64,000 nt of DNA. It comes from Candidatus Cloacimonadota bacterium (GTDB lineage: Bacteria; Cloacimonadota; Cloacimonadia; G963667145). Each line of letters opens with the position of its first letter. The first letter of the stretch is position 1. The stretch lies in assembly GCA_963667255.1 (NCBI GenBank), contig OY762940.1, positions 1,440,001 through 1,504,000 of the forward strand, given 5' to 3'. A program made the translations under genes and the position numbers. This document shows positions 1 to 64,000 of the stretch, piece after piece. The notes under the pieces are model-generated. The model saw only the letters and a list, made by a program, of their open reading frames with translations, was not told the origin of the DNA and made no database searches.

Positions 1-659
1 TCGATATTCACCTTGTTGTTCACATACAGAGCACCAACGCCTTTCGGACCGTAAATTTTGTGTGCAGAAAAACTCGCCAAATCTATACCCATCCTGCTGA
101 CATCTATCTCAAAACTACCCAAAGCCTGCACGGCATCCGTGTGAAACAATGCTCCATTCTCATGAGCAATTTTGGCAATCTCCGCCACAGGTTGCACCGT
201 GCCAACTTCGTTGTTCGCCATCATAATAGACACCAACGATGTCTCTTCGTTTATCTCGTTACGCAGTTGCTCCAAATCAACCTGACCATACTCGTTCACA
301 TCCAAATACACAATATCAAAACCTTCGTCCTCCAAAGCCTGAAAAGAGTGCAAAACAGCATGATGTTCAATTTTGGAAGTAATCAGCCTATTACCCTTTC
401 CCCGCAACATCTTAGCAACACTCCTAATCGCCCAATTGTCGCTCTCCGTGCCACCGGCTGTAAAATAAATTTCGTTAGATTTCGCACCGATACACTTTGC
501 TATAATCTCTCTAGAGTTGTTTATCAACTTGCCGGCATCTGCTCCTGAAAAATGATAAATACTGGAAGGATTCCCAAATTGCTCAGTAAAACATGGCAAC
601 ATCGCTTCCACGACCTCTTGGCGAACCTTGGTTGTAGCCGAATTATCCATATAAATCAC
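1..659 (-). CDS. iscS: Cysteine desulfurase (IscS/NifS), 3' end beyond window edge
   Basis: Manual minus-strand translation from GTG at 659: MIYMDNSATT...FGNPSS...GGTESDN...IEHHAV...HTDAVQ...SAHKIYGPKG (PLP lysine motif); absent from ORF track because truncated. Confidence 0.93.
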   Translation of the reverse strand, partial: MIYMDNSATTKVRQEVVEAMLPCFTEQFGNPSSIYHFSGADAGKLINNSREIIAKCIGAKSNEIYFTAGGTESDNWAIRSVAKMLRGKGNRLITSKIEHHAVLHSFQALEDEGFDIVYLDVNEYGQVDLEQLRNEINEETSLVSIMMANNEVGTVQPVAEIAKIAHENGALFHTDAVQALGSFEIDVSRMGIDLASFSAHKIYGPKGVGALYVNNKVNI

Positions 660-673
660 AATCTCTCCCACAA

Positions 674-1063
674 TCACAGCACATCTTGCAAAGTAGTCTT
701 ATCAACCACCTCTCTGATGCTGTCATAAATTTTTTTAAAAACCTTATTGGAGATACAACTCGTCTCTTTGATGCATTGCTGTTCAGAGCCCAAACACTCT
801 ACCGGCAAAATATCGTCCTCCAAAACTCGTAAAACCTCTCCGATGTATATCTTGTCCGCAGGGCGAGCCAAAACATATCCGCCGTATTTCCCCCGCTTGC
901 TCTCCAAGATATTCGCTTTCTTCAACTTAGCCGCCAACTGCTCCAAATAGCTAAGAGACATATCTTGTTCACCAGCTATCACATGCAATGACATAGGCTT
1001 TTTCGACTTCGCTATATAAGCCAAAGCTCTCAGCCCATACCTACTTTTGGTAGAAAAATTCAT
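674..1063 (-). CDS. iscR: Rrf2-family regulator, IscR-like
   Basis: STKSRYGLRAL, SLSYLEQL, RGKYGGYVLAR, three C-terminal Cys; directly upstream of iscS. Confidence 0.85.
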   Translation of the reverse strand: MNFSTKSRYGLRALAYIAKSKKPMSLHVIAGEQDMSLSYLEQLAAKLKKANILESKRGKYGGYVLARPADKIYIGEVLRVLEDDILPVECLGSEQQCIKETSCISNKVFKKIYDSIREVVDKTTLQDVL

Positions 1064-1092
1064 ATAACCTCTCTTGGTTTCCCTCACGCTCT

Positions 1093-1117
1093 AATCCCCA
1101 GTATTTTTGTCAAGAAT
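1093..1117 (-). promoter_or_regulatory. Putative IscR type-1 operator overlapping -35 (ATTCTTGACAAAAATACTGGGGATT)
   Basis: 25-bp imperfect palindrome resembling IscR type-1 sites, immediately upstream of iscR. Confidence 0.6.
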
Positions 1118-1136
1118 AAAATTTTGCAAATAAAAT

Positions 1137-1164
1137 AGCCTCACTCTGTCAAAAAAGTGAGGCT
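1137..1164 (-). terminator. Hairpin terminator after phoU
   Basis: agcctcact...agtgaggct inverted repeat followed by T-rich run on minus strand. Confidence 0.55.
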
Positions 1165-1181
1165 TAGAAAAAAAATAAATT

Positions 1182-1817
1182 TCACTCAACCCAGTGCCGA
1201 ACCTCTTTGCCCTCTTCCACAAAGATACTACTTTCGGCAATATTGGTAGCCAAATCAGCAATCCTCTCGATATTCTTGGAAAAATTGTTAATAAGCAAAG
1301 CCCTGCTCACTTCCACTTGCTCTTCTATTATTTTTCGCAAAATCTCGTCCTTTAATTCATCCACAACATCGTCTTCTTTGCAAACTTTTTTTGCCAAATC
1401 ACCATCTTCCTCAAAGAAACTTTTTGAAGCGTCCATATACATTTTCTTAGTCTTTTCCAACATCTGCACAAGTTCATCTTTAAACTTCACAGACTCAATC
1501 TCCAACAATTTAGTCAAAATTACTCTGTTGTTATCGCACAAATCCCCAATTCTCTCCAAGTCGGTATTGATGCTACGAATCATCAAAACTTCCCGCAAAG
1601 TTTTGGCATGTGGAGTTTGCAATGCCAAAATATACAAAGCTCTCTTTTCCAACTCCAAATCGGTTATATCGACCTTTTTCTCCAAATCTTTTATCTTGGG
1701 CAACTCTTCCGTCTTCCCTGACTTGTATGCTCTCTCGCAAATTTCCAACATCTCCAAAATTCGCAGAGTTTGCTCTTTGAGTATTTTTTTCAACTCATAA
1801 ATATTCTTTTGAATCAT
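1182..1817 (-). CDS. phoU: Phosphate signalling protein PhoU
   Basis: DLERIGD and ERIADLATNIAE repeats; end of pst operon. Confidence 0.93.
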   Translation of the reverse strand: MIQKNIYELKKILKEQTLRILEMLEICERAYKSGKTEELPKIKDLEKKVDITDLELEKRALYILALQTPHAKTLREVLMIRSINTDLERIGDLCDNNRVILTKLLEIESVKFKDELVQMLEKTKKMYMDASKSFFEEDGDLAKKVCKEDDVVDELKDEILRKIIEEQVEVSRALLINNFSKNIERIADLATNIAESSIFVEEGKEVRHWVE

Positions 1818-1847
1818 AAAATTCCCATTCTCCTTAAAATCCCTCTA

Positions 1848-2600
1848 TTAACCGAAATTCCCTTGCAAATAATCTTCGGTCATCTTCTCCCTCGGATTGG
1901 TAAACATATGTCGTGTTTTGCCAAACTCTATCAAATCGCCCAAATACATAAACGCCGTGTTATCCGAAATCCTACCGGCTTGACCGATATTGTGTGTTAC
2001 TATCAAAATTGTCATTCTTTTTTTCAACTTCAGACAAAGTTCCTCTATCTTGAGTGTCGATTTCGGGTCAAGAGCGGAAGTCGGCTCATCCAGCAAAAGC
2101 ACCTTCGAATCGTTAGCGATGGCTCGGGCTATGCATAATCGTTGCTGCTGACCACCGGAAAGCTTGGTAGCACTCTTGTGCAATCTGTCCTTCACCTCTT
2201 CCCAAATCCAAGCAGACTTCAAAGAGTTTACCACCTTCTCTTCCAAATCTTTTTTGGGAACTCCTCGCAATTTGGGACCGTAGCAAATATTTTCGTAAAT
2301 AGATTTCGGAAACGGATTTGGTCGCTGAAACACCATTCCCACTTGGGTTCGCAGTTCATTCACATTGCAACTTTTATCAAAAATATCTTTGTCTTGCAAA
2401 TAAACTTTCCCCTCTATCCTCAGCACTGGCGACAAATCGTTCATCCTATTGAAAGTCCTGAGCAAAGTAGACTTGCCACAGCCAGAAGGTCCAATCAGAG
2501 CAGTAATCTTATTCGTCTCGACCTCCATATTTATATTTTTCAAAACATGGTTATCAGCAAACCACAAGTTAAAATTTTCCGTTTTTATTATACTCATCAA
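1848..2600 (-). CDS. pstB: Phosphate ABC transporter ATPase
   Basis: [38 protein letters not shown]. Confidence 0.96.
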
Positions 2601-2610
2601 TTTTCCTTTC

Positions 2611-3459
2611 TCATCGATTTTTTCTAATCCTGTATCTCATTACCACGGCAAGCGAACTCACTCCGACAACAAGAACTATCAGAATAAAAGCTGACCCGTA
2701 AGCTATCGGTATTTGACTCTCGGGGTGCACACCCTCGCTAACCAATGCATAGATGTGATAAGGCAACGCCAGAACTTCCGAGAACAAGCCTGTGGGCAAA
2801 AATCTGGAGTAGAAAGTCACCGCTGTAAACATAATCGGAGCAGTCTCTCCGGCAACTCTCCCGATACTTATTATCACACCAGTTAGGATATTGGGCAACG
2901 CAACCGGCAAAGCCACTTTCAAAATCGTCTGCATCTTATTCGCACCCAATCCGTAAGAAGCCTCTATGAAATCTTGCGGAACTTTGTTGAAAGCCTCGTG
3001 GGCGTTGGAGACTATCACCGGCAACACTAACACCGCCAAAGTGCAAGCCCCAGCCAACAAACTCACACCCATATTCATCATCTTCACAAATATCGTCAGT
3101 CCAAACAACCCGTAAACTATAGACGGCACTCCCGCCAATGTATCCAAGGCGATTTGCACCGTGCGTTTGAATACTCCCTCTCTGGCATAATAAGTAAGGT
3201 AAGTTGCACTCAATATCGCCAATGGCGTTGCGATAATTATCGAAACCAAGGTCAAAAGAAATGTCCCGAAAATTGCGGGGAAAACACCGCCCGCCGTCAT
3301 CTCATGTCGAGGTCTATCAGACAAAAATTCCCAAGACAACACGGACGCACCTCTGAATAGAACATCTGCCAAAAAAATCAGCAAAAATACGCAAGTAACT
3401 GCTATGCACAATATCAAAAACGCCTTGCCTAACTTGCCTTTACTGGCTCTACTCATCAT
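2611..3459 (-). CDS. pstA: Phosphate ABC transporter permease PstA
   Basis: [23 protein letters not shown]. Confidence 0.93.
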
Positions 3460-4322
3460 ACTTCCACTCCTCTATTGGATAGGTAATTCGCTACTAAAAC
3501 CAGTCCGAAGCAGATAATGAACAAAATCATACTAATAGCGAACAAAGCGTGATAATGACTAGAGCCTATCACAGTCTCACCCATCTCAGCGGCAACCGTC
3601 GCCGGCATCGGACGCACAGGACTAAAAATGCTCTTTGGGATTATCGCCGAGCCTCCTGCCAACATCACTACCACCATAGTCTCTCCTACCGCTCTGCCTA
3701 AGCCTAAAACCAAAGATTTCAATATTCCGCTTCTTGCAGCCGGCACAACGACCCTCACTGTGGTCTCCCACTTGTTTGCTCCCAAACCCAGCGAAGCCTC
3801 TCGCAGTGAGTTAGGGACTACAGACAAAGCGTCTTCGCTCACTGAACAGATAATCGGCACTACCATTATTCCCAACACTATCGAAGTGGTAAAAAGGTTC
3901 AATCCGATATCAGCACCCAAATAGTTTTGCACAAACGGAGACAAAACAACCATACCGAACAATCCGTAAACAACCGAGGGGATTCCGGCTAACAACTCAA
4001 TTGTCGGCTTAATAATTTCGCGGAAATTGCTCCCTGCAAATTCCGCTAAATAGATGCCGGAACCAAGTCCCAATGGAACAGCAACTGCCATAGCTCCCAA
4101 GGTTACCACGAGCGAACCGACAAGAATCGCTCCTATGCCAAATATCGGCTCTTCTGCTGTCGGTCGCCATTCGGTATTAAAGAGGAAATCTCCAAACGAT
4201 ACCGCTTTGAAAACCTTAACTCCCTCTCCAAACACGCTGAAAACTATCCCCAAGAGTGCCAACACAACACATACAGCCGATAAATAAACTAAGAAATCAA
4301 ACAATTTTTCTTTTTTCTTCAC
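3456..4322 (-). CDS. pstC: Phosphate ABC transporter permease PstC
   Basis: ELLAGIPSVVYG, GRAVGETMVV. Confidence 0.93.
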   Translation of the reverse strand: MKKKEKLFDFLVYLSAVCVVLALLGIVFSVFGEGVKVFKAVSFGDFLFNTEWRPTAEEPIFGIGAILVGSLVVTLGAMAVAVPLGLGSGIYLAEFAGSNFREIIKPTIELLAGIPSVVYGLFGMVVLSPFVQNYLGADIGLNLFTTSIVLGIMVVPIICSVSEDALSVVPNSLREASLGLGANKWETTVRVVVPAARSGILKSLVLGLGRAVGETMVVVMLAGGSAIIPKSIFSPVRPMPATVAAEMGETVIGSSHYHALFAISMILFIICFGLVLVANYLSNRGVEV

Positions 4323-4367
4323 AATCTCAAAATATCCTTAACATTTTATGATTCAATGCGAAACAGT

Positions 4368-5183
4368 CTAATTAATCTCAACAAAACCTTGCTTAGCTAC
4401 AATTTTTTGACCTTCTGCAGATTTTACAAAATCCAAATATTTTTTCGCCATTCCTTTGGGTTCACCATTGGTATACATTTGCAAAGATCTGGAAATAGGA
4501 TAATTACCTGACTTTATGGTTTCAATACTAATTTTCACTCCGTCAACAACCAACACATTCACATCGGGAACAATATAGCCGTAACCAACATAGCCGATAG
4601 CACCATCAGTAGTTTTCACACTCGTCACCACCGCATTGTTTGAGCCCAAATTTAAAGCCGAAGCAATTATTTTTTCCTTGTTCATCACTTTTCCCTCAAA
4701 AGTCTCAAAAGTGCCGGAAGAGGCATCTCTGCTAATCACAACAATCGTTTGGTCTTTGCCACCAAGCTGTTTCCAGTTGGTATAAGTTCCGTTGTATATT
4801 TTTCTGAGGTCGTCCAAACTGATTTTTTTGATAGAATTGTTTTTATCGGTAATCACAGCTATCCCATCGAAAGCCACAATATGCTTGGTCAACTCAACTC
4901 CACTCTTTTTGGCTTTTTCCAACTCTTTGTCCTTTGCCAAACGAGAAGCAGCACCAATATCCACAGTCCCTTCCAAAACGCTGACTATCCCTACAGAAGA
5001 ACCTCCACCACGCACACTCACATCAGCGTTATCGTTCTCATCCATAAAAGCCTCCGCTGTGGCTTGAGCGATAGGCAATACAGTGGTCGAACCCGCAATC
5101 GTAACTTTCTCTACTTTTTTACCCCATCCCCAGCAAGCACCGCTCACTGCAACTAACATCAATAAAACCAGCAATTTTTTCAT
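4368..5183 (-). CDS. pstS: Phosphate-binding protein PstS
   Basis: Signal peptide, AGSTTV, GGGSSVG, SRDASSGT, YPISR. Confidence 0.92.
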   Translation of the reverse strand: MKKLLVLLMLVAVSGACWGWGKKVEKVTIAGSTTVLPIAQATAEAFMDENDNADVSVRGGGSSVGIVSVLEGTVDIGAASRLAKDKELEKAKKSGVELTKHIVAFDGIAVITDKNNSIKKISLDDLRKIYNGTYTNWKQLGGKDQTIVVISRDASSGTFETFEGKVMNKEKIIASALNLGSNNAVVTSVKTTDGAIGYVGYGYIVPDVNVLVVDGVKISIETIKSGNYPISRSLQMYTNGEPKGMAKKYLDFVKSAEGQKIVAKQGFVEIN

Positions 5184-5263
5184 CTTATTCTCTCCTTTAT
5201 TTTAGCAGTTATTGATTCAGAAAATCGATTTTACAACTTCCTATTACTATTATACTCTCGGAA

Positions 5264-5302
5264 TGTTAAAATTTTATAAGGGTTTTGTTAAGATTTGGTT
5301 AA
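5264..5302 (-). promoter_or_regulatory. Pho-box array (four hexamers at 11-bp pitch)
   Basis: Minus strand TTAACC-N5-TTAACA-N5-CTTATA-N5-TTAACA upstream of pstS. Confidence 0.75.
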
Positions 5303-5307
5303 AGCAT

Positions 5308-5345
5308 AAAAAAAACGCCCAAAATTAAAAATTTCGAGCGTTTTT
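5308..5345 (-). terminator. Terminator after clpX
   Basis: aaaaacgcccaaa...tttcgagcgttttt imperfect hairpin with A/T tails. Confidence 0.5.
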
Positions 5346-5363
5346 AGAAAATAATCTATCTAT

Positions 5364-6578
5364 CTAAAATTCGTAATCCGGCTTTTCGCCTTTGGTTATC
5401 ACATCCTGACCGACGACACACTTTTGCAATCCCTCAATATCCGGAACATGATACATAATATCCAACATACTCTTTTCCATAATGGAACGCAAACTGCGAG
5501 CACCCAACTTCTGTGCCATAGCCAACTCAGCGACTTTTTCCACAGCCTCGCTGGTCAAAATCAAATCAACGCCTTCCAAAGCAAACAAAGCTTGATACTG
5601 CTTGACCAAAGAGTTTTTCGGCTCTGTCAATATGCTCACTAGAGCTTCCTTGTCCAACCTGTCAAAAGTCGTAACCACGGGCAGTCTGCCTATCATCTCG
5701 GGAATAATCCCATAACGCAAAATGTCCTCATAGTTGACTTGATGCATCAGTTCCTCTTTTTGCTCGGAGGAAATTATCGTAGAGTCGAAACCGATATTTT
5801 TCTTGTTAACCCGATTTTTGATAATCTTCTCGATACCGTCAAAAGCTCCGCCCACAATGAACAAAATATTTGTCGTGTCCATTTGGATAAACTCTTGGTT
5901 AGGATGCTTCCGTCCACCCTTCGGCGGAACATTTACCAAAGTTCCTTCCAAAATCTTCAAAATCGCCTGTTGCACACCCTCACCGGAGACATCTCTGGTA
6001 ATACTGGTGCTTTCTGATTTGCGAGCAATCTTGTCAATCTCATCAACATAAACAATGCCCTTCTCAGCTTTGGCTACATCGTAATCGGCATTTTGCAGAA
6101 GACGCACCAAAATATTTTCGACATCCTCACCCACATATCCAGCTTCCGTCAAAGTAGTAGCATCGGCTATAGCAAACGGAACTTTCAGCAGTTTAGCCAA
6201 AGTTTGAGCAATGTAAGTTTTCCCCGAACCGGTCGGACCGAGCATCAAAATATTGCTTTTTTCGATTTTCACATCTCCGTCCTGTTCAGCTTTCCACACT
6301 CTTTTGTAATGGTTGTAAACAGCCACGGCGATAGTCTTTTTGGGACCTTCTTGCCCGATAACATATTCGTCCAAATGTTTCTTTATCTGCCCCGGAGTAG
6401 GCAACTTTTCGACAACTTCTCCGACATTTTCGGTCTGCTTCTCTTCCTCAGCAAAAATATTGGCACAATGAGAAACGCATTCGTTGCAAATCGCAACATC
6501 AGCAACCCTAATCAGCCTTCTGCTTTCGGACTCGCATTCTCCGCAAAACGAACATCTCTTCGCATCAAACTCAGCCAT
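5364..6578 (-). CDS. clpX: ATP-dependent Clp protease ATPase ClpX
   Basis: CSFCG zinc finger, [27 protein letters not shown] loop. Confidence 0.97.
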
Positions 6579-6579
6579 A

Positions 6580-7170
6580 CTAATTTTGACTCCTATTTAC
6601 CATCACCTTGTCGATAATTCCGTAATCTTTGCACTCATCCGCAGACATAAAAAAATCACGATTTGTATCTTTCTCGATTTGCTTCAAAGTCTTGCCCGTA
6701 TGCTCTTTCAAAATCCCGTTCAACTTATCGCGAATTTTTAAAATCTCCGCCGTATGTATCTCAATATCACTCGCTTGACCTTGCATACCGCCCAAAGGCT
6801 GATGAATCATTATGCGAGAATTTTTCAAGGCAAACCTTTTGCCTGCTGCTCCGCCTGCCAATAGCACCGCAGCCATGGAACAAGCCTGCCCTATACAAAT
6901 AGTGGAAACTTTGGGAGCTATAAACTGCATGGTATCATAAATCGCCAAACCGGCGGTCACAACACCACCCGGAGAGTTAATATAAAGGTAAATATCTTTG
7001 TTAGGGTCTTCACTCTCCAAGTGCAACAATTGAGCACACACCAAGTTTGCGACGGTATCATCTATCTGCGAACCTATAAAAATAATCCTGTCCTTGAGAA
7101 GTCGCGAAAAAATATCGTAAGCTCTCTCCGAACGACCAGACTGCTCCACCACCATAGGTACAAAAGACAT
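6580..7170 (-). CDS. clpP: Clp protease proteolytic subunit
   Basis: [34 protein letters not shown]. Confidence 0.97.
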
Positions 7171-8444
7171 TATTTATCCTCTTTTTTAGTTTCTTTTTCA
7201 GAAGCCTCAGCCTCTTTTTGCTTATCTTGAGGAGTGACAATATTCATCTTCTTAGAAATTTTTTCTACAATCTTATTGTCCAGAGCAGGTGCAAAATACT
7301 TTTCCTCATCGACGATACTGTCTTTATACTTTTCCTTGTATTCCGCCAAATCCATTTTCATACCACCAGCATTAAAAGAAACAAATTTTTCTTTCTCTGC
7401 ATCTGTAAGTTTCACACCGAGGTTTTCCCTGAAGAAATCCATCACATACATCTCTTTGAGTTGAGCCTCAGCCATACCGACAAACATCGGCATCAAACTG
7501 CCCAATTGCGATTTGTAAGCCTTCGCATAAGGTTGAGCCATTTGCTGAGCATACTGATTTACCATCTCTTGAGGGACTTCCATCTCGTTCGCCTTAGCCA
7601 AAGCAACTCCCATAGCTTGCCTTTTCATAGCCATATTTTCCACATCCATTCTCGCCTTCAAATCGTCCTTGATATCGGCTTTCATAGACTTCAAATCTTC
7701 AAATCCAGCATCCTTGGCAAACTCGTCATCAATTTTAGGCAATTCCAATCTCTTGATAGCGGTAATTTTCAACTCAACCGCCTTCATATCCGAGCCGTCT
7801 TTTTCTTTGCTGTAATCCATCTCTGAGGCAAGTTCGTCACCTACTTTCACGCCTTTTAAATCCGCCTCAAATTTTTCGCCGTAAGGAGTGCTTCCATAAA
7901 TGAAATTCCTCTTAAACTCCTTACCACTCTCCACAAACTTCATATCGGCATAAATTGTATCGCCCTTTTTAGGGTCAGCATCGATATCGATAGATTGAGC
8001 CAATTTGTATCTAAGATTTTCCAATTCGGTATTAACCTCGGCAACACCGGCTTTCTTTTCCTCGAAAACCATTTCTACACCTTCGTAGTCAACCTTTTCG
8101 ATTTTCGGAGCAACCTCATACGCATACTTAACAACCAATCCATTGTCAACATCACCGCTGATATCCACGATGTTTCCGGGAGTCAAAGGCTTAATCTCCA
8201 ACTCATCCACAACATCTTTGTATTGGTCGGAAGCAAAATCTTCCTTAAACTGCATAGCAATCGAATCGCCGTATTTCTCTCTTACCATTGCCAAAGGTGC
8301 TTTACCCTTTCTAAAACCCTTGATATTCACCATCTTGGAATATTTTTTCAAAGATTTTTCATACTCCGCATTCACCAAATCAGACGGAAAAGTAACCGTC
8401 ACTTCCCTCTTACATTGGCTAATCTCTTTAAGTTCAATATTCAT
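7170..8444 (-). CDS. tig: Trigger factor
   Basis: GFRKGKAP ribosome-binding motif; tRNA-Leu-tig-clpP-clpX synteny. Confidence 0.92.
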
Positions 8445-8523
8445 CAAAACTCCTACTCCTGTAGATTAAAATCATAAAAAAAATCATTTCTCCTCCTTAC
8501 AAAAACCAAAGAGAAATGAAAAC

Positions 8524-8609
8524 TGGTGCGAGAGGGGGGAATCGAACCCCCAAGGACATAGTCCGCTGGATTCTAAGTCCAGTGCGTTTACCAATTTCAC
8601 CACTCTCGC
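8524..8609 (-). tRNA. tRNA-Leu(TAG)
   Basis: GCGAGAGTGGTGAAATTGGTAAACGCACTGGACTTAGAATCCAG...GGTTCGATTCC...CACCA; long variable arm. Confidence 0.95.
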
Positions 8610-8746
8610 TATCTCTCAAAAGCCACATCACATGGCAAGTAAACTAACCCCACAATTTGAGAAAGCCCCTTGATGTCAAATACTTTTTACAACAAAGCTA
8701 CTGACTATCAAGAGGCTCTAAAATTACAAGTTAATCAACAGAAACT

Positions 8747-10780
8747 TTACTCTTTGTCCTTCTCATCCATCAATTTTTGAGCCAAATCTGGTTGCAAAAT
8801 CTGATAATGAGAGAATTTTTGGATAAATCTGCCTCTGCCTTGGGTAAGCGACTTGAGAGTAGGAAAATAACTGAAAAGCTCGGACAACGGCAACAAAGCC
8901 TCAATAACCTGATTTTTGCCTTTTTGACTCATCCCATTTACCACACCTCTGCGAGACGACAAATCGCTAATCACATCGCCCATATATTGGCTCGGAATAT
9001 TAATCTCCACGATATGAATAGGCTCCAAAATCACAGGCGAAGCACTAACAAATCCCTCTTTGAGAGCCATAGAAGCGGCAGTCTTGAAGGCGGCTTCACT
9101 CGAATCAACCGTATGATAAGAGCCGTCGTAAACTTCCACGCTGATATCGGTAACAGGATAGCCGGCAACAATTCCTTTGGCAATAGTCTCTTTCAGACCT
9201 TTTTCGATAGCGGGAATAAATCCCTTGGGAATAACCCCACCAACAATTGAAGAGATGAACTTAAATCCTGTTCCTCTCTCCATAGGCGAAATCCTGAAAT
9301 ACACCTCCGCAAATTGCCCTCTACCACCCGATTGCTTTTTGTGACGATAGTGGCTCTCTGCCTTTTTGCTGATAGTCTCCATATAAGAGACCCTCGGCTC
9401 AAGCAAATCACATTTGACATTGTAGGCACTTTCCAATCTCTTCTTGATGAGGCTCAACTGTGTCAAACTGATACCCGACAAAACGGACTGTCTGGTCATC
9501 TCGTTATAATCCAAATGCAAAGTCTTATCTTCCTGAAGCACCTTTTCCAAAACTTCCCCAAGTTTGTTCTCGTCCTCTTGAGATTCGGGAACGATAGTCC
9601 TCCACACATACGGAGACGGCAAGTCTGGCGGAACAACAGTCAAACTGCTATCAGCGGTAAGAGTGTTCAAACTTTGGCAATCTTTCAACTTCACCAAAAC
9701 ACCCAACTGCCCTGCAACAAGTTCATGCACCTCTTTCCGTTTCTTGCCCACAGTCACAAACATAGAGCCGATTTTGACCTTGCTCCCCAGTTCAGGCACA
9801 TGCAAAGTATCGCCCGATTTCAAAACTCCACACATCACTCTGACATAACAAACAGTGCCCACGGAACCCTCGGAAACCGACTTGAAGATATAAGCCAAAG
9901 TCGGCAAATCTTCACTCGCTTCGATTTCCGTTCTTTCGCCACTCTTAAATACCTTAATCTTGTTGTCATCCAGCGGAGACGGAAGCTCCCTAATCAAGCA
10001 ATCCATCGTAACACGCACGGCTTTGTCCTCTACGGAAGAGCAAGCGAAAACCGGAGTGATGAGACCTTCTCTGATTCCAGATTTCAATCCTTCCAAGAGC
10101 TGATTTTGGTCTAACTCGCCCTTTTCCAGATAAATATCCAACATCTCTTCGGAAGTCTGAGCCACAGCCTCGCTGAGTATATCAAAAGCTTCTGCAACCT
10201 TGTCCTTCATCTCAGCGGGAATCTCCACTTCATTCCCATCGATGTAAGCTTTTTGCTTAATCAAATGGACAACGCCTTGAAAATCTGCACCTTGACCAAT
10301 AGGAATGCAAATAGGAGCAGGCGAAAGATTGGAATGCTCGCGAATTTCCTGCAAAACATTGTCAAAATCCGCATCTTTTTGATCCATCTTATTGATAACT
10401 ATCGCTTTGCAAATCTCGGGCTTAACCTCAAGTTTCCCGATGGCAAGCTCCAACCCCGCTTGAAATCCGGCAGTAGCATTCGCAAAAATTATAGCCGACT
10501 CCGCAGCCTTGGTCGAGACCATCTGCTCTCCGACAAAATCAGGATTGCCGGGGGTATCTATCAAATTTATCTTTGTCCCTTTCCACTCGAATTGAGCCAG
10601 AGACAAATTTATAGAGCTCTTCTGGTCAATCTCTTGAGCAGTAAAGTCCATCACCGTGTTGCCATCCTCCACTTTGCCTGCCCTGCCTATCACACCTGCA
10701 TCGGCAAGCACCTGCTCACAGAATGTCGTTTTGCCTGACCCCTGTGCTCCTACCAAAAAAAAGTTGCGAGTTTCTTTCAT
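8747..10780 (-). CDS. Elongation factor G paralogue (EF-G2-like)
   Basis: GAQGSGKTT, DTPGNPDF, NKMD, KKQSGGRGQF, GSYHTVDSS; lacks canonical RGITI; not in str operon. Confidence 0.88.
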   Translation of the reverse strand: MKETRNFFLVGAQGSGKTTFCEQVLADAGVIGRAGKVEDGNTVMDFTAQEIDQKSSINLSLAQFEWKGTKINLIDTPGNPDFVGEQMVSTKAAESAIIFANATAGFQAGLELAIGKLEVKPEICKAIVINKMDQKDADFDNVLQEIREHSNLSPAPICIPIGQGADFQGVVHLIKQKAYIDGNEVEIPAEMKDKVAEAFDILSEAVAQTSEEMLDIYLEKGELDQNQLLEGLKSGIREGLITPVFACSSVEDKAVRVTMDCLIRELPSPLDDNKIKVFKSGERTEIEASEDLPTLAYIFKSVSEGSVGTVCYVRVMCGVLKSGDTLHVPELGSKVKIGSMFVTVGKKRKEVHELVAGQLGVLVKLKDCQSLNTLTADSSLTVVPPDLPSPYVWRTIVPESQEDENKLGEVLEKVLQEDKTLHLDYNEMTRQSVLSGISLTQLSLIKKRLESAYNVKCDLLEPRVSYMETISKKAESHYRHKKQSGGRGQFAEVYFRISPMERGTGFKFISSIVGGVIPKGFIPAIEKGLKETIAKGIVAGYPVTDISVEVYDGSYHTVDSSEAAFKTAASMALKEGFVSASPVILEPIHIVEINIPSQYMGDVISDLSSRRGVVNGMSQKGKNQVIEALLPLSELFSYFPTLKSLTQGRGRFIQKFSHYQILQPDLAQKLMDEKDKE

Positions 10781-10985
10781 ATCTAATATCACTCCTTCCG
10801 TAGAATGCTCACACTTCAGACTGCATCCTAACTTGATTTGTCCGAAACTTCGTTCTCGTTAAAAAAAGGTCAAGATGTTTTTAGTTCCATATTATTTTGG
10901 GTAGTAAATTCTCGAACAAATGCAAGTATAAATAAAATCAGAATTGTGTTTGATGAAGTGGAGGCTCTCTGTAAGAAGATTCCAC

Positions 10986-11065
10986 CTCGTTCCCAAGCTC
11001 CCGAGGGAACGCATAAGGGAATTAGAAAGAACATATATACTCCCAATTTTGAACTTGGGAGCGAG
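10986..11065. repeat. REP/REPIN-like doublet, family A, degenerate copy
   Basis: ctcgttcccaagctc...gggaacgcata / tatactcccaa...cttgggagcgag; homologous to 25212 and 37990. Confidence 0.75.
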
Positions 11066-11074
11066 AAAAAAATA

Positions 11075-11845
11075 CTACTCTAAAAATCTCATATCTTCTC
11101 GGGTTTTGAATCTGGCTACGATACGCTCATCTGACATAGATTTTTCTTCATTGTAAACACCAAAATGCACCATTTCACTTAACTCTCGCAAGTATTTTTT
11201 TCTAGGTTTATGAGCAGGATGTCCAATAGCAAGAGTGTCATAGATTTTCAAATAGTCAGGTAATTTTAGCAGTTGCTTTATTTTCTTTTCTTTGATTTTT
11301 GACGATGTCAAGGTCAAATACTGTCCACCGAGACCAAGACTCGTAGTAGCCAAAAGCATTAATTCGAAAGCCGCCGACATACTCGATGCATAAATACTGG
11401 GAACATTTACGATATCCAAAGCCTTTTTGAGCCTTATCTTCTCAGCTACTAATTTATACTTCTGCCCCGGCAAGTTAATACATTTACGAATATCACCACA
11501 CACCACAATTAAAGCTTGAGCATTTTTTGCACTTTTGATTCCGCTATTCATAATAGGAGGGAGCTTGATAAATTTTTTCAAAAGCTTTATTTTCATTATA
11601 ACTTTCGCAATCGCAGGAATATTAATTTCTTCTGGTTTAATAAAAGAAATCTCAGATATCATCTTTTTGTCTGTAACTACAACAAATTCCCAAGGCTGAA
11701 AATTCATCCCCGAGGGAGCGTATCTGGCAGCATCAATAATTTTTAATATTTCACTTTCTTCTACACCTTCATCTGTAAAGGAGATAATTTTTCTTCTACT
11801 TTTCACAATTTTCATAAAATCTTTGTAACTCATTTTAAACTCCAT
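11075..11845 (-). CDS. Nitroreductase family protein
   Basis: SRR, ARYAPSGMNFQPWEFVVV, LGLGG, AIGHPA. Confidence 0.88.
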   Translation of the reverse strand: MEFKMSYKDFMKIVKSRRKIISFTDEGVEESEILKIIDAARYAPSGMNFQPWEFVVVTDKKMISEISFIKPEEINIPAIAKVIMKIKLLKKFIKLPPIMNSGIKSAKNAQALIVVCGDIRKCINLPGQKYKLVAEKIRLKKALDIVNVPSIYASSMSAAFELMLLATTSLGLGGQYLTLTSSKIKEKKIKQLLKLPDYLKIYDTLAIGHPAHKPRKKYLRELSEMVHFGVYNEEKSMSDERIVARFKTREDMRFLE

Positions 11846-11971
11846 AAATCCTCAAACTTCACTCTAAACTTTAGCAAAAATGAGAATATTTAAATTACTA
11901 AAACTGCAAAAAATTCTTACCACTAAAATATAAACCAAAAGTCAGCCTTATTCTAATGGTCGGGAAATTTT

Positions 11972-13714
11972 CTACTTAATATTATAATTATCTATAAACT
12001 TCTGCAAATGGTGTATCCGTGTCGGATGACGCAACTTTATCAACGCCTTATTTTCAATCTGGCGGATTCTCTCTCTGGTAACATTGAAAATACTACCAAC
12101 CTCTTCCAAAGTCCGATGATACCCGTCATCTATACCAAAACGCAACCGCAAAATTTTCTCTTCCCTCGGAGTGAGAGTCCGCAGAACCTCATCAATCTGC
12201 TTTTTGAGCAAAGTCCTCTCGGCGACTCTCTCCGGTGCGATAGTGCTGACATCCTCGATAAAATCACTCAACACAGTCTCTTCGCTACTATCGTTCCCGA
12301 CAGGCTTATCCAAAGAAACCGTATCAGGCGTAAACGACATTATCGTCTTGACCTTATCCGGTGTCAAATCAAGCTCTTCGGCAATCTCCTTGATGTAAGG
12401 CTTGCGACCCAATTTTTGCTCCAACTTCCTCTCAGTCCGATTGAGCTTGTTAATCAACTCAATCATATGCACCGGAATCCGTATCGTTTTCGCTTGGTCG
12501 GCAATGGCTCTGCTGATAGACTGCCTAATCCACCAAGTCGCATAAGTGGAAAACTTAAACCCTTTGCGGTAATCGTATTTCTCCACAGCGTTCATCAGTC
12601 CGTGATTTCCCTCTTGTATCAAATCCAAAAAGTCCAACCCTTTGTTGTTGTATCTCTTGGCAATACTAATCACCAGCTTAACATTCGCCTCTATCATCTT
12701 GTTCTTGGAAATCTCCTTCACCTGTTCGCCTTTGTTGATTTTTTCCAAAATATCCAACATCTCCGAAGATTTCAGCTTCGTCTCCAACTCCACCCGCCTC
12801 ATCTTACGACGAGCATTTTTAATCTTCCGCAAAACCTCAACAAAAACCTCAGGGTCCAATCCGGTCTCTTTCTCCACCGCCTTAGCATCCTCGTCAGACT
12901 TCTGAGCCAATCGCCCATACGAACAAATCTCGTTCACAGTATAAGTCTTGACTTTGGCAATTTCTTTGATAGTTTGCTTACTCTCTATAATCCTCTCAGC
13001 CAAAGAGTTAATCCGATAGATAGCACGAGAAATCATCTTCTTATTGAACTTCATAGTCTCATAGTTTTCAACGATTTGGATACGCAATTTGTCGATTTCC
13101 TTATCTATCTTCTTTTGCTCTTTCTCTTCAACATTTTTGTATCTATCCAGCATATCTCCGATAGCTTTGAACTTCTTTTCGATTTTCTCCAAATTTCTGG
13201 AAAATTCCTCAAAAGTCTCCTCGGTGCGTTCCTTATCCATCCAACTCTCAAAATCCAACTTCAAAATCTGCTCCAGCTTAATTCTTCCCTCGGTATATCT
13301 GATTTTAAAATTTTGAAACTCCTTGAGCGTGCTGCCGGAAATAAAAATGAATTTGTTAATCTTGGCTTGTCCCTCTTCGATTTTTTTGGACAACTCCACT
13401 TCGCCCATTTTATCCAAAAGAGGTATCTTCCCAATCTCTTTCAGATACATCTTCACCGCATCATCAAACCTCTCAATTCTGCGTTTTTTCTGGATATCCT
13501 TTACCTTTACTAACTCTCCGGCTTCCTTCGTTTGCGTCTCATCAACGGTTTTTATTCCCTTATCCGCCAACTCCTCCACAATCTCATCAACCGCATCTAT
13601 AAATAAAGGTGTATCGGGCAAAATTTCATAAAGGTCTTTGTAAGTGATATAATTTTCTTTGTATCTTTTGCAACGAGCGACAATTTTTTTGATATACTTA
13701 GAGTAAATTTCCAT
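11972..13714 (-). CDS. rpoD: RNA polymerase primary sigma factor
   Basis: [48 protein letters not shown]; long non-conserved region. Confidence 0.96.
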
Positions 13715-13812
13715 TATTCCTCATTTTTTGAATTAAAATTTTGAACATAACACTCTCAAACTACAAGTGCCAATATCTGAAAACGGTGTTTTTTTGTAAA
13801 GGAAATTAAAGG

Positions 13813-15024
13813 TCAAACAGCAATATATTTATTATCGCCAATGGAAACAAGCCTTTCCAAAAGTAATTTGTTCGTTATCTTCTCCAAAGGCATCGCCAAC
13901 GAATACAAATCTTCGCCACTTTTATCGGAATCGACCTTAATCAATATCCCCAAAAAAATCAATTTATCGACAACTGCCAATATAAGTGTTTTTTGCAATC
14001 GTAACTTTTTGGACAACTCTTCCAAACTGCTATGGCATTCCAAAGCATCAAATTTTTTCCCAATTTCCTTGATAATCTTACCGGATAAAACAAACAATTG
14101 CTTAAAGCTCATATTACTTTGAAGAGCAACACCGTAGTAGATGTTGTAGTTTTCCAGCACGAAAGAAAACTCCGCACCATAGAGGATAATCATCCAACTG
14201 ATGCGAATCCAAATCACGAACAAAGGCACCGCCGCAAAGCTACCGTAAATGGCGTTGTAAGAAGACAAACCAATCTGCAACCACAAATAAATGTATTGCG
14301 TAAACTGGTAGAGCGAACCTGCCATCACTCCGGCAATCACAGCATATCTGAATTTGACTTTCCGATTGGGCATATACACATACAAAAAAATAAACAAAAT
14401 CCAAACGATGAAATACGGCAAAAGCTTAACGGGGACACTCAAAGCAGAATCCAAAATCTTCCCAAAATATCCGCTTGCATTCACTCGTCGCAACTGTGAA
14501 CTGACAAAAATAGTCACACTGGCAGAGGTCGTGAGCAAAATCGGCAAAATGACCACTACGGAAAAATAGTCGGTTAGCATTTTGGAGAAGTTTCTCTGCT
14601 TCTTCACATCCCAAATCCGATTGAAAATGCTCTCGATTTGCCAAAGTATGGACACTAAACTCCACAACAAAAGGCACAGACCAATACCTATCATCACTCC
14701 GCTTTTTGTTCTCTCCAGCAGATTTTGGGCAAAACCGAAAAATTTCTGAAGAATAAGCTCTTGTTGCGGAACTTGGGCGATTATCTGTTCCCGCAGGAAA
14801 TTCTCCACTCCGAAACCTTTGGCAACGCCAAAAGCCAAAGCCAAAATAGGAACGAATCCCAAAATCGTGTAAAGAGTAAGAGCCGAAGCATGAAATTGAC
14901 AATTGTTGTAAATATAACCCCTTATAGACAAAGGGAAAACACTGAGATATCGCCATTGCGGTCTCTGGGAAAAAAGTCGCAACGAACCAATCAACTTCTC
15001 ATACCAACTAAATCTAATCTGCAT
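13813..15024 (-). CDS. YihY/virulence factor BrkB family membrane protein
   Basis: ASALTLYT..VP, IESIFNRIW, YNAIYGSFAAVPLF. Confidence 0.88.
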   Translation of the reverse strand: MQIRFSWYEKLIGSLRLFSQRPQWRYLSVFPLSIRGYIYNNCQFHASALTLYTILGFVPILALAFGVAKGFGVENFLREQIIAQVPQQELILQKFFGFAQNLLERTKSGVMIGIGLCLLLWSLVSILWQIESIFNRIWDVKKQRNFSKMLTDYFSVVVILPILLTTSASVTIFVSSQLRRVNASGYFGKILDSALSVPVKLLPYFIVWILFIFLYVYMPNRKVKFRYAVIAGVMAGSLYQFTQYIYLWLQIGLSSYNAIYGSFAAVPLFVIWIRISWMIILYGAEFSFVLENYNIYYGVALQSNMSFKQLFVLSGKIIKEIGKKFDALECHSSLEELSKKLRLQKTLILAVVDKLIFLGILIKVDSDKSGEDLYSLAMPLEKITNKLLLERLVSIGDNKYIAV

Positions 15025-16639
15025 ATAAATCTAAAAATCGGAAATTAACCGAATCGAACAGCCCTCTGTCGCTTATTTTTATCTCGGGAATCACCAATAG
15101 CGTAAGGAAAGACAAACTCATATACGACGAAAATAGCGAAGAACCCGCTTCACAACTGAGCTCTTCCAATTTTTTGTAACTCTTGGCAACCTGCAAATAC
15201 GGCAAATCACTCATAATGCCACCAACGGGCAAAGGCAAAATGAACTCCGTATCTCCATCCACAAATACGATGCCACCCTTGTTTTCTATTATCATCTCCA
15301 TCGCCCGCAAAATATCAGCATCGTTTGTTCCCACAGCCAAAATATTATGACTGTCATGAGCCACGCTACTGGCGATAGCACCTCTTTTCAAACCAAAACC
15401 TTTCACAAAAGCGATTGTGGGCGTTGCCTTCCCCTTATACCGATTGAGATTGACAATTTTCAACAAATCTCTGTCCAAATCACAAACCAATTTTCCCTCT
15501 TCCACTTTCGGCAAAACCTTTGTCCGCTTAGTCAAAACCTGATCTTTCACCAACTCTATTACATTAATTTCCCCGTCTCTGTGCGGAACATCCAAATTTT
15601 CCGGACATTCAACCACAAAATTGTTGATGATTTCCGGCTCGTTATACTGCAAAATCTCTTTCCCTTTCTCAAAAACAACCTCACCGGCTATCACAGTCCG
15701 CATCACATCAAAATACTGTAAATCCTCCATCTCGATAAAGTCAGCAGAATCTCCAACCTGCATCAATCCGACATCCAATCCGTAATGCTTAACGGGGTTC
15801 ACACTCACCATCTGCAACACTTTGAAAAACCCAATACCCCGCCTCACAGCCTTTTGCACCAATAGATTCATATGTCCACGAAGCAAAATATCGGGATGAA
15901 CATCGTCGGAACAGAACATACAATTTTCAAAATTATCGTGACCAATAGGAATCAAATCGTCAAAATTTTTGACCGCAACTCCTTGTCGCATTTGGACTTT
16001 CATCCCGTAATCAATCTTTTCCAGAGCCTCATCAATGGTCACACACTCATGGTCAGTAGAGATTCCGGCATCAATATATTTTTTGGCATCCGCACCACGA
16101 AGCTCGGGAGCATGACCATCCACCAATTTTCCATATTTTCTCGCCATATCCAATTTCGCTTTGACCTTGGGAGTCATATTGATAACTCCCGGGAAATCCA
16201 TAAATTCACCCAAATATTTTAGCTCATCCATTTTCATCAACTCTTCAAGAGCATCAGCATCCAAAACCGCTCCCGAAGAATCGAAATCAGTGGCAGGCAC
16301 ACAAGAAGGAATGCCAAAAAAAATCTTCAACGGCGTTTTTTGACTTTCCCTCAGCATATACTTCACACCCTCAATCCCTGCTACATTGGCTATCTCGTGG
16401 CAATCGGAAACCGTGGCAACAGTGCCAAATCTCACTAAAAGCCGACCAAATTCCGACGGAGTCAGCATAGACGACTCTACATGAATATGCGAATCCACAA
16501 ATCCCGGAAGCAAATAATTGTCATAACTTTTACCCTCTTCCTCGGTAATAGAAACAATTCTACCATTATTCACCTCAATCGTGCCGGGGAAAATCTTCTT
16601 CTTGATAGGATCAACTATATTACCACAAAATAGACTCAT
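15014..16639 (-). CDS. ade: Adenine deaminase
   Basis: PGFVDSHIHVESSMLTP, DGHAP, TDHEC, SSVAHDSHN. Confidence 0.93.
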   Translation of the reverse strand: MSLFCGNIVDPIKKKIFPGTIEVNNGRIVSITEEEGKSYDNYLLPGFVDSHIHVESSMLTPSEFGRLLVRFGTVATVSDCHEIANVAGIEGVKYMLRESQKTPLKIFFGIPSCVPATDFDSSGAVLDADALEELMKMDELKYLGEFMDFPGVINMTPKVKAKLDMARKYGKLVDGHAPELRGADAKKYIDAGISTDHECVTIDEALEKIDYGMKVQMRQGVAVKNFDDLIPIGHDNFENCMFCSDDVHPDILLRGHMNLLVQKAVRRGIGFFKVLQMVSVNPVKHYGLDVGLMQVGDSADFIEMEDLQYFDVMRTVIAGEVVFEKGKEILQYNEPEIINNFVVECPENLDVPHRDGEINVIELVKDQVLTKRTKVLPKVEEGKLVCDLDRDLLKIVNLNRYKGKATPTIAFVKGFGLKRGAIASSVAHDSHNILAVGTNDADILRAMEMIIENKGGIVFVDGDTEFILPLPVGGIMSDLPYLQVAKSYKKLEELSCEAGSSLFSSYMSLSFLTLLVIPEIKISDRGLFDSVNFRFLDLYAD

Positions 16640-16798
16640 ATTACCTCCATTGCTCCAAATGATTACTCATCCACAAAGTTGGCAAATTTTTATATTTCTT
16701 TCCTGATTGTCAAATCTCTTTCTTGCTTATTTTCGGAAATTGTGAGGGCATTTACAAATTTTCTTCTCTTAGCCTTTACAAGTTGAAACGATTTTGGG

Positions 16799-17909
16799 GG
16801 GAGTGTGCAAATAACTGGGTCTGAAATAAGACCTAATTATGTTTGACAGAATAAGTTATGAACATTTATTAAAATGCCATGAGTATAATCAAAAAAAACG
16901 CTGTCCAAATTGTGATAGCTTAAACACAAAAAAGAAGGGATATATTTTCTCTGAAAGAACAACTAATCGTGGGAAAATTAAAGTCAAAACTCAACGATTT
17001 TATTGTAAAGATTGCCAAATAAGTTTTACCAATTTTGGATATAATAAGAGAACTCATTTTGCACCAAAATTCAAAGATAAGGTTGTTACTGACTATATTT
17101 CAACCAAAAGTTCTCTTTCTGAAGTTGCTAAAAGACATGGGATTTGTAAAAATAGTATTCTTAATTGGATACCTCAGCGAGCTAATTTATATCAGGATAA
17201 TGTGTTACACAGCAATATAGATGAGACAACAATTTATATTGATGGCAAGGAAATTAAGATAAACGGTAAGCGAAAAGTTGTCTTAGTCGCCAGTAGCAAA
17301 CTACTTGATAAACCAATATATTACAAGATTTATGATAGAGAACATAGTAGTTCATCTGAAGACTTTTTGAATAGACTAAAAAAAATGTATGACAACAAAA
17401 TAATTGGGATTGTGTCAGATTTTGGGCGAGGGAAGTGCTTTGTTAAGCCAGTTAACCAACTTTTTGAAGATGTTCCACATCAAATTTGCTTGGTTCATTA
17501 TTTAAGAAGCGTTAATATCAATGTTCCTAAAACAAAAAAGAGTAAGTTTTTTAGACGAAATATTTTCTTTAAGAACTTGATTAAGAGCATTTTAAATGCT
17601 GAAACTTTACAAGAAGCTGAAAATAATTTAAGTTCGCTTAATCACTATGAAAAATTTTTTCGCCTAAAAATTCATAAGCGTTTTATTAAATCAATTAATC
17701 GAAACTTTGGTTTATTAACTGCTCATTTTCATTACGATTTTTTGGATAAAACAACAAATAAAATTGAAAATATTAATCGACAATTGAATAGGAAATTAAA
17801 AAATTTAGACGGATTTAAATCTGAAAAAAATATGAATCATTTTTTGAAAATTTGGTTCAATAATTATTCAAAAGGAGTGGAAATTAGACCCAATTAAATG
17901 CACGCTCCC
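16799..17909 (+). mobile_element. IS256-like insertion sequence, copy 1 (1111 bp)
   Basis: Imperfect terminal IRs gggagtgtgcaaataactgggtct / agacccaattaaatgcacgctccc; flanks attttggg / attttgtt (imperfect TSD). Confidence 0.92.
16839..17897 (+). CDS. DDE transposase (IS256/Mutator-like) with N-terminal Zn ribbon and HTH
   Basis: CPNC...CKDC, YIDG, VSDFG, QICLVH, TTNKIENINR. Confidence 0.9.
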   Translation: MFDRISYEHLLKCHEYNQKKRCPNCDSLNTKKKGYIFSERTTNRGKIKVKTQRFYCKDCQISFTNFGYNKRTHFAPKFKDKVVTDYISTKSSLSEVAKRHGICKNSILNWIPQRANLYQDNVLHSNIDETTIYIDGKEIKINGKRKVVLVASSKLLDKPIYYKIYDREHSSSSEDFLNRLKKMYDNKIIGIVSDFGRGKCFVKPVNQLFEDVPHQICLVHYLRSVNINVPKTKKSKFFRRNIFFKNLIKSILNAETLQEAENNLSSLNHYEKFFRLKIHKRFIKSINRNFGLLTAHFHYDFLDKTTNKIENINRQLNRKLKNLDGFKSEKNMNHFLKIWFNNYSKGVEIRPN

Positions 17910-18001
17910 ATTTTGTTAAATTTGCGACAGAAAATTTCGTGAGGAAAGTTGACACAACTTTCAATCAAACAACAAATTAGTTTCGAAACAAGGAGTAAGA
18001 A

Positions 18002-18559
18002 TTGTCTGTGGAAACCGTAAATAAAAAAATAGAAATGGAGTTTGAGAAGTTCTATTCTCAAACTTCCGGTTTGCTATACAATTACATCCTGAAACGAGTG
18101 AGAGACAACGAAAAAAGTTTGGACATCATGCAGAACGCTTACCTCAAAACCTATCCGGAATTTGAAAAGCTCGAATTTCCCAAAAGCTACCTCTACAAAG
18201 TTGCTTACCATATGATTATCGACAACAGCAACAAAAACAAAAGAGAGCAAAACTTGCAAGAGACTCTGCAATATCAATCGGAGCATAACGACAGAAACCA
18301 GTATTTGAGAATGCAGATTGATAAAGCTTTGGATAAACTGAAGCAAAAAGATAGAGATGTTTTCGAGTTGAAGACTTTCCAAGATTTTTCTTACAAACAA
18401 ATTTCCATTATTACCGAGCTAACCCCAAAAGCAGTGGAAAGCGTTTTGACGAGAGTGCGAAACTTTTTACGCGAAGAACTAAAAAATTTGAGGGAATTCG
18501 GCTATCTGCGTTCTCTTACTGAATGTAGCGACGAACAAATCGATACGGAAAATGAATAA
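18002..18559 (+). CDS. ECF sigma factor
   Basis: DIMQNAYLK, SYLYKVAYH, region-4 FSYKQIS...AVESVLTRVR. Confidence 0.9.
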   Translation: MSVETVNKKIEMEFEKFYSQTSGLLYNYILKRVRDNEKSLDIMQNAYLKTYPEFEKLEFPKSYLYKVAYHMIIDNSNKNKREQNLQETLQYQSEHNDRNQYLRMQIDKALDKLKQKDRDVFELKTFQDFSYKQISIITELTPKAVESVLTRVRNFLREELKNLREFGYLRSLTECSDEQIDTENE

Positions 18560-18572
18560 GGAGGTAAACAAA

Positions 18573-18947
18573 ATGATGAAACTTTATGACAACCTAAACA
18601 GATATTATGACAACGAACTGAATATGGAAGAGCGTAAAAAATTTGCGTCTCATCTTAGCAAATGTCCCGAATGTCAAAAAGGATTGAAATTTCTCCAAGA
18701 CATCAGAAAAATAGGAATGTCTGGCATCATTGAACCTCCTGCCTTTGATAGCTTAAACTTCTCTTCCCGTATTTCTTCGTTGCACGATTTCGGTTGTCTC
18801 TTGTGGCAAAAATTCGCCATAGCCGCTTGCTTCATCTTGTTTGCTCTCATCGGGAGTTTCGGAGGGCATTACTTTTCCAACGACTATACAAACGAGATAA
18901 ATTTGGATAATAATTCCATGTACTCATATTTGGAGGAAAACTTATGA
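18573..18947 (+). CDS. Zinc-finger (HxxxCxxC) anti-sigma factor, single TM
   Basis: YYDNEL...HLSKCPEC, TM helix; RBS aaggagg. Confidence 0.88.
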   Translation: MMKLYDNLNRYYDNELNMEERKKFASHLSKCPECQKGLKFLQDIRKIGMSGIIEPPAFDSLNFSSRISSLHDFGCLLWQKFAIAACFILFALIGSFGGHYFSNDYTNEINLDNNSMYSYLEENL

Positions 18948-19306
18948 AAAAGTGGCTTATTTACGGACTACTTGTTTGTTCCCTGATTTTCAACGCTATC
19001 TTCATCATTGGTGCATATAGATGTCGGGCAAGAATACCTATGGAGCCTCCGCCACGAATGAAGCCGCCCAAAATGGATGCAATGCGGGATTTTTTTGAGC
19101 TAAACAAAACTGAACTGGTAAACGATATGCAAGAATACAAAAAAATTAGAGGCAGAATTGCAGATAAAATGTTCGATAAAAACACGGAAATAGAAGATAT
19201 GATTTTATTGGGAGATTCGCTGATAGAAATAACTGTTAAACGAGAAAAAAAATTTGTGAGATGTTTGATTAACTATCAAAATAATAAAAAGAGAAAAGGA
19301 AATTAG
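18944..19306 (+). CDS. Membrane-anchored periplasmic helical protein (heavy-metal sensor-like)
   Basis: N-terminal SLIFN anchor, Pro-rich linker; follows anti-sigma. Confidence 0.6.
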   Translation: MKKWLIYGLLVCSLIFNAIFIIGAYRCRARIPMEPPPRMKPPKMDAMRDFFELNKTELVNDMQEYKKIRGRIADKMFDKNTEIEDMILLGDSLIEITVKREKKFVRCLINYQNNKKRKGN

Positions 19307-19307
19307 A

Positions 19308-19568
19308 ATGAAAAAAATAGGATTTATAATTATGGTTCTTTGCTTGGTAACTTCTGCTTTTGCTTTCGGTTCAGGTTCAGGCTCAGGTTCAGGTTCAGGC
19401 TCAGGCTCAGGTTCAGGCTCAGGTTCTAAAGGCAACAATGGTTACGGAAGTGCATGTAGTGCATGCACAAATGCAAAAGAAAGAAATGAGAATTGCTATA
19501 GGTATGAAAATCAAAAAGAACAAGCAACACCAAGTGATGAAGCATCAAATAAAGATTTAACTAACTGA
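19308..19568 (+). CDS. Small secreted GS-repeat protein with CxxC
   Basis: Signal peptide ending AFA, (GS)10, CSAC...C; RBS aagga. Confidence 0.65.
   Translation: MKKIGFIIMVLCLVTSAFAFGSGSGSGSGSGSGSGSGSGSKGNNGYGSACSACTNAKERNENCYRYENQKEQATPSDEASNKDLTN
19368..19427 (+). repeat. Hexamer tandem repeat (GGT/GGC TCA) x10 encoding Gly-Ser
   Basis: ggttcaggttcaggctcaggttca... seen directly. Confidence 0.9.
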
Positions 19569-19636
19569 ATTAGCAGTTAGATAAAAAAACTACTAGTAGA
19601 CAAAAAAAAGAAAATTAACGCATTAGGAGACAAATT

Positions 19637-20065
19637 ATGAAAAAATTTGGATTTATAATTATGGTTCTTTGCTTGGCAACTTCTGCCTTTGCTTTTGGAC
19701 CAAATGACGATGACGGGAAACATAAAAATATTGGCAAGCATGAAAACGGTCGTCAACCGATGGAAAGAAGATTTGACCATTGTTCAGAGTTCCCTATGGG
19801 CTGCGATGTGGAGCTGACCCAAGAGCAAAAAGACAAAATGAGCGATATTCATAAAAAACATCGTGACGAAGTTTTTGATATCCGCACAGATATCCAAAAA
19901 ACTAAGGTTGACCAACGAGTAAACTTGAAGAAACACGATTTTGCTAAAGCAAAAGCTAACGCCAAAAAAATCAATGCTCTTAGAGGACAGATTGAAGATT
20001 TGAAAATTGATATGATGGAAGATTGCTACAATGTATTAACCAAAGAACAAAAAGCGAAACTATAA
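19637..20065 (+). CDS. Spy/CpxP-family periplasmic chaperone
   Basis: Signal peptide, two LTxxQ motifs (LTQEQ, LTKEQ). Confidence 0.85.
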   Translation: MKKFGFIIMVLCLATSAFAFGPNDDDGKHKNIGKHENGRQPMERRFDHCSEFPMGCDVELTQEQKDKMSDIHKKHRDEVFDIRTDIQKTKVDQRVNLKKHDFAKAKANAKKINALRGQIEDLKIDMMEDCYNVLTKEQKAKL

Positions 20066-20077
20066 CATATAGTGGAG

Positions 20078-20120
20078 CAAAAGCCACCTTTTTTTTGAAG
20101 AATTTTTAGGTGGCTTTTTT
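20078..20120 (+). terminator. Intrinsic terminator of ECF operon
   Basis: aaaagccacct...aggtggctttttt. Confidence 0.7.
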
Positions 20121-20138
20121 CTTTGCTTATTTCGCTTA

Positions 20139-20165
20139 TTGGCACTCATAGAAATAGACTGCCAA
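20139..20165 (+). promoter_or_regulatory. CIRCE element (HrcA operator) upstream of htpG
   Basis: TTGGCACTC-N9-GACTGCCAA vs consensus TTAGCACTC-N9-GAGTGCTAA; TTGACA follows at 20173. Confidence 0.85.
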
Positions 20166-20243
20166 AAATAATTTGACAAAATTCAACCCCTCTAAATCAT
20201 GCCGTTATAAAAACTAATAATTTTAAAAACAAGGAGTAAGATT

Positions 20244-22028
20244 ATGGCAAAAGGTAAATTATCTATTCATACCGAAAATATATTCCCTATTATCAAGAAA
20301 TGGCTCTACTCCGAGCATGATATTTTTTTGAGAGAAATCATAGCTAACGCTATCGATGCTCTGTCCAAACGAGAGACAATGGACAAGAAAGTTGATAAGA
20401 AGGAACTCAAAGTCAAGATAGAAATCGACAAAGACAATAAATGCATCAGGGTGATAGACACAGGCATCGGAATGACCGACGAGGAGATAAAAAAATATAT
20501 CAACCAAATAGCTTTTTCCGGTGCGGAAGATTTCGTGGAAAAATACAAAAATAAAGATATCATCGGTCATTTCGGATTGGGATTTTATTCCAGTTTCATG
20601 GTCTCCGACAAAGTGACAATCGACTCACTCTCCTATCAAGACGGAGCGGAAGCTGCCACTTGGGAATGTGAGGGCGAAACCGAATACAAAATGAGCAAAG
20701 GTAGCAGAGCCAATGTCGGCACGACCGTGAGCATCTATCTGAACAACGACAGCAAGGACTATATCGAAAGCTACAAAATCAAGGAAATTTTGGATAAATA
20801 CTGCACATTTATGCCCTATCCGATAGAGTTTGAGGACAAAGTTATCAATCAAAAAGAGCCTCTATGGGAAAAAGACCCGAAAGAAGTGAAAGAAAAAGAG
20901 TATAAAGAGTTTTACAAAGAGTATTTCCACGATTGGCAAGAGCCTCTATTTTGGATACATCTGAACATCGACTATCCGTTCAATCTGAAAGGAATCTTGT
21001 ATTTCCCAAAATTGGATATCCACTCTATGCGAAACACGGGAATGGTGAAACTATTTTGCAACAGAGTGTTCGTCGCCGACAATGTGAAAGAGCTTTTGCC
21101 GGAGTTTCTCCTGTTGCTCAAAGGTGGAATCGACATCCCCGATATTCCTCTGAATGTTTCCAGAAGTTTCTTGCAACACGACAAGGAAGTCCAAAAAATT
21201 ACCGGATATATCGTCAAAAAAATCGGCGATGAATTGAAAAGGCTGTTCGGCGATGACCGCAAAAAGTTCGAAAAATTTTGGGAAGATATCCAAAAATATG
21301 TGAAATACGGCGTATTGACACAAGAGAAATTCTTCGAAAATTGCAAAGATATTATCTTGTTTCAAACGACTGACAAAAAGTGGCTCTCAATATCGGAGCT
21401 GACTGCCGAGCAAACCGATGAGAAAAAGAAGGTGCATTACACGACAGACAGCAACTCGCCTTATGTAGAAATCCTGACCAAAGAGGGAAACAAAGTTGTT
21501 TTGGCAGACGAACTTTTGGACAATCATCTTTATCAAAAATACGAAATGGCTGACAGCAATTTGAGCTTTACCAGAGTAGATGCACAGGTCGCCGAAAGCA
21601 TGGTAGATAAAGACACCGTGGAGGAAATCGACGACAAAGGGAAAGGCACTTCCGAAAAATTGAAAGAGCTTTTTGAGAAGCAACTCGACGACAAGAAAAT
21701 CACAGTGAAAGTGCAAGCTCTCAAAATGAAAGATATTCCAGCGATGATAGTCTTCGATGAGCAAATGCGGAGATTTATGGAGATGAGCTCGATGATGAAT
21801 CAAGAAGAGGACAGTTTGCCAGTCAGCGGTTACGAATTGGTAATAAATTCCAACAACGAATTGATAAAGAAACTTGGTAATATGGACAGCAAAACCGACA
21901 AAGGCAAAATCTCTCTTCTCTGCAAATACATCAACGACTTGGCTCTTATCAAGCAAAACAACTACTCGCCAAAAAAACTGCAAGAGTTTGTAAAGATGAG
22001 CTCTGAAATCTTGGAAATGATCAATTAA
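20244..22028 (+). CDS. htpG: Chaperone HtpG (Hsp90)
   Basis: IFLREIIANAID, DTGIGMT, IGHFGLGFYS, PLNVSRSFLQ. Confidence 0.96.
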   Translation: MAKGKLSIHTENIFPIIKKWLYSEHDIFLREIIANAIDALSKRETMDKKVDKKELKVKIEIDKDNKCIRVIDTGIGMTDEEIKKYINQIAFSGAEDFVEKYKNKDIIGHFGLGFYSSFMVSDKVTIDSLSYQDGAEAATWECEGETEYKMSKGSRANVGTTVSIYLNNDSKDYIESYKIKEILDKYCTFMPYPIEFEDKVINQKEPLWEKDPKEVKEKEYKEFYKEYFHDWQEPLFWIHLNIDYPFNLKGILYFPKLDIHSMRNTGMVKLFCNRVFVADNVKELLPEFLLLLKGGIDIPDIPLNVSRSFLQHDKEVQKITGYIVKKIGDELKRLFGDDRKKFEKFWEDIQKYVKYGVLTQEKFFENCKDIILFQTTDKKWLSISELTAEQTDEKKKVHYTTDSNSPYVEILTKEGNKVVLADELLDNHLYQKYEMADSNLSFTRVDAQVAESMVDKDTVEEIDDKGKGTSEKLKELFEKQLDDKKITVKVQALKMKDIPAMIVFDEQMRRFMEMSSMMNQEEDSLPVSGYELVINSNNELIKKLGNMDSKTDKGKISLLCKYINDLALIKQNNYSPKKLQEFVKMSSEILEMIN

Positions 22029-22120
22029 TTGCATATAGATCCTGTAAAGGCTATCGTCTCCTTTTGTGATAAACACAAATCGGTTGACAGATAGCCTTTT
22101 TTTTTGGTCTTGCTTGGGAT

Positions 22121-23158
22121 ATGAAAAAGATAATCCTCTGCTGTCTGTTGGCATTTACTTGCCTCTTTGCGACTGGGAAAAAGACTGTCCGCATCGTCGC
22201 TGTCGGCGATGTAATGCTCGGCACATCTTACCCCGCAACAAAATATCTGCCAGAAAATGTAACCAATCTCCTGCGACCACTGCAACAAACTTTAGCAAGT
22301 GCTGATGTTACTTTCGGCAATCTGGAAGGATGCTTCAGCGACAGTGCTTCCCCTGTAAAAATTGTCAAAGACAGCAGTAAGGCGTATTTGTTCCGAATGC
22401 CTTGCCACTACGCTGTGGAACTGCAAAAAGCGGGATTTGACCTGATGAGCATCGCCAACAACCATTCCCAAGATTTCGGGCAAAAGGGCATCGAAACCAC
22501 AAAGTCGATTATGGATTCCTTGGGAATTGCGGTGGCAGGAACTGAAAATTACCCAACCGCCATTATCGCCAGAGACAGTATCAGATATGGATTCTGTGCG
22601 TTCTCCGCCAACAAAGGAACGCTCTACATCAACGACTACAAAACATTAAAGAAAATCGTGAGCAATCTAAAAGAAAAAGCCGATATAGTGATTGTCTCGT
22701 TCCACGGTGGAGCGGAAGGAAACGGCTATCAACGGACTCCCGACAGCACAGAGATTTTCCTCGGAGAAAATAGAGGCTTCGTGAAAGAGTTCGCTCGCAA
22801 AGCCATAGATGCCGGAGCCGACCTCGTGCTCGGACACGGACCGCATGTCCCCCGCACTATCGACCTCTACAAAAACCGCTTCATCATCTACAGCCTCGGC
22901 AACTTCTGCACATTCGGGCGATTTAATCTGCGAGCTGCCAACGGAATCGCTCCCCTGCTGTCGCTACAGCTAACTCCACAAGGCGAATTTGTCAGCGGAA
23001 AAATCGTCCCCATTAAACAACTCGGAAGAGGCGTGCCACGAGTGGATTCTCAAAGAAAAGTGATACGAAATATGCAAAAACTCTTGGTAGAGGACGCTCC
23101 CAACTGCGGATTACAAATCGACGAAAACGGCAATATTACAAAGCTATCGGGAAATTAG
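22121..23158 (+). CDS. CapA/PGA_cap metallophosphoesterase
   Basis: VGDVMLG, GNLEG, IANNH, FHGG, GHGPHV, YSLGNF. Confidence 0.9.
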   Translation: MKKIILCCLLAFTCLFATGKKTVRIVAVGDVMLGTSYPATKYLPENVTNLLRPLQQTLASADVTFGNLEGCFSDSASPVKIVKDSSKAYLFRMPCHYAVELQKAGFDLMSIANNHSQDFGQKGIETTKSIMDSLGIAVAGTENYPTAIIARDSIRYGFCAFSANKGTLYINDYKTLKKIVSNLKEKADIVIVSFHGGAEGNGYQRTPDSTEIFLGENRGFVKEFARKAIDAGADLVLGHGPHVPRTIDLYKNRFIIYSLGNFCTFGRFNLRAANGIAPLLSLQLTPQGEFVSGKIVPIKQLGRGVPRVDSQRKVIRNMQKLLVEDAPNCGLQIDENGNITKLSGN

Positions 23159-24189
23159 TAGCGGACAATCCCCATGTCGCGAGTGGTCGCCGTGATGGTG
23201 CGAGCTATCCCCACAAGCGAAGAGATGATTTTGGCATAATCGGTGCGAAGCGGACTGAGCGTGCCGAGATAACCAGGAATCCCAAACAAATCGTATTTGG
23301 CATAAATCAGAACGAACTCATGCCAAGCGTTATCGGGCAAACTATCACCCAAAATAACCCCAGCTTTGTCGCTCGGGTCGTTCTCCTGCATAAGTTTGAC
23401 CAAAATCTCCTGACGACGCATCATGGCGAAAAAATTGAGAATGTTGTTTTTGCTGTCAAATTCCGGTTGCTCCAAAAAAGAGATATTGGCATCGAAATTC
23501 AAGAAATATCCGCCCATCTTGCTCAAGGCGTTATATAGTTCCCGCAAAAAAAGATTGAGCAACGAGTTTTCTTGGTTATTGGCAGAATCGAGCAGATACT
23601 TGGTCTGAATGTCATAAATCCGCAATCCCGAAAACTTCTGATTTACATAGCGAGTCAAGGCGTTCAACTGCTGAGTGGTAATCTGATAATCGCACTTCAC
23701 GAAAATGGTCTTGTCCAAACCGGAGCTGAGACTGACCACAAAGAGGAGCTTTACGGGAGAAATCTTGAAAACGCTAAGATTGCGAAGATATTCATAGCTA
23801 ATCTCAGGCTCGGCGACGAAGCACAATTGCCCCACGGAAGTAGCCAAAATCTGCAAAATATAGTCCAACATCGCTGTGGCATCCCGAAAATTATCGCACA
23901 CAATTCGCTTGAGCGTGTCGGTCTTTGCAAAGTCCAAATCGGAAAACTCGTTCTGACGAATGTACTCGCGATATCCAGCAATCGTGGGAATGCGACCAGC
24001 AGAGGTATGTGGCTGATAAATATAGCCCTTATCCTCGAGATGCACCAAGTCGCTGCGAATGGTGGCAGGACTCATATCGGGAAAATATTTGCTGCAAATC
24101 GTGCCGGAAGCCAACGGAGTTTGGCAAATATAATATTCCCAAATTAAACAATCTAATAATTTCTTTCGCCTAAAACTTTTTTTGTTCAT
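23155..24189 (-). CDS. hrcA: Heat-inducible transcription repressor HrcA
   Basis: SPATIRSDL..LE..GY..QPHTSAGRIPT..GYR; C-terminal P.R.DY. Confidence 0.9.
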   Translation of the reverse strand: MNKKSFRRKKLLDCLIWEYYICQTPLASGTICSKYFPDMSPATIRSDLVHLEDKGYIYQPHTSAGRIPTIAGYREYIRQNEFSDLDFAKTDTLKRIVCDNFRDATAMLDYILQILATSVGQLCFVAEPEISYEYLRNLSVFKISPVKLLFVVSLSSGLDKTIFVKCDYQITTQQLNALTRYVNQKFSGLRIYDIQTKYLLDSANNQENSLLNLFLRELYNALSKMGGYFLNFDANISFLEQPEFDSKNNILNFFAMMRRQEILVKLMQENDPSDKAGVILGDSLPDNAWHEFVLIYAKYDLFGIPGYLGTLSPLRTDYAKIISSLVGIARTITATTRDMGIVRY

Positions 24190-24330
24190 AAGACTAAAAT
24201 TACCTCTTGACCTTATTTTCTGCCAAGTTCAAGCTAAATCGATAGCTCGTCAAGAAATTTAGATAGTGATGTTGCGACGGCTGATAATTATGGCTTGACA
24301 AGATTTGCCAACGATTTTTAACAAAGAGAG

Positions 24331-25203
24331 ATGAAAACTTCTATCCGCTTTTTTGATGACCGAGAAGTCAGAGCCATTTGGGACAAACAAAGTGCCAAGT
24401 GGTGGTTTTCTGTGCTGGATATTATGGCAATGCTGACCGACCAAGATGATTATGCCAAAAACAGAAACTATTGGAAATATCTCAAAGCCAAGCTAAAGAA
24501 AGAAAAGAGTGAGTTGGTTAGTGCCACTACCCAACTGAAACTTTTAGCAAGTGATGGCAAACGATATTTGACCGATGTTCTCGACTACAACGGCATAATC
24601 TCTTTGGGAAAGCAATTTCCGAGCAAAAAAGCAAATCGCTTTTTGGAGTGGTTCACATTTAGTGCAGAGAATATCGACGACAAGAGCAAAGCCAAGGCTT
24701 ATGCCCTATTTGAGAGCTCATTCATCGACAGCATAGAGGTCGGGACTACTAATGGTTTGCAACAAATTCACGCCTATCTGTTTGGTGGTCTATACGATTT
24801 TGCAGGTCAGATAAGGCAAAAAAATATCTCCAAAGGTGGCTTTCAATTTGCTGTTGCTCGCTTCCTCGATAACACATTGCAAGAGATAGAAAAAATGCCA
24901 GAAAATAGTTTTGACGAGATTGTGGATAAATATATCGAGATGAATATTGCTCATCCTTTTATGGAGGGCAACGGCAGAAGCACTCGGATTTGGTTGGACT
25001 TGATTTTGAAAAGACGCTTAAAAAAATGTGTTGATTGGAGTAGGATAGGCAAAACCGAGTATATGACCGCTATGAGACTCAGCCCGACTGAGAGCAATGT
25101 GCTGAAGGCTCTTGTGAGAAATGCACTCACGGACAAAATAAGCGATAGAGAAATGTTTATGAGAGGAATAGATTATTCGTACTATTATGAGGAGAATGAG
25201 TGA
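24331..25203 (+). CDS. Fic AMP-transferase (class III-like) with N-terminal BRO-like domain
   Basis: [13 protein letters not shown]-terminal SYYYEE inhibitory-helix-like; N-term VRAIWD...WWFSVLD...RNYWKYLK. Confidence 0.9.
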
Positions 25204-25211
25204 GCAATTTC

Positions 25212-25316
25212 CTCGTTCCCAAGCTCCAGCTTGGGAATGCATACGAACTTAAAAATATACACTCCCAAGTCTATCAAGTATAATGAAATCGTGCTTGGCT
25301 GGAGCTTGGGAGCGAG
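25212..25316. repeat. REP/REPIN-like doublet, family A, with 29-bp insert in second arm
   Basis: ctcgttcccaagctccagcttgggaatgcata...actcccaag[insert]ctggagcttgggagcgag. Confidence 0.8.
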
Positions 25317-25325
25317 AGAATAAAT

Positions 25326-26033
25326 ATGAGAAATTTGATAGAAAAACAAAAAATCAAGCCAGTTGCAATTGCTAAATTTTCTAAAAAAAAATTCCTAAAA
25401 GATATACTTGAAAAAGAAGAGTTATTTTTTAACACAATAACTTATTTTTCAAAAAAAGAAAATGAAAATCATCAATTTGACCAATACGAAGGGATAAACA
25501 AAATTTATCAATCAAATAATGTAGTTGATTTAAAATTATTTGATAGGCATTTTAAAGTAAAAGATAATGGAAAACCTATAAAAATAAGATTATCTTCAAA
25601 TAATTATTTTACACATATATGCTGTTTTACATTTTTTACTAATGAAATTATTGAAATAAATGGTGAAAGAAAAGTTTTTGACCCTCAATTATTTGAGTTT
25701 GGTAATTATTTTATAGTGGGAATTGATATAAATGAAATTTTAAAAATAATTTCTTCTGCTTGTGAAATAGATAAAAATATTTTTAAATGGGAAATTAGTC
25801 CAGTTACTTATTATGATGTGAAAAAAATAAATGGAGACTGGAATATTTTTTGTAAGCCATTAAAGTACAGATATCAAAATGAAATAAGAGTTGCAATAGC
25901 AATAAATTCAAATAAAGAATTTAAATTAAAAGTATCTGGAATAAAAAAATATTTTTTGGACTTGATTTCTAAAAATGAATGCATAAATAAAATCATTGAT
26001 GATGTAGCAATTATTACAAAAAAACCAAATTAA
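25326..26033 (+). CDS. Hypothetical protein, very AT-rich
   Basis: 235-aa ORF; FCKPLKYRYQNEIR motif. Confidence 0.7.
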   Translation: MRNLIEKQKIKPVAIAKFSKKKFLKDILEKEELFFNTITYFSKKENENHQFDQYEGINKIYQSNNVVDLKLFDRHFKVKDNGKPIKIRLSSNNYFTHICCFTFFTNEIIEINGERKVFDPQLFEFGNYFIVGIDINEILKIISSACEIDKNIFKWEISPVTYYDVKKINGDWNIFCKPLKYRYQNEIRVAIAINSNKEFKLKVSGIKKYFLDLISKNECINKIIDDVAIITKKPN

Positions 26034-26059
26034 ACTACTATATACCAACAGGAAAACCA

Positions 26060-29000
26060 ATGAAATACAAAAACATTCGTGAAGAAGAGCTGAAGAACAA
26101 GGTCGGTGCTGACTGGTTTAACCATTTTGATACGACGGAGATAGTGGGCGATATAGACTTCACTGTGTTTCCGACGCAGAAGAGTATTTTCGAGAGGACA
26201 CCGCTGCTGTGGGCTGAGGCGAAGACTGGCGACTACGACATTACCACGATGTTTGCCCAGCTCATCTTGACTATCGGCAAAGCACGAACTTTTGACAAGA
26301 CGATGCCACCAGCTTTCCTTGGAGCTTTCGACTTTGGGAAAATCGCCTTTGTGCCTTACATAAATATTCAAGACATTTTCTATCTAAACGACTTCAACTG
26401 GAATGTAACTCCGAGCAATCACGAGAGCAAAGAGTTTTTGCTGATAAAGGAGCGGATAGAGTCGCTGAACCTCAACACCTACATCTATGACTATGAGAAA
26501 GACGAAAAAGAGCTGAAGAGTTTCATCAAAAATAACATCGCCAACGCAACTACGAGTAGTAAAATCAAGATAGATAAGAACAATTTTATTCCCATTTATC
26601 TGCGGTGGCTGGAGCATATCAAACCGATTATTGAGGTGAACTGGGACGAACTGAACAAAGCCAATATTCTGGACAGCGACTTCTACCTCGCCGACTTGTT
26701 TGTGGACGACCAAGACACGAGCAAGATAGACGATGATGTTACGATTCGCGACAATCTTTTTGTTGTCTTCCTAAATTCCGGCTACAAAATCGCCAAAGAG
26801 AACCTCAACCAAATGTTTGATGCGACTATCAATATCCGCAACAGAGACCTCTATCAGCAATTTTGGAAATATTACAAAAGACCACCACTGCAAGAGTTTC
26901 AGGATTACATCATCGAGCGGAGAGATTTGCTCGTTCCTCAAGACATCAGAGAGCGAAAGGGAGCATTCTTCACACCTCGTCAGTGGGTGGAGCTTTCCCA
27001 AAAATACCTTGGCGACTATCTCGGAGAGGATTGGCAAGACGAGTATTACATCTGGGATTGTGCAGCCGGCACTGGCAACTTGCTGGCTGGGCTCACCAAC
27101 AAATACCATATCTTTGCCAGCACCCTCGACCAAGCCGATGTGAGCGTGATGCACGAGCGGATAGACCACGGAGCTAACCTCTTGAAAAATCATGTTTTCC
27201 AGTTCGACTTCCTCAACGACGATTTCACTAAACTTCCCCAAAGTTTGCAAGAGATTATAAGCGACCCAGAGAAATGCAAAAAGCGGGAGCGTGCATTTAA
27301 TTGGGTCTAATTTCCACTCCTTTTGAATAATTATTGAACCAAATTTTCAAAAAATGATTCATATTTTTTTCAGATTTAAATCCGTCTAAATTTTTTAATT
27401 TCCTATTCAATTGTCGATTAATATTTTCAATTTTATTTGTTGTTTTATCCAAAAAATCGTAATGAAAATGAGCAGTTAATAAACCAAAGTTTCGATTAAT
27501 TGATTTAATAAAACGCTTATGAATTTTTAGGCGAAAAAATTTTTCATAGTGATTAAGCGAACTTAAATTATTTTCAGCTTCTTGTAAAGTTTCAGCATTT
27601 AAAATGCTCTTAATCAAGTTCTTAAAGAAAATATTTCGTCTAAAAAACTTACTCTTTTTTGTTTTAGGAACATTGATATTAACGCTTCTTAAATAATGAA
27701 CCAAGCAAATTTGATGTGGAACATCTTCAAAAAGTTGGTTAACTGGCTTAACAAAGCACTTCCCTCGCCCAAAATCTGACACAATCCCAATTATTTTGTT
27801 GTCATACATTTTTTTTAGTCTATTCAAAAAGTCTTCAGATGAACTACTATGTTCTCTATCATAAATCTTGTAATATATTGGTTTATCAAGTAGTTTGCTA
27901 CTGGCGACTAAGACAACTTTTCGCTTACCGTTTATCTTAATTTCCTTGCCATCAATATAAATTGTTGTCTCATCTATATTGCTGTGTAACACATTATCCT
28001 GATATAAATTAGCTCGCTGAGGTATCCAATTAAGAATACTATTTTTACAAATCCCATGTCTTTTAGCAACTTCAGAAAGAGAACTTTTGGTTGAAATATA
28101 GTCAGTAACAACCTTATCTTTGAATTTTGGTGCAAAATGAGTTCTCTTATTATATCCAAAATTGGTAAAACTTATTTGGCAATCTTTACAATAAAATCGT
28201 TGAGTTTTGACTTTAATTTTCCCACGATTAGTTGTTCTTTCAGAGAAAATATATCCCTTCTTTTTTGTGTTTAAGCTATCACAATTTGGACAGCGTTTTT
28301 TTTGATTATACTCATGGCATTTTAATAAATGTTCATAACTTATTCTGTCAAACATAATTAGGTCTTATTTCAGACCCAGTTATTTGCACACTCCCCAAAA
28401 AGCTGATAATCTATATCAATCCACCTTATGCGGAAGCAGCAACTGCCAAAACAGTAACAGGGACAGGCGAAAATAAAGCGGGAGTTACTATAGATTTCAA
28501 AATTAACGATTATTCCAAACCAAAAATTGGCAATGCTTCCAACGAAATTTTTGCTCTTTTTATGGCTAATATTTATGACAAAATTCCTAATTGTATTTTA
28601 GGACAATTTTCAACTATGAAATTTGTAAACGGCTCAAATTTTAGGAAATTTAAAGAGTTTTTTCTTGCAAAATATATTAGCGGTTTTGTTGCCCCTGCCG
28701 AAACTTTTGACAATGTAAAAGGAAAATTTCCAATAGGTTTCACTATTTGGGATACTGCTCAAAAAACAAAAATTGATACAATTTCAACTGATGTTTTTGA
28801 TAAAAATGCCAATTTTATTGGAATTAAAAATTTTTATGGCAATTTACCTGAAATTATTAATAAATGGATTGTTGATTATAGAAGTAATAGAGAAAGTATA
28901 GGCTATTTAACCACAAGAGGTAATGATTTTCAAAACAATAATTTTATTCAAATTATTAATCATAAAAAGTTAGTAAAAAGCAATAGAGGAGTTTCGATTG

Positions 29001-29617
29001 ATAAAATTAATTTGGTTTCTGTTTCCATATACTTGTCAGTTCGTCATTGCATAGAAGCAACTTGGCTCAACGACAGAGACCAATTCCTCTATCCGAACGA
29101 TAATTGGAAGAAAGACAAAGAGTTTCATAGCGATTGTTTGGCTTTCGCTCTATTTCACGGACAAAACAAAATTACTTCAAGCGACGAAACAAACCACTGG
29201 ATACCTTTCACGGAGAGCGAAGTTGATGCCAAGGAGAAGTTTGCCAGCAACTTTATGAGCGACTTCATCAGCGGTAAGCTGAAGATTGAGCAAGATGCCA
29301 ACCTGCTCTTTGCCGACGAAAGTGGCGACAAGCTCTACGACAACAAGCCAAGGGAGTTTTCCCCTGAGGCAAAAGCGGTCTTTGATGCGGGAAGAGAGCT
29401 TTGGCGGTATTACCACAGCCAACCCAGCTGCAATGTGAACGCAAGTTTCTACGACATTAGGGAGTATTTCCAAGGCAGAAACGACAAGGGGCGAATGAAC
29501 AGCAAGAGCGACGACGAAACCTATATGAGCCTCATCGGAGATTTGCGAGAAAAGCTGAAAATCCTCGCCGACAAAATCAAGCCCAAAGTTTACGAATACG
29601 AGTTCTTGAAAGAGTGA
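26060..29617 (+). pseudogene. Restriction-modification fusion/amino-methyltransferase (type IIG-like, 812 aa reconstructed) interrupted by IS copy 2
   Basis: GAFFTP and WDCAAGTGNL before the IS; removing the IS plus one TSD rejoins ...EKCKK-LIIYINPPY... in frame. Confidence 0.88.
27285..28395 (-). mobile_element. IS256-like insertion sequence, copy 2 (1111 bp; transposase 27297..28355)
   Basis: Same IRs and same protein as copy 1; perfect 8-bp TSD CAAAAAGC. Confidence 0.95.
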
Positions 29618-29626
29618 TGGAAAATT

Positions 29627-30613
29627 ATGAATAACAATATACTGCTGTATCAAGCACCTGATGGAAATATCAAAATCGATGTCCATTTGGAAGATGAAAC
29701 GGTTTGGCTTACTCAAGAGCAAATCGCCCAACTATTCGGCAAAGCCAAATCAACCATAAATGAGCATATCAAAAATATTTTTAAAGAAAATGAGCTAATA
29801 GAAGCTGATGTTTCAAAGAAATTCGGAAATTCCGAATTTCAGCAAAAAGCCCCTATTTATTACAATCTCGATGTCATTATCTCGGTTGGTTATCGTGTGA
29901 AATCGCCACAAGGAACGCAATTTCGTATTTGGGCGACCAAACGCATTCACGAATACATCGTCAAGGGCTTCACTATGGACGATGAACGCCTAAAACAAAA
30001 CGGAGCAAGGTCTCGCTATTTTGAAGAACTATTACAAAGAATCAGGGATATTCGTAGTAGTGAGCGAAATTTTTATCAAAAAATAACCGATATTTATGCC
30101 ACCAGTATCGATTACATAAAAGACGATGAGCAAACCAAGAAATTTTTTGCAACTGTGCAAAACAAGATGCATTATGCTGTTCACGGGCTGACAGCTGCCG
30201 AAATGATAAACAGCAGAGTTGATGCAAAAAAGCCGTTCCTCGAATTGACTAACTTCAGCGGTAACTATATAACTCAAAAAGATATTGGCATAGCAAAGAA
30301 TTATTTGTCCGAAAATGAATTGAAACAACTCAACTTAATTGTGACATTGTATCTTGATTTTGCGGAATTACAGGCTACAAATGGACGATTAATGAAAATG
30401 AGCGATTGGATCCAAAAATTGGACGACTTCTTGAAAATCAGTGAAAAAGAGTTGCTCAAAAATGCTGGAAGTGTAAGCCACAAACAAGCAATTGAAAAAG
30501 CGAATGCCGAATACAAAAAATTTAGAGAAGCGGAAAACAAAAATTACATATCAGATTTTGACAGAGAAATAAAGAAACTCGTAGAAGAGAGTAAGGAAAA
30601 CCACAAGGAGTAA
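29627..30613 (+). CDS. RhuM-family (virulence RhuM) DNA-binding protein
   Basis: ETVWLTQEQIAQLF, YNLDVIISVGYRVKS, FRIWAT, RIRDIRSSE, VQNKMHYAVHG.TAAE. Confidence 0.92.
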   Translation: MNNNILLYQAPDGNIKIDVHLEDETVWLTQEQIAQLFGKAKSTINEHIKNIFKENELIEADVSKKFGNSEFQQKAPIYYNLDVIISVGYRVKSPQGTQFRIWATKRIHEYIVKGFTMDDERLKQNGARSRYFEELLQRIRDIRSSERNFYQKITDIYATSIDYIKDDEQTKKFFATVQNKMHYAVHGLTAAEMINSRVDAKKPFLELTNFSGNYITQKDIGIAKNYLSENELKQLNLIVTLYLDFAELQATNGRLMKMSDWIQKLDDFLKISEKELLKNAGSVSHKQAIEKANAEYKKFREAENKNYISDFDREIKKLVEESKENHKE

Positions 30614-30617
30614 AATC

Positions 30618-32406
30618 TTGAAAATCATCAAATATCTACTGGTTATAGTATTCATTGTGACTATTATGTTTGTGTTGTCTTTTAGCAATAATGATGGAAA
30701 TGAAATCTTTTTCCATAATGGTCGAATGACGATGGAACAACGAGTAGCAAAACCTGTCATATACCTATATCCTAAAAAGCGGACTAAAATTCGAGTTAAG
30801 TTGGATTGTGAGGGCAAGTTATTTTGCACTTATCCCCAATATAACGATGGTTGGGAAGTAACAGCCGAACCGAATGGCACTCTCCACGATTCCGAGGATA
30901 AAGAATACTCATATCTATTTTGGGAAGCTATCTCAGATTATAAATGGAACATCAAAGAGGGCTTTGTAATCAAAGGAAGCCATACGGCAGAGTTCTTGGA
31001 AAAATCGCTAAAAGAATTGGGATTGACACCCAGAGAATATAACGAATTCATCGTGTATTGGCTACCGAAGATGCAAGAAAATGAATACAATCTGATACAC
31101 TTTGCCGGCAAAGAATATGAAAAATTGGCTAAATTGTCAATCAAGCCAAAGCCTGACAATATCTTGCGTGTTTTTATGGTATATAAGCCATTAGAAAACC
31201 CGATTGAAATCAAGCCACAAATATTAAAAAAAGGGAGTGTGCAAATAACTGGGTCTGAAATAAGACCTAATTATGTTTGACAGAATAAGTTATGAACATT
31301 TATTAAAATGCCATGAGTATAATCAAAAAAAACGCTGTCCAAATTGTGATAGCTTAAACACAAAAAAGAAGGGATATATTTTCTCTGAAAGAACAACTAA
31401 TCGTGGGAAAATTAAAGTCAAAACTCAACGATTTTATTGTAAAGATTGCCAAATAAGTTTTACCAATTTTGGATATAATAAGAGAACTCATTTTGCACCA
31501 AAATTCAAAGATAAGGTTGTTACTGACTATATTTCAACCAAAAGTTCTCTTTCTGAAGTTGCTAAAAGACATGGGATTTGTAAAAATAGTACTCTTAATT
31601 GGATACCTCAGCGAGCTAATTTATATCAGGATAATGTGTTACACAGCAATATAGATGAGACAACAATTTATATTGATGGCAAGGAAATTAAGATAAACGG
31701 TAAGCGAAAAGTTGTCTTAGTCGCCAGTAGCAAACTACTTGATAAACCAATATATTACAAGATTTATGATAGAGAACATAGTAGTTCATCTGAAGACTTT
31801 TTGAATAGACTAAAAAAAATGTATGACAACAAAATAATTGGGATTGTGTCAGATTTTGGGCGAGGGAAGTGCTTTGTTAAGCCAGTTAACCAACTTTTTG
31901 AAGATGTTCCACATCAAATTTGCTTGGTTCATTATTTAAGAAGCGTTAATATCAATGTTCCTAAAACAAAAAAGAGTAAGTTTTTTAGACGAAATATTTT
32001 CTTTAAGAACTTGATTAAGAGCATTTTAAATGCTGAAACTTTACAAGAAGCTGAAAATAATTTAAGTTCGCTTAATCACTATGAAAAATTTTTTCGCCTA
32101 AAAATTCATAAGCGTTTTATTAAATCAATTAATCGAAACTTTGGTTTATTAACTGCTCATTTTCATTACGATTTTTTGGATAAAACAACAAATAAAATTG
32201 AAAATATTAATCGACAATTGAATAGGAAATTAAAAAATTTAGACGGATTTAAATCTGAAAAAAATATGAATCATTTTTTGAAAATTTGGTTCAATAATTA
32301 TTCAAAAGGAGTGGAAATTAGACCCAATTAAATGCACGCTCCCTTAAAAAAATTCGATAGAAAAGGATTTGTTGTCATTGAATGGGGTGGCACAGAGATT
32401 GAATAA
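30618..32406 (+). pseudogene. KPVIYLYP...EWGG-family exported protein interrupted near C-terminus by IS copy 3
   Basis: Removing the IS restores ...KPQILKK-FDRKGFVVIEWGGTEIE*. Confidence 0.82.
31233..32343 (+). mobile_element. IS256-like insertion sequence, copy 3 (1111 bp; transposase 31273..32331)
   Basis: Same IRs; 9-bp TSD TTAAAAAAA; one I>T substitution (NSILNW>NSTLNW). Confidence 0.95.
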
Positions 32407-32411
32407 CTAAC

Positions 32412-33269
32412 CTAAACCAACTCTCCTGTCATACTCAATCTCTTAACTCCTTGCAATCCCAACACTTCGATGTCATCGTTTGTTAGAGCATCTTCTGGGA
32501 TTAAGCCTATCACTTCCGATTGCGGAACAATGTCCGTTCCTGAAATCATCTCACAAATCTTGTCGTAAACCACACGCATAGAAGTCTGCCGATAATCGGT
32601 CAAATTCATAGAAACCTGCACGATATCCTGTCGAGGCAGGTAAATCCCCAACGCCTTAACCCCTGCCAATCCCCCACTGCTCTCACGCAACCTTTTGGCA
32701 ATCTTCTTGGCAAAAGCCAAATCTCCACCAAGCAAATTGACATTCCAAGCTATCAAAAATCCCCGTGCGGAAATCGCCGTCGCTCCTGCTGTGGAGTGCT
32801 TTTTATCTCCAAAATCGTAAATACCGTCTCTCAAACCGCTGAAACCATTTTTGCGAAAATTCGCCAAGCGGTTTCTATGCTCGGCATAATCGTAAACCAC
32901 TGACGGCACAGCGAACTCTCGCCACAGCATCTCGCCAAGCTCCCTGCTCAACTGCATCGCATCCGACAGCTTGGCATCTCCCAGAGGCACTATCGGCAAT
33001 ACATCCAAAGCCCCCACACAAGGATGCACTCCCTCGTGGGTTCGCATATCCACCAAATCTATCGCCAAAGCCATCATCTTGCGGACAGCATTTTTTATGG
33101 TTTGCTCCGTGCCTGTCATCGTGAAAACGGAGCGATTGTGGTCAATGTCCGCCGAATAGTCCAAAAAATTGACACCTGTCTCCACCAAACCATTGGCAAT
33201 CACCTCAACTACAGACAAATTTCGCCCCTCAGAAACATTGGGAACGCACTCGAACAGTTTATCAGCCAT
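32412..33269 (-). CDS. ftcD: Glutamate formimidoyltransferase (stand-alone FT domain)
   Basis: ECVPNVSEGR, DHNRSVFT, HEGVHP..GALD, QVSMNLTDY. Confidence 0.9.
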   Translation of the reverse strand: MADKLFECVPNVSEGRNLSVVEVIANGLVETGVNFLDYSADIDHNRSVFTMTGTEQTIKNAVRKMMALAIDLVDMRTHEGVHPCVGALDVLPIVPLGDAKLSDAMQLSRELGEMLWREFAVPSVVYDYAEHRNRLANFRKNGFSGLRDGIYDFGDKKHSTAGATAISARGFLIAWNVNLLGGDLAFAKKIAKRLRESSGGLAGVKALGIYLPRQDIVQVSMNLTDYRQTSMRVVYDKICEMISGTDIVPQSEVIGLIPEDALTNDDIEVLGLQGVKRLSMTGELV

Positions 33270-34482
33270 TCATCAAACTCGATAATCTCGTGGCTATCTC
33301 TTCCAAAAACTCTTTGCCATTCACGACTTTGAGGTTGTCGGACTCCGCAAAAGGTGCTAATTCGCCTGTCATCACACCGGCTTCGATAGTTGACACCACG
33401 GCTTGCTCCAACTTGCCTGCAAAACCAACCAACTCGTCGTTGCCGTCCAGCTGACCTCGCTTGCTCAACGCTCCGCTCCAAGCATAGATAAGTGCCGTAG
33501 AATTTATGGAGACCTCCGCACCTTTCAGATACAGATAATACAAATCTTGCACCGTGCCATGAGCAGCGTCATAGAGATAATATCCGTGAGGCGACACCAA
33601 AACCGAACTCATCATCGCCAAGGAACCGTAAGCAGAAGCCAACATATCGCTCATAACATCGCCGTCATAGTTTTTGCAAGCCCAAAGCACTCCACCTTCG
33701 GACTGCATCACTTTGGCAACTGCTCCGTCTATCAAGGAATAACGATATTCTATGCCCACGGCGGAAAACTTCTCGCGGTAATTTTCGTCATAGAGTTGTT
33801 GGAAAATATCCATAAAATGATGGTCGTAAGTCTTGGAAATCGTGTCTTTTGCGGAAAACCACAAATCAACTTTTTGGTCTAACGCATACTCAAAACAGCT
33901 GATGGCAAAAGAGGTTATCGACGAAGTCAGATTGTGCATTCCTTGCAAAACTCCGGTGGACTTGCCGTCAAACTCAGCGATAAGCTCGCGGGTCTCCACC
34001 CCTTTGTCATCAGTGAAAACAAGCTCCGCTTTCCCGGGCTTATTCACGAAAATCTCAGCGTTCTTATAAACATCGCCATAAGCGTGCCGACCGATGATTA
34101 TCGGCTTCTTCCAGCTGCGGACAGACGAACGAACATTGCTCACGATTATCGGCTTGCGAAACACAGTTCCGTCCAAAATCGCCCGAATAGTTCCGTTGGG
34201 GCTCTTCCACATTTTTTTCAAATCATACTCTTCCACTCTGGCTTTATTCGGCGTAATCGTCGCATTTTTCACGCCAACCTTGTGCTTTTTCACAGCCTCC
34301 GCAGCCGCAAAAGTTACCTCATCATTCGTGTTATCCCTATTTTTGATATGCAAATCGTAATACTCCGTGTTCAACTCCACAAACGGCTTAATCAGAATAT
34401 CCTTTATCATCGGCCAAACCACACGGGTCATCTCGTCGCCATCCATCTCCACTATCGGATTTGCCATTACTATTTTGTTCAT
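33262..34482 (-). CDS. icd: Isocitrate dehydrogenase, homodimeric type II
   Basis: EMDGDEMTR, ATITP, WKSPNGTIR, CKNYDGDVMSD, AAHGTV. Confidence 0.94.
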   Translation of the reverse strand: MNKIVMANPIVEMDGDEMTRVVWPMIKDILIKPFVELNTEYYDLHIKNRDNTNDEVTFAAAEAVKKHKVGVKNATITPNKARVEEYDLKKMWKSPNGTIRAILDGTVFRKPIIVSNVRSSVRSWKKPIIIGRHAYGDVYKNAEIFVNKPGKAELVFTDDKGVETRELIAEFDGKSTGVLQGMHNLTSSITSFAISCFEYALDQKVDLWFSAKDTISKTYDHHFMDIFQQLYDENYREKFSAVGIEYRYSLIDGAVAKVMQSEGGVLWACKNYDGDVMSDMLASAYGSLAMMSSVLVSPHGYYLYDAAHGTVQDLYYLYLKGAEVSINSTALIYAWSGALSKRGQLDGNDELVGFAGKLEQAVVSTIEAGVMTGELAPFAESDNLKVVNGKEFLEEIATRLSSLMNG

Positions 34483-34670
34483 CTATCTTCGCTCCTTAAA
34501 AATCAATTTATTAAAATCGCTGAGAAATATTGCCACTGTCAATCAAATTCCTATGGAAAACTTCAGTCCAAGCGTTCCGCCAAAATCCTATATTTTCTAT
34601 TTCTTTTTTTATTTGTATTAATTCATATTCAAATTTATTTTTACTAAATTGCAAATTTTATCCTTCACTC

Positions 34671-35948
34671 CTAATTCGCCTGCATAACTTCTATCATCGC
34701 TCTGTCCGCAGCGAACAACCCTCGATTGCTGACTTTCCCGAGATTATGAATAGTGGCACGGAGAGACTCAGCGATGATTCCATCTCCGGCTGCGATGATA
34801 GTCCCCTTGGAGGCAAACAACGCACTGGCAACCGAGAAATACGCTGCCGTGGAGAGTTTAAGTGCACAGCCGTTCTTCGCTCCGTCACAGAGCATGCCGG
34901 CTACATTGCCAAACACATTTTTGACTGCTCCCTCTATCTGTTGCCTGTTGCCACCCATCAACCACACCAATCCAGCAGAACTGGACGCTCCGGCAGACAC
35001 TCCGCAAGAACATATCGGCGACAACCTGCCGATGCTGTTTTTGATATACGAATTGACCACATGCGAAATCGCTACGGCTTTCGCCAGCTTCTCATCATCG
35101 GGATTGTAAATTTTGGCATAAGCCACCAGAGGCAAAATCGCCGTAAGTCCATTGTTGCCACTGCCATTAGAACTCATCACAGGAATATCCGCACCCGACA
35201 TCCGCACATCAGCAGCAGCCGCAGTAAGCTCCGAAGCCATCATCGGCAAGTGATTACCAATCCTGCCCTCTTCCACCAACTCCTTAATCGTGTATCCCAC
35301 ACCCAAACCCATGCGTTGCGACAGCCCAATTTTCGCCACAGCCTCGTTCATCTTCGCACCATCCAACATAAACAGAATCTCCGAAGCAGGAATCTTTTCA
35401 ATCTCTTGAATCAAATCATAAACATCAGCCTCAAAAATCTTGGCAAACTCATCAGCGTCGCCATCGCTGTTTGTGCTCTCTTTTTGTAATACCGTCAAAT
35501 CCCGAACATCGCCATAATCGATAAACTTATCGTGCAAATCGGCTATCGTCGCTTGAAAAGTCCCGTTACCATTTTTGACACGAACTCTGACGAACACCTT
35601 TTTGTCCGTGTCGGCAATAGCAACCTTCACTTTCGGCAAGTGACCGTCTATCTTCGCCATTTTGCTCTCGTCAACGCTGTGCAACACCTCCAAGCCGGCT
35701 TTGGCATCTCCCTGCCAAAATCCAACCAAAGCCGCTACTTCCAACCCTCGTAACGAAGTTCCAGGGATTCCCACAGCCAAACCGTTTTTGAAGATATTCG
35801 CACTCAAAATCAGCTCCATCTGCTCAAAATCGGCAGAGTTACAAAATTGCCTAACTTTAGCCGCAGCCAAAGCAATAGCCACCGGCTCGGTGCAACCCAT
35901 AGCCGGCTTGACCTCTTGCTTCAAAAGTCTCAAAATCAAATCTTTCAT
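34671..35948 (-). CDS. YhaM/CdsB-like L-cysteine desulfidase (serine dehydratase alpha family)
   Basis: PAMGCTEPVAIA, GSGNNG, GRLSPICSC, GMLCDGAK.GCALK. Confidence 0.85.
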   Translation of the reverse strand: MKDLILRLLKQEVKPAMGCTEPVAIALAAAKVRQFCNSADFEQMELILSANIFKNGLAVGIPGTSLRGLEVAALVGFWQGDAKAGLEVLHSVDESKMAKIDGHLPKVKVAIADTDKKVFVRVRVKNGNGTFQATIADLHDKFIDYGDVRDLTVLQKESTNSDGDADEFAKIFEADVYDLIQEIEKIPASEILFMLDGAKMNEAVAKIGLSQRMGLGVGYTIKELVEEGRIGNHLPMMASELTAAAADVRMSGADIPVMSSNGSGNNGLTAILPLVAYAKIYNPDDEKLAKAVAISHVVNSYIKNSIGRLSPICSCGVSAGASSSAGLVWLMGGNRQQIEGAVKNVFGNVAGMLCDGAKNGCALKLSTAAYFSVASALFASKGTIIAAGDGIIAESLRATIHNLGKVSNRGLFAADRAMIEVMQAN

Positions 35949-35968
35949 CTTTATACCAACTTTACTAC

Positions 35969-37882
35969 TTACTGTTTCTTCGATTTCACCCACGCCAATT
36001 TTCCTCCGGCTTTCAATATCTCAGCATCCAAATCCGACAATGTGTGGCAAAGCTCAATTTTTCTCTCTCCGGCAATCATATAGATACTCTCATCTCGCAA
36101 ATCGCCAATCAGCACAAAAATCTCTTGCCCCAAAGCGACATCATCATAATCTTTCGGATTAGCAAAAGTGAGCGGGACAATACCAAAATTTATCAGATTG
36201 GCAAGATGAATCCGAGCAAAACTCTTGGCAATAACAGCCTTAATTCCCAAATACTTGGGAGCAAGAGCCGCATGCTCACGACTGGAGCCTTGACCATAGT
36301 TTTCCCCGGCGAGAACAAATCCACCGTTTTCCGCCAACGCCCGAGAAGAAAACGACTCGTCCACCACTTCAAACACATGCTTGGAAATCTCGGGAATATT
36401 AGAACGCAAAGGCAAAATCTTGGCTCCGGCAGGCATAATGTGGTCAGTAGTAATATTGTCATCCAACTTGAGTAGCACCTTCCCTGTCAGTTCAGACGGT
36501 AACGGACTGAACTCGGGCAACTTCACGATGTTCGGACCTCGCAGAATTTCCACCTCTTCCCCCGATTGAGGCGGAATTATCATATTATCGTTTATGTTAA
36601 ATCTCTCGGGTAACGCAAATTTCGGATAAGCCATGCCAAGAGTTCGCGGGTCAGTAAATTCGCCTTTGATAGCCGTGGCTACAGCAGTCTCGGGAGATAC
36701 AAGATAAACGGCAGCATCTTTAGTCCCACTGCGACCGAAGAAATTGCGATTGTATGTTCGCACACTCACCGCACCACTGCACGGAGCAGCACCCATACCG
36801 ATGCACGCACCGCAAGCGTTCTCCATAATCCTCGCACCACTACGCACCAACGAAGAAAATTTCCCATCATCAATCAAATGGTCTAACACCTGACGACTAC
36901 CGGGATTCACTATCAAATGCAACTTGTCGCTAATAGTTTTCCCATTCAGCACATCAGCCACAACCGACATATCTCGGAGCGACGAGTTGGTGCACGAGCC
37001 GATGCCAACCTGTTGCACTTTCATCCCTGCCAATTCCGCTACAGGCTTCACAGCTCCCGGGCTATGCGGACACGCAGCCAACGGCTCCAACTCGCTCAAA
37101 TCTATCTTGATAATTTTGTCGTAACTAACATCAGCATCCGGCAACAGCTCTACCCATTGATTGCCTCTGCCCTGAGCGATTAAAAACTTTTTGGTTGTTT
37201 CATCAGACGGAAAAATCGAAGTCGTGCAACCCGTTTCCGTTCCCATATTGGTAATAGTCGCTCTGTCCGGCACGCTGAGAGTTTTCACGCCATCGCCAAA
37301 ATATTCGATGATATAGCCGACACCGCCCTTCACATCGATTTGTCGCAAAACCTCCAAAATTACATCTTTGGCACTTACCCAATCGGACAATTTCCCCGTA
37401 AGCTCAATTCCCAAAATTTTCGGATATTTGATGTTGAAACCCTCTCCAGCCATAGCCATGGCGACATCCAGTCCTCCAGCTCCCATAGCCAAAGAACCAA
37501 CTCCCCCCGCTGTAGGCGTGTGCGAATCCGAGCCGATAAGAGTTTTCCCCGGAGCAGCAAATCTCTCCAAATGCACCTGATGACAAATTCCGTTGCCGGG
37601 ACGAGAAAAATACAAGCCGTATTTTGCAGCGACAGATTGCAAATAGCGATGGTCATCGGCGTTGCGAAAATCGGACTGAATCGTATTGTGGTCAACATAG
37701 CTGACGGACAATTCCGTCTTGACTCTCGGCACACCCATAGCCTCAAACTGCAAATACGCAACCGTGCCAGTGGCATCCTGCGTAAGCGTTTGGTCGATTT
37801 TCAAACTCACTTCGTTTCCGATTTTCTCTTCTCCATGCAAGATGTGATTTTTGATGATTTTTTGTGCGATACTAAGCCCCAT
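35969..37882 (-). CDS. acn: Aconitate hydratase (short bacterial form)
   Basis: DQTLTQDATG, GSDSHT, IGSCTN, CGACIG, TTDHI.P, GQGSSREHA. Confidence 0.92.
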   Translation of the reverse strand: MGLSIAQKIIKNHILHGEEKIGNEVSLKIDQTLTQDATGTVAYLQFEAMGVPRVKTELSVSYVDHNTIQSDFRNADDHRYLQSVAAKYGLYFSRPGNGICHQVHLERFAAPGKTLIGSDSHTPTAGGVGSLAMGAGGLDVAMAMAGEGFNIKYPKILGIELTGKLSDWVSAKDVILEVLRQIDVKGGVGYIIEYFGDGVKTLSVPDRATITNMGTETGCTTSIFPSDETTKKFLIAQGRGNQWVELLPDADVSYDKIIKIDLSELEPLAACPHSPGAVKPVAELAGMKVQQVGIGSCTNSSLRDMSVVADVLNGKTISDKLHLIVNPGSRQVLDHLIDDGKFSSLVRSGARIMENACGACIGMGAAPCSGAVSVRTYNRNFFGRSGTKDAAVYLVSPETAVATAIKGEFTDPRTLGMAYPKFALPERFNINDNMIIPPQSGEEVEILRGPNIVKLPEFSPLPSELTGKVLLKLDDNITTDHIMPAGAKILPLRSNIPEISKHVFEVVDESFSSRALAENGGFVLAGENYGQGSSREHAALAPKYLGIKAVIAKSFARIHLANLINFGIVPLTFANPKDYDDVALGQEIFVLIGDLRDESIYMIAGERKIELCHTLSDLDAEILKAGGKLAWVKSKKQ

Positions 37883-37989
37883 GTCTCTCTCCTCTATACA
37901 ATAAACTTTATTTTGATGACATAAATTTAATACCGTCAAAATCACAGTTCTTTAAAATTTGGCAAGAAAATTTGATTTGCCTTTTTTTC

Positions 37990-38084
37990 CTCGCTCCCAA
38001 GCTCCAGCTTGGGAGTGTATGCTTATCAATAACCTGCTATAAATTAAGTAGATATGCATTCCCAAGCTGGAGCTTGGGAACGAG
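37990..38084. repeat. REP/REPIN-like doublet, family A, most intact copy
   Basis: ctcgctcccaagctccagcttgggagtgtat...atgcattcccaagctggagcttgggaacgag. Confidence 0.85.
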
Positions 38085-38236
38085 GGGGTAAGGCGTGGTG
38101 GTATGAGAATGAGGGTAGTGATGCGAGAATGTAGGCGGTGGGAGGTGCAGGAAGTGGGTGGAACAAAAAACACTGTCGAGTTCCCAACTCGACAGTTACC
38201 TCGTCCTGAAAAAAGTGGACTCTATTAGGAGGAAAC

Positions 38237-38623
38237 TTGGACAAAAGAGAGAAAACTTTTAGATATTCAAAAGCTTTCAGAAATGAGGTTCTAAAGAATG
38301 TCAAAAACAAAAAATTGACGGTTTTGGAAGCGGGTAAATATTATGGAGTGGGATTTCCAACTATTTATCGATGGTTGAAAAAAGCTAATTATGACACGCC
38401 CTGTAAGGAGGTAATTTTTGTGAAACTATCAGATCAGCACTCTGCTTTGCAAGAGATTGAGGAGTTAAAAAAAGAGAATCGTGCTTTAAAAGAGGCTGTG
38501 AGCAAGTTAACGCTCGATAAATTGTGCCTTGAAAAGTGTGTAGAAATTGGTGAGCGGGACTTTGGTATGGAATTAAAAAAAAAGCCCGAAGTACAGGAAT
38601 TGAGGAAATCAGGCAGAAAATAG
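38237..38623 (+). CDS. IS3 OrfA (HTH + coiled coil)
   Basis: RYSKAFR...YGVGFPTIYRWLKK; A9G slippery run at about 38575-38584. Confidence 0.88.
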   Translation: MDKREKTFRYSKAFRNEVLKNVKNKKLTVLEAGKYYGVGFPTIYRWLKKANYDTPCKEVIFVKLSDQHSALQEIEELKKENRALKEAVSKLTLDKLCLEKCVEIGERDFGMELKKKPEVQELRKSGRK

Positions 38624-39468
38624 TGGAGAAAAAGTTCCCTTTTAAAATGAATTCTGTTTGTAAATGGTTTGGGATTAGCAAGTCCGGTTTTTATAAAAAG
38701 AAGAAGCACATCGAAAAAACAAAGAAAATTGAAGATGAGATTTGCTTGCATATAAATGCGTTACGCAAATTTGGACTTATGTGTGGAGCAAGAAAAACCA
38801 AGATTCATTTAAAGGAAGATTTTGACATTATTGTGGGCAGAGATAAATTGTTTGATATTATGAGAGAAAACGATTTGCAAAGTAAATTTATTAGGAAAAA
38901 AGTTCAACATTCCAGTGGAGTTAAGCAAATCTTTGAGAATATGTTAACCGATGAATTTAAGAAATCTGTTACAAAATTTGGGCAAGTAATTGTGACAGAT
39001 ATTACCTATATCAAATTGCCCAATAATAAGTTCTGTTACATTAGTTTAGTTACGGATTTGGCTACCAGAAAAATTTTGGGGTATAATGTGGCTCAAACTC
39101 TTTTGGCTGAAGAGTCGGTTAAGGTTATGCGGAAGACATTGAAAAAATATAAGTTGCCTAAAGATTGCATACATCATAGTGATAAAGGAGTGCAATATAC
39201 GAGCAAATTATACACTGATTTTTTGAAGAAAAATAATTTTAGAATGAGCATGACAGGTGCGGGCAAATGTTATGATAATGCTTGTGCAGAGCGAGTTTTT
39301 AATACTTTGAAGAACGAATTTGGTTTTAATGCTGTTTTTTCAAGTTTGAAGGAAGTGCGAAGAGAGTTGAAGAATTTTGTTGATATTTATAACAATAGAC
39401 GATATCATATGAGTTTGGACTATAGAACACCGCAAAGTGTGTTTTTGGAGATGCAGAAAGCTGCATAA
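38623..39468 (+). CDS. IS3 OrfB (rve integrase), -1 frame relative to OrfA
   Basis: TDITYI, HHSDKGVQY, DNACAER.F.TLK.E, YN..R.H.SL. Confidence 0.92.
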   Translation: MEKKFPFKMNSVCKWFGISKSGFYKKKKHIEKTKKIEDEICLHINALRKFGLMCGARKTKIHLKEDFDIIVGRDKLFDIMRENDLQSKFIRKKVQHSSGVKQIFENMLTDEFKKSVTKFGQVIVTDITYIKLPNNKFCYISLVTDLATRKILGYNVAQTLLAEESVKVMRKTLKKYKLPKDCIHHSDKGVQYTSKLYTDFLKKNNFRMSMTGAGKCYDNACAERVFNTLKNEFGFNAVFSSLKEVRRELKNFVDIYNNRRYHMSLDYRTPQSVFLEMQKAA

Positions 39469-39686
39469 TTAATAAAAAACTGAGTCCACTATTTTAGGAC
39501 TGGACAAGTGCTCCGCAATTATTCATTATTCATTCTTATCTTTTATTTGCTTTTGCTCCCTGTTCTTCTTAGTCCTCTTGCTACTATAATCCTCATACTC
39601 ACTGTCTCTCAAGCACAAGGCTACTCTATTGCTTGGTGTTTTTGTGCTTGGCAAGTGGATATCCTTTCTTACCTATCCTCTTAAAT

Positions 39687-39712
39687 AAAAAAAGCCTCCT
39701 AATCGGAGGCTT
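39687..39712 (-). terminator. Terminator after lipoprotein gene
   Basis: aaaaaagcctcc taatc ggaggctt. Confidence 0.7.
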
Positions 39713-39728
39713 AGTTTCTATTTTTATT

Positions 39729-40178
39729 CTATTGCTTCGTATAGATATCAGCACCTGTCCAACTAGAAGAATTGGTGGCATTATAGAATTTTGAATTTTC
39801 AATCTTATAATATGAAGTCCGAGTTTCTGAGCCACTGCTTGTTTCTGAATTAGAATTATCAATTTGTCCATTTATGTATACTTTTTTTGTATAGTTGTAA
39901 GCAGCAACTAAAGTTTTAGGATTTGTTGAAGTATTCGTAGAAAAAGTCCCTTCCATAGATGTAATTGAATAATAGTTTTCATTAGTAACTTTTTTGCGAT
40001 ATCTAGTAAAACTACCTGAACTACTAACGACTATTCTTTCATAACCATTATTATCTAATGACATATACCATGTACCCACCAAATCAGGGTCAATAGAACT
40101 GTCATTACTCGTAGAGCTACCACATCCAACCACTCCACACAGCATTACTAATACTGTTAATATCATCAATTTTTTCAT
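39729..40178 (-). CDS. AT-rich lipoprotein, possible lipocalin-like beta-barrel
   Basis: MKK + hydrophobic core + VVGC lipobox, Ser-rich linker, LVGTW; RBS gagg. Confidence 0.8.
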   Translation of the reverse strand: MKKLMILTVLVMLCGVVGCGSSTSNDSSIDPDLVGTWYMSLDNNGYERIVVSSSGSFTRYRKKVTNENYYSITSMEGTFSTNTSTNPKTLVAAYNYTKKVYINGQIDNSNSETSSGSETRTSYYKIENSKFYNATNSSSWTGADIYTKQ

Positions 40179-40209
40179 TCTTTCCTCGCTTTTTTTATTT
40201 TTTAAACAC

Positions 40210-40247
40210 AAAAAAAGAGACAGCCCGAAAAATCCGAACTATCTCTT
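40210..40247 (-). terminator. Intrinsic terminator/attenuator in the lipoprotein leader
   Basis: AGAGAUAGUUCGGA-UUU-UUCGGGCUGUCUCU stem followed by U tract, about 30 nt before the lipoprotein start. Confidence 0.8.
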
Positions 40248-40274
40248 AACTTATATAAAATTCTATTGACTACA

Positions 40275-40373
40275 TCATAACCACACAGCCTCGACTGACC
40301 GACTGACCGACTGACCGACTGACCGACTGACCGACTGACCGACTGACCGACTGACCGATTTATTTATTTTCAT
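40275..40373 (-). CDS. Putative repeat-containing leader peptide MKINKSVSRSVGQSVSRSVGQSVSRSVEAVWL
   Basis: ATG 28 nt downstream of TTGACA (40402-40407); spans the 8-bp repeat. Confidence 0.5.
   Translation of the reverse strand: MKINKSVSRSVGQSVSRSVGQSVSRSVEAVWL
40293..40358. repeat. Perfect octamer tandem repeat (GACTGACC) x8
   Basis: Counted directly. Confidence 0.97.
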
Positions 40374-40490
40374 ACAGCAACAATTTGATTATTTTTACAT
40401 CTGTCAACACGAAATTACGAAAAATTACTATATTGTATCAGCATTATGCTTGGGCTTACTGCTACTCCCTTCCCTCTTACCTGCTCGCTC

Positions 40491-40602
40491 CCCTCATGCC
40501 CGTGAAAACGGGTATCCATTCTTGGCTCGTCTCTTAAAAAAAGCAAGTGCCAATGTCCCAACCCTATCCCCGACTGGATTCCCGCCTACGCGGGAATGAG
40601 GG
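40491..40602. repeat. REP/REPIN-like doublet, family B
   Basis: ccctcatgcccgtgaaaacgggtatcca ... tggattcccgcctacgcgggaatgaggg; each arm is a hairpin and the arms are inverted. Confidence 0.75.
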
Positions 40603-40651
40603 AGGTTTGGGATTCCTACCATTCTATTTCTCATGCCCGTTGTCTATCTTG

Positions 40652-40685
40652 CTCTCGCTCCCAAGCTTCAGCCTGGGAGCGAGAG
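40652..40685. repeat. Single family-A REP palindrome
   Basis: ctctcgctcccaagcttcagcctgggagcgagag. Confidence 0.75.
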
Positions 40686-40776
40686 AGAAAAGGCAAACAA
40701 CAAAGATAGTCATACATCGTAAACAACACACAGGTTTCGCAAAACCATTTATAAAGAGAGCAATCCTACCCCAAAT

Positions 40777-40804
40777 AAAAAAGTGAGCCTTTTCAGGCTC
40801 ACTT
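40777..40804 (-). terminator. Terminator after ppdK
   Basis: aaaaaagtgagcct tttc aggctcactt. Confidence 0.8.
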
Positions 40805-40825
40805 CCATTATTATATCTAACTAAA

Positions 40826-43534
40826 TTAATCTTCAAGCGAAGCTTGTGCAGCCGCCAAACGAGCAATCGGCACTCTGAATGGAGAACAGCTCACATAGTT
40901 CATTCCCACTTTGTAGCAGAACTTCACAGAATCAGGGTCTCCGCCATGCTCTCCGCAAATTCCCACAGACAAATCTGGTCTAACAGAACGACCTCTCTCC
41001 ACACCAATTTTCACAAGTTGTCCAACACCTTCTTGGTCAATGCTTTGGAACGGATCAACCTTCAAGATTTTCTTGTCCAAATAATCAGGCAAGAAAGTTC
41101 CGATGTCGTCTCTGGAATATCCGAAACACATTTGAGTCAAATCGTTAGTTCCAAAGGAGAAGAACTCAGCATCTTTGGCAATCAAATCGGCAGTAAGAGC
41201 GGCTCTTGGGATTTCTATCATCGTCCCAATTTCGTATTTTGGAGATTGACCGGTCTCTTGCAAAACCTTGTTCACCACTTCCATAGCAACTTGCTTTTGG
41301 TCAATGAACTCCTCGCTCTTGCCAATCAGCGGAATCATAATCTCAGGATGCACGACTACACCTTCTTTGGTCAACTGACAAGCCGCTTCCATAATGGCTC
41401 TAACCTGCATTCTGGTGATTTCTGGATAAGTGATACCCAAACGGCAACCGCGGTGACCAAGCATCGGATTTACCTCGTGCAAAGCATTCACTTTCATTTT
41501 GATTTGCTCCAAAGTAATCCCCAGCTCTTTCGCCAATTCGCCTTGATTTTCATCGTCCATCGGCAAAAACTCGTGCAAAGGCGGATCCAAAAGTCTGATA
41601 GTCACAGGCAACCCGTGCATCGCTTTCAAAATTCCGTAAAAATCGTCTCTTTGATAAGGCAAAAGCTCCGCCAAAGCAACTTCTCTCTCAGCGGTATTAT
41701 TCGCCAAAATCATCTTTCGCATAGACTTAATCCTTTGCGGATCAAAGAACATATGCTCCGTTCTGCACAAGCCAATTCCCACAGCTCCAAACTCCCTGGC
41801 TTTTTGAGCATCGGCAGGAGTATCAGCATTGGTGCGAACTTTCATCTTACTCACCTTGCTTGCCCATTCCATCAGTTTATAGAAATCGCCTTCCAGTTTC
41901 GGCTCAACGAGAGGCAATTGACCAACAAAAATCTCTCCAGTAGAGCCGTCCAAAGAAAGCCATTCGCCCTCTTTCACTTGCACATCGCCCACACTAAAAA
42001 GTTTCTTCTTATAATCGATGGAAATCTCTCCGCAACCTGCCACACAGCATTTTCCCATACCTCTGGCAACCACGGCAGCATGAGAAGTCTTGCCTCCGCG
42101 AGAAGTCAAAATCCCTTTAGCAACAGCCATTCCGTTGATATCTTCAGGCGAAGTCTCCACTCTGATGAGAATCACTTGCTTGCCATCATTTGCCCATTTT
42201 TCGGCTTCATCGGCACTGAACACAGCCATACCCACAGCAGCACCTGGAGATGCCGCCAAGCCTTTGGCAATAGCAGTTTTCTTGGCAGTCACATCAAAAT
42301 TAGGATGCAATAATTGGTCGAGTGAGCCAGCCTCTACTCGCAAAAGTGCGGTCTTTTCATCAATCAAACCTTCGGCAACCATATCCACGGCAATCTTGAG
42401 AGCCGCAGGAGCAGTCCTCTTTCCATTGCGAGTTTGCAACATAAAGAGCTTATTTTGTTGAATAGTAAACTCAATGTCCTGCATATCTTTGTAGTGGTGT
42501 TCCAAAGTCTTATAAACATTCACCAAATCGGCATAAGCCTTAGGCATTTTCTCTTCCAAAGACTGAAACTTTGCCAATCTTTCCTCTTCGCTAACTCCTC
42601 GCTCTTTTGCCCAGTTTTGCGAATCTTTTTTGGTCACTTGACCTGGAGTTCTCACTCCTGCAACCACATCTTCGCCTTGAGCATTTATCAAAAACTCGCC
42701 GAAGAAATGTTTTTCGCCAGTGGCAGGATCTCTGGTAAAGGCAACACCAGTCGCACAATCTTCGCCCATATTTCCGTAAACCATCGCCATAACATTTACA
42801 GCAGTTCCCCAATCGTCAGGGATTTTGTTCAATCTACGATAAGTGATAGCTCTTTGATTGTTCCACGAACCGAAAACCGCATCAATTGCTCCCCAAAGTT
42901 GTTTGTAAGGATCTTGCGGAAAATCTCTTCCCGCTTTGTCTTTCACCACTTTTTTAAATTTCTCTACCAATTTTTGCAAAGCAGCAGCAGACAAATCCAC
43001 ATCGTCTTTCACTCCGTTTTCAGCTTTTATCTTATCGATTTCCACTTCAAAAGGGTCGTGCTCGTCCCAACTGGCAGCACCCACTCCCATTACCACACCG
43101 GCATACATTTGTATGAAACGACGGTAAGTGTCCCAAGCAAATTTTTCGTTTCCAGATTTGGCTATCAAACCTTTAACTATTTCATCATTGAGACCAAGAT
43201 TAAGCACCGTATCCATCATCCCTGGCATAGAAACTCTAGCTCCAGACCGCACGGAAACAAGCAAAGGATTGGCAACATCACCAAAAGTCAAATTCATCTC
43301 TTTTTCCATTTTGGCAACCGCATCCTTGACTTGCTTATTCAAATCGGACGGATATTGATTGGCATTGCTTGTATAATAATTGCACACCTGAGTAGTGATA
43401 GTAAATCCTGGTGGCACTGGTATCCCAAGTTTGCACATTTGTGCGACATTGGCTCCTTTGCCTCCCAAAAGATTTCTCATTTCGGCATCACCGTCAGCAT
43501 GCGACCCGCCGAATGAATAGACTAATTTATCCAT
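40826..43534 (-). CDS. ppdK: Pyruvate, phosphate dikinase
   Basis: LLGGKGAN, SVRSGA..SMPGMMDT, GGKTSHAAVVARG, GLCRTEHMF, SFGTNDLTQ, GICGEHGGDP. Confidence 0.97.
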   Translation of the reverse strand: MDKLVYSFGGSHADGDAEMRNLLGGKGANVAQMCKLGIPVPPGFTITTQVCNYYTSNANQYPSDLNKQVKDAVAKMEKEMNLTFGDVANPLLVSVRSGARVSMPGMMDTVLNLGLNDEIVKGLIAKSGNEKFAWDTYRRFIQMYAGVVMGVGAASWDEHDPFEVEIDKIKAENGVKDDVDLSAAALQKLVEKFKKVVKDKAGRDFPQDPYKQLWGAIDAVFGSWNNQRAITYRRLNKIPDDWGTAVNVMAMVYGNMGEDCATGVAFTRDPATGEKHFFGEFLINAQGEDVVAGVRTPGQVTKKDSQNWAKERGVSEEERLAKFQSLEEKMPKAYADLVNVYKTLEHHYKDMQDIEFTIQQNKLFMLQTRNGKRTAPAALKIAVDMVAEGLIDEKTALLRVEAGSLDQLLHPNFDVTAKKTAIAKGLAASPGAAVGMAVFSADEAEKWANDGKQVILIRVETSPEDINGMAVAKGILTSRGGKTSHAAVVARGMGKCCVAGCGEISIDYKKKLFSVGDVQVKEGEWLSLDGSTGEIFVGQLPLVEPKLEGDFYKLMEWASKVSKMKVRTNADTPADAQKAREFGAVGIGLCRTEHMFFDPQRIKSMRKMILANNTAEREVALAELLPYQRDDFYGILKAMHGLPVTIRLLDPPLHEFLPMDDENQGELAKELGITLEQIKMKVNALHEVNPMLGHRGCRLGITYPEITRMQVRAIMEAACQLTKEGVVVHPEIMIPLIGKSEEFIDQKQVAMEVVNKVLQETGQSPKYEIGTMIEIPRAALTADLIAKDAEFFSFGTNDLTQMCFGYSRDDIGTFLPDYLDKKILKVDPFQSIDQEGVGQLVKIGVERGRSVRPDLSVGICGEHGGDPDSVKFCYKVGMNYVSCSPFRVPIARLAAAQASLED

Positions 43535-43804
43535 TTTTTTACCTCCTAAAATATGGAAAGAAATCTCTCTTGCCACTTTTTATAACAAGATATGACCTCA
43601 TTTGTTTATTTTTGTATTAAAACCCACAGGACACTGTGTTTGCCATTCTTGGAAGCAAGGCAAAAGTTGACAAGAAATAATTCTGATAAATGTAGAAAAT
43701 ACTCTGATAAAAGTATCTACCTTAAATTGAAAATTTGCAACGGGAGAAAAATACTAAATGGGAAAAAAGATTATAAGCGGCTAAAAAAACACTCCAAAAT
43801 TTGA

Positions 43805-45049
43805 CTACAAAATCTCCCCGACTAAATCATACTCGAAACTATCGGTAATCTTCACTTTTTGAATAGAGCCAACTTCCCGCTTGTCGTCAAGATACACCAC
43901 GCCGTCTATCTCGGGAGCGTCATATCGAGTGCGAGCGATATTTCCCTCATCCAACATCACTTCCAACTCTTGCCCCACAAATCGTTGCAAATTCACTTTG
44001 GAAATATCTATCTGAGCACTCATCAAAGTATCTGCTCGTTTTTGTGCGACTTTCTCGGGAACTTCCGGTTGCAAATCGTAAGCCTTTGTCCCCTCTTCCT
44101 TGGAATAGGCAAAAACACCCATTTTATCAAATTTGTTCTTTTTTACAAACTCTTGCAACACAACAAAATCTTCCTTATCTTCCGTAGGGAAACCGGTGAT
44201 AAATGTCGTTCTGATTACCTTCTCCTGCTCAAAACTGCGAATGTAATCGATAAATTCTTGAAGCTCATTTCTCGTCCGTTTCCTGTTCATCGCTCGCAAA
44301 ATCTTGTCGCTGGCATGTTGAAAAGGTATCTCGAAATATTTACAAATCTTGGGCATCGCAAAAACAAAATCGATAAGCTCTTTGCTCAGGTGGTCGGGAT
44401 GCAAATATAATAGCCTAATCCACTCAATTCCCTGTATGTTGTGGATTTTTGTCAGAAGAGCAAGCAAGCGATTTTCTCCATAAATATCCGTGCCATACAG
44501 ACAAATATCCTGAGCTGTAACGATTAGCTCCTTGACACCAATTTTGGCAAGGAACTCAGCTTCATCCACCAACTCTTCTATCGCCCTGCTGGTAAATCTG
44601 CCCCGAATATAGGGAATGGCACAATAGCTACAATAGTTGTCACAGCCATCACTTATGCGTAAATAAGCATAATGATTTGGCGTCAAAAGAGAACGAGAAT
44701 TAGAAAATTCCGCTTTGAATATTTTGGCAAACTCGGTAAAATCTTTGAGGTCAACAAGGTAATCAATTTCGGGAATTTCCTGTGCCAACTGTTCCTTGTA
44801 TCTTTTCACAAAACACCCGCTGACAATAAGTTTGGCTCTCTCATTTTTCTCTTCTGCCACCTGCAAAATGGTGTCGATGGTCTCTTCCTTGGCAGATTGA
44901 ATAAAAGCACAAGTGTTAATTATCACGAAATCGGCAGAAGCTAAATCGGCAGTTTCGGAGAGACCAGCACCGTCCAAAATTGCTTTAAATCGCTCGCTAT
45001 CCACCAAATTTTTGGGACAACCGAGGCTGATAATCAGATATTGCTTCAT
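43805..45049 (-). CDS. rimO: Ribosomal protein S12 methylthiotransferase
   Basis: SLGCPKNLVDSE, CDNYCSYC, DAPEIDG. Confidence 0.94.
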   Translation of the reverse strand: MKQYLIISLGCPKNLVDSERFKAILDGAGLSETADLASADFVIINTCAFIQSAKEETIDTILQVAEEKNERAKLIVSGCFVKRYKEQLAQEIPEIDYLVDLKDFTEFAKIFKAEFSNSRSLLTPNHYAYLRISDGCDNYCSYCAIPYIRGRFTSRAIEELVDEAEFLAKIGVKELIVTAQDICLYGTDIYGENRLLALLTKIHNIQGIEWIRLLYLHPDHLSKELIDFVFAMPKICKYFEIPFQHASDKILRAMNRKRTRNELQEFIDYIRSFEQEKVIRTTFITGFPTEDKEDFVVLQEFVKKNKFDKMGVFAYSKEEGTKAYDLQPEVPEKVAQKRADTLMSAQIDISKVNLQRFVGQELEVMLDEGNIARTRYDAPEIDGVVYLDDKREVGSIQKVKITDSFEYDLVGEIL

Positions 45050-46746
45050 CTATCGATTTTCTTCAGCAACGACTTCAGACTTTTGTAATCTTCCTTGATG
45101 TTTACCATCGCCCCGGGCATAAATCTCGCCTGTTCAAATTTATTAATCAAACCCTTAATCTGCGAAATCAAATCGGCATCTATGCCTTTTGCAGACAAAG
45201 CATCACAAATTTCCAAAGCCGTAGTGCCTCTATCCAAGGAAACAAAATCACATAAATAGTGCAAAAATCCGCTATGAGCAGCATTATAAAACTCAATATT
45301 ACCAGAACTCGCCAAAGCCGAAGCCTCTTTCATATACTTCTTGAAAAGCAAATCAGATTTCTTCTTATTTAGATAATCTTGGTCAAAATTCTTGTTTTTC
45401 TTAGAACTCAAAATCTTGGACAAAATCAAAGAAAGTAAAATCAACAAACCGCATAAAGCCCAATAACGATAGTCCTTTATCCAAAACTTCCCCTCTACTA
45501 AACTGGGCTCAGTGATGATAAAATCTATATCTTCAGACTTTTTTTTTACTGCCGTAGCACCTGGTCCCGCTGACTGAAAATCGTTATAATTTCCTTCCGT
45601 TTTTTTTACCTTAATCGTAGTAGGTTTGGTAGAAAGTTTCTCATACTTTTTGGTCAGCGGATTGAACACTCTAAAGGAAACTGCAGGAATAGTAAAACTC
45701 CCCGATTTCTTGGCAATAACCATATATTTAGCTTGATTCAGACCCTCTTGGGAAGTTATCTCCGGAGTCGCAAATCGATAATCATCATTTTGAGAAAATT
45801 TAGGGAAATCGTCCACAAAGTTGCCGTTACCCTCAACTTTTATGGTATATGTAATCGCATCTCCCTGATCAACTTGGTCGGAACTAACAAAAGAGTTAAT
45901 CGAAAATTTTCCTATCGAACCGTTGAAATCGGACGGCGAAGGTGGTAAATCTTTGATAACGATTTTTTGAGGCAAACTAACCAAGCGATAATCTTTGGTT
46001 CTGCCAAAGCTGAAAAAATCGTCCTCCAAATTCACTGAAGCCACTATCACCAAAGGCGATAGCTCAAAAGTGCCAGCTTTCTGAGGTATAAGTTGATAAG
46101 ACGCTAATTGCATCTTACCGTAAATCACTCCATTTACAATGTTTTGAGCAAAACTAACCTGATTGGCAGCAAAAGTTTGTTTACTCCAAAACCCATCAAA
46201 AGTAGGGTCGGTAACTTTCCTAATTCCCGAAACATTATATCTGGTGTAAACAAAATAGCTTACCAAAATTTTTTCTCCGACATAAGCGGTCGTTTTACTG
46301 ATAGTGGTTTTGATATATAGCGGAGAGTCGTTCGATTTGGTAGGATTATCAGGATTTTTGGTAACCTTGATTTCTATCGGCTTGGTCTCGTAAATCTTCG
46401 CTCCAGCTACAATCTTTTGCGCAGGAATCACAAAAGTCCCGATTTTCGTCGGCATCAAAGTGTATTTGTAACTGAAAGTTTTACTACTGGAACTTTCCCC
46501 GTTCACCAACCTATAACTGGTGGAAGTAAAATTGGACTTGCCAATTATCTTGAAATTCGGAACTTGAGATAGCGATGGTTGCGGCATACCATCATCTGTC
46601 TCCACAACCTGCAGAGTAAAAATCAACTGCTCGTGTATAGACAAACTGGTTCTGTCCACACTCGCTGTAAAACTATTGGCAAACAACAAACCGAAACTAA
46701 AAAGACAAAGAGCAAAAGCCGATATTTTTTTACCAATACTTCCCAT
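45046..46746 (-). CDS. batD: BatD-family protein
   Basis: Signal peptide, repeated Ig-like BatD segments, TM, bat operon context. Confidence 0.82.
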   Translation of the reverse strand: MGSIGKKISAFALCLFSFGLLFANSFTASVDRTSLSIHEQLIFTLQVVETDDGMPQPSLSQVPNFKIIGKSNFTSTSYRLVNGESSSSKTFSYKYTLMPTKIGTFVIPAQKIVAGAKIYETKPIEIKVTKNPDNPTKSNDSPLYIKTTISKTTAYVGEKILVSYFVYTRYNVSGIRKVTDPTFDGFWSKQTFAANQVSFAQNIVNGVIYGKMQLASYQLIPQKAGTFELSPLVIVASVNLEDDFFSFGRTKDYRLVSLPQKIVIKDLPPSPSDFNGSIGKFSINSFVSSDQVDQGDAITYTIKVEGNGNFVDDFPKFSQNDDYRFATPEITSQEGLNQAKYMVIAKKSGSFTIPAVSFRVFNPLTKKYEKLSTKPTTIKVKKTEGNYNDFQSAGPGATAVKKKSEDIDFIITEPSLVEGKFWIKDYRYWALCGLLILLSLILSKILSSKKNKNFDQDYLNKKKSDLLFKKYMKEASALASSGNIEFYNAAHSGFLHYLCDFVSLDRGTTALEICDALSAKGIDADLISQIKGLINKFEQARFMPGAMVNIKEDYKSLKSLLKKIDR

Positions 46747-47521
46747 TTACCGGCACCTCCCCTTTCTGCTTGGATTGTTGCAAGCGAAGCATTTTTTCTT
46801 GGTTCAATATTTTATCAATTTTTTTGTCTGCCATATTCTTTTTAATAGCTTCTTTCTTTTGTTTCTTTTCATCTTCTTTGCTTGGCTTTTTCTTGTCTAC
46901 AGATTTTTGTTGTTCATTTTTTTCGTTCTTTTTCTCGTCAGAACTGTTTTGCTGTTTCTGCTCTTGCTTTTTTTGCTCATCGCTCTTCTTCGATTGTTCC
47001 TGCTTATTCTCTTTCTTCTTATCCTGCTCGCTTTTCTTTTTATCCTCTTTTTGCTGATCGCCCTGCTGATTTTGCTTGTTTTGTTGCTTTTGCTGTTCCT
47101 GCAAAAGTTTATCAGCTATCTCCAAATTTGTCCGTGCCTGATAATTACTCGGGTCTTCTTTAATCGCCTCAATGTAAGCATTTTTAGCTTTATCAAGCTC
47201 GCCTTTTTTGAAATAAGCGTTCCCAATATTTTGGTAAGCAAAAGATTTTTTCGGAAAATCTTTGTCCAATAGTGCCAAATTATATTGGCTGAGAGCCTCG
47301 TCAAACTTACCTTGTTTGTAAAAACTATCGCCCAAATTGAAATGAGAAATCCCGCTATTGTTGCCCTTCTCGACAGACGACTTACCAAAACTTTTTTCCG
47401 ACGAAGAAAAGTCCTGCTTCTCGTAAGCCCGTTTGCCCACAAAATTGTGATAAACCTGCCCAAAATTCAGAGCAAACGCACATGAAAAACTGAATATAAA
47501 AATAAAAATTATCCGTTTCAT
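46730..47521 (-). CDS. BatC-like TPR protein with Q/K/E-rich linker
   Basis: HFNLGDSFYKQG, YQNIGNAYF, C-terminal KYW. Confidence 0.78.
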   Translation of the reverse strand: MKRIIFIFIFSFSCAFALNFGQVYHNFVGKRAYEKQDFSSSEKSFGKSSVEKGNNSGISHFNLGDSFYKQGKFDEALSQYNLALLDKDFPKKSFAYQNIGNAYFKKGELDKAKNAYIEAIKEDPSNYQARTNLEIADKLLQEQQKQQNKQNQQGDQQKEDKKKSEQDKKKENKQEQSKKSDEQKKQEQKQQNSSDEKKNEKNEQQKSVDKKKPSKEDEKKQKKEAIKKNMADKKIDKILNQEKMLRLQQSKQKGEVPVNGKYW

Positions 47522-47523
47522 AA

Positions 47524-48528
47524 CTAATTCAAAAATCTATCTGTTTTTATAATCGATTTGCGGAAAATGAAAAATTCCAACACCAACAATATCAAAGATA
47601 AAAGAGCAAAATGAAAATACTGATGCTTGTAGGTAGTCCGCAATTTATCATCAAATTTGTTCTTTTCCAAAGTGCTTATATCGTTCAAAATCGTATAAAT
47701 TTCCGACTGATTGGGAGTGATGGAATAGGCTCTACCCCCTGTGGTATGAGCGATTGACGACAAAGTAACCATATCAAGTTTGGACTGCACGATATTGCCA
47801 TCACTGTCCTTGATGTATTTGCCACCATCATTATTGTCGAGGACAGCACTACCGAGCGGGGTCCCCACACCAACGCAATAAACTCTTACGCCGTCATTCT
47901 TCAGCTTGCTCGCCATCATCAAAGCATCTCCAGTAAGATTTTCCCCATCGGAGATAAGAAGAACTATCTTTTGATTCCCCTTCAAAACAGCGTTCGCCTG
48001 CAACAAAGCATCTTCCAAATTTGTCCCGTATTTCTTTATTAAATTGGTATTCAAAAGCTCAACGAAGAGGCGGAAAGTGGAATAGTCGTTGGTGAGCGGG
48101 CACTGAACTTTGGCGACTCCGGCAAACGGCACCAAGGCAACTCTGTCGCCCGACAATTGCTCAATAAACAGATTTATCAAATCTTTGGCTCTCGCCAATC
48201 TCGACGGCGAAATATCGGACGCATCCATACTTTTGCTGACATCTATGCAAATAGCGACATCCAAACCTTCCTGTTTGATTTTTTCCGTTTGTCTGTCCCA
48301 TTTCGGACCGGCAAGAGCGATTATCAAGAAGACAAATGACACCAAAAATAACAAATTCTTTACTTTCCAGAGAAACCCAAATCTATCCTTAAAATAGTAA
48401 GGATAAAATTTCTCTTCTGCAAATTTGGTAAAAGCACGCAAAAAAAACCTCTTACTGAACAAAATCAGCAAAAAGAAAACAGGCACTAATAACAGCAAAA
48501 ACAAAAAATAATTGTATTCAAATTCCAT
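47524..48528 (-). CDS. batB: BatB vWA protein
   Basis: ALAGPKW, DVSKSM, PSRL, PLT.D, ISDGE. Confidence 0.85.
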   Translation of the reverse strand: MEFEYNYFLFLLLLVPVFFLLILFSKRFFLRAFTKFAEEKFYPYYFKDRFGFLWKVKNLLFLVSFVFLIIALAGPKWDRQTEKIKQEGLDVAICIDVSKSMDASDISPSRLARAKDLINLFIEQLSGDRVALVPFAGVAKVQCPLTNDYSTFRLFVELLNTNLIKKYGTNLEDALLQANAVLKGNQKIVLLISDGENLTGDALMMASKLKNDGVRVYCVGVGTPLGSAVLDNNDGGKYIKDSDGNIVQSKLDMVTLSSIAHTTGGRAYSITPNQSEIYTILNDISTLEKNKFDDKLRTTYKHQYFHFALLSLILLVLEFFIFRKSIIKTDRFLN

Positions 48529-48543
48529 AATTTACTTCAAATC

Positions 48544-49530
48544 TTACGGTAAAAATATTTTTAACGGCACTCTCAAAACAAATTCCAAGAGCATACTCAA
48601 AAAAGCCAAACTCAAAAATATCCAAAATTTTTCTTTGTATTCGTAATAATTTCTAATCTTGTATTCGGTTTTCTCCAACTTGTCTATTCTGGAAAAAATC
48701 TGCTCCAACTCCTCGGTGCTTTGAGCCCGCCTTGCCATCGTAGTTCCAGTAGTTTTGGCTATGTCGTTCAGCACATTCATATCGATAGGAATATTAACTT
48801 TTTGGTGAGCTATTTTGCCAAAAAAATTGGTGTAAGGGAAATCGACAGGACCTTCCTTACCAATTCCTATCGGATACACCTTGATGCCATAAGTTGCCGC
48901 CAATTCGGCAGCCTCCCCCGGACTCACATCTCCGGCATTATTCCTGCCATCCGTGAGCAAAATCACCACCTTGGATTTGGCTTTGCTGTCTCGCAGTCTG
49001 CCGACAGCTGTTGCCAATCCCAAGCCGATAGCAGTTCCGTTGGCAGATTGGTCGATTTGCAAATCCTGCACAATTTGCGTCAACAAATTGTAGTCGAGAG
49101 TCAAGGGACATGCCGTAAAAGCGTAATCCGAAAAAGTAACAACACCAATTTTATCGTTCTTTCGCTTACTAACAAAATTGAGAGCAACTTTCTTCGCCGC
49201 CTGTAGTCTGTTGGTCGGTTGCAAATCAACCGCTTGCATAGAGCCGGAAAGGTCAACCGCCAAAATAATATCTATTCCTTTACCGGAAACTTCGGTTTTT
49301 TTGCGAGCAGAGCGGGGTCTCGCCAAAGCAACAATAAGAAACACAATCGCCAAAATCCTAAAAATAAGCGGTAAAAAACGAAACACCGAAGACCTTTTAT
49401 AAACTTTCTTCAAAATATCAAAGCGGGTATATGGCAACCGAGCCTTATGCTTGTTTCTATAAAAAAATTCAAAAAGCAAAATGGGAATTAGAATTAAAAG
49501 AAGCCAAAGATATTGAGGGTCTCTAAACAT
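48544..49530 (-). CDS. batA: BatA vWA protein
   Basis: ALARP, DLSGSM, GTAIG, LTDGRNNAG. Confidence 0.88.
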   Translation of the reverse strand: MFRDPQYLWLLLILIPILLFEFFYRNKHKARLPYTRFDILKKVYKRSSVFRFLPLIFRILAIVFLIVALARPRSARKKTEVSGKGIDIILAVDLSGSMQAVDLQPTNRLQAAKKVALNFVSKRKNDKIGVVTFSDYAFTACPLTLDYNLLTQIVQDLQIDQSANGTAIGLGLATAVGRLRDSKAKSKVVILLTDGRNNAGDVSPGEAAELAATYGIKVYPIGIGKEGPVDFPYTNFFGKIAHQKVNIPIDMNVLNDIAKTTGTTMARRAQSTEELEQIFSRIDKLEKTEYKIRNYYEYKEKFWIFLSLAFLSMLLEFVLRVPLKIFLP

Positions 49531-50482
49531 CTTCGCCCTCCTGTTTCTCAGCGATTAAATCGCTCTCCACCTCATTTTGCACCTTCTCAGCCTCTTCCTT
49601 ATCCTTTAAAAATAAATTTCTCGCCCAATCACAATAATCTCTCGACAACGAAATATCGCCTGCGTATTTAGCAAATTTGACCAAATCAGCATAAGAAAAA
49701 ATCTCAAAAAGTTTGTTATGCTCACTCATAATGGGCAATCTCAAAACAACTCTAAGTTCGTCCGTAGTCATCTGTGTAGCAGGCAAATCGTATTTCCTCT
49801 CCAAGAAAAATCGCAAAGAAAAAGATAGCTCAAAAAAGAAATTCAGAAGCTCCCCTTGTTGCAAAAACTCTTCAGCTTTTTGCAACGATTCCAATCCAAC
49901 TTGCCAAGCTGGACGATTATCAACTATCTTTTTTTCTGATTCACTACCGCTCTTTTTTCGCAAAATTTTAGGGAAAAACCTAATCAACAGCACAATAATC
50001 AATAATGCCAAAATCACAACTGCATACTCAACTGCTCCCAAATAAAGCGACTGCGGAGACCTAATATCAACTATATCTTTAACTGTCGTGTCCAAAAGCG
50101 TGTGCACCAAAAAAGGGTAAGATTCCGTTTGTATCTTCTTCTCATCGCCTTTGACATCGATATAAGAAAACTCCAACTCCGGTAAACTCACCAAGCCACT
50201 ACCGGTAAAAATGAACTGATTTTTTAATCTGACACCGGACTCTCCCTGTTCGACCTTCACATCCAGCAAAGATACTCCGGGCAAAGTATCAAACATCGGC
50301 AAAACAATTTGTGGAGATTTCTCGAGATTGCTGGCAGGGTCAGCATCCGGCAAAAGAAGCTCAGCAGAAAAAACAGTCCCAACATTCAGAGAATCGGGAG
50401 CTTTAATCTCCCATTGCTCACTCCCAAAAACTCTTCCCAACAAAAGAATAAAAAACAAAATTCCGAAAATTCTCTTTCTCAT
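49523..50482 (-). CDS. Bat-operon membrane protein
   Basis: Signal peptide, TM, MTTDEL, ADLVKFAK. Confidence 0.72.
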   Translation of the reverse strand: MRKRIFGILFFILLLGRVFGSEQWEIKAPDSLNVGTVFSAELLLPDADPASNLEKSPQIVLPMFDTLPGVSLLDVKVEQGESGVRLKNQFIFTGSGLVSLPELEFSYIDVKGDEKKIQTESYPFLVHTLLDTTVKDIVDIRSPQSLYLGAVEYAVVILALLIIVLLIRFFPKILRKKSGSESEKKIVDNRPAWQVGLESLQKAEEFLQQGELLNFFFELSFSLRFFLERKYDLPATQMTTDELRVVLRLPIMSEHNKLFEIFSYADLVKFAKYAGDISLSRDYCDWARNLFLKDKEEAEKVQNEVESDLIAEKQEGEDV

Positions 50483-51354
50483 CTTCTTTTTATCCTTTTC
50501 TTAAAAAACTTCATAAGCTCTTTGATATAAGACTCATGCGTGTACATGGTCAACAAATCAACCTTCATCTTCTTGAAATTTTTCTCCAGTTCCTGTTCCT
50601 GTTGCTCCACCAACTGAGCAAAAAGTTTCCGCTTCTTTTTATCAAAACTATTTATAGTAAACAACTCGCCCGTCTCAGGATTGACAACATCCAAAAATCC
50701 TGCACTCGGCAACTCGGTTTCCGCTTTATCCAAAACTCGCAAAGCAACTACATCGTGCTTTTGAGACAAAATAGACAACGGCTTAATATAGTCGTCATCC
50801 AAAAAATCGGAGATAATGAAAACAACACTGCGTTTTTTGAGAACCTGTGTCAGCCGCTGGATTGCAACGCCAAGATTGGTGGTTTTCTCTTGCGGAACAA
50901 ACTGCAAAATCTCGCTCAACAACCGCAAAACAGATTTCTTGCCTTTCTTGGCAGGAATATATTTTTCCACACCTTCACAAAAAAGCATCAAACCCACTTT
51001 ATCGTTGTTGGACAAGGCAGAAAAAGCCAACACCGCTGTCAGCTCTGTGATATATTCGGATTTCAGATTTGAGTGCGTCCCGAAGAGAGTAGATGCGGAC
51101 CCATCAACCAAAAAAAGAATATTTAGCTCCCGAGTCTCCTCAAATTTTTTGATATATGGGTAATCCATTTTGGCGGACACATTCCAATCTATCTGGCGAA
51201 AACTGTCGCCGTCCTGATATTGTCGCACCTCGCTAAACTCAAGACCCTGACCTTTGAAGATGCTATGATACTCTCCAGCAAAAATATCGGAAACAATATC
51301 TTTGGTCGCAATCTCAATCTTGCGGATTTTTTTCAGAATATCTTTGGTTTCCAT
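50479..51354 (-). CDS. DUF58 protein
   Basis: GLEFSEVRQYQDGD, IDWNVSA, ISDF. Confidence 0.9.
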   Translation of the reverse strand: METKDILKKIRKIEIATKDIVSDIFAGEYHSIFKGQGLEFSEVRQYQDGDSFRQIDWNVSAKMDYPYIKKFEETRELNILFLVDGSASTLFGTHSNLKSEYITELTAVLAFSALSNNDKVGLMLFCEGVEKYIPAKKGKKSVLRLLSEILQFVPQEKTTNLGVAIQRLTQVLKKRSVVFIISDFLDDDYIKPLSILSQKHDVVALRVLDKAETELPSAGFLDVVNPETGELFTINSFDKKKRKLFAQLVEQQEQELEKNFKKMKVDLLTMYTHESYIKELMKFFKKRIKRR

Positions 51355-51393
51355 AATTCCAAAAACTATAAAATTTCTTAATGAAACCGAAAA

Positions 51394-52380
51394 TTACGGG
51401 ACTTGAATTTCGCCAAAAACTCTGGCAATAATATCCTCGACAGTTACCTGCTCAGCCTCAGCCTCATACGACAAAATCAATCGATGCCGTAAAACATCTT
51501 TACCAATGGCTTTGACATCATCCGGCGTAACAAATCCGCGACCACACAAGAAAGCGTGGGCTCTAGCGGCTACAGCCAAATTGATGGTAGCTCTCGGAGA
51601 CGCTCCGCATTCGATTAAATCTTGCAAATCGTCCAAATTCGCATAAGATTTCGGCTCTCTCGTGGCAAAAACCAAATCTATAATATAATCCTTAACTTTT
51701 TGCTCAATATAAACTTGCTTAATCAAAGATTTCATTTGAAGAAGTTCAGCAGGAGTAATGACAGGAGAAATCTCAGAAATATCCTCGCTTACCATCCTAT
51801 TCAAAACCAACTTTTCTTCCTCTTTGGTGGGATAATCAACTTTGAGCTTGAGCATAAATCTATCCATCTGTGCCTCAGGCAAAGGATAAGTTCCTTCCTG
51901 ATCAAGTGGGTTTTGCGTTGCCATTACCAAAAATGGGTCGTCCAATTTGTAAGTTTTATCGCCAATCGTCACTTGTTTCTCTTGCATCGCTTCCAAAAGG
52001 GCGGCTTGCACCTTGGCAGGAGCTCTGTTTATCTCGTCAGCCAACACAAAATTGGCAAAAACAGGACCCAATTTTGGATTAAACTCTCCTGTTTTTTGGT
52101 TATAAATCATAGTTCCCATGATATCAGCCGGCAACAAATCTGGTGTAAATTGGATTCTGGAAAAAGACGCTTCCACAGCTTTGGCAGTAGTGCTAATCGA
52201 CAAAGTTTTGGCAAGACCAGGAACGCCTTCCAATAGAATATGTCCGCCGGTAAGAAGTCCAATCAAAATCCTTTTAATCATATAGTCCTGACCGACTATT
52301 ACTTTTTTGATTTCTTGATTTAAACTGTTAATTTTTATGGAACTCTCAGCAACAACTCTATTTAACTCTTCTATAGTCAT
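51394..52380 (-). CDS. moxR: MoxR AAA+ ATPase
   Basis: LEGVPGLAKT, RIQFTPDLLPAD, DEINRAPAKVQ, YPLPEAQMDRF. Confidence 0.94.
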   Translation of the reverse strand: MTIEELNRVVAESSIKINSLNQEIKKVIVGQDYMIKRILIGLLTGGHILLEGVPGLAKTLSISTTAKAVEASFSRIQFTPDLLPADIMGTMIYNQKTGEFNPKLGPVFANFVLADEINRAPAKVQAALLEAMQEKQVTIGDKTYKLDDPFLVMATQNPLDQEGTYPLPEAQMDRFMLKLKVDYPTKEEEKLVLNRMVSEDISEISPVITPAELLQMKSLIKQVYIEQKVKDYIIDLVFATREPKSYANLDDLQDLIECGASPRATINLAVAARAHAFLCGRGFVTPDDVKAIGKDVLRHRLILSYEAEAEQVTVEDIIARVFGEIQVP

Positions 52381-52574
52381 AATTCCTCCTAAAAATCTTG
52401 GCAATCTCACAAAAGGACTGCTAAAATGTCAAGCAAAAATTCTTTCTTTTGCCTCATAAATTACAAATTATTGTTCTTAATTCAGAGTCTATAAAAAATA
52501 ATTTCACTCAAAATTTTGATAATAAAAAAACACTCAATTGCCAGTCCCAAAAAACCAACAACTGAGTGTTTAAA

Positions 52575-52650
52575 TGGCATCCCGTAGGGGAATTGAACCC
52601 CTGTTGCCAGGATGAAAACCTGGAGTCCTAGGCCACTAGACGAACGGGAC
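52575..52650 (-). tRNA. tRNA-Glu(TTC)
   Basis: GTCCCGTTCGTCTAGTGGCCTAGGACTCCAGGTTTTCATCCTGG...GCCA. Confidence 0.95.
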
Positions 52651-52664
52651 ACTCTACAAAGAAA

Positions 52665-52739
52665 TGGTGAGCGTAGATGGATTTGAACCATCGACTCTCT
52701 GCTTAAAAGGCAGATACTCTACCACTGAGTTATACGCCC
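52665..52739 (-). tRNA. tRNA-Lys(TTT)
   Basis: GGGCGTATAACTCAGTGGTAGAGTATCTGCCTTTTAAGCAGA...ACCA. Confidence 0.95.
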
Positions 52740-52793
52740 ACTTACATTATATCTCTCAATTATGGTGTTTTTTTAAAAGTTGCCGTTTATGTG

Positions 52794-55304
52794 TCAACCC
52801 ATAACTTGAACTTTTTGTGAAGTTTTACTCCTTCGCAAATACCACCGAACTATCGCAAATACTAAGAGTAAAGCCCATAAAATTTTAAAGCTTTGAGAAA
52901 CCATTCCCGTCCATTTTATGCTGTAGGGAGCAAAATGGAAAAACAGTTCATGCTCACCTTTCGGCACAAAAACCGACGAAAGGACATGGTTTGTTTTATA
53001 AATATGCACTTCCTCACCATCCAAATAAGCATGCCAACCATCCGGATAATAGACACTACTTACAACAAACAGCCCATCGTTGTCATTACATATTTTGAAC
53101 TTGATTTTTTCAGGCTCAAATAGCTCCAATTCGGCTCGTGCATTTTGCGGAAGGCTTATCTGATTTAGCAAATCCTCCTCAAGCAAAGCTGTCTGTTTTA
53201 CAGAAAAATCATCACTCTTCAGATAAGCAAACCGTTCATTTCGCGACTTTACAACTTTGTAATCTCCAACAAACCAACCTTTGGGCAACGACTCTTCGTT
53301 GAGATAAACATTGTATTGTTGGTCGGAATACTCAAGTTTCAAATTTTCGAAAGGTGGTTGATTTGGCAAAACAGCGGGAGTAATAAAATATTTAGCCGAA
53401 AGCATATTGGTGATGTTCCGCGAAAGTCCGCCGTTAACAATCCCATAATCAACCAAATCCTGATAAATCCTGAGCTTAGCCGGTGAATAACCGCCAATTG
53501 ACTGAAAATAGGTAGAATATTTTCCTGTAGCCCAAAAATCACTAGTTACCGGATAAATACGATACGGGCTGAAAATTTCCCCTTCAGGCTTTTTATTTAA
53601 AAGAAATCTCTCCGCTGAAGTTGCTTTTAAAATTTCTTTACCCTTTTCATTGTTTTTTTGTAGCCCTGCATAATCGCTACCATTTTTTTTGAAAAGAAAT
53701 CTATCTTGAATTTGAGTAAAATCTCCAACCAATAACACTGTAATCAATACCAAAAAAATGACACTTTTTTTAAGAAGATTTTTCAAATATACAGCTATCA
53801 CTGCGAAGGTTATTATCAGCAAAATGAAATATCTATACAAATCGGAAAATAAAAACTCTTTGCGAATATTTTTGATTATCATCATTGATTGAGCATCATA
53901 GCGGTCATTTGGTCCCACGAAAGAAAACTGACCTGAAATCGCCAGAACAAAAAGACCTAAACCCAAGAAAATAGCAAAATTAATCAAAGCCACTTTCCAA
54001 AGATTTTTCTTTTCTCTTTTCAAAATATCGTTAATCCCAAATCCCGCAAAAATTGCCAAAACAATCTCAACCAAAACCAAAATCATAGATGGAGCTCGGA
54101 ACTTGTTGAACCCCGGAGCAAAATTAAAAAAGAGGTCATAAACCAAAGAAAAATGCCGACCGAACGATAAAAAAACTGCCAAAATTGCCAAAAAAGCAAA
54201 TCCCTTAACTATTCTCTTCTTCCAATTTAACACAACGCCAATAAACGCTAAAAATACTAAAACCACTCCCATATAATCCGAGCCTTGAGTAAAAGGCATA
54301 TTACCCCAATATCCAGGAATATCTCTTCCCGATAAATGAGGATATTTAGGGTTGCTAATGTCATATTGCTCGCCACTAGCTCCACCAAACGCCCTAGGAA
54401 TAACCAATGTAAGCAACTCTTTAGGACTAAAACTCCAAGAAGTAGCATAAGACTTAGAAAGACCTACTCTCCCATCTTCTGTTTTGGCTCCTCGAATAGT
54501 GTGTTTGCTATATTCATTCATTAAAAACAATGGTTGAAAAGTAACTCCCGCTGTAATTATTAAAGCAAGAGCAATTAAAATTCCACTTCTTACTAAATGG
54601 TTTATCTCTTTCCTATATTCAATTATCTTAACAATGGTAACCACACCCATAAGCATAATAGTATAATAAATAATTTGATAATGACAAGACTGTATTTGCC
54701 AAACTTGGAAAAAAGCATAGCAAGCTAAATTGAGAAAAGAAGGCTTGTCAAACAACCTAAGAAAGAAATACAAGCAAAATGGTATTAACAAAATTGTATA
54801 AAATTTCCACCCATGACCAATTAAGAATAATATACACCAACTAGGAATTAAGATAAAACCCAAAGAAGAAATAAAAGATACAATTCTACTTACGCCTATA
54901 TAACTTAATAAATAAAAAAATCCCAAAGTTCCTAAACACAAATATAAACTAACACCTTGAAAGAAAAAATTTACTTTTAATATACCCATTATCATTGGAA
55001 TAGTTAATAAAGAAAAAAAAGAATAATTGGGGGTGCCAGAGAATAAACCTAAATCGTAAAAAGTTGGTCTACCAACAAGTTTACCCCATTGACGACTTAA
55101 GCAATCAGCAACAAATATGGCATCATTACCTGCAGCAGAATAACCACCATATGTAATCGGCCAAAAATATATCACTACCAATAATACCAACAAAACAGGA
55201 TAAATCCAATCTTGATTTTTTTGGAAAAATTTACTATTTATAGAAATATTTTCTTGAGAATTTGCACTATTTATTCTCTTTTTTGATTTTTTGTTTTTCC
55301 CCAC
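52794..55304 (-). CDS. YfhO-family GT-C-like membrane protein
   Basis: YATSWS, YWGNMPFT, FNKFRAP, GGYSPAKL, YYPDGWHAYLDG. Confidence 0.85.
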   Translation of the reverse strand: MGKNKKSKKRINSANSQENISINSKFFQKNQDWIYPVLLVLLVVIYFWPITYGGYSAAGNDAIFVADCLSRQWGKLVGRPTFYDLGLFSGTPNYSFFSLLTIPMIMGILKVNFFFQGVSLYLCLGTLGFFYLLSYIGVSRIVSFISSLGFILIPSWCILFLIGHGWKFYTILLIPFCLYFFLRLFDKPSFLNLACYAFFQVWQIQSCHYQIIYYTIMLMGVVTIVKIIEYRKEINHLVRSGILIALALIITAGVTFQPLFLMNEYSKHTIRGAKTEDGRVGLSKSYATSWSFSPKELLTLVIPRAFGGASGEQYDISNPKYPHLSGRDIPGYWGNMPFTQGSDYMGVVLVFLAFIGVVLNWKKRIVKGFAFLAILAVFLSFGRHFSLVYDLFFNFAPGFNKFRAPSMILVLVEIVLAIFAGFGINDILKREKKNLWKVALINFAIFLGLGLFVLAISGQFSFVGPNDRYDAQSMMIIKNIRKEFLFSDLYRYFILLIITFAVIAVYLKNLLKKSVIFLVLITVLLVGDFTQIQDRFLFKKNGSDYAGLQKNNEKGKEILKATSAERFLLNKKPEGEIFSPYRIYPVTSDFWATGKYSTYFQSIGGYSPAKLRIYQDLVDYGIVNGGLSRNITNMLSAKYFITPAVLPNQPPFENLKLEYSDQQYNVYLNEESLPKGWFVGDYKVVKSRNERFAYLKSDDFSVKQTALLEEDLLNQISLPQNARAELELFEPEKIKFKICNDNDGLFVVSSVYYPDGWHAYLDGEEVHIYKTNHVLSSVFVPKGEHELFFHFAPYSIKWTGMVSQSFKILWALLLVFAIVRWYLRRSKTSQKVQVMG

Positions 55305-55322
55305 AATAACCTCTTTTAGTAA

Positions 55323-56012
55323 TCAATTATAATTTCTTTGCCCAAAAATAGAGCTACCCACTCGTAGCATATTCGCTCCACACTCCAAAGCAAGCTGATA
55401 ATCTCCACTCATACCCATAGAGAGCCATTGCATTTTGGCAGTCGGTATCTCTTTACATTGCTCAAATAATTGCTTTAAAAATTCAAAGCATCTTCTCGTG
55501 CTTTCAATATTCGGATCAAGTGCCCCGATAGTCATCAAACCTACAACCCGTAAATTGGAGAGTTCTGAGATAGATTTGACCAAATTATGAGCATTTTCTT
55601 TAGAACTCCCAAATTTTGTTTCTTCCTCAGAAGTGTTAATCTGCACCAAAACCTGCTGAATTTTCCCCATTCGTTTTACAGCCTCATTGAGTTTATCAGC
55701 CGTAGATAGTTTGTCTAATGAATGAATAAGTGTAGGATTAAGCATCAAAAGTTTATTTATCTTGTTGCTTTGCAAATGTCCGATGAAATGGAACTCTTTG
55801 TAAGGGTGTAATAACTTCGGAAGTTTTAACTCCGCTTCCTGAACCTTGTTTTCGCCAATAAATTCCGCTCCAGAGGCGAGTGCTTCATCTATAACTTCGG
55901 GAGAATGCGTTTTGGTTACCACGATTAGTTTGACAACTCTGTCGGAGTCTCCGATTTTCATTAAAGTTGAGTTGATGTTTTCTCTTACTCTTTGCAAATT
56001 AGCAAATATCAT
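55323..56012 (-). CDS. yggS: PLP homeostasis protein YggS
   Basis: VTKT, GENKVQE, HFIGHLQSNK, LSMGMSGDY, RVGSSIFG. Confidence 0.94.
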   Translation of the reverse strand: MIFANLQRVRENINSTLMKIGDSDRVVKLIVVTKTHSPEVIDEALASGAEFIGENKVQEAELKLPKLLHPYKEFHFIGHLQSNKINKLLMLNPTLIHSLDKLSTADKLNEAVKRMGKIQQVLVQINTSEEETKFGSSKENAHNLVKSISELSNLRVVGLMTIGALDPNIESTRRCFEFLKQLFEQCKEIPTAKMQWLSMGMSGDYQLALECGANMLRVGSSIFGQRNYN

Positions 56013-56317
56013 AAATCGTCTAAATCGTCAAACAAATCGTCATCGTCAAAATCGTCGTCAAAATCATCATCAATCTCTTTGTCGGTTACCCAATCGGGAC
56101 AAAAGAAAATGGGGTCTCTATAATCGTGACCGGAAATGTTATCAATCCCCAGCCTCTCCAAAATTTCCTCTTCCCAAATAGTATAATAAACGGCATCATC
56201 GTCCGTTCTGTAGCTCAAAATAGGCTTATTATAACGATTAAGATCAAGTTTTCTTCCTAAAAGTTCGAGAAACTCCTCAATCTTTTTCTTATCAAATTCA
56301 ATTTTAAACTCATTCAT
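56009..56317 (-). CDS. Hypothetical protein with acidic D/F tail
   Basis: Overlaps both neighbours by 4 bp (translational coupling). Confidence 0.7.
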   Translation of the reverse strand: MNEFKIEFDKKKIEEFLELLGRKLDLNRYNKPILSYRTDDDAVYYTIWEEEILERLGIDNISGHDYRDPIFFCPDWVTDKEIDDDFDDDFDDDDLFDDLDDL

Positions 56318-56805
56318 AATATGCTCTCTCCCTTAGCATCAATACCGACCCACAAAGGCATTTTGTCAACCAATAGTTTGCGGATTGCTTCCGTGCCCAA
56401 TTCCTGATAAGCTACGATTTCATTGGAAACAATGGACTTGGCATACAACGCTCCGCAACCTCCCAAAGCCAAAGCGTAAACCGCTCTATTCTCCTTTATA
56501 GATTTCTGAACTTCTCTACTTCTTGGACCTTTCCCTATCAAAAGTTTAGCACCTTTCTCCAAAATCGTGCCGGTAAATTTGTCCATTCTAGCAGAAGTCG
56601 TCGGTCCACACGAGATTATTTTATCGCCATTCATTACCGGTCCTGCATAAAAAACAACGCTGTCTTGCAACTCAAAAGGCAAAGATTTCCCCTGCTCTAT
56701 CAACTTACAAATTCGTGAATGAGCAACATCTCTCGCCAAATAAATTTCCCCACTATAGTAAAAAAAATCTCCAGCTCTCAACTTCGATAATTCGTCGCGT
56801 GTCAT
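56314..56805 (-). CDS. Fe-S hydro-lyase (fumarase/tartrate) beta subunit
   Basis: ARDVAH, YAGP, GPTTSARMD, IGKG, ELGTEA. Confidence 0.9.
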   Translation of the reverse strand: MTRDELSKLRAGDFFYYSGEIYLARDVAHSRICKLIEQGKSLPFELQDSVVFYAGPVMNGDKIISCGPTTSARMDKFTGTILEKGAKLLIGKGPRSREVQKSIKENRAVYALALGGCGALYAKSIVSNEIVAYQELGTEAIRKLLVDKMPLWVGIDAKGESIL

Positions 56806-57620
56806 AAGACCACTTCGCAATGGCGATGAACATAGCAACCAAGATTGATAGCAACCGGCAGACTGGCAATATGGCAAGGAGCGTGCAATATCTTGACACC
56901 CAAAGCTGTCGGATATTTTCCCAAACCTTGTGGTCCGATTTTCAATTTCTGGATTTTGTCCAAAATAGATTTTTCCATCTCGTCATAAACACCTAACGGA
57001 TTCACTCCACGCAAGGGAACAACCAAAGCTCTCTTTGCCAAAATTGCAGACTGCTCAAAATTCCCGCCTATTCCCAAGCCAATAATATACGGAGGGCAAG
57101 CAGCCGCTCCTACACTTGCAATCCAATCAACAACAAAATCCTCAATCTCGCTATGAGTAGCCGTAGGTGCAAAAATCTTAATCGTGCTCTTATTTTCAGA
57201 GCCACCACCTTTCGCCATAATGAGCAACCTCAAGCTATCTCCATCAACGATTTTGGTGTGAATAATCGCTGGAGTGTTGTCGTTAGTGTTCACTCGGTCA
57301 AACAAAGGTTCGGCAACAATAGACTTGCGAAAATTCTGATATCCGTCTCGCACACCGCAATGTATCGCCTCTTCAAAATTCCCGCCTTCGATATGCACTT
57401 GCTGACCAACTTCGGCAAAGACAACAACCGTTCCCGTATCTTGGCAAATCGGCAAATTTTCCTCTTCCGCCAACTCAATATTCTTGAGCATCATTTCCAA
57501 TACTTTGCTATTTTCGTAACTCCTCAAAATAGCCACAATCTCTCTATCCAAAATAGTTACAATCTTCTTACAGGCGGAAGAAACAGCCTCAATTATCTGT
57601 TTATAATAAATTGTTTTCAT
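56802..57620 (-). CDS. Fe-S hydro-lyase (fumarase/tartrate) alpha subunit
   Basis: PICQDTG, KGGGSEN, ACPP, HIASLPVA...C...RH. Confidence 0.9.
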   Translation of the reverse strand: MKTIYYKQIIEAVSSACKKIVTILDREIVAILRSYENSKVLEMMLKNIELAEEENLPICQDTGTVVVFAEVGQQVHIEGGNFEEAIHCGVRDGYQNFRKSIVAEPLFDRVNTNDNTPAIIHTKIVDGDSLRLLIMAKGGGSENKSTIKIFAPTATHSEIEDFVVDWIASVGAAACPPYIIGLGIGGNFEQSAILAKRALVVPLRGVNPLGVYDEMEKSILDKIQKLKIGPQGLGKYPTALGVKILHAPCHIASLPVAINLGCYVHRHCEVVL

Positions 57621-57681
57621 CAAAACTGAATTATAAAAACCAAATTTGTGTGTCAACTTTTTCTCACTTCTTAAATTTCTA

Positions 57682-57711
57682 CAAAAAACCCGCCAACAAT
57701 GTAGCGGGTTA
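57682..57711 (-). terminator. Terminator after NSS transporter
   Basis: aaaaaacccgc...gcgggtt. Confidence 0.65.
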
Positions 57712-57730
57712 AAATTATCAAAAGATTAAA

Positions 57731-59089
57731 TTAATTTCCAAAAACACCCAAACCGTTTAAGAACACGATGAAAATAATAATAGGAGCAACAAATCTGCAG
57801 ATAAAGACGAACAAAGACATATATTTTATAGAGAATTTGCCGTCACTACTAAGTTCGTCAGCAAGGCGTTTTCTATCCAATTTCCAACCAACAAAATAAG
57901 TGATAAACATTCCACCGAGAGGCAACAGCCAGTTAGAAGACAAGTAATCCAAAGTATCAAAGAAATTTTTCCCGGGTAAAAGATGGAAATTACTCATCGG
58001 ACCCATAGCCAAAGAGCAAGGAATTCCAATTACAAAACAGGCAACTGCCATATAAATAGTCGCCTTATTACGAGAAATATTTTTTTCCTCAATAAGATAA
58101 GAAACCAAACATTCCAAAATAGAAATAGCACTACTCAACGCAGCCAACGCCAAAAGAACAAAGAAAAGGAAGCAGAAGAATTGTCCACCTACCATTTGGT
58201 TAAACACATTCGGTAATGTAACAAAAACAAGACCAGGACCTGCTCCGGGCTCGATACCAAAAGCAAAAACTGCAGGGAAAATAGCCACACCTGCCAAAAC
58301 AGCTATTATAGTATCAGCAGCACTTACTTGGATGGCTATAGAACTCAAATTTTCTTGTCTTTGGACATACGAGCCGTAAATCAACATCGTTCCCATTCCC
58401 AGAGACAAAGAGAAGAAAGCGTGTCCCAAAGCTACTAAAACAGCATTACCTGTTAAGCTAGACCAATTGGGAGTAAACAAAAAAGCTAAACCTTTTGATG
58501 CACCCGGCAGAGTAACCGCTCTGATACAAAGCACCAAAAGAATAGCGAGCAATAAAGGCATCAAAATTTTTGAACTCTTTTCAATTCCTTTTTGCACACC
58601 CATCACGATAATACCAGCAGTAAGAACCATAAAAATAAAATGCCAAAGCACCGGCTTCCAAGGATTAGAAATAAATCCCCCGAAAATACCACCAATATCA
58701 GCAGCAGACTTACCAGTAAAAGTGCCGAAAGCAGCTTTAAAAATATAATCAACTGTCCATCCGGCAACTACGGAATAAAAAGACAAAATGCAAAAGCCTG
58801 CCAAAATTCCGAGAAAACCAACCAAATACCATTTGGTTCCGGGAGCCAATTGAGTAAAAGCTCCAACACCATTTCTTTGAGTCGTCCGACCCAAAACAAA
58901 CTCAGCAAGCATCACTGTTACTCCTACTACAGCTATACAAACAAGATAAACAATCAAAAAAGCCGCTCCACCATAAACACCTGTAATATAAGGGAATTTC
59001 CAAATATTACCGAGTCCGATGGCAGAACCTGCAGCAGCAGCAATGATACCTAACTTACTTCCAAAAGATCCTCTGTTTTTCAAATCCAT
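57731..59089 (-). CDS. Sodium-dependent NSS/SNF family transporter
   Basis: GSAIGLGNIWKFPY, FFSLSLGMG, GPGLVF. Confidence 0.93.
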   Translation of the reverse strand: MDLKNRGSFGSKLGIIAAAAGSAIGLGNIWKFPYITGVYGGAAFLIVYLVCIAVVGVTVMLAEFVLGRTTQRNGVGAFTQLAPGTKWYLVGFLGILAGFCILSFYSVVAGWTVDYIFKAAFGTFTGKSAADIGGIFGGFISNPWKPVLWHFIFMVLTAGIIVMGVQKGIEKSSKILMPLLLAILLVLCIRAVTLPGASKGLAFLFTPNWSSLTGNAVLVALGHAFFSLSLGMGTMLIYGSYVQRQENLSSIAIQVSAADTIIAVLAGVAIFPAVFAFGIEPGAGPGLVFVTLPNVFNQMVGGQFFCFLFFVLLALAALSSAISILECLVSYLIEEKNISRNKATIYMAVACFVIGIPCSLAMGPMSNFHLLPGKNFFDTLDYLSSNWLLPLGGMFITYFVGWKLDRKRLADELSSDGKFSIKYMSLFVFICRFVAPIIIFIVFLNGLGVFGN

Positions 59090-59196
59090 ACACTAACTCC
59101 TTCTATACTTAATAATAACGATTGAGCCAAACTATGAAAGCCAAAAATAAGTGACAAGAAAAAAAATAAATAAATCTTATTAGTTATTGAAAAACA

Positions 59197-61401
59197 TCAA
59201 AATGTCATCCCAATTTGGAATTGCGGTTTCCATTCGTTGTCGTCCAAATTATACCCGTAATCGAGTCCGATTATTCCTATTGGGCTGTTAAATCTGACTC
59301 CGAGACCTGCTCCATTCTTCAGCTTATTAAAATTGATTTGGCTGTAACTATCCACAGCATCTCCGGCATCATAAAATATCAAACCGATAAAAGTCTCTCC
59401 CACGATAGGATAAGCGAGTTCGCTGGAGAAAATCAGCATTCTTCTGGCTCCATCACTATCATCACTGGGGATACTACTACTACCATAACCTCTCAAGCCG
59501 TTGTATCCCATGCCACCGATGTAAAATTTTTCAGCTGGAGGCACTTCCTCTCCATCACGAAGAGATTCTACATATCCAGTTCTCCACTTTGTGCGAAATG
59601 CAAAACTTCCAGGCAAATCCAAATACCAACTAACTTGGTAAATTTGCTTGAAAAAATGCTCATCTCCACCGAGCACAGTTCCCGCAAACTCACTATAAAT
59701 GCTGAAATCTGAACCCAAGCTGGGGAAAAATACATTGTCCTTGTTACTTCTGGAAAAACTGATTCCCAAACTGCTGGTGTTTTGCCAACCCTTAGCAGCC
59801 TCTTCTTTGAGGTCGTCACTGGCATCACTGCTAAGGTCGGAATACTTGGTCTGATAATAGCTGTATGTAAACTTGATATTGGCAAGGTCAAGCCAGTAGA
59901 GATACTTACCCAAAGTGACCGAGCCACCTATCTTGTTCCAATCGTAATCATCATACTCTCTTTGCGTATTATACAACGAGAATCCACCCAAAATATCCGT
60001 GTCATATAGATAAGAGTTCGTGAAAGCCAATTCGTAATTCAAAAGCGTCTCCGACCACGAAACAGAAGCCGAAGTTTCCCACGCATTGCCATAAAGATTA
60101 CGCAAATTAATGCTCGCCTCCAACACCATTCCATCCAAACTGTTGTAGCCTATCGAACCGTTAAGAGTGTTGGAACTTCTATCTTTCAAATCGAAAATCA
60201 CATCCATATCGCCACTGCTGTTGATGACTTTGGTATCGATGCCCATATCAGACTCAAAAAATCCGGTATTATAAATTCTCCGCTGTGTGTTAACAATATC
60301 CGACCGCTTGTAATAAGCACCGGGGCTAACAGCCAATTTTCGCCTGACAATCTTCTCCTTCGTCCGCTTATTCCCTTTTATGATAACCTTGTGCACCTTC
60401 GCTCTGGGATTTTCCTGAATGGTGATGATGATATTTACTTTGCCACCCTCTTTTTCCAGTTCGTAATCGACCTTGCTATAGACAAACCCCTCTTCGTGAT
60501 ACATGGTGTAAACATCAAAAAGCTGTTTTTCAAATTCCTGTTTATCAAAAACCTGATCTGACTCAAACTTGAACTTCTCTAAAATCTGGGATTGCTTAAA
60601 ATAAATATTACCCGTAACAAACACATCTCCAAGATAAAACTTCGCACCCGGCTTGATGTAAAAACCTATTTCCAATCTATTGGAGTCTTCCAACGCCTTT
60701 ATTTCCGGCTCAGCGACAGTCACATCAATATACCCTTTCTCATTGTAAAAAGCAATTATGCGTTCCCTATCCAGCTCCAAGGTTTCTCGATTGAATTTGC
60801 CCGAACGAAACCAGCCTGAAGTTTTGGTCTTAATCACATCGTTCAAATCGTCATCAGTAAAATTCTTGTTTCCGTAAAAATTAATCGTCTGAACCTTAAC
60901 CCTCTCGCCTTTTTCAGTGTTAAGGATAATGTTGATATAATTGTTATCCAACTTCTCGATAGCAAAATCTATGTTGGCGTTATAATAGCCGTCCTCTTCG
61001 TAATAGGCTTTAATCCTATTTACAAAAGTGTCCTTGGCGGTTTCAAACCAAAAAGAGCCTTTCTGCAAATCTACCATCTTCTCCAGCTCTGCTCTACTAA
61101 CACCGTTAAATTCGCCAACCTCAAATTTATTTACGATTTGATTTTCCACTACCTTAACTCCGACTACACCAACCAAATCCGCAATCTCAACCGAAGCAAA
61201 CATCCCACTTTTCAAAAGGTTGCGTTTGCACTCATCCAAAATAGCTTGATTGTAATAATCGCCCTCTTTCAGACCCATCAGAGAATACACAGCTCCAACC
61301 TGAACATTTTGCAAACCCTTGACAGATATGCTTTTCACTTCACTCGCAAACAAAAAAGCAAATACAAAAACAAACCCAAAAATTGCCACCAATTTACGCA
61401 T
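59197..61401 (-). CDS. bamA: Outer membrane protein assembly factor BamA
   Basis: POTRA repeats (GNKNF, YNEKGY, GNKRTK), LRGY, SPIG, terminal Phe. Confidence 0.9.
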   Translation of the reverse strand: MRKLVAIFGFVFVFAFLFASEVKSISVKGLQNVQVGAVYSLMGLKEGDYYNQAILDECKRNLLKSGMFASVEIADLVGVVGVKVVENQIVNKFEVGEFNGVSRAELEKMVDLQKGSFWFETAKDTFVNRIKAYYEEDGYYNANIDFAIEKLDNNYINIILNTEKGERVKVQTINFYGNKNFTDDDLNDVIKTKTSGWFRSGKFNRETLELDRERIIAFYNEKGYIDVTVAEPEIKALEDSNRLEIGFYIKPGAKFYLGDVFVTGNIYFKQSQILEKFKFESDQVFDKQEFEKQLFDVYTMYHEEGFVYSKVDYELEKEGGKVNIIITIQENPRAKVHKVIIKGNKRTKEKIVRRKLAVSPGAYYKRSDIVNTQRRIYNTGFFESDMGIDTKVINSSGDMDVIFDLKDRSSNTLNGSIGYNSLDGMVLEASINLRNLYGNAWETSASVSWSETLLNYELAFTNSYLYDTDILGGFSLYNTQREYDDYDWNKIGGSVTLGKYLYWLDLANIKFTYSYYQTKYSDLSSDASDDLKEEAAKGWQNTSSLGISFSRSNKDNVFFPSLGSDFSIYSEFAGTVLGGDEHFFKQIYQVSWYLDLPGSFAFRTKWRTGYVESLRDGEEVPPAEKFYIGGMGYNGLRGYGSSSIPSDDSDGARRMLIFSSELAYPIVGETFIGLIFYDAGDAVDSYSQINFNKLKNGAGLGVRFNSPIGIIGLDYGYNLDDNEWKPQFQIGMTF

Positions 61402-62130
61402 CTAAAACACCCCTTTAACCACAATTCTTTTCATTTTTCGCACAGCCTCAGCCAATCCGTAAAAAACGCTTTCGGCTATGATGCTATGTCCAATATTGAA
61501 CTCGCTGATAGGCAACTCAAGAAGCGGATAAATATTGTGATAATCCAATCCATGTCCAGCCACTACTCGCATATTCAAATCCGCAATTTGCTGACAAGCC
61601 GCTTTTATCTTTAGAAATTCTGCCTCTCCGATTTCAGTTCCAAAATTGTTCGCATAAACTCCGGTATGCATCTCCACGGCGTCAGCTCCCAGTTTTGCCG
61701 CCAAAGAAATTGCCTCGGAATCTGGCTCAATAAACAAGCTAACTTCAATCCCTGCTTTTTTTAGCCTCTCGATGTCAGATTTCATCGACTCTCTCAACAG
61801 CAAACCACCCTCAGTCGTCAGCTCTTCTCTCTTCTCGGGAACCAAAGTAACAGTATCCGGCTTGGTTTTGATAGCAATCTCCACAATCTCGGGATTAAGT
61901 GCCATTTCCAAATTGAGCTTAGTGGTTATCACATTTTTGATTAAAGCCAAATCCGTATCTTTGATATGTCGTCTGTCTTCCCGCAAGTGAATGGTAATCT
62001 GGTCTGCTCCCGCTTGTTCCGCTACGATAGCAGCTTGCACAGGTTGCGGATTGATGCCACCCCTCGCATTACGGACGGTAGCAACATGGTCAATATTAAC
62101 ACCCAAAAATCTTTGAAAATTATTTTTCAT
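61402..62130 (-). CDS. pdxJ: Pyridoxine 5'-phosphate synthase
   Basis: LGVNIDHVATVRNAR, HLREDRRHI, VPEKREELTTEGG, AGHGL, NIGH. Confidence 0.96.
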   Translation of the reverse strand: MKNNFQRFLGVNIDHVATVRNARGGINPQPVQAAIVAEQAGADQITIHLREDRRHIKDTDLALIKNVITTKLNLEMALNPEIVEIAIKTKPDTVTLVPEKREELTTEGGLLLRESMKSDIERLKKAGIEVSLFIEPDSEAISLAAKLGADAVEMHTGVYANNFGTEIGEAEFLKIKAACQQIADLNMRVVAGHGLDYHNIYPLLELPISEFNIGHSIIAESVFYGLAEAVRKMKRIVVKGVF

Positions 62131-62154
62131 ATAAACCCTTAACTCTCTCTTAAA

Positions 62155-64000
62155 TCAATAAATTAAATAATTGGCAATTTTGATAATATCCGCAAAAACT
62201 CCGGCAGCGGTAACAGCAGCTCCGGCTCCGGGACCTCGCACTACCAAAGGCATCTGTGCAGTGTATCTCTTGGTAACAAACACCACCATATTATCACTGC
62301 CCGACAAAGAATAAAATGGGCTTGAACTGTCAACATCCTCTAATCCGATTTTTACCTCGTCCTTGGTGATGCTCGCCAAAAAACGCAATCTATTGCCCTT
62401 TTCTTCGGCTTGTTTTACCATATCGGCAAAATAATCGTTGTTATCCTCCAGACTCTGCAAGAAGGAAGCCAAATCGTCTTTGTTCATACACTCTTCCGGT
62501 AAAATCGGCTTGGCAACTATATCTTGCAAATTAATCTTCTTGCCCAATTCTCTGGACAAAATCAACGCCTTGCGTGCTACATCACAACCAGCCAAATCTT
62601 CTTTCGGATTTGGCTCTGTATAACCCAGCTCTTTTGCCTTCTTCACCACATCTACAAATTTGGTTTTAGAGTTGAACGAATTAAAAATATAGCTGAGAGT
62701 TCCCGACAAAACAGCTTTGATTTCCTCTATCTCGTCGCCTGAACGAAGCAAATCTTTCAAAGTGCTGATAATCGGTAATCCCGCACCAACATTGGTCTCA
62801 TAGTAAAATTTAGCATTATGCTCAAAAGCCGTGTCGTGAATATCCCTATAAACAGAATACTCATCTGAATTGGCTTTTTTATTGGGCGTAGCCACAGAAA
62901 TAGACTCTTGCAAAAGCTCTTTATACAAAGGAGTCATCCTCGCCGTGGCGGTGCAATCTATAAAAATGGAGTTCGCACAATTCATCTCTTTGATTTTCTT
63001 CACAAAGCCTTCCAAATCGCTATCTTGCCCTTTTTGCAAACTCTCCCGCCAATTATTAAACCCGAGATTTTCATCAAAGGTCATCTTGTCTATATCCGCT
63101 ATACCTTTGAGAGTCATAGTAATCCCATAATTTGACTTGAGGAAATTGCGTTGCTTATCAATTTGCTCCAACAAAGTTGACCCGATTAAGCCAGTGCCAA
63201 CTAAAAATAGATTTATATTTTTGCGGTCAAAAAATTCACTGTATAGAGAGGTAACCGCTTTGGTAACATCCTCTTTGGCAATTATCACACTGACATTGAG
63301 TTCGGAAGACCCTTGAGCAATCGCCCTGACATTTACCCCATTTTTGCCCAATGCACCAAACATTTTACCGGAAAGACCAACCCGATTAACCATATTTTGC
63401 CCGACGATAGAGACCGAAGCCAAATCGGTGTGGTAGTCGATATTATCAATAATCCCCTGTTCAAATTCGTAATAAAACTCTTTGCGAATAGCTTTGGTGG
63501 CAGCCAAGATGTTCTCCTTGTCAGACTTGATGGCAAAGCAAATTGATTGCTCACTGGAGGCTTGCGAAATCAAAATCAGACTGATATTCGCCTTTGCCAA
63601 AGAACCGAACAACCGTTGTGCCGTGCCGACTCTGCCTATCATTCCAGTCCCAAACACTCTGAACAAAGCAATATCCCCAATATAAGAAATCCCCGTTATA
63701 AGATTTTGGCTTTGGCAACCACCCTTGAAAATTTTCGTCCCCACAAAATCCAAATCGGACAAAGATTTTATTTCAATCTCGGCATCCTGCTTTTTCGCAA
63801 TCTCAATGGCTCTATAATCGATGAAATCTGAACCGAAGTGCGAAAGTTCCATAGCCTCCTGATAACTCATGGCACTTATGTGTTTACTGCCATGCACCAA
63901 GGAAGTGTTGCAAACAGGAACGCCCTGACCCGTGAGCCAAAACTCGATTTTATCGGATGCACTGAGTTTAGCCAAATAGCAAGTCAAGAAATCGGCTTCC
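62155..64000 (-). CDS. thrA: ThrA-like aspartokinase/homoserine dehydrogenase (5' end outside window; AK part divergent)
   Basis: MSYQEAMELSHFG, two ACT domains, GTGLIG, YETNVGAGLP, GYTEPNP, GPGAG. Confidence 0.88.
   Translation of the reverse strand, partial: EADFLTCYLAKLSASDKIEFWLTGQGVPVCNTSLVHGSKHISAMSYQEAMELSHFGSDFIDYRAIEIAKKQDAEIEIKSLSDLDFVGTKIFKGGCQSQNLITGISYIGDIALFRVFGTGMIGRVGTAQRLFGSLAKANISLILISQASSEQSICFAIKSDKENILAATKAIRKEFYYEFEQGIIDNIDYHTDLASVSIVGQNMVNRVGLSGKMFGALGKNGVNVRAIAQGSSELNVSVIIAKEDVTKAVTSLYSEFFDRKNINLFLVGTGLIGSTLLEQIDKQRNFLKSNYGITMTLKGIADIDKMTFDENLGFNNWRESLQKGQDSDLEGFVKKIKEMNCANSIFIDCTATARMTPLYKELLQESISVATPNKKANSDEYSVYRDIHDTAFEHNAKFYYETNVGAGLPIISTLKDLLRSGDEIEEIKAVLSGTLSYIFNSFNSKTKFVDVVKKAKELGYTEPNPKEDLAGCDVARKALILSRELGKKINLQDIVAKPILPEECMNKDDLASFLQSLEDNNDYFADMVKQAEEKGNRLRFLASITKDEVKIGLEDVDSSSPFYSLSGSDNMVVFVTKRYTAQMPLVVRGPGAGAAVTAAGVFADIIKIANYLIY

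Follow-up and report, generated by a model that had tools for sequence, protein, structure and literature searches.

The window, a stretch of 64,000 nucleotides, was analysed together with its host genome, a single contig of 1,587,896 bases labelled G000. On the minus strand of the window, a gene for a lipoprotein-like protein lies downstream of a pyruvate phosphate dikinase gene. Read in the direction of the gene, the features of the locus are as follows:

40779-40806, minus strand: terminator-like hairpin 3' of the upstream pyruvate phosphate dikinase gene, a predicted insulator of the leader cassette.
40402-40407, minus strand: predicted -35 element TTGACA, from the promoter matrix score and the genome promoter profile; a canonical -10 is absent, as is usual for this genome.
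40275-40373, minus strand: leader ORF, 32 codons at repeat number n=8, with ATG 40373 at the predicted +1 and the stop TGA at 40277-40275.
40293-40356, minus strand: perfect tandem repeat (GGTCAGTC)x8, found with TRF; 8-nt unit.
40270-40272, minus strand: TAG, stop of the n=7/10 frame.
40266-40271, minus strand: RGTCAA motif, invariant across cassettes; the opposite strand reads TTGAC.
40210-40247, minus strand: predicted intrinsic terminator, a 15-pair hairpin (about -18 kcal/mol by structure prediction) with a T7 tract.
40202-40204, minus strand: TAA at which the n=6/9 (read-through) frame ends, past the T tract.
40184-40189, minus strand: SD-like GCGAGG of the lipoprotein gene (GAGG at 40187-40184), from the sequence.
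39729-40178, minus strand: lipoprotein-like gene, 149 aa, ATG 40178, with a hydrophobic signal and Cys19.
39692-39712, no strand assigned: bidirectional terminator-like hairpin closing the lipoprotein gene, by terminator prediction.

Every landmark of the preliminary description was found where it had been placed, from TTGACA (40407-40402) and the leader ATG (40373) through the eightfold repeat and the hairpin with its U tract to the ATG at 40178. The leader ATG lies 28 nt past the TTGACA hexamer, a TTGAC-to-ATG distance of 34 nt, and no SD motif precedes it at positions -20 to -4, in agreement with the earlier reading. TRF assigns the GGTCAGTC array 8.4 copies with 100% matches and a score of 134, the highest among its 46 rows for the window, and the unit does indeed lack stops in all three sense frames. 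The hairpin spans 40247-40215, with the T7 tract at 40216-40210; in the fold prediction its 15 pairs have probabilities of 0.66-1.0, and 13 of them reach at least 0.91. Between 37500 and 41500, none of 16 weak Rfam matches attained the gathering score, and no known Rfam leader or riboswitch was found. Short palindromic intergenic elements, apparently repeated, occupy 40470-40710 and 37969-38103; they give many partial contig matches and chance matches to Rfam microRNAs.

A script that varied the repeat number reproduced the leader frames as previously assigned. With n=2, 5, 8 or 11 the leader stops at TGA 40277, with n=1, 4, 7, 10 or 13 at TAG 40272, and with n=0, 3, 6, 9 or 12 it crosses the hairpin and ends at TAA 40204. 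The stops of the n=8 and n=7 frames lie 27 and 22 nt before the stem, respectively, both more than 20 nt, as had been claimed.

With the promoter matrix, TTGACA at 40407 scores 5.2, compared with a leave-one-out median of 2.8 for the training sites. A sigma-70 scan listed no promoter at 40407 because the canonical -10 is missing. Many tRNA genes have TTGAC in the 80 nt before them but lack a fixed -10. In a profile of 111 promoter-like sites, an AT-rich block precedes TTGAC, and the downstream A signal is strongest at offset 34 (A 0.58). Promoters of G000 appear to rest on TTGAC and this AT-rich block, their -10 being very degenerate. Across the 12 homologous cassettes described below, the TTGAC-to-ATG distance is 34-35 nt in 11 (one of them measured across an IS), and the twelfth has TAGAC instead, 32 nt from its ATG. 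None of the 11 intact cassette leaders has an SD motif at -20 to -4, so that initiation would be leaderless. In the genome at large, TTGAC stands 34-38 nt before the start of 29 among 1165 long ORFs that begin with ATG, compared with 31 over 17 flanking positions; against about 9 expected, this gives a Poisson P of 1e-7, for a range of distances picked post hoc and with crude first-ATG gene calls. An SD motif precedes one of these 29 ORFs, compared with 555 of the 1136 others, and about 29 genes of G000 look leaderless. From the ATG to the array end, 11 cassette leaders contain no in-frame stop and 21 off-frame stops (product of the shuffle tests 0.0015 for 10 mutually related leaders). As judged from these related sequences, this bias is the strongest, though indirect, support for a real start at the ATG.

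The preliminary description had pointed to a genome search for further non-triplet repeats between an ATG and a terminator, and this search was productive. Under the cut-offs used, G000 has seven long perfect repeats. In five, the unit is not a multiple of three, and all five are flanked by an ATG-proximal leader and, on the far side, by a related hairpin, in cassettes homologous to that of the window; the remaining two (9-nt and 3-nt units) are located inside coding sequence. An in-frame 9-nt repeat, present seven times at 1329830-1329892, encodes a Pro/Thr linker in another lipoprotein-like gene, where variation in length would cause no frameshift. Apart from the window copy, the cassettes of the genus are:

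G000, 63,445: GTCA x30, assembled in the read-through frame.
G000, 131,256: TCAGT x18.
G000, 983,710: TCAGT x22.
G000, 1,390,818: TGGTCAGT x9.
G000, 898,159: GTCA x5, a sixth copy added by BLAST.
G001: two cassettes (21 and 9 units).
G002: two cassettes (one 4-nt and one 7-nt unit).
G004: one cassette.
G005: one cassette (GTGC unit).

In total, five of the six genus genomes harbour 12 homologous cassettes, six of which are in G000. A covariance model built from eight post-repeat segments and searched in the six genomes gave 24 matches, which on inspection of all of them comprise the 12 cassettes and 12 terminators without a repeat; eight of the 12 cassettes built the model and therefore match by construction. 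The repeat units are 4, 5, 7 or 8 nt long, never a multiple of three, and free of stops in the sense frames. Among the 30 listed matches to a 5-to-9-nt CAGT pattern in the five relatives there was no perfect 6- or 9-nt array, and a TCAGT x3 pattern matched in none of the five. In G003, no cassette was found by covariance-model and pattern searches. Outside the genus, a search of 135 Cloacimonadota genomes with the RNA model (stricter filters, 26 candidates scored per genome) found no cassette, its two weak matches both being gene-end terminators, and a DNA search of 35 genomes of the same class found none either, giving short, uninspected matches only. A metagenome pattern search returned 11 matches, none with an upstream repeat, and a viral pattern search returned none.

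Three of the six G000 cassettes are damaged, by an IS within the leader, by an IS before the gene, and by loss of the 3' arm and T tract, respectively. One leader is split by an IS with an 8-base target duplication, and at 898 kb an IS separates the cassette from its lipoprotein gene. An IS with a 352-aa ORF is found at 131346-132475 and 898280-899400, inserted in two of the six cassettes; about 19 near-identical ends of this element occur in G000 (19 matches). Both TCAGT cassettes (131256 and 983710) lie within a few kb of an rRNA/tRNA block and have a downstream 127-aa gene in common, and they differ in cargo, with an EcsC-like and a 133-aa gene at the former and two long genes, the first dynamin-like, at the latter. 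This arrangement suggests cargo exchange at a variable locus.

Downstream genes are lipoprotein-like in nine of the 12 cassettes: their products have a hydrophobic N-terminus and a Cys at around residue 20. In five of 11 sister genes a lipobox pattern was found, and the other lipoprotein assignments were made by eye. One downstream gene has a signal peptide only, and the two exceptions, EcsC-like and dynamin-like, both stand behind damaged cassettes. Domains of the cargo include FGE-sulfatase-like, C-type lectin, F5/8 type C and PPC. In G001, two paralogous lipoproteins with C-type lectin domains (L135 and L129) have a cassette each, of 21 and 9 units. The lipoprotein-like protein of the window has no Pfam family over the cut-off; a lipocalin-like Atlas match (0.93, 164 shared features) offers no more than a lead, and a search of a large protein set for near-length homologues returned, among 21 candidates, only the protein itself. 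A homologue in G001 (51%) and two paralogues in G000 have no cassette directly upstream; one paralogue sits two genes downstream of the 1390-kb cassette. In a Cloacimonadota relative (L050), whose pyruvate phosphate dikinase is 92% identical (next matches at most 66%), the aconitase gene comes immediately after that for the dikinase, and cassette, lipoprotein gene and IS are all missing. The relative's locus, the G001 homologue and the paralogues together imply that the cassette is a module gained, or kept, before particular genes. The IS of the window (38237-39468), with HTH_Tnp_1 and rve integrase-core ORFs, lies between the lipoprotein and aconitase genes. The cassette behaves as a module before different surface-protein genes, each of which is predicted to switch independently.

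Comparison of the cassettes indicates that the hairpin is conserved as a structure, with compensatory changes. In an alignment of eight cassettes, five of 12 pairs show double-sided changes and 90.5% of cells pair, a level reached by 15 of 500 shuffles, whereas slid controls are 33-47% paired; the consensus structure was derived from the same alignment on which it was scored. As for the reading frames, in each of the 12 cassettes one stop precedes the stem by at least 24 nt and another lies at most 7 nt from the stem or beyond it, and some frame enters the stem in 10 cassettes and passes it in eight. That exactly one frame spans the hairpin is true of the window copy but not of the whole family, as in two of the 12 cassettes, at 898 kb in G000 and in G005, no frame enters the stem and the latest stops lie 1 and 7 nt before it. 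For each cassette, about half of the shuffles also yield one frame that crosses the hairpin and another that stops early, and this pattern is therefore weak evidence by itself. In shuffle tests of the frame geometry, all 12 cassettes, treated as if independent, give P values of 0.01-0.21; with seven cassettes that represent the lineages P is 0.07-0.35, and with the seven that are least favourable it is 0.07-0.73. The geometry is compatible with attenuation and no proof of it, and is not significant once kinship is allowed for.

We propose, with a probability of about 0.7, that the element in the window is a phase-variable transcription attenuator upstream of the lipoprotein gene. The mechanism had been put forward in the preliminary description; the anatomy, the 11 further homologous cassettes and the SD-free genes with the same TTGAC-to-ATG distance speak for it, while the frame geometry, taken alone, falls short of significance. 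According to this model, transcription would start at the leader ATG and ribosomes would load onto the 5' end of the RNA. Slipped-strand mispairing is an established behaviour of such repeats; it would be the source of changes in repeat number here, and through slippage in the 8-nt repeat the leader would change frame, such that one of three frames lets the ribosome cross the predicted terminator. At n=8, the assembled state, the ribosome would stop 27 nt before the stem, the hairpin would fold and the gene would be OFF or leaky. In the n=6 and n=9 states, the 5' arm would be covered by a trailing ribosome, and RNA polymerase would reach the lipoprotein gene (ON). A modelled ribosome footprint is consistent with this view, with the hairpin surviving at n=7 and n=8 and lost at n=9. 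In the pil1 locus of S. gallolyticus, a leader stop 4 nt before the hairpin is described as giving high expression and stops at least 28 nt before it as giving low expression (PMC3894217). By this yardstick, the n=8 state is probably OFF; the n=7 stop, at 22 nt, falls between the distances reported as tested in pil1, and the modelled footprint leaves its hairpin intact.

Evidence on the repeat number itself comes from reads and from relatives. Contigs of three DNA runs (at most two samples, possibly including the source sample) match the window without mismatch, and contigs of four runs end at the array. For the two contigs of repeat sequence, the ratios of their depth to that of the flanks are 4.9-5.4 and 3.8-4.3, where n=8 predicts 5 and 4. 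The mean is thus about eight units in the three runs, with no shift in repeat number seen, by a rough depth measure to which minority alleles are invisible. In the two G001 paralogues, promoter and leader are identical and the post-repeat segments 94% identical, and the arrays have 21 and 9 units; the difference of 12 units amounts to an in-frame 48 nt. Such a pair shows that the repeat changes, on an evolutionary time scale only.

The attenuator model leaves one conserved feature unexplained. The RGTCAA motif is invariant in all 12 cassettes, 18-22 nt past the array, whichever frame is open; it may act in pausing, in protein binding or as an antisense element. GTCAA does not mark terminators in general: it occurs 11 times at 18-30 nt before 297 terminator-like sites, and five of these occurrences are cassettes. 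The motif could be the -35 of an antisense, convergent promoter, or a protein-binding site that forms a pair with the sense TTGAC, the repeat setting spacing or helical phase and the ORF being incidental. GTCAA is indeed kept throughout, despite flanks only 40-94% alike, promoters of G000 rest mainly on TTGAC, and in 10 of the 12 cassettes an nAnnnT hexamer was seen by eye 13-14 nt from the antisense TTGAC. The antisense sites, however, resemble generic intergenic TTGAC and not promoters in their score, with a median of -0.45, compared with 0.5 for other intergenic sites, 3.3 for the sense sites and 2.8 for the training set; their sixth base is never A, whereas it is A in 62% of promoters; and both the terminator and the reading-frame bias would go unexplained. 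This is the least probable account of those considered. An inversion switch, or an inverted repeat for recombination, was rejected, since the two TTGAC copies have only five to six letters in common and no co-variation of their flanks was seen by eye.

Slightly better, but still improbable, is the view that the repeat acts at the RNA level without translation, its length altering leader folding, stability or small-RNA pairing. Translation of the SD-free leader is a prediction, and there is a precedent in the leader G-repeat of Helicobacter pylori tlpB, described as a target of RepG (PMC8295292). In folds of the nascent RNA, moreover, the stretch just past the repeat pairs weakly with the 5' arm. 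Yet this pairing is not conserved by eye, units that vary from 4 to 8 nt, GTCA-based or GTGC, would not be tracked by a single small RNA, and the fixed position of the ATG, the stop bias of 0 to 21 and the non-triplet units would have no explanation. We give a similarly small chance to the cassettes being mostly relics or simple dampers, in which a leaky terminator allows low constitutive expression and the repeat drifts without regulatory effect. The damage to half of the G000 cassettes, the near-chance frame pattern and the cassette-free homologue of the window gene in G001 would fit; but it is only at the cassette position that perfect arrays, with as many as 30 units, persist, the hairpin shows compensatory changes, and the window copy is intact. 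A broader form of the attenuator model is also on the unlikely side, although less so than these alternatives: a genus-specific leaderless switch module would have been copied before surface genes, its unit evolving from 4 to 5, 7 or 8 nt for a gene-specific switching rate, and RGTCAA would be a convergent promoter or a pause element that synchronizes ribosome and RNA polymerase, or would drive slippage by transcription of the repeat from the opposite side.

Other leaders of the genus were noted as well. In four genomes, a Met-rich leader ORF (7-9 Met) and a terminator precede a homocysteine-synthesis gene (PF01837), at G000:C1:1410137-1410387 (minus strand) and at L134, L143 and L145; in the three relatives tested, the nascent RNA has an alternative antiterminator fold. 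Met codons in a leader, combined with a terminator and an antiterminator, are the layout of classical amino-acid attenuation. The Met-rich leader is thus a candidate methionine attenuator in Cloacimonadota, and would suggest that ribosome-coupled attenuation works in this lineage. For the cassettes, a classical amino-acid attenuator, with its run of regulatory codons matching the downstream pathway, was considered and rejected, as the codons of the leader are those of the repeat and vary from homologue to homologue, and the cargo is not biosynthetic. In G002, a leader that resembles an FMN riboswitch by eye, with a terminator, precedes a RibD-like gene (L150, G002:C1:1513900-1514165).

If the proposed model is true, a switch that in the literature searched is proven only in S. 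gallolyticus extends to a reduced-genome lineage of Cloacimonadota. Such switches escape scans for repeats within coding sequence or promoters. The 12 natural copies with their varied unit lengths offer a panel for the effects of unit size and stop-to-stem distance on switching, and the leaderless genes, together with the Met-rich leader, give indirect hints of transcription-translation coupling in a phylum that is largely uncultured. No description of this cassette family, or of anything on this genus, was found in the open-licence literature, where a flagellum preprint was all that was found on phase variation in Cloacimonadota.

The principle itself has a precedent. The preliminary description did not recognize the combination of repeat and attenuator as a named system, which is wrong: for S. 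gallolyticus pil1, attenuation was proven by terminator deletion, ATG and RBS mutation, stops in three frames and chloramphenicol (Danne 2014, PMC3894217), and the same source reports the same layout for pil3. As described there, pil1 and pil3 have in common with the cassettes a non-triplet repeat in a short leader ORF, followed by a hairpin with a T tract and a gene for a surface structure, a repeat number that moves the leader stop relative to the terminator, and several loci per genome. No relationship in sequence is evident, and the Pfam families of the downstream genes are not the same. They differ in the repeat, which is GCAGA in pil1 and pil3 and a GTCA-based unit of 4-8 nt in the cassettes of another phylum, and in the cargo, which consists of sortase pili in pil1 and of lipoproteins at the cassettes. 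The pil1 leader is reported with an RBS, unlike the cassette leaders, which are devoid of an SD motif and probably leaderless. Two of three frames are ON in pil1 and one of three at the window locus, whereas most sister cassettes look like two of three. Unit length itself varies among the cassette homologues, unlike in pil1 as described (PMC3894217), and function was tested in pil1, while the cassettes are known here from their sequence. With another unit, no RBS, and a different cargo and phylum, the cassettes would work like pil1 and pil3 without being their homologues.

Two further systems share part of this design. In mycobacterial leaderless short-ORF attenuators, the position of the ribosome on an ORF at the 5' end determines the expression of downstream genes (Canestrari, 10.1101/834739). 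The leaderless short ORF at the 5' end is common to these attenuators and the cassettes; the mycobacterial system, however, is described as using cysteine-responsive stalling and RBS sequestration, and its abstract mentions neither a repeat nor phase variation nor a terminator. Like the cassettes, H. pylori tlpB tunes expression through a variable repeat in the mRNA leader, as outlined in PMC8295292, but by small-RNA pairing instead of a leader ORF and terminator. As the principle has already been published for S. gallolyticus (PMC3894217), the cassettes of Cloacimonadota would represent a variant of it, with an apparently independent leaderless design.
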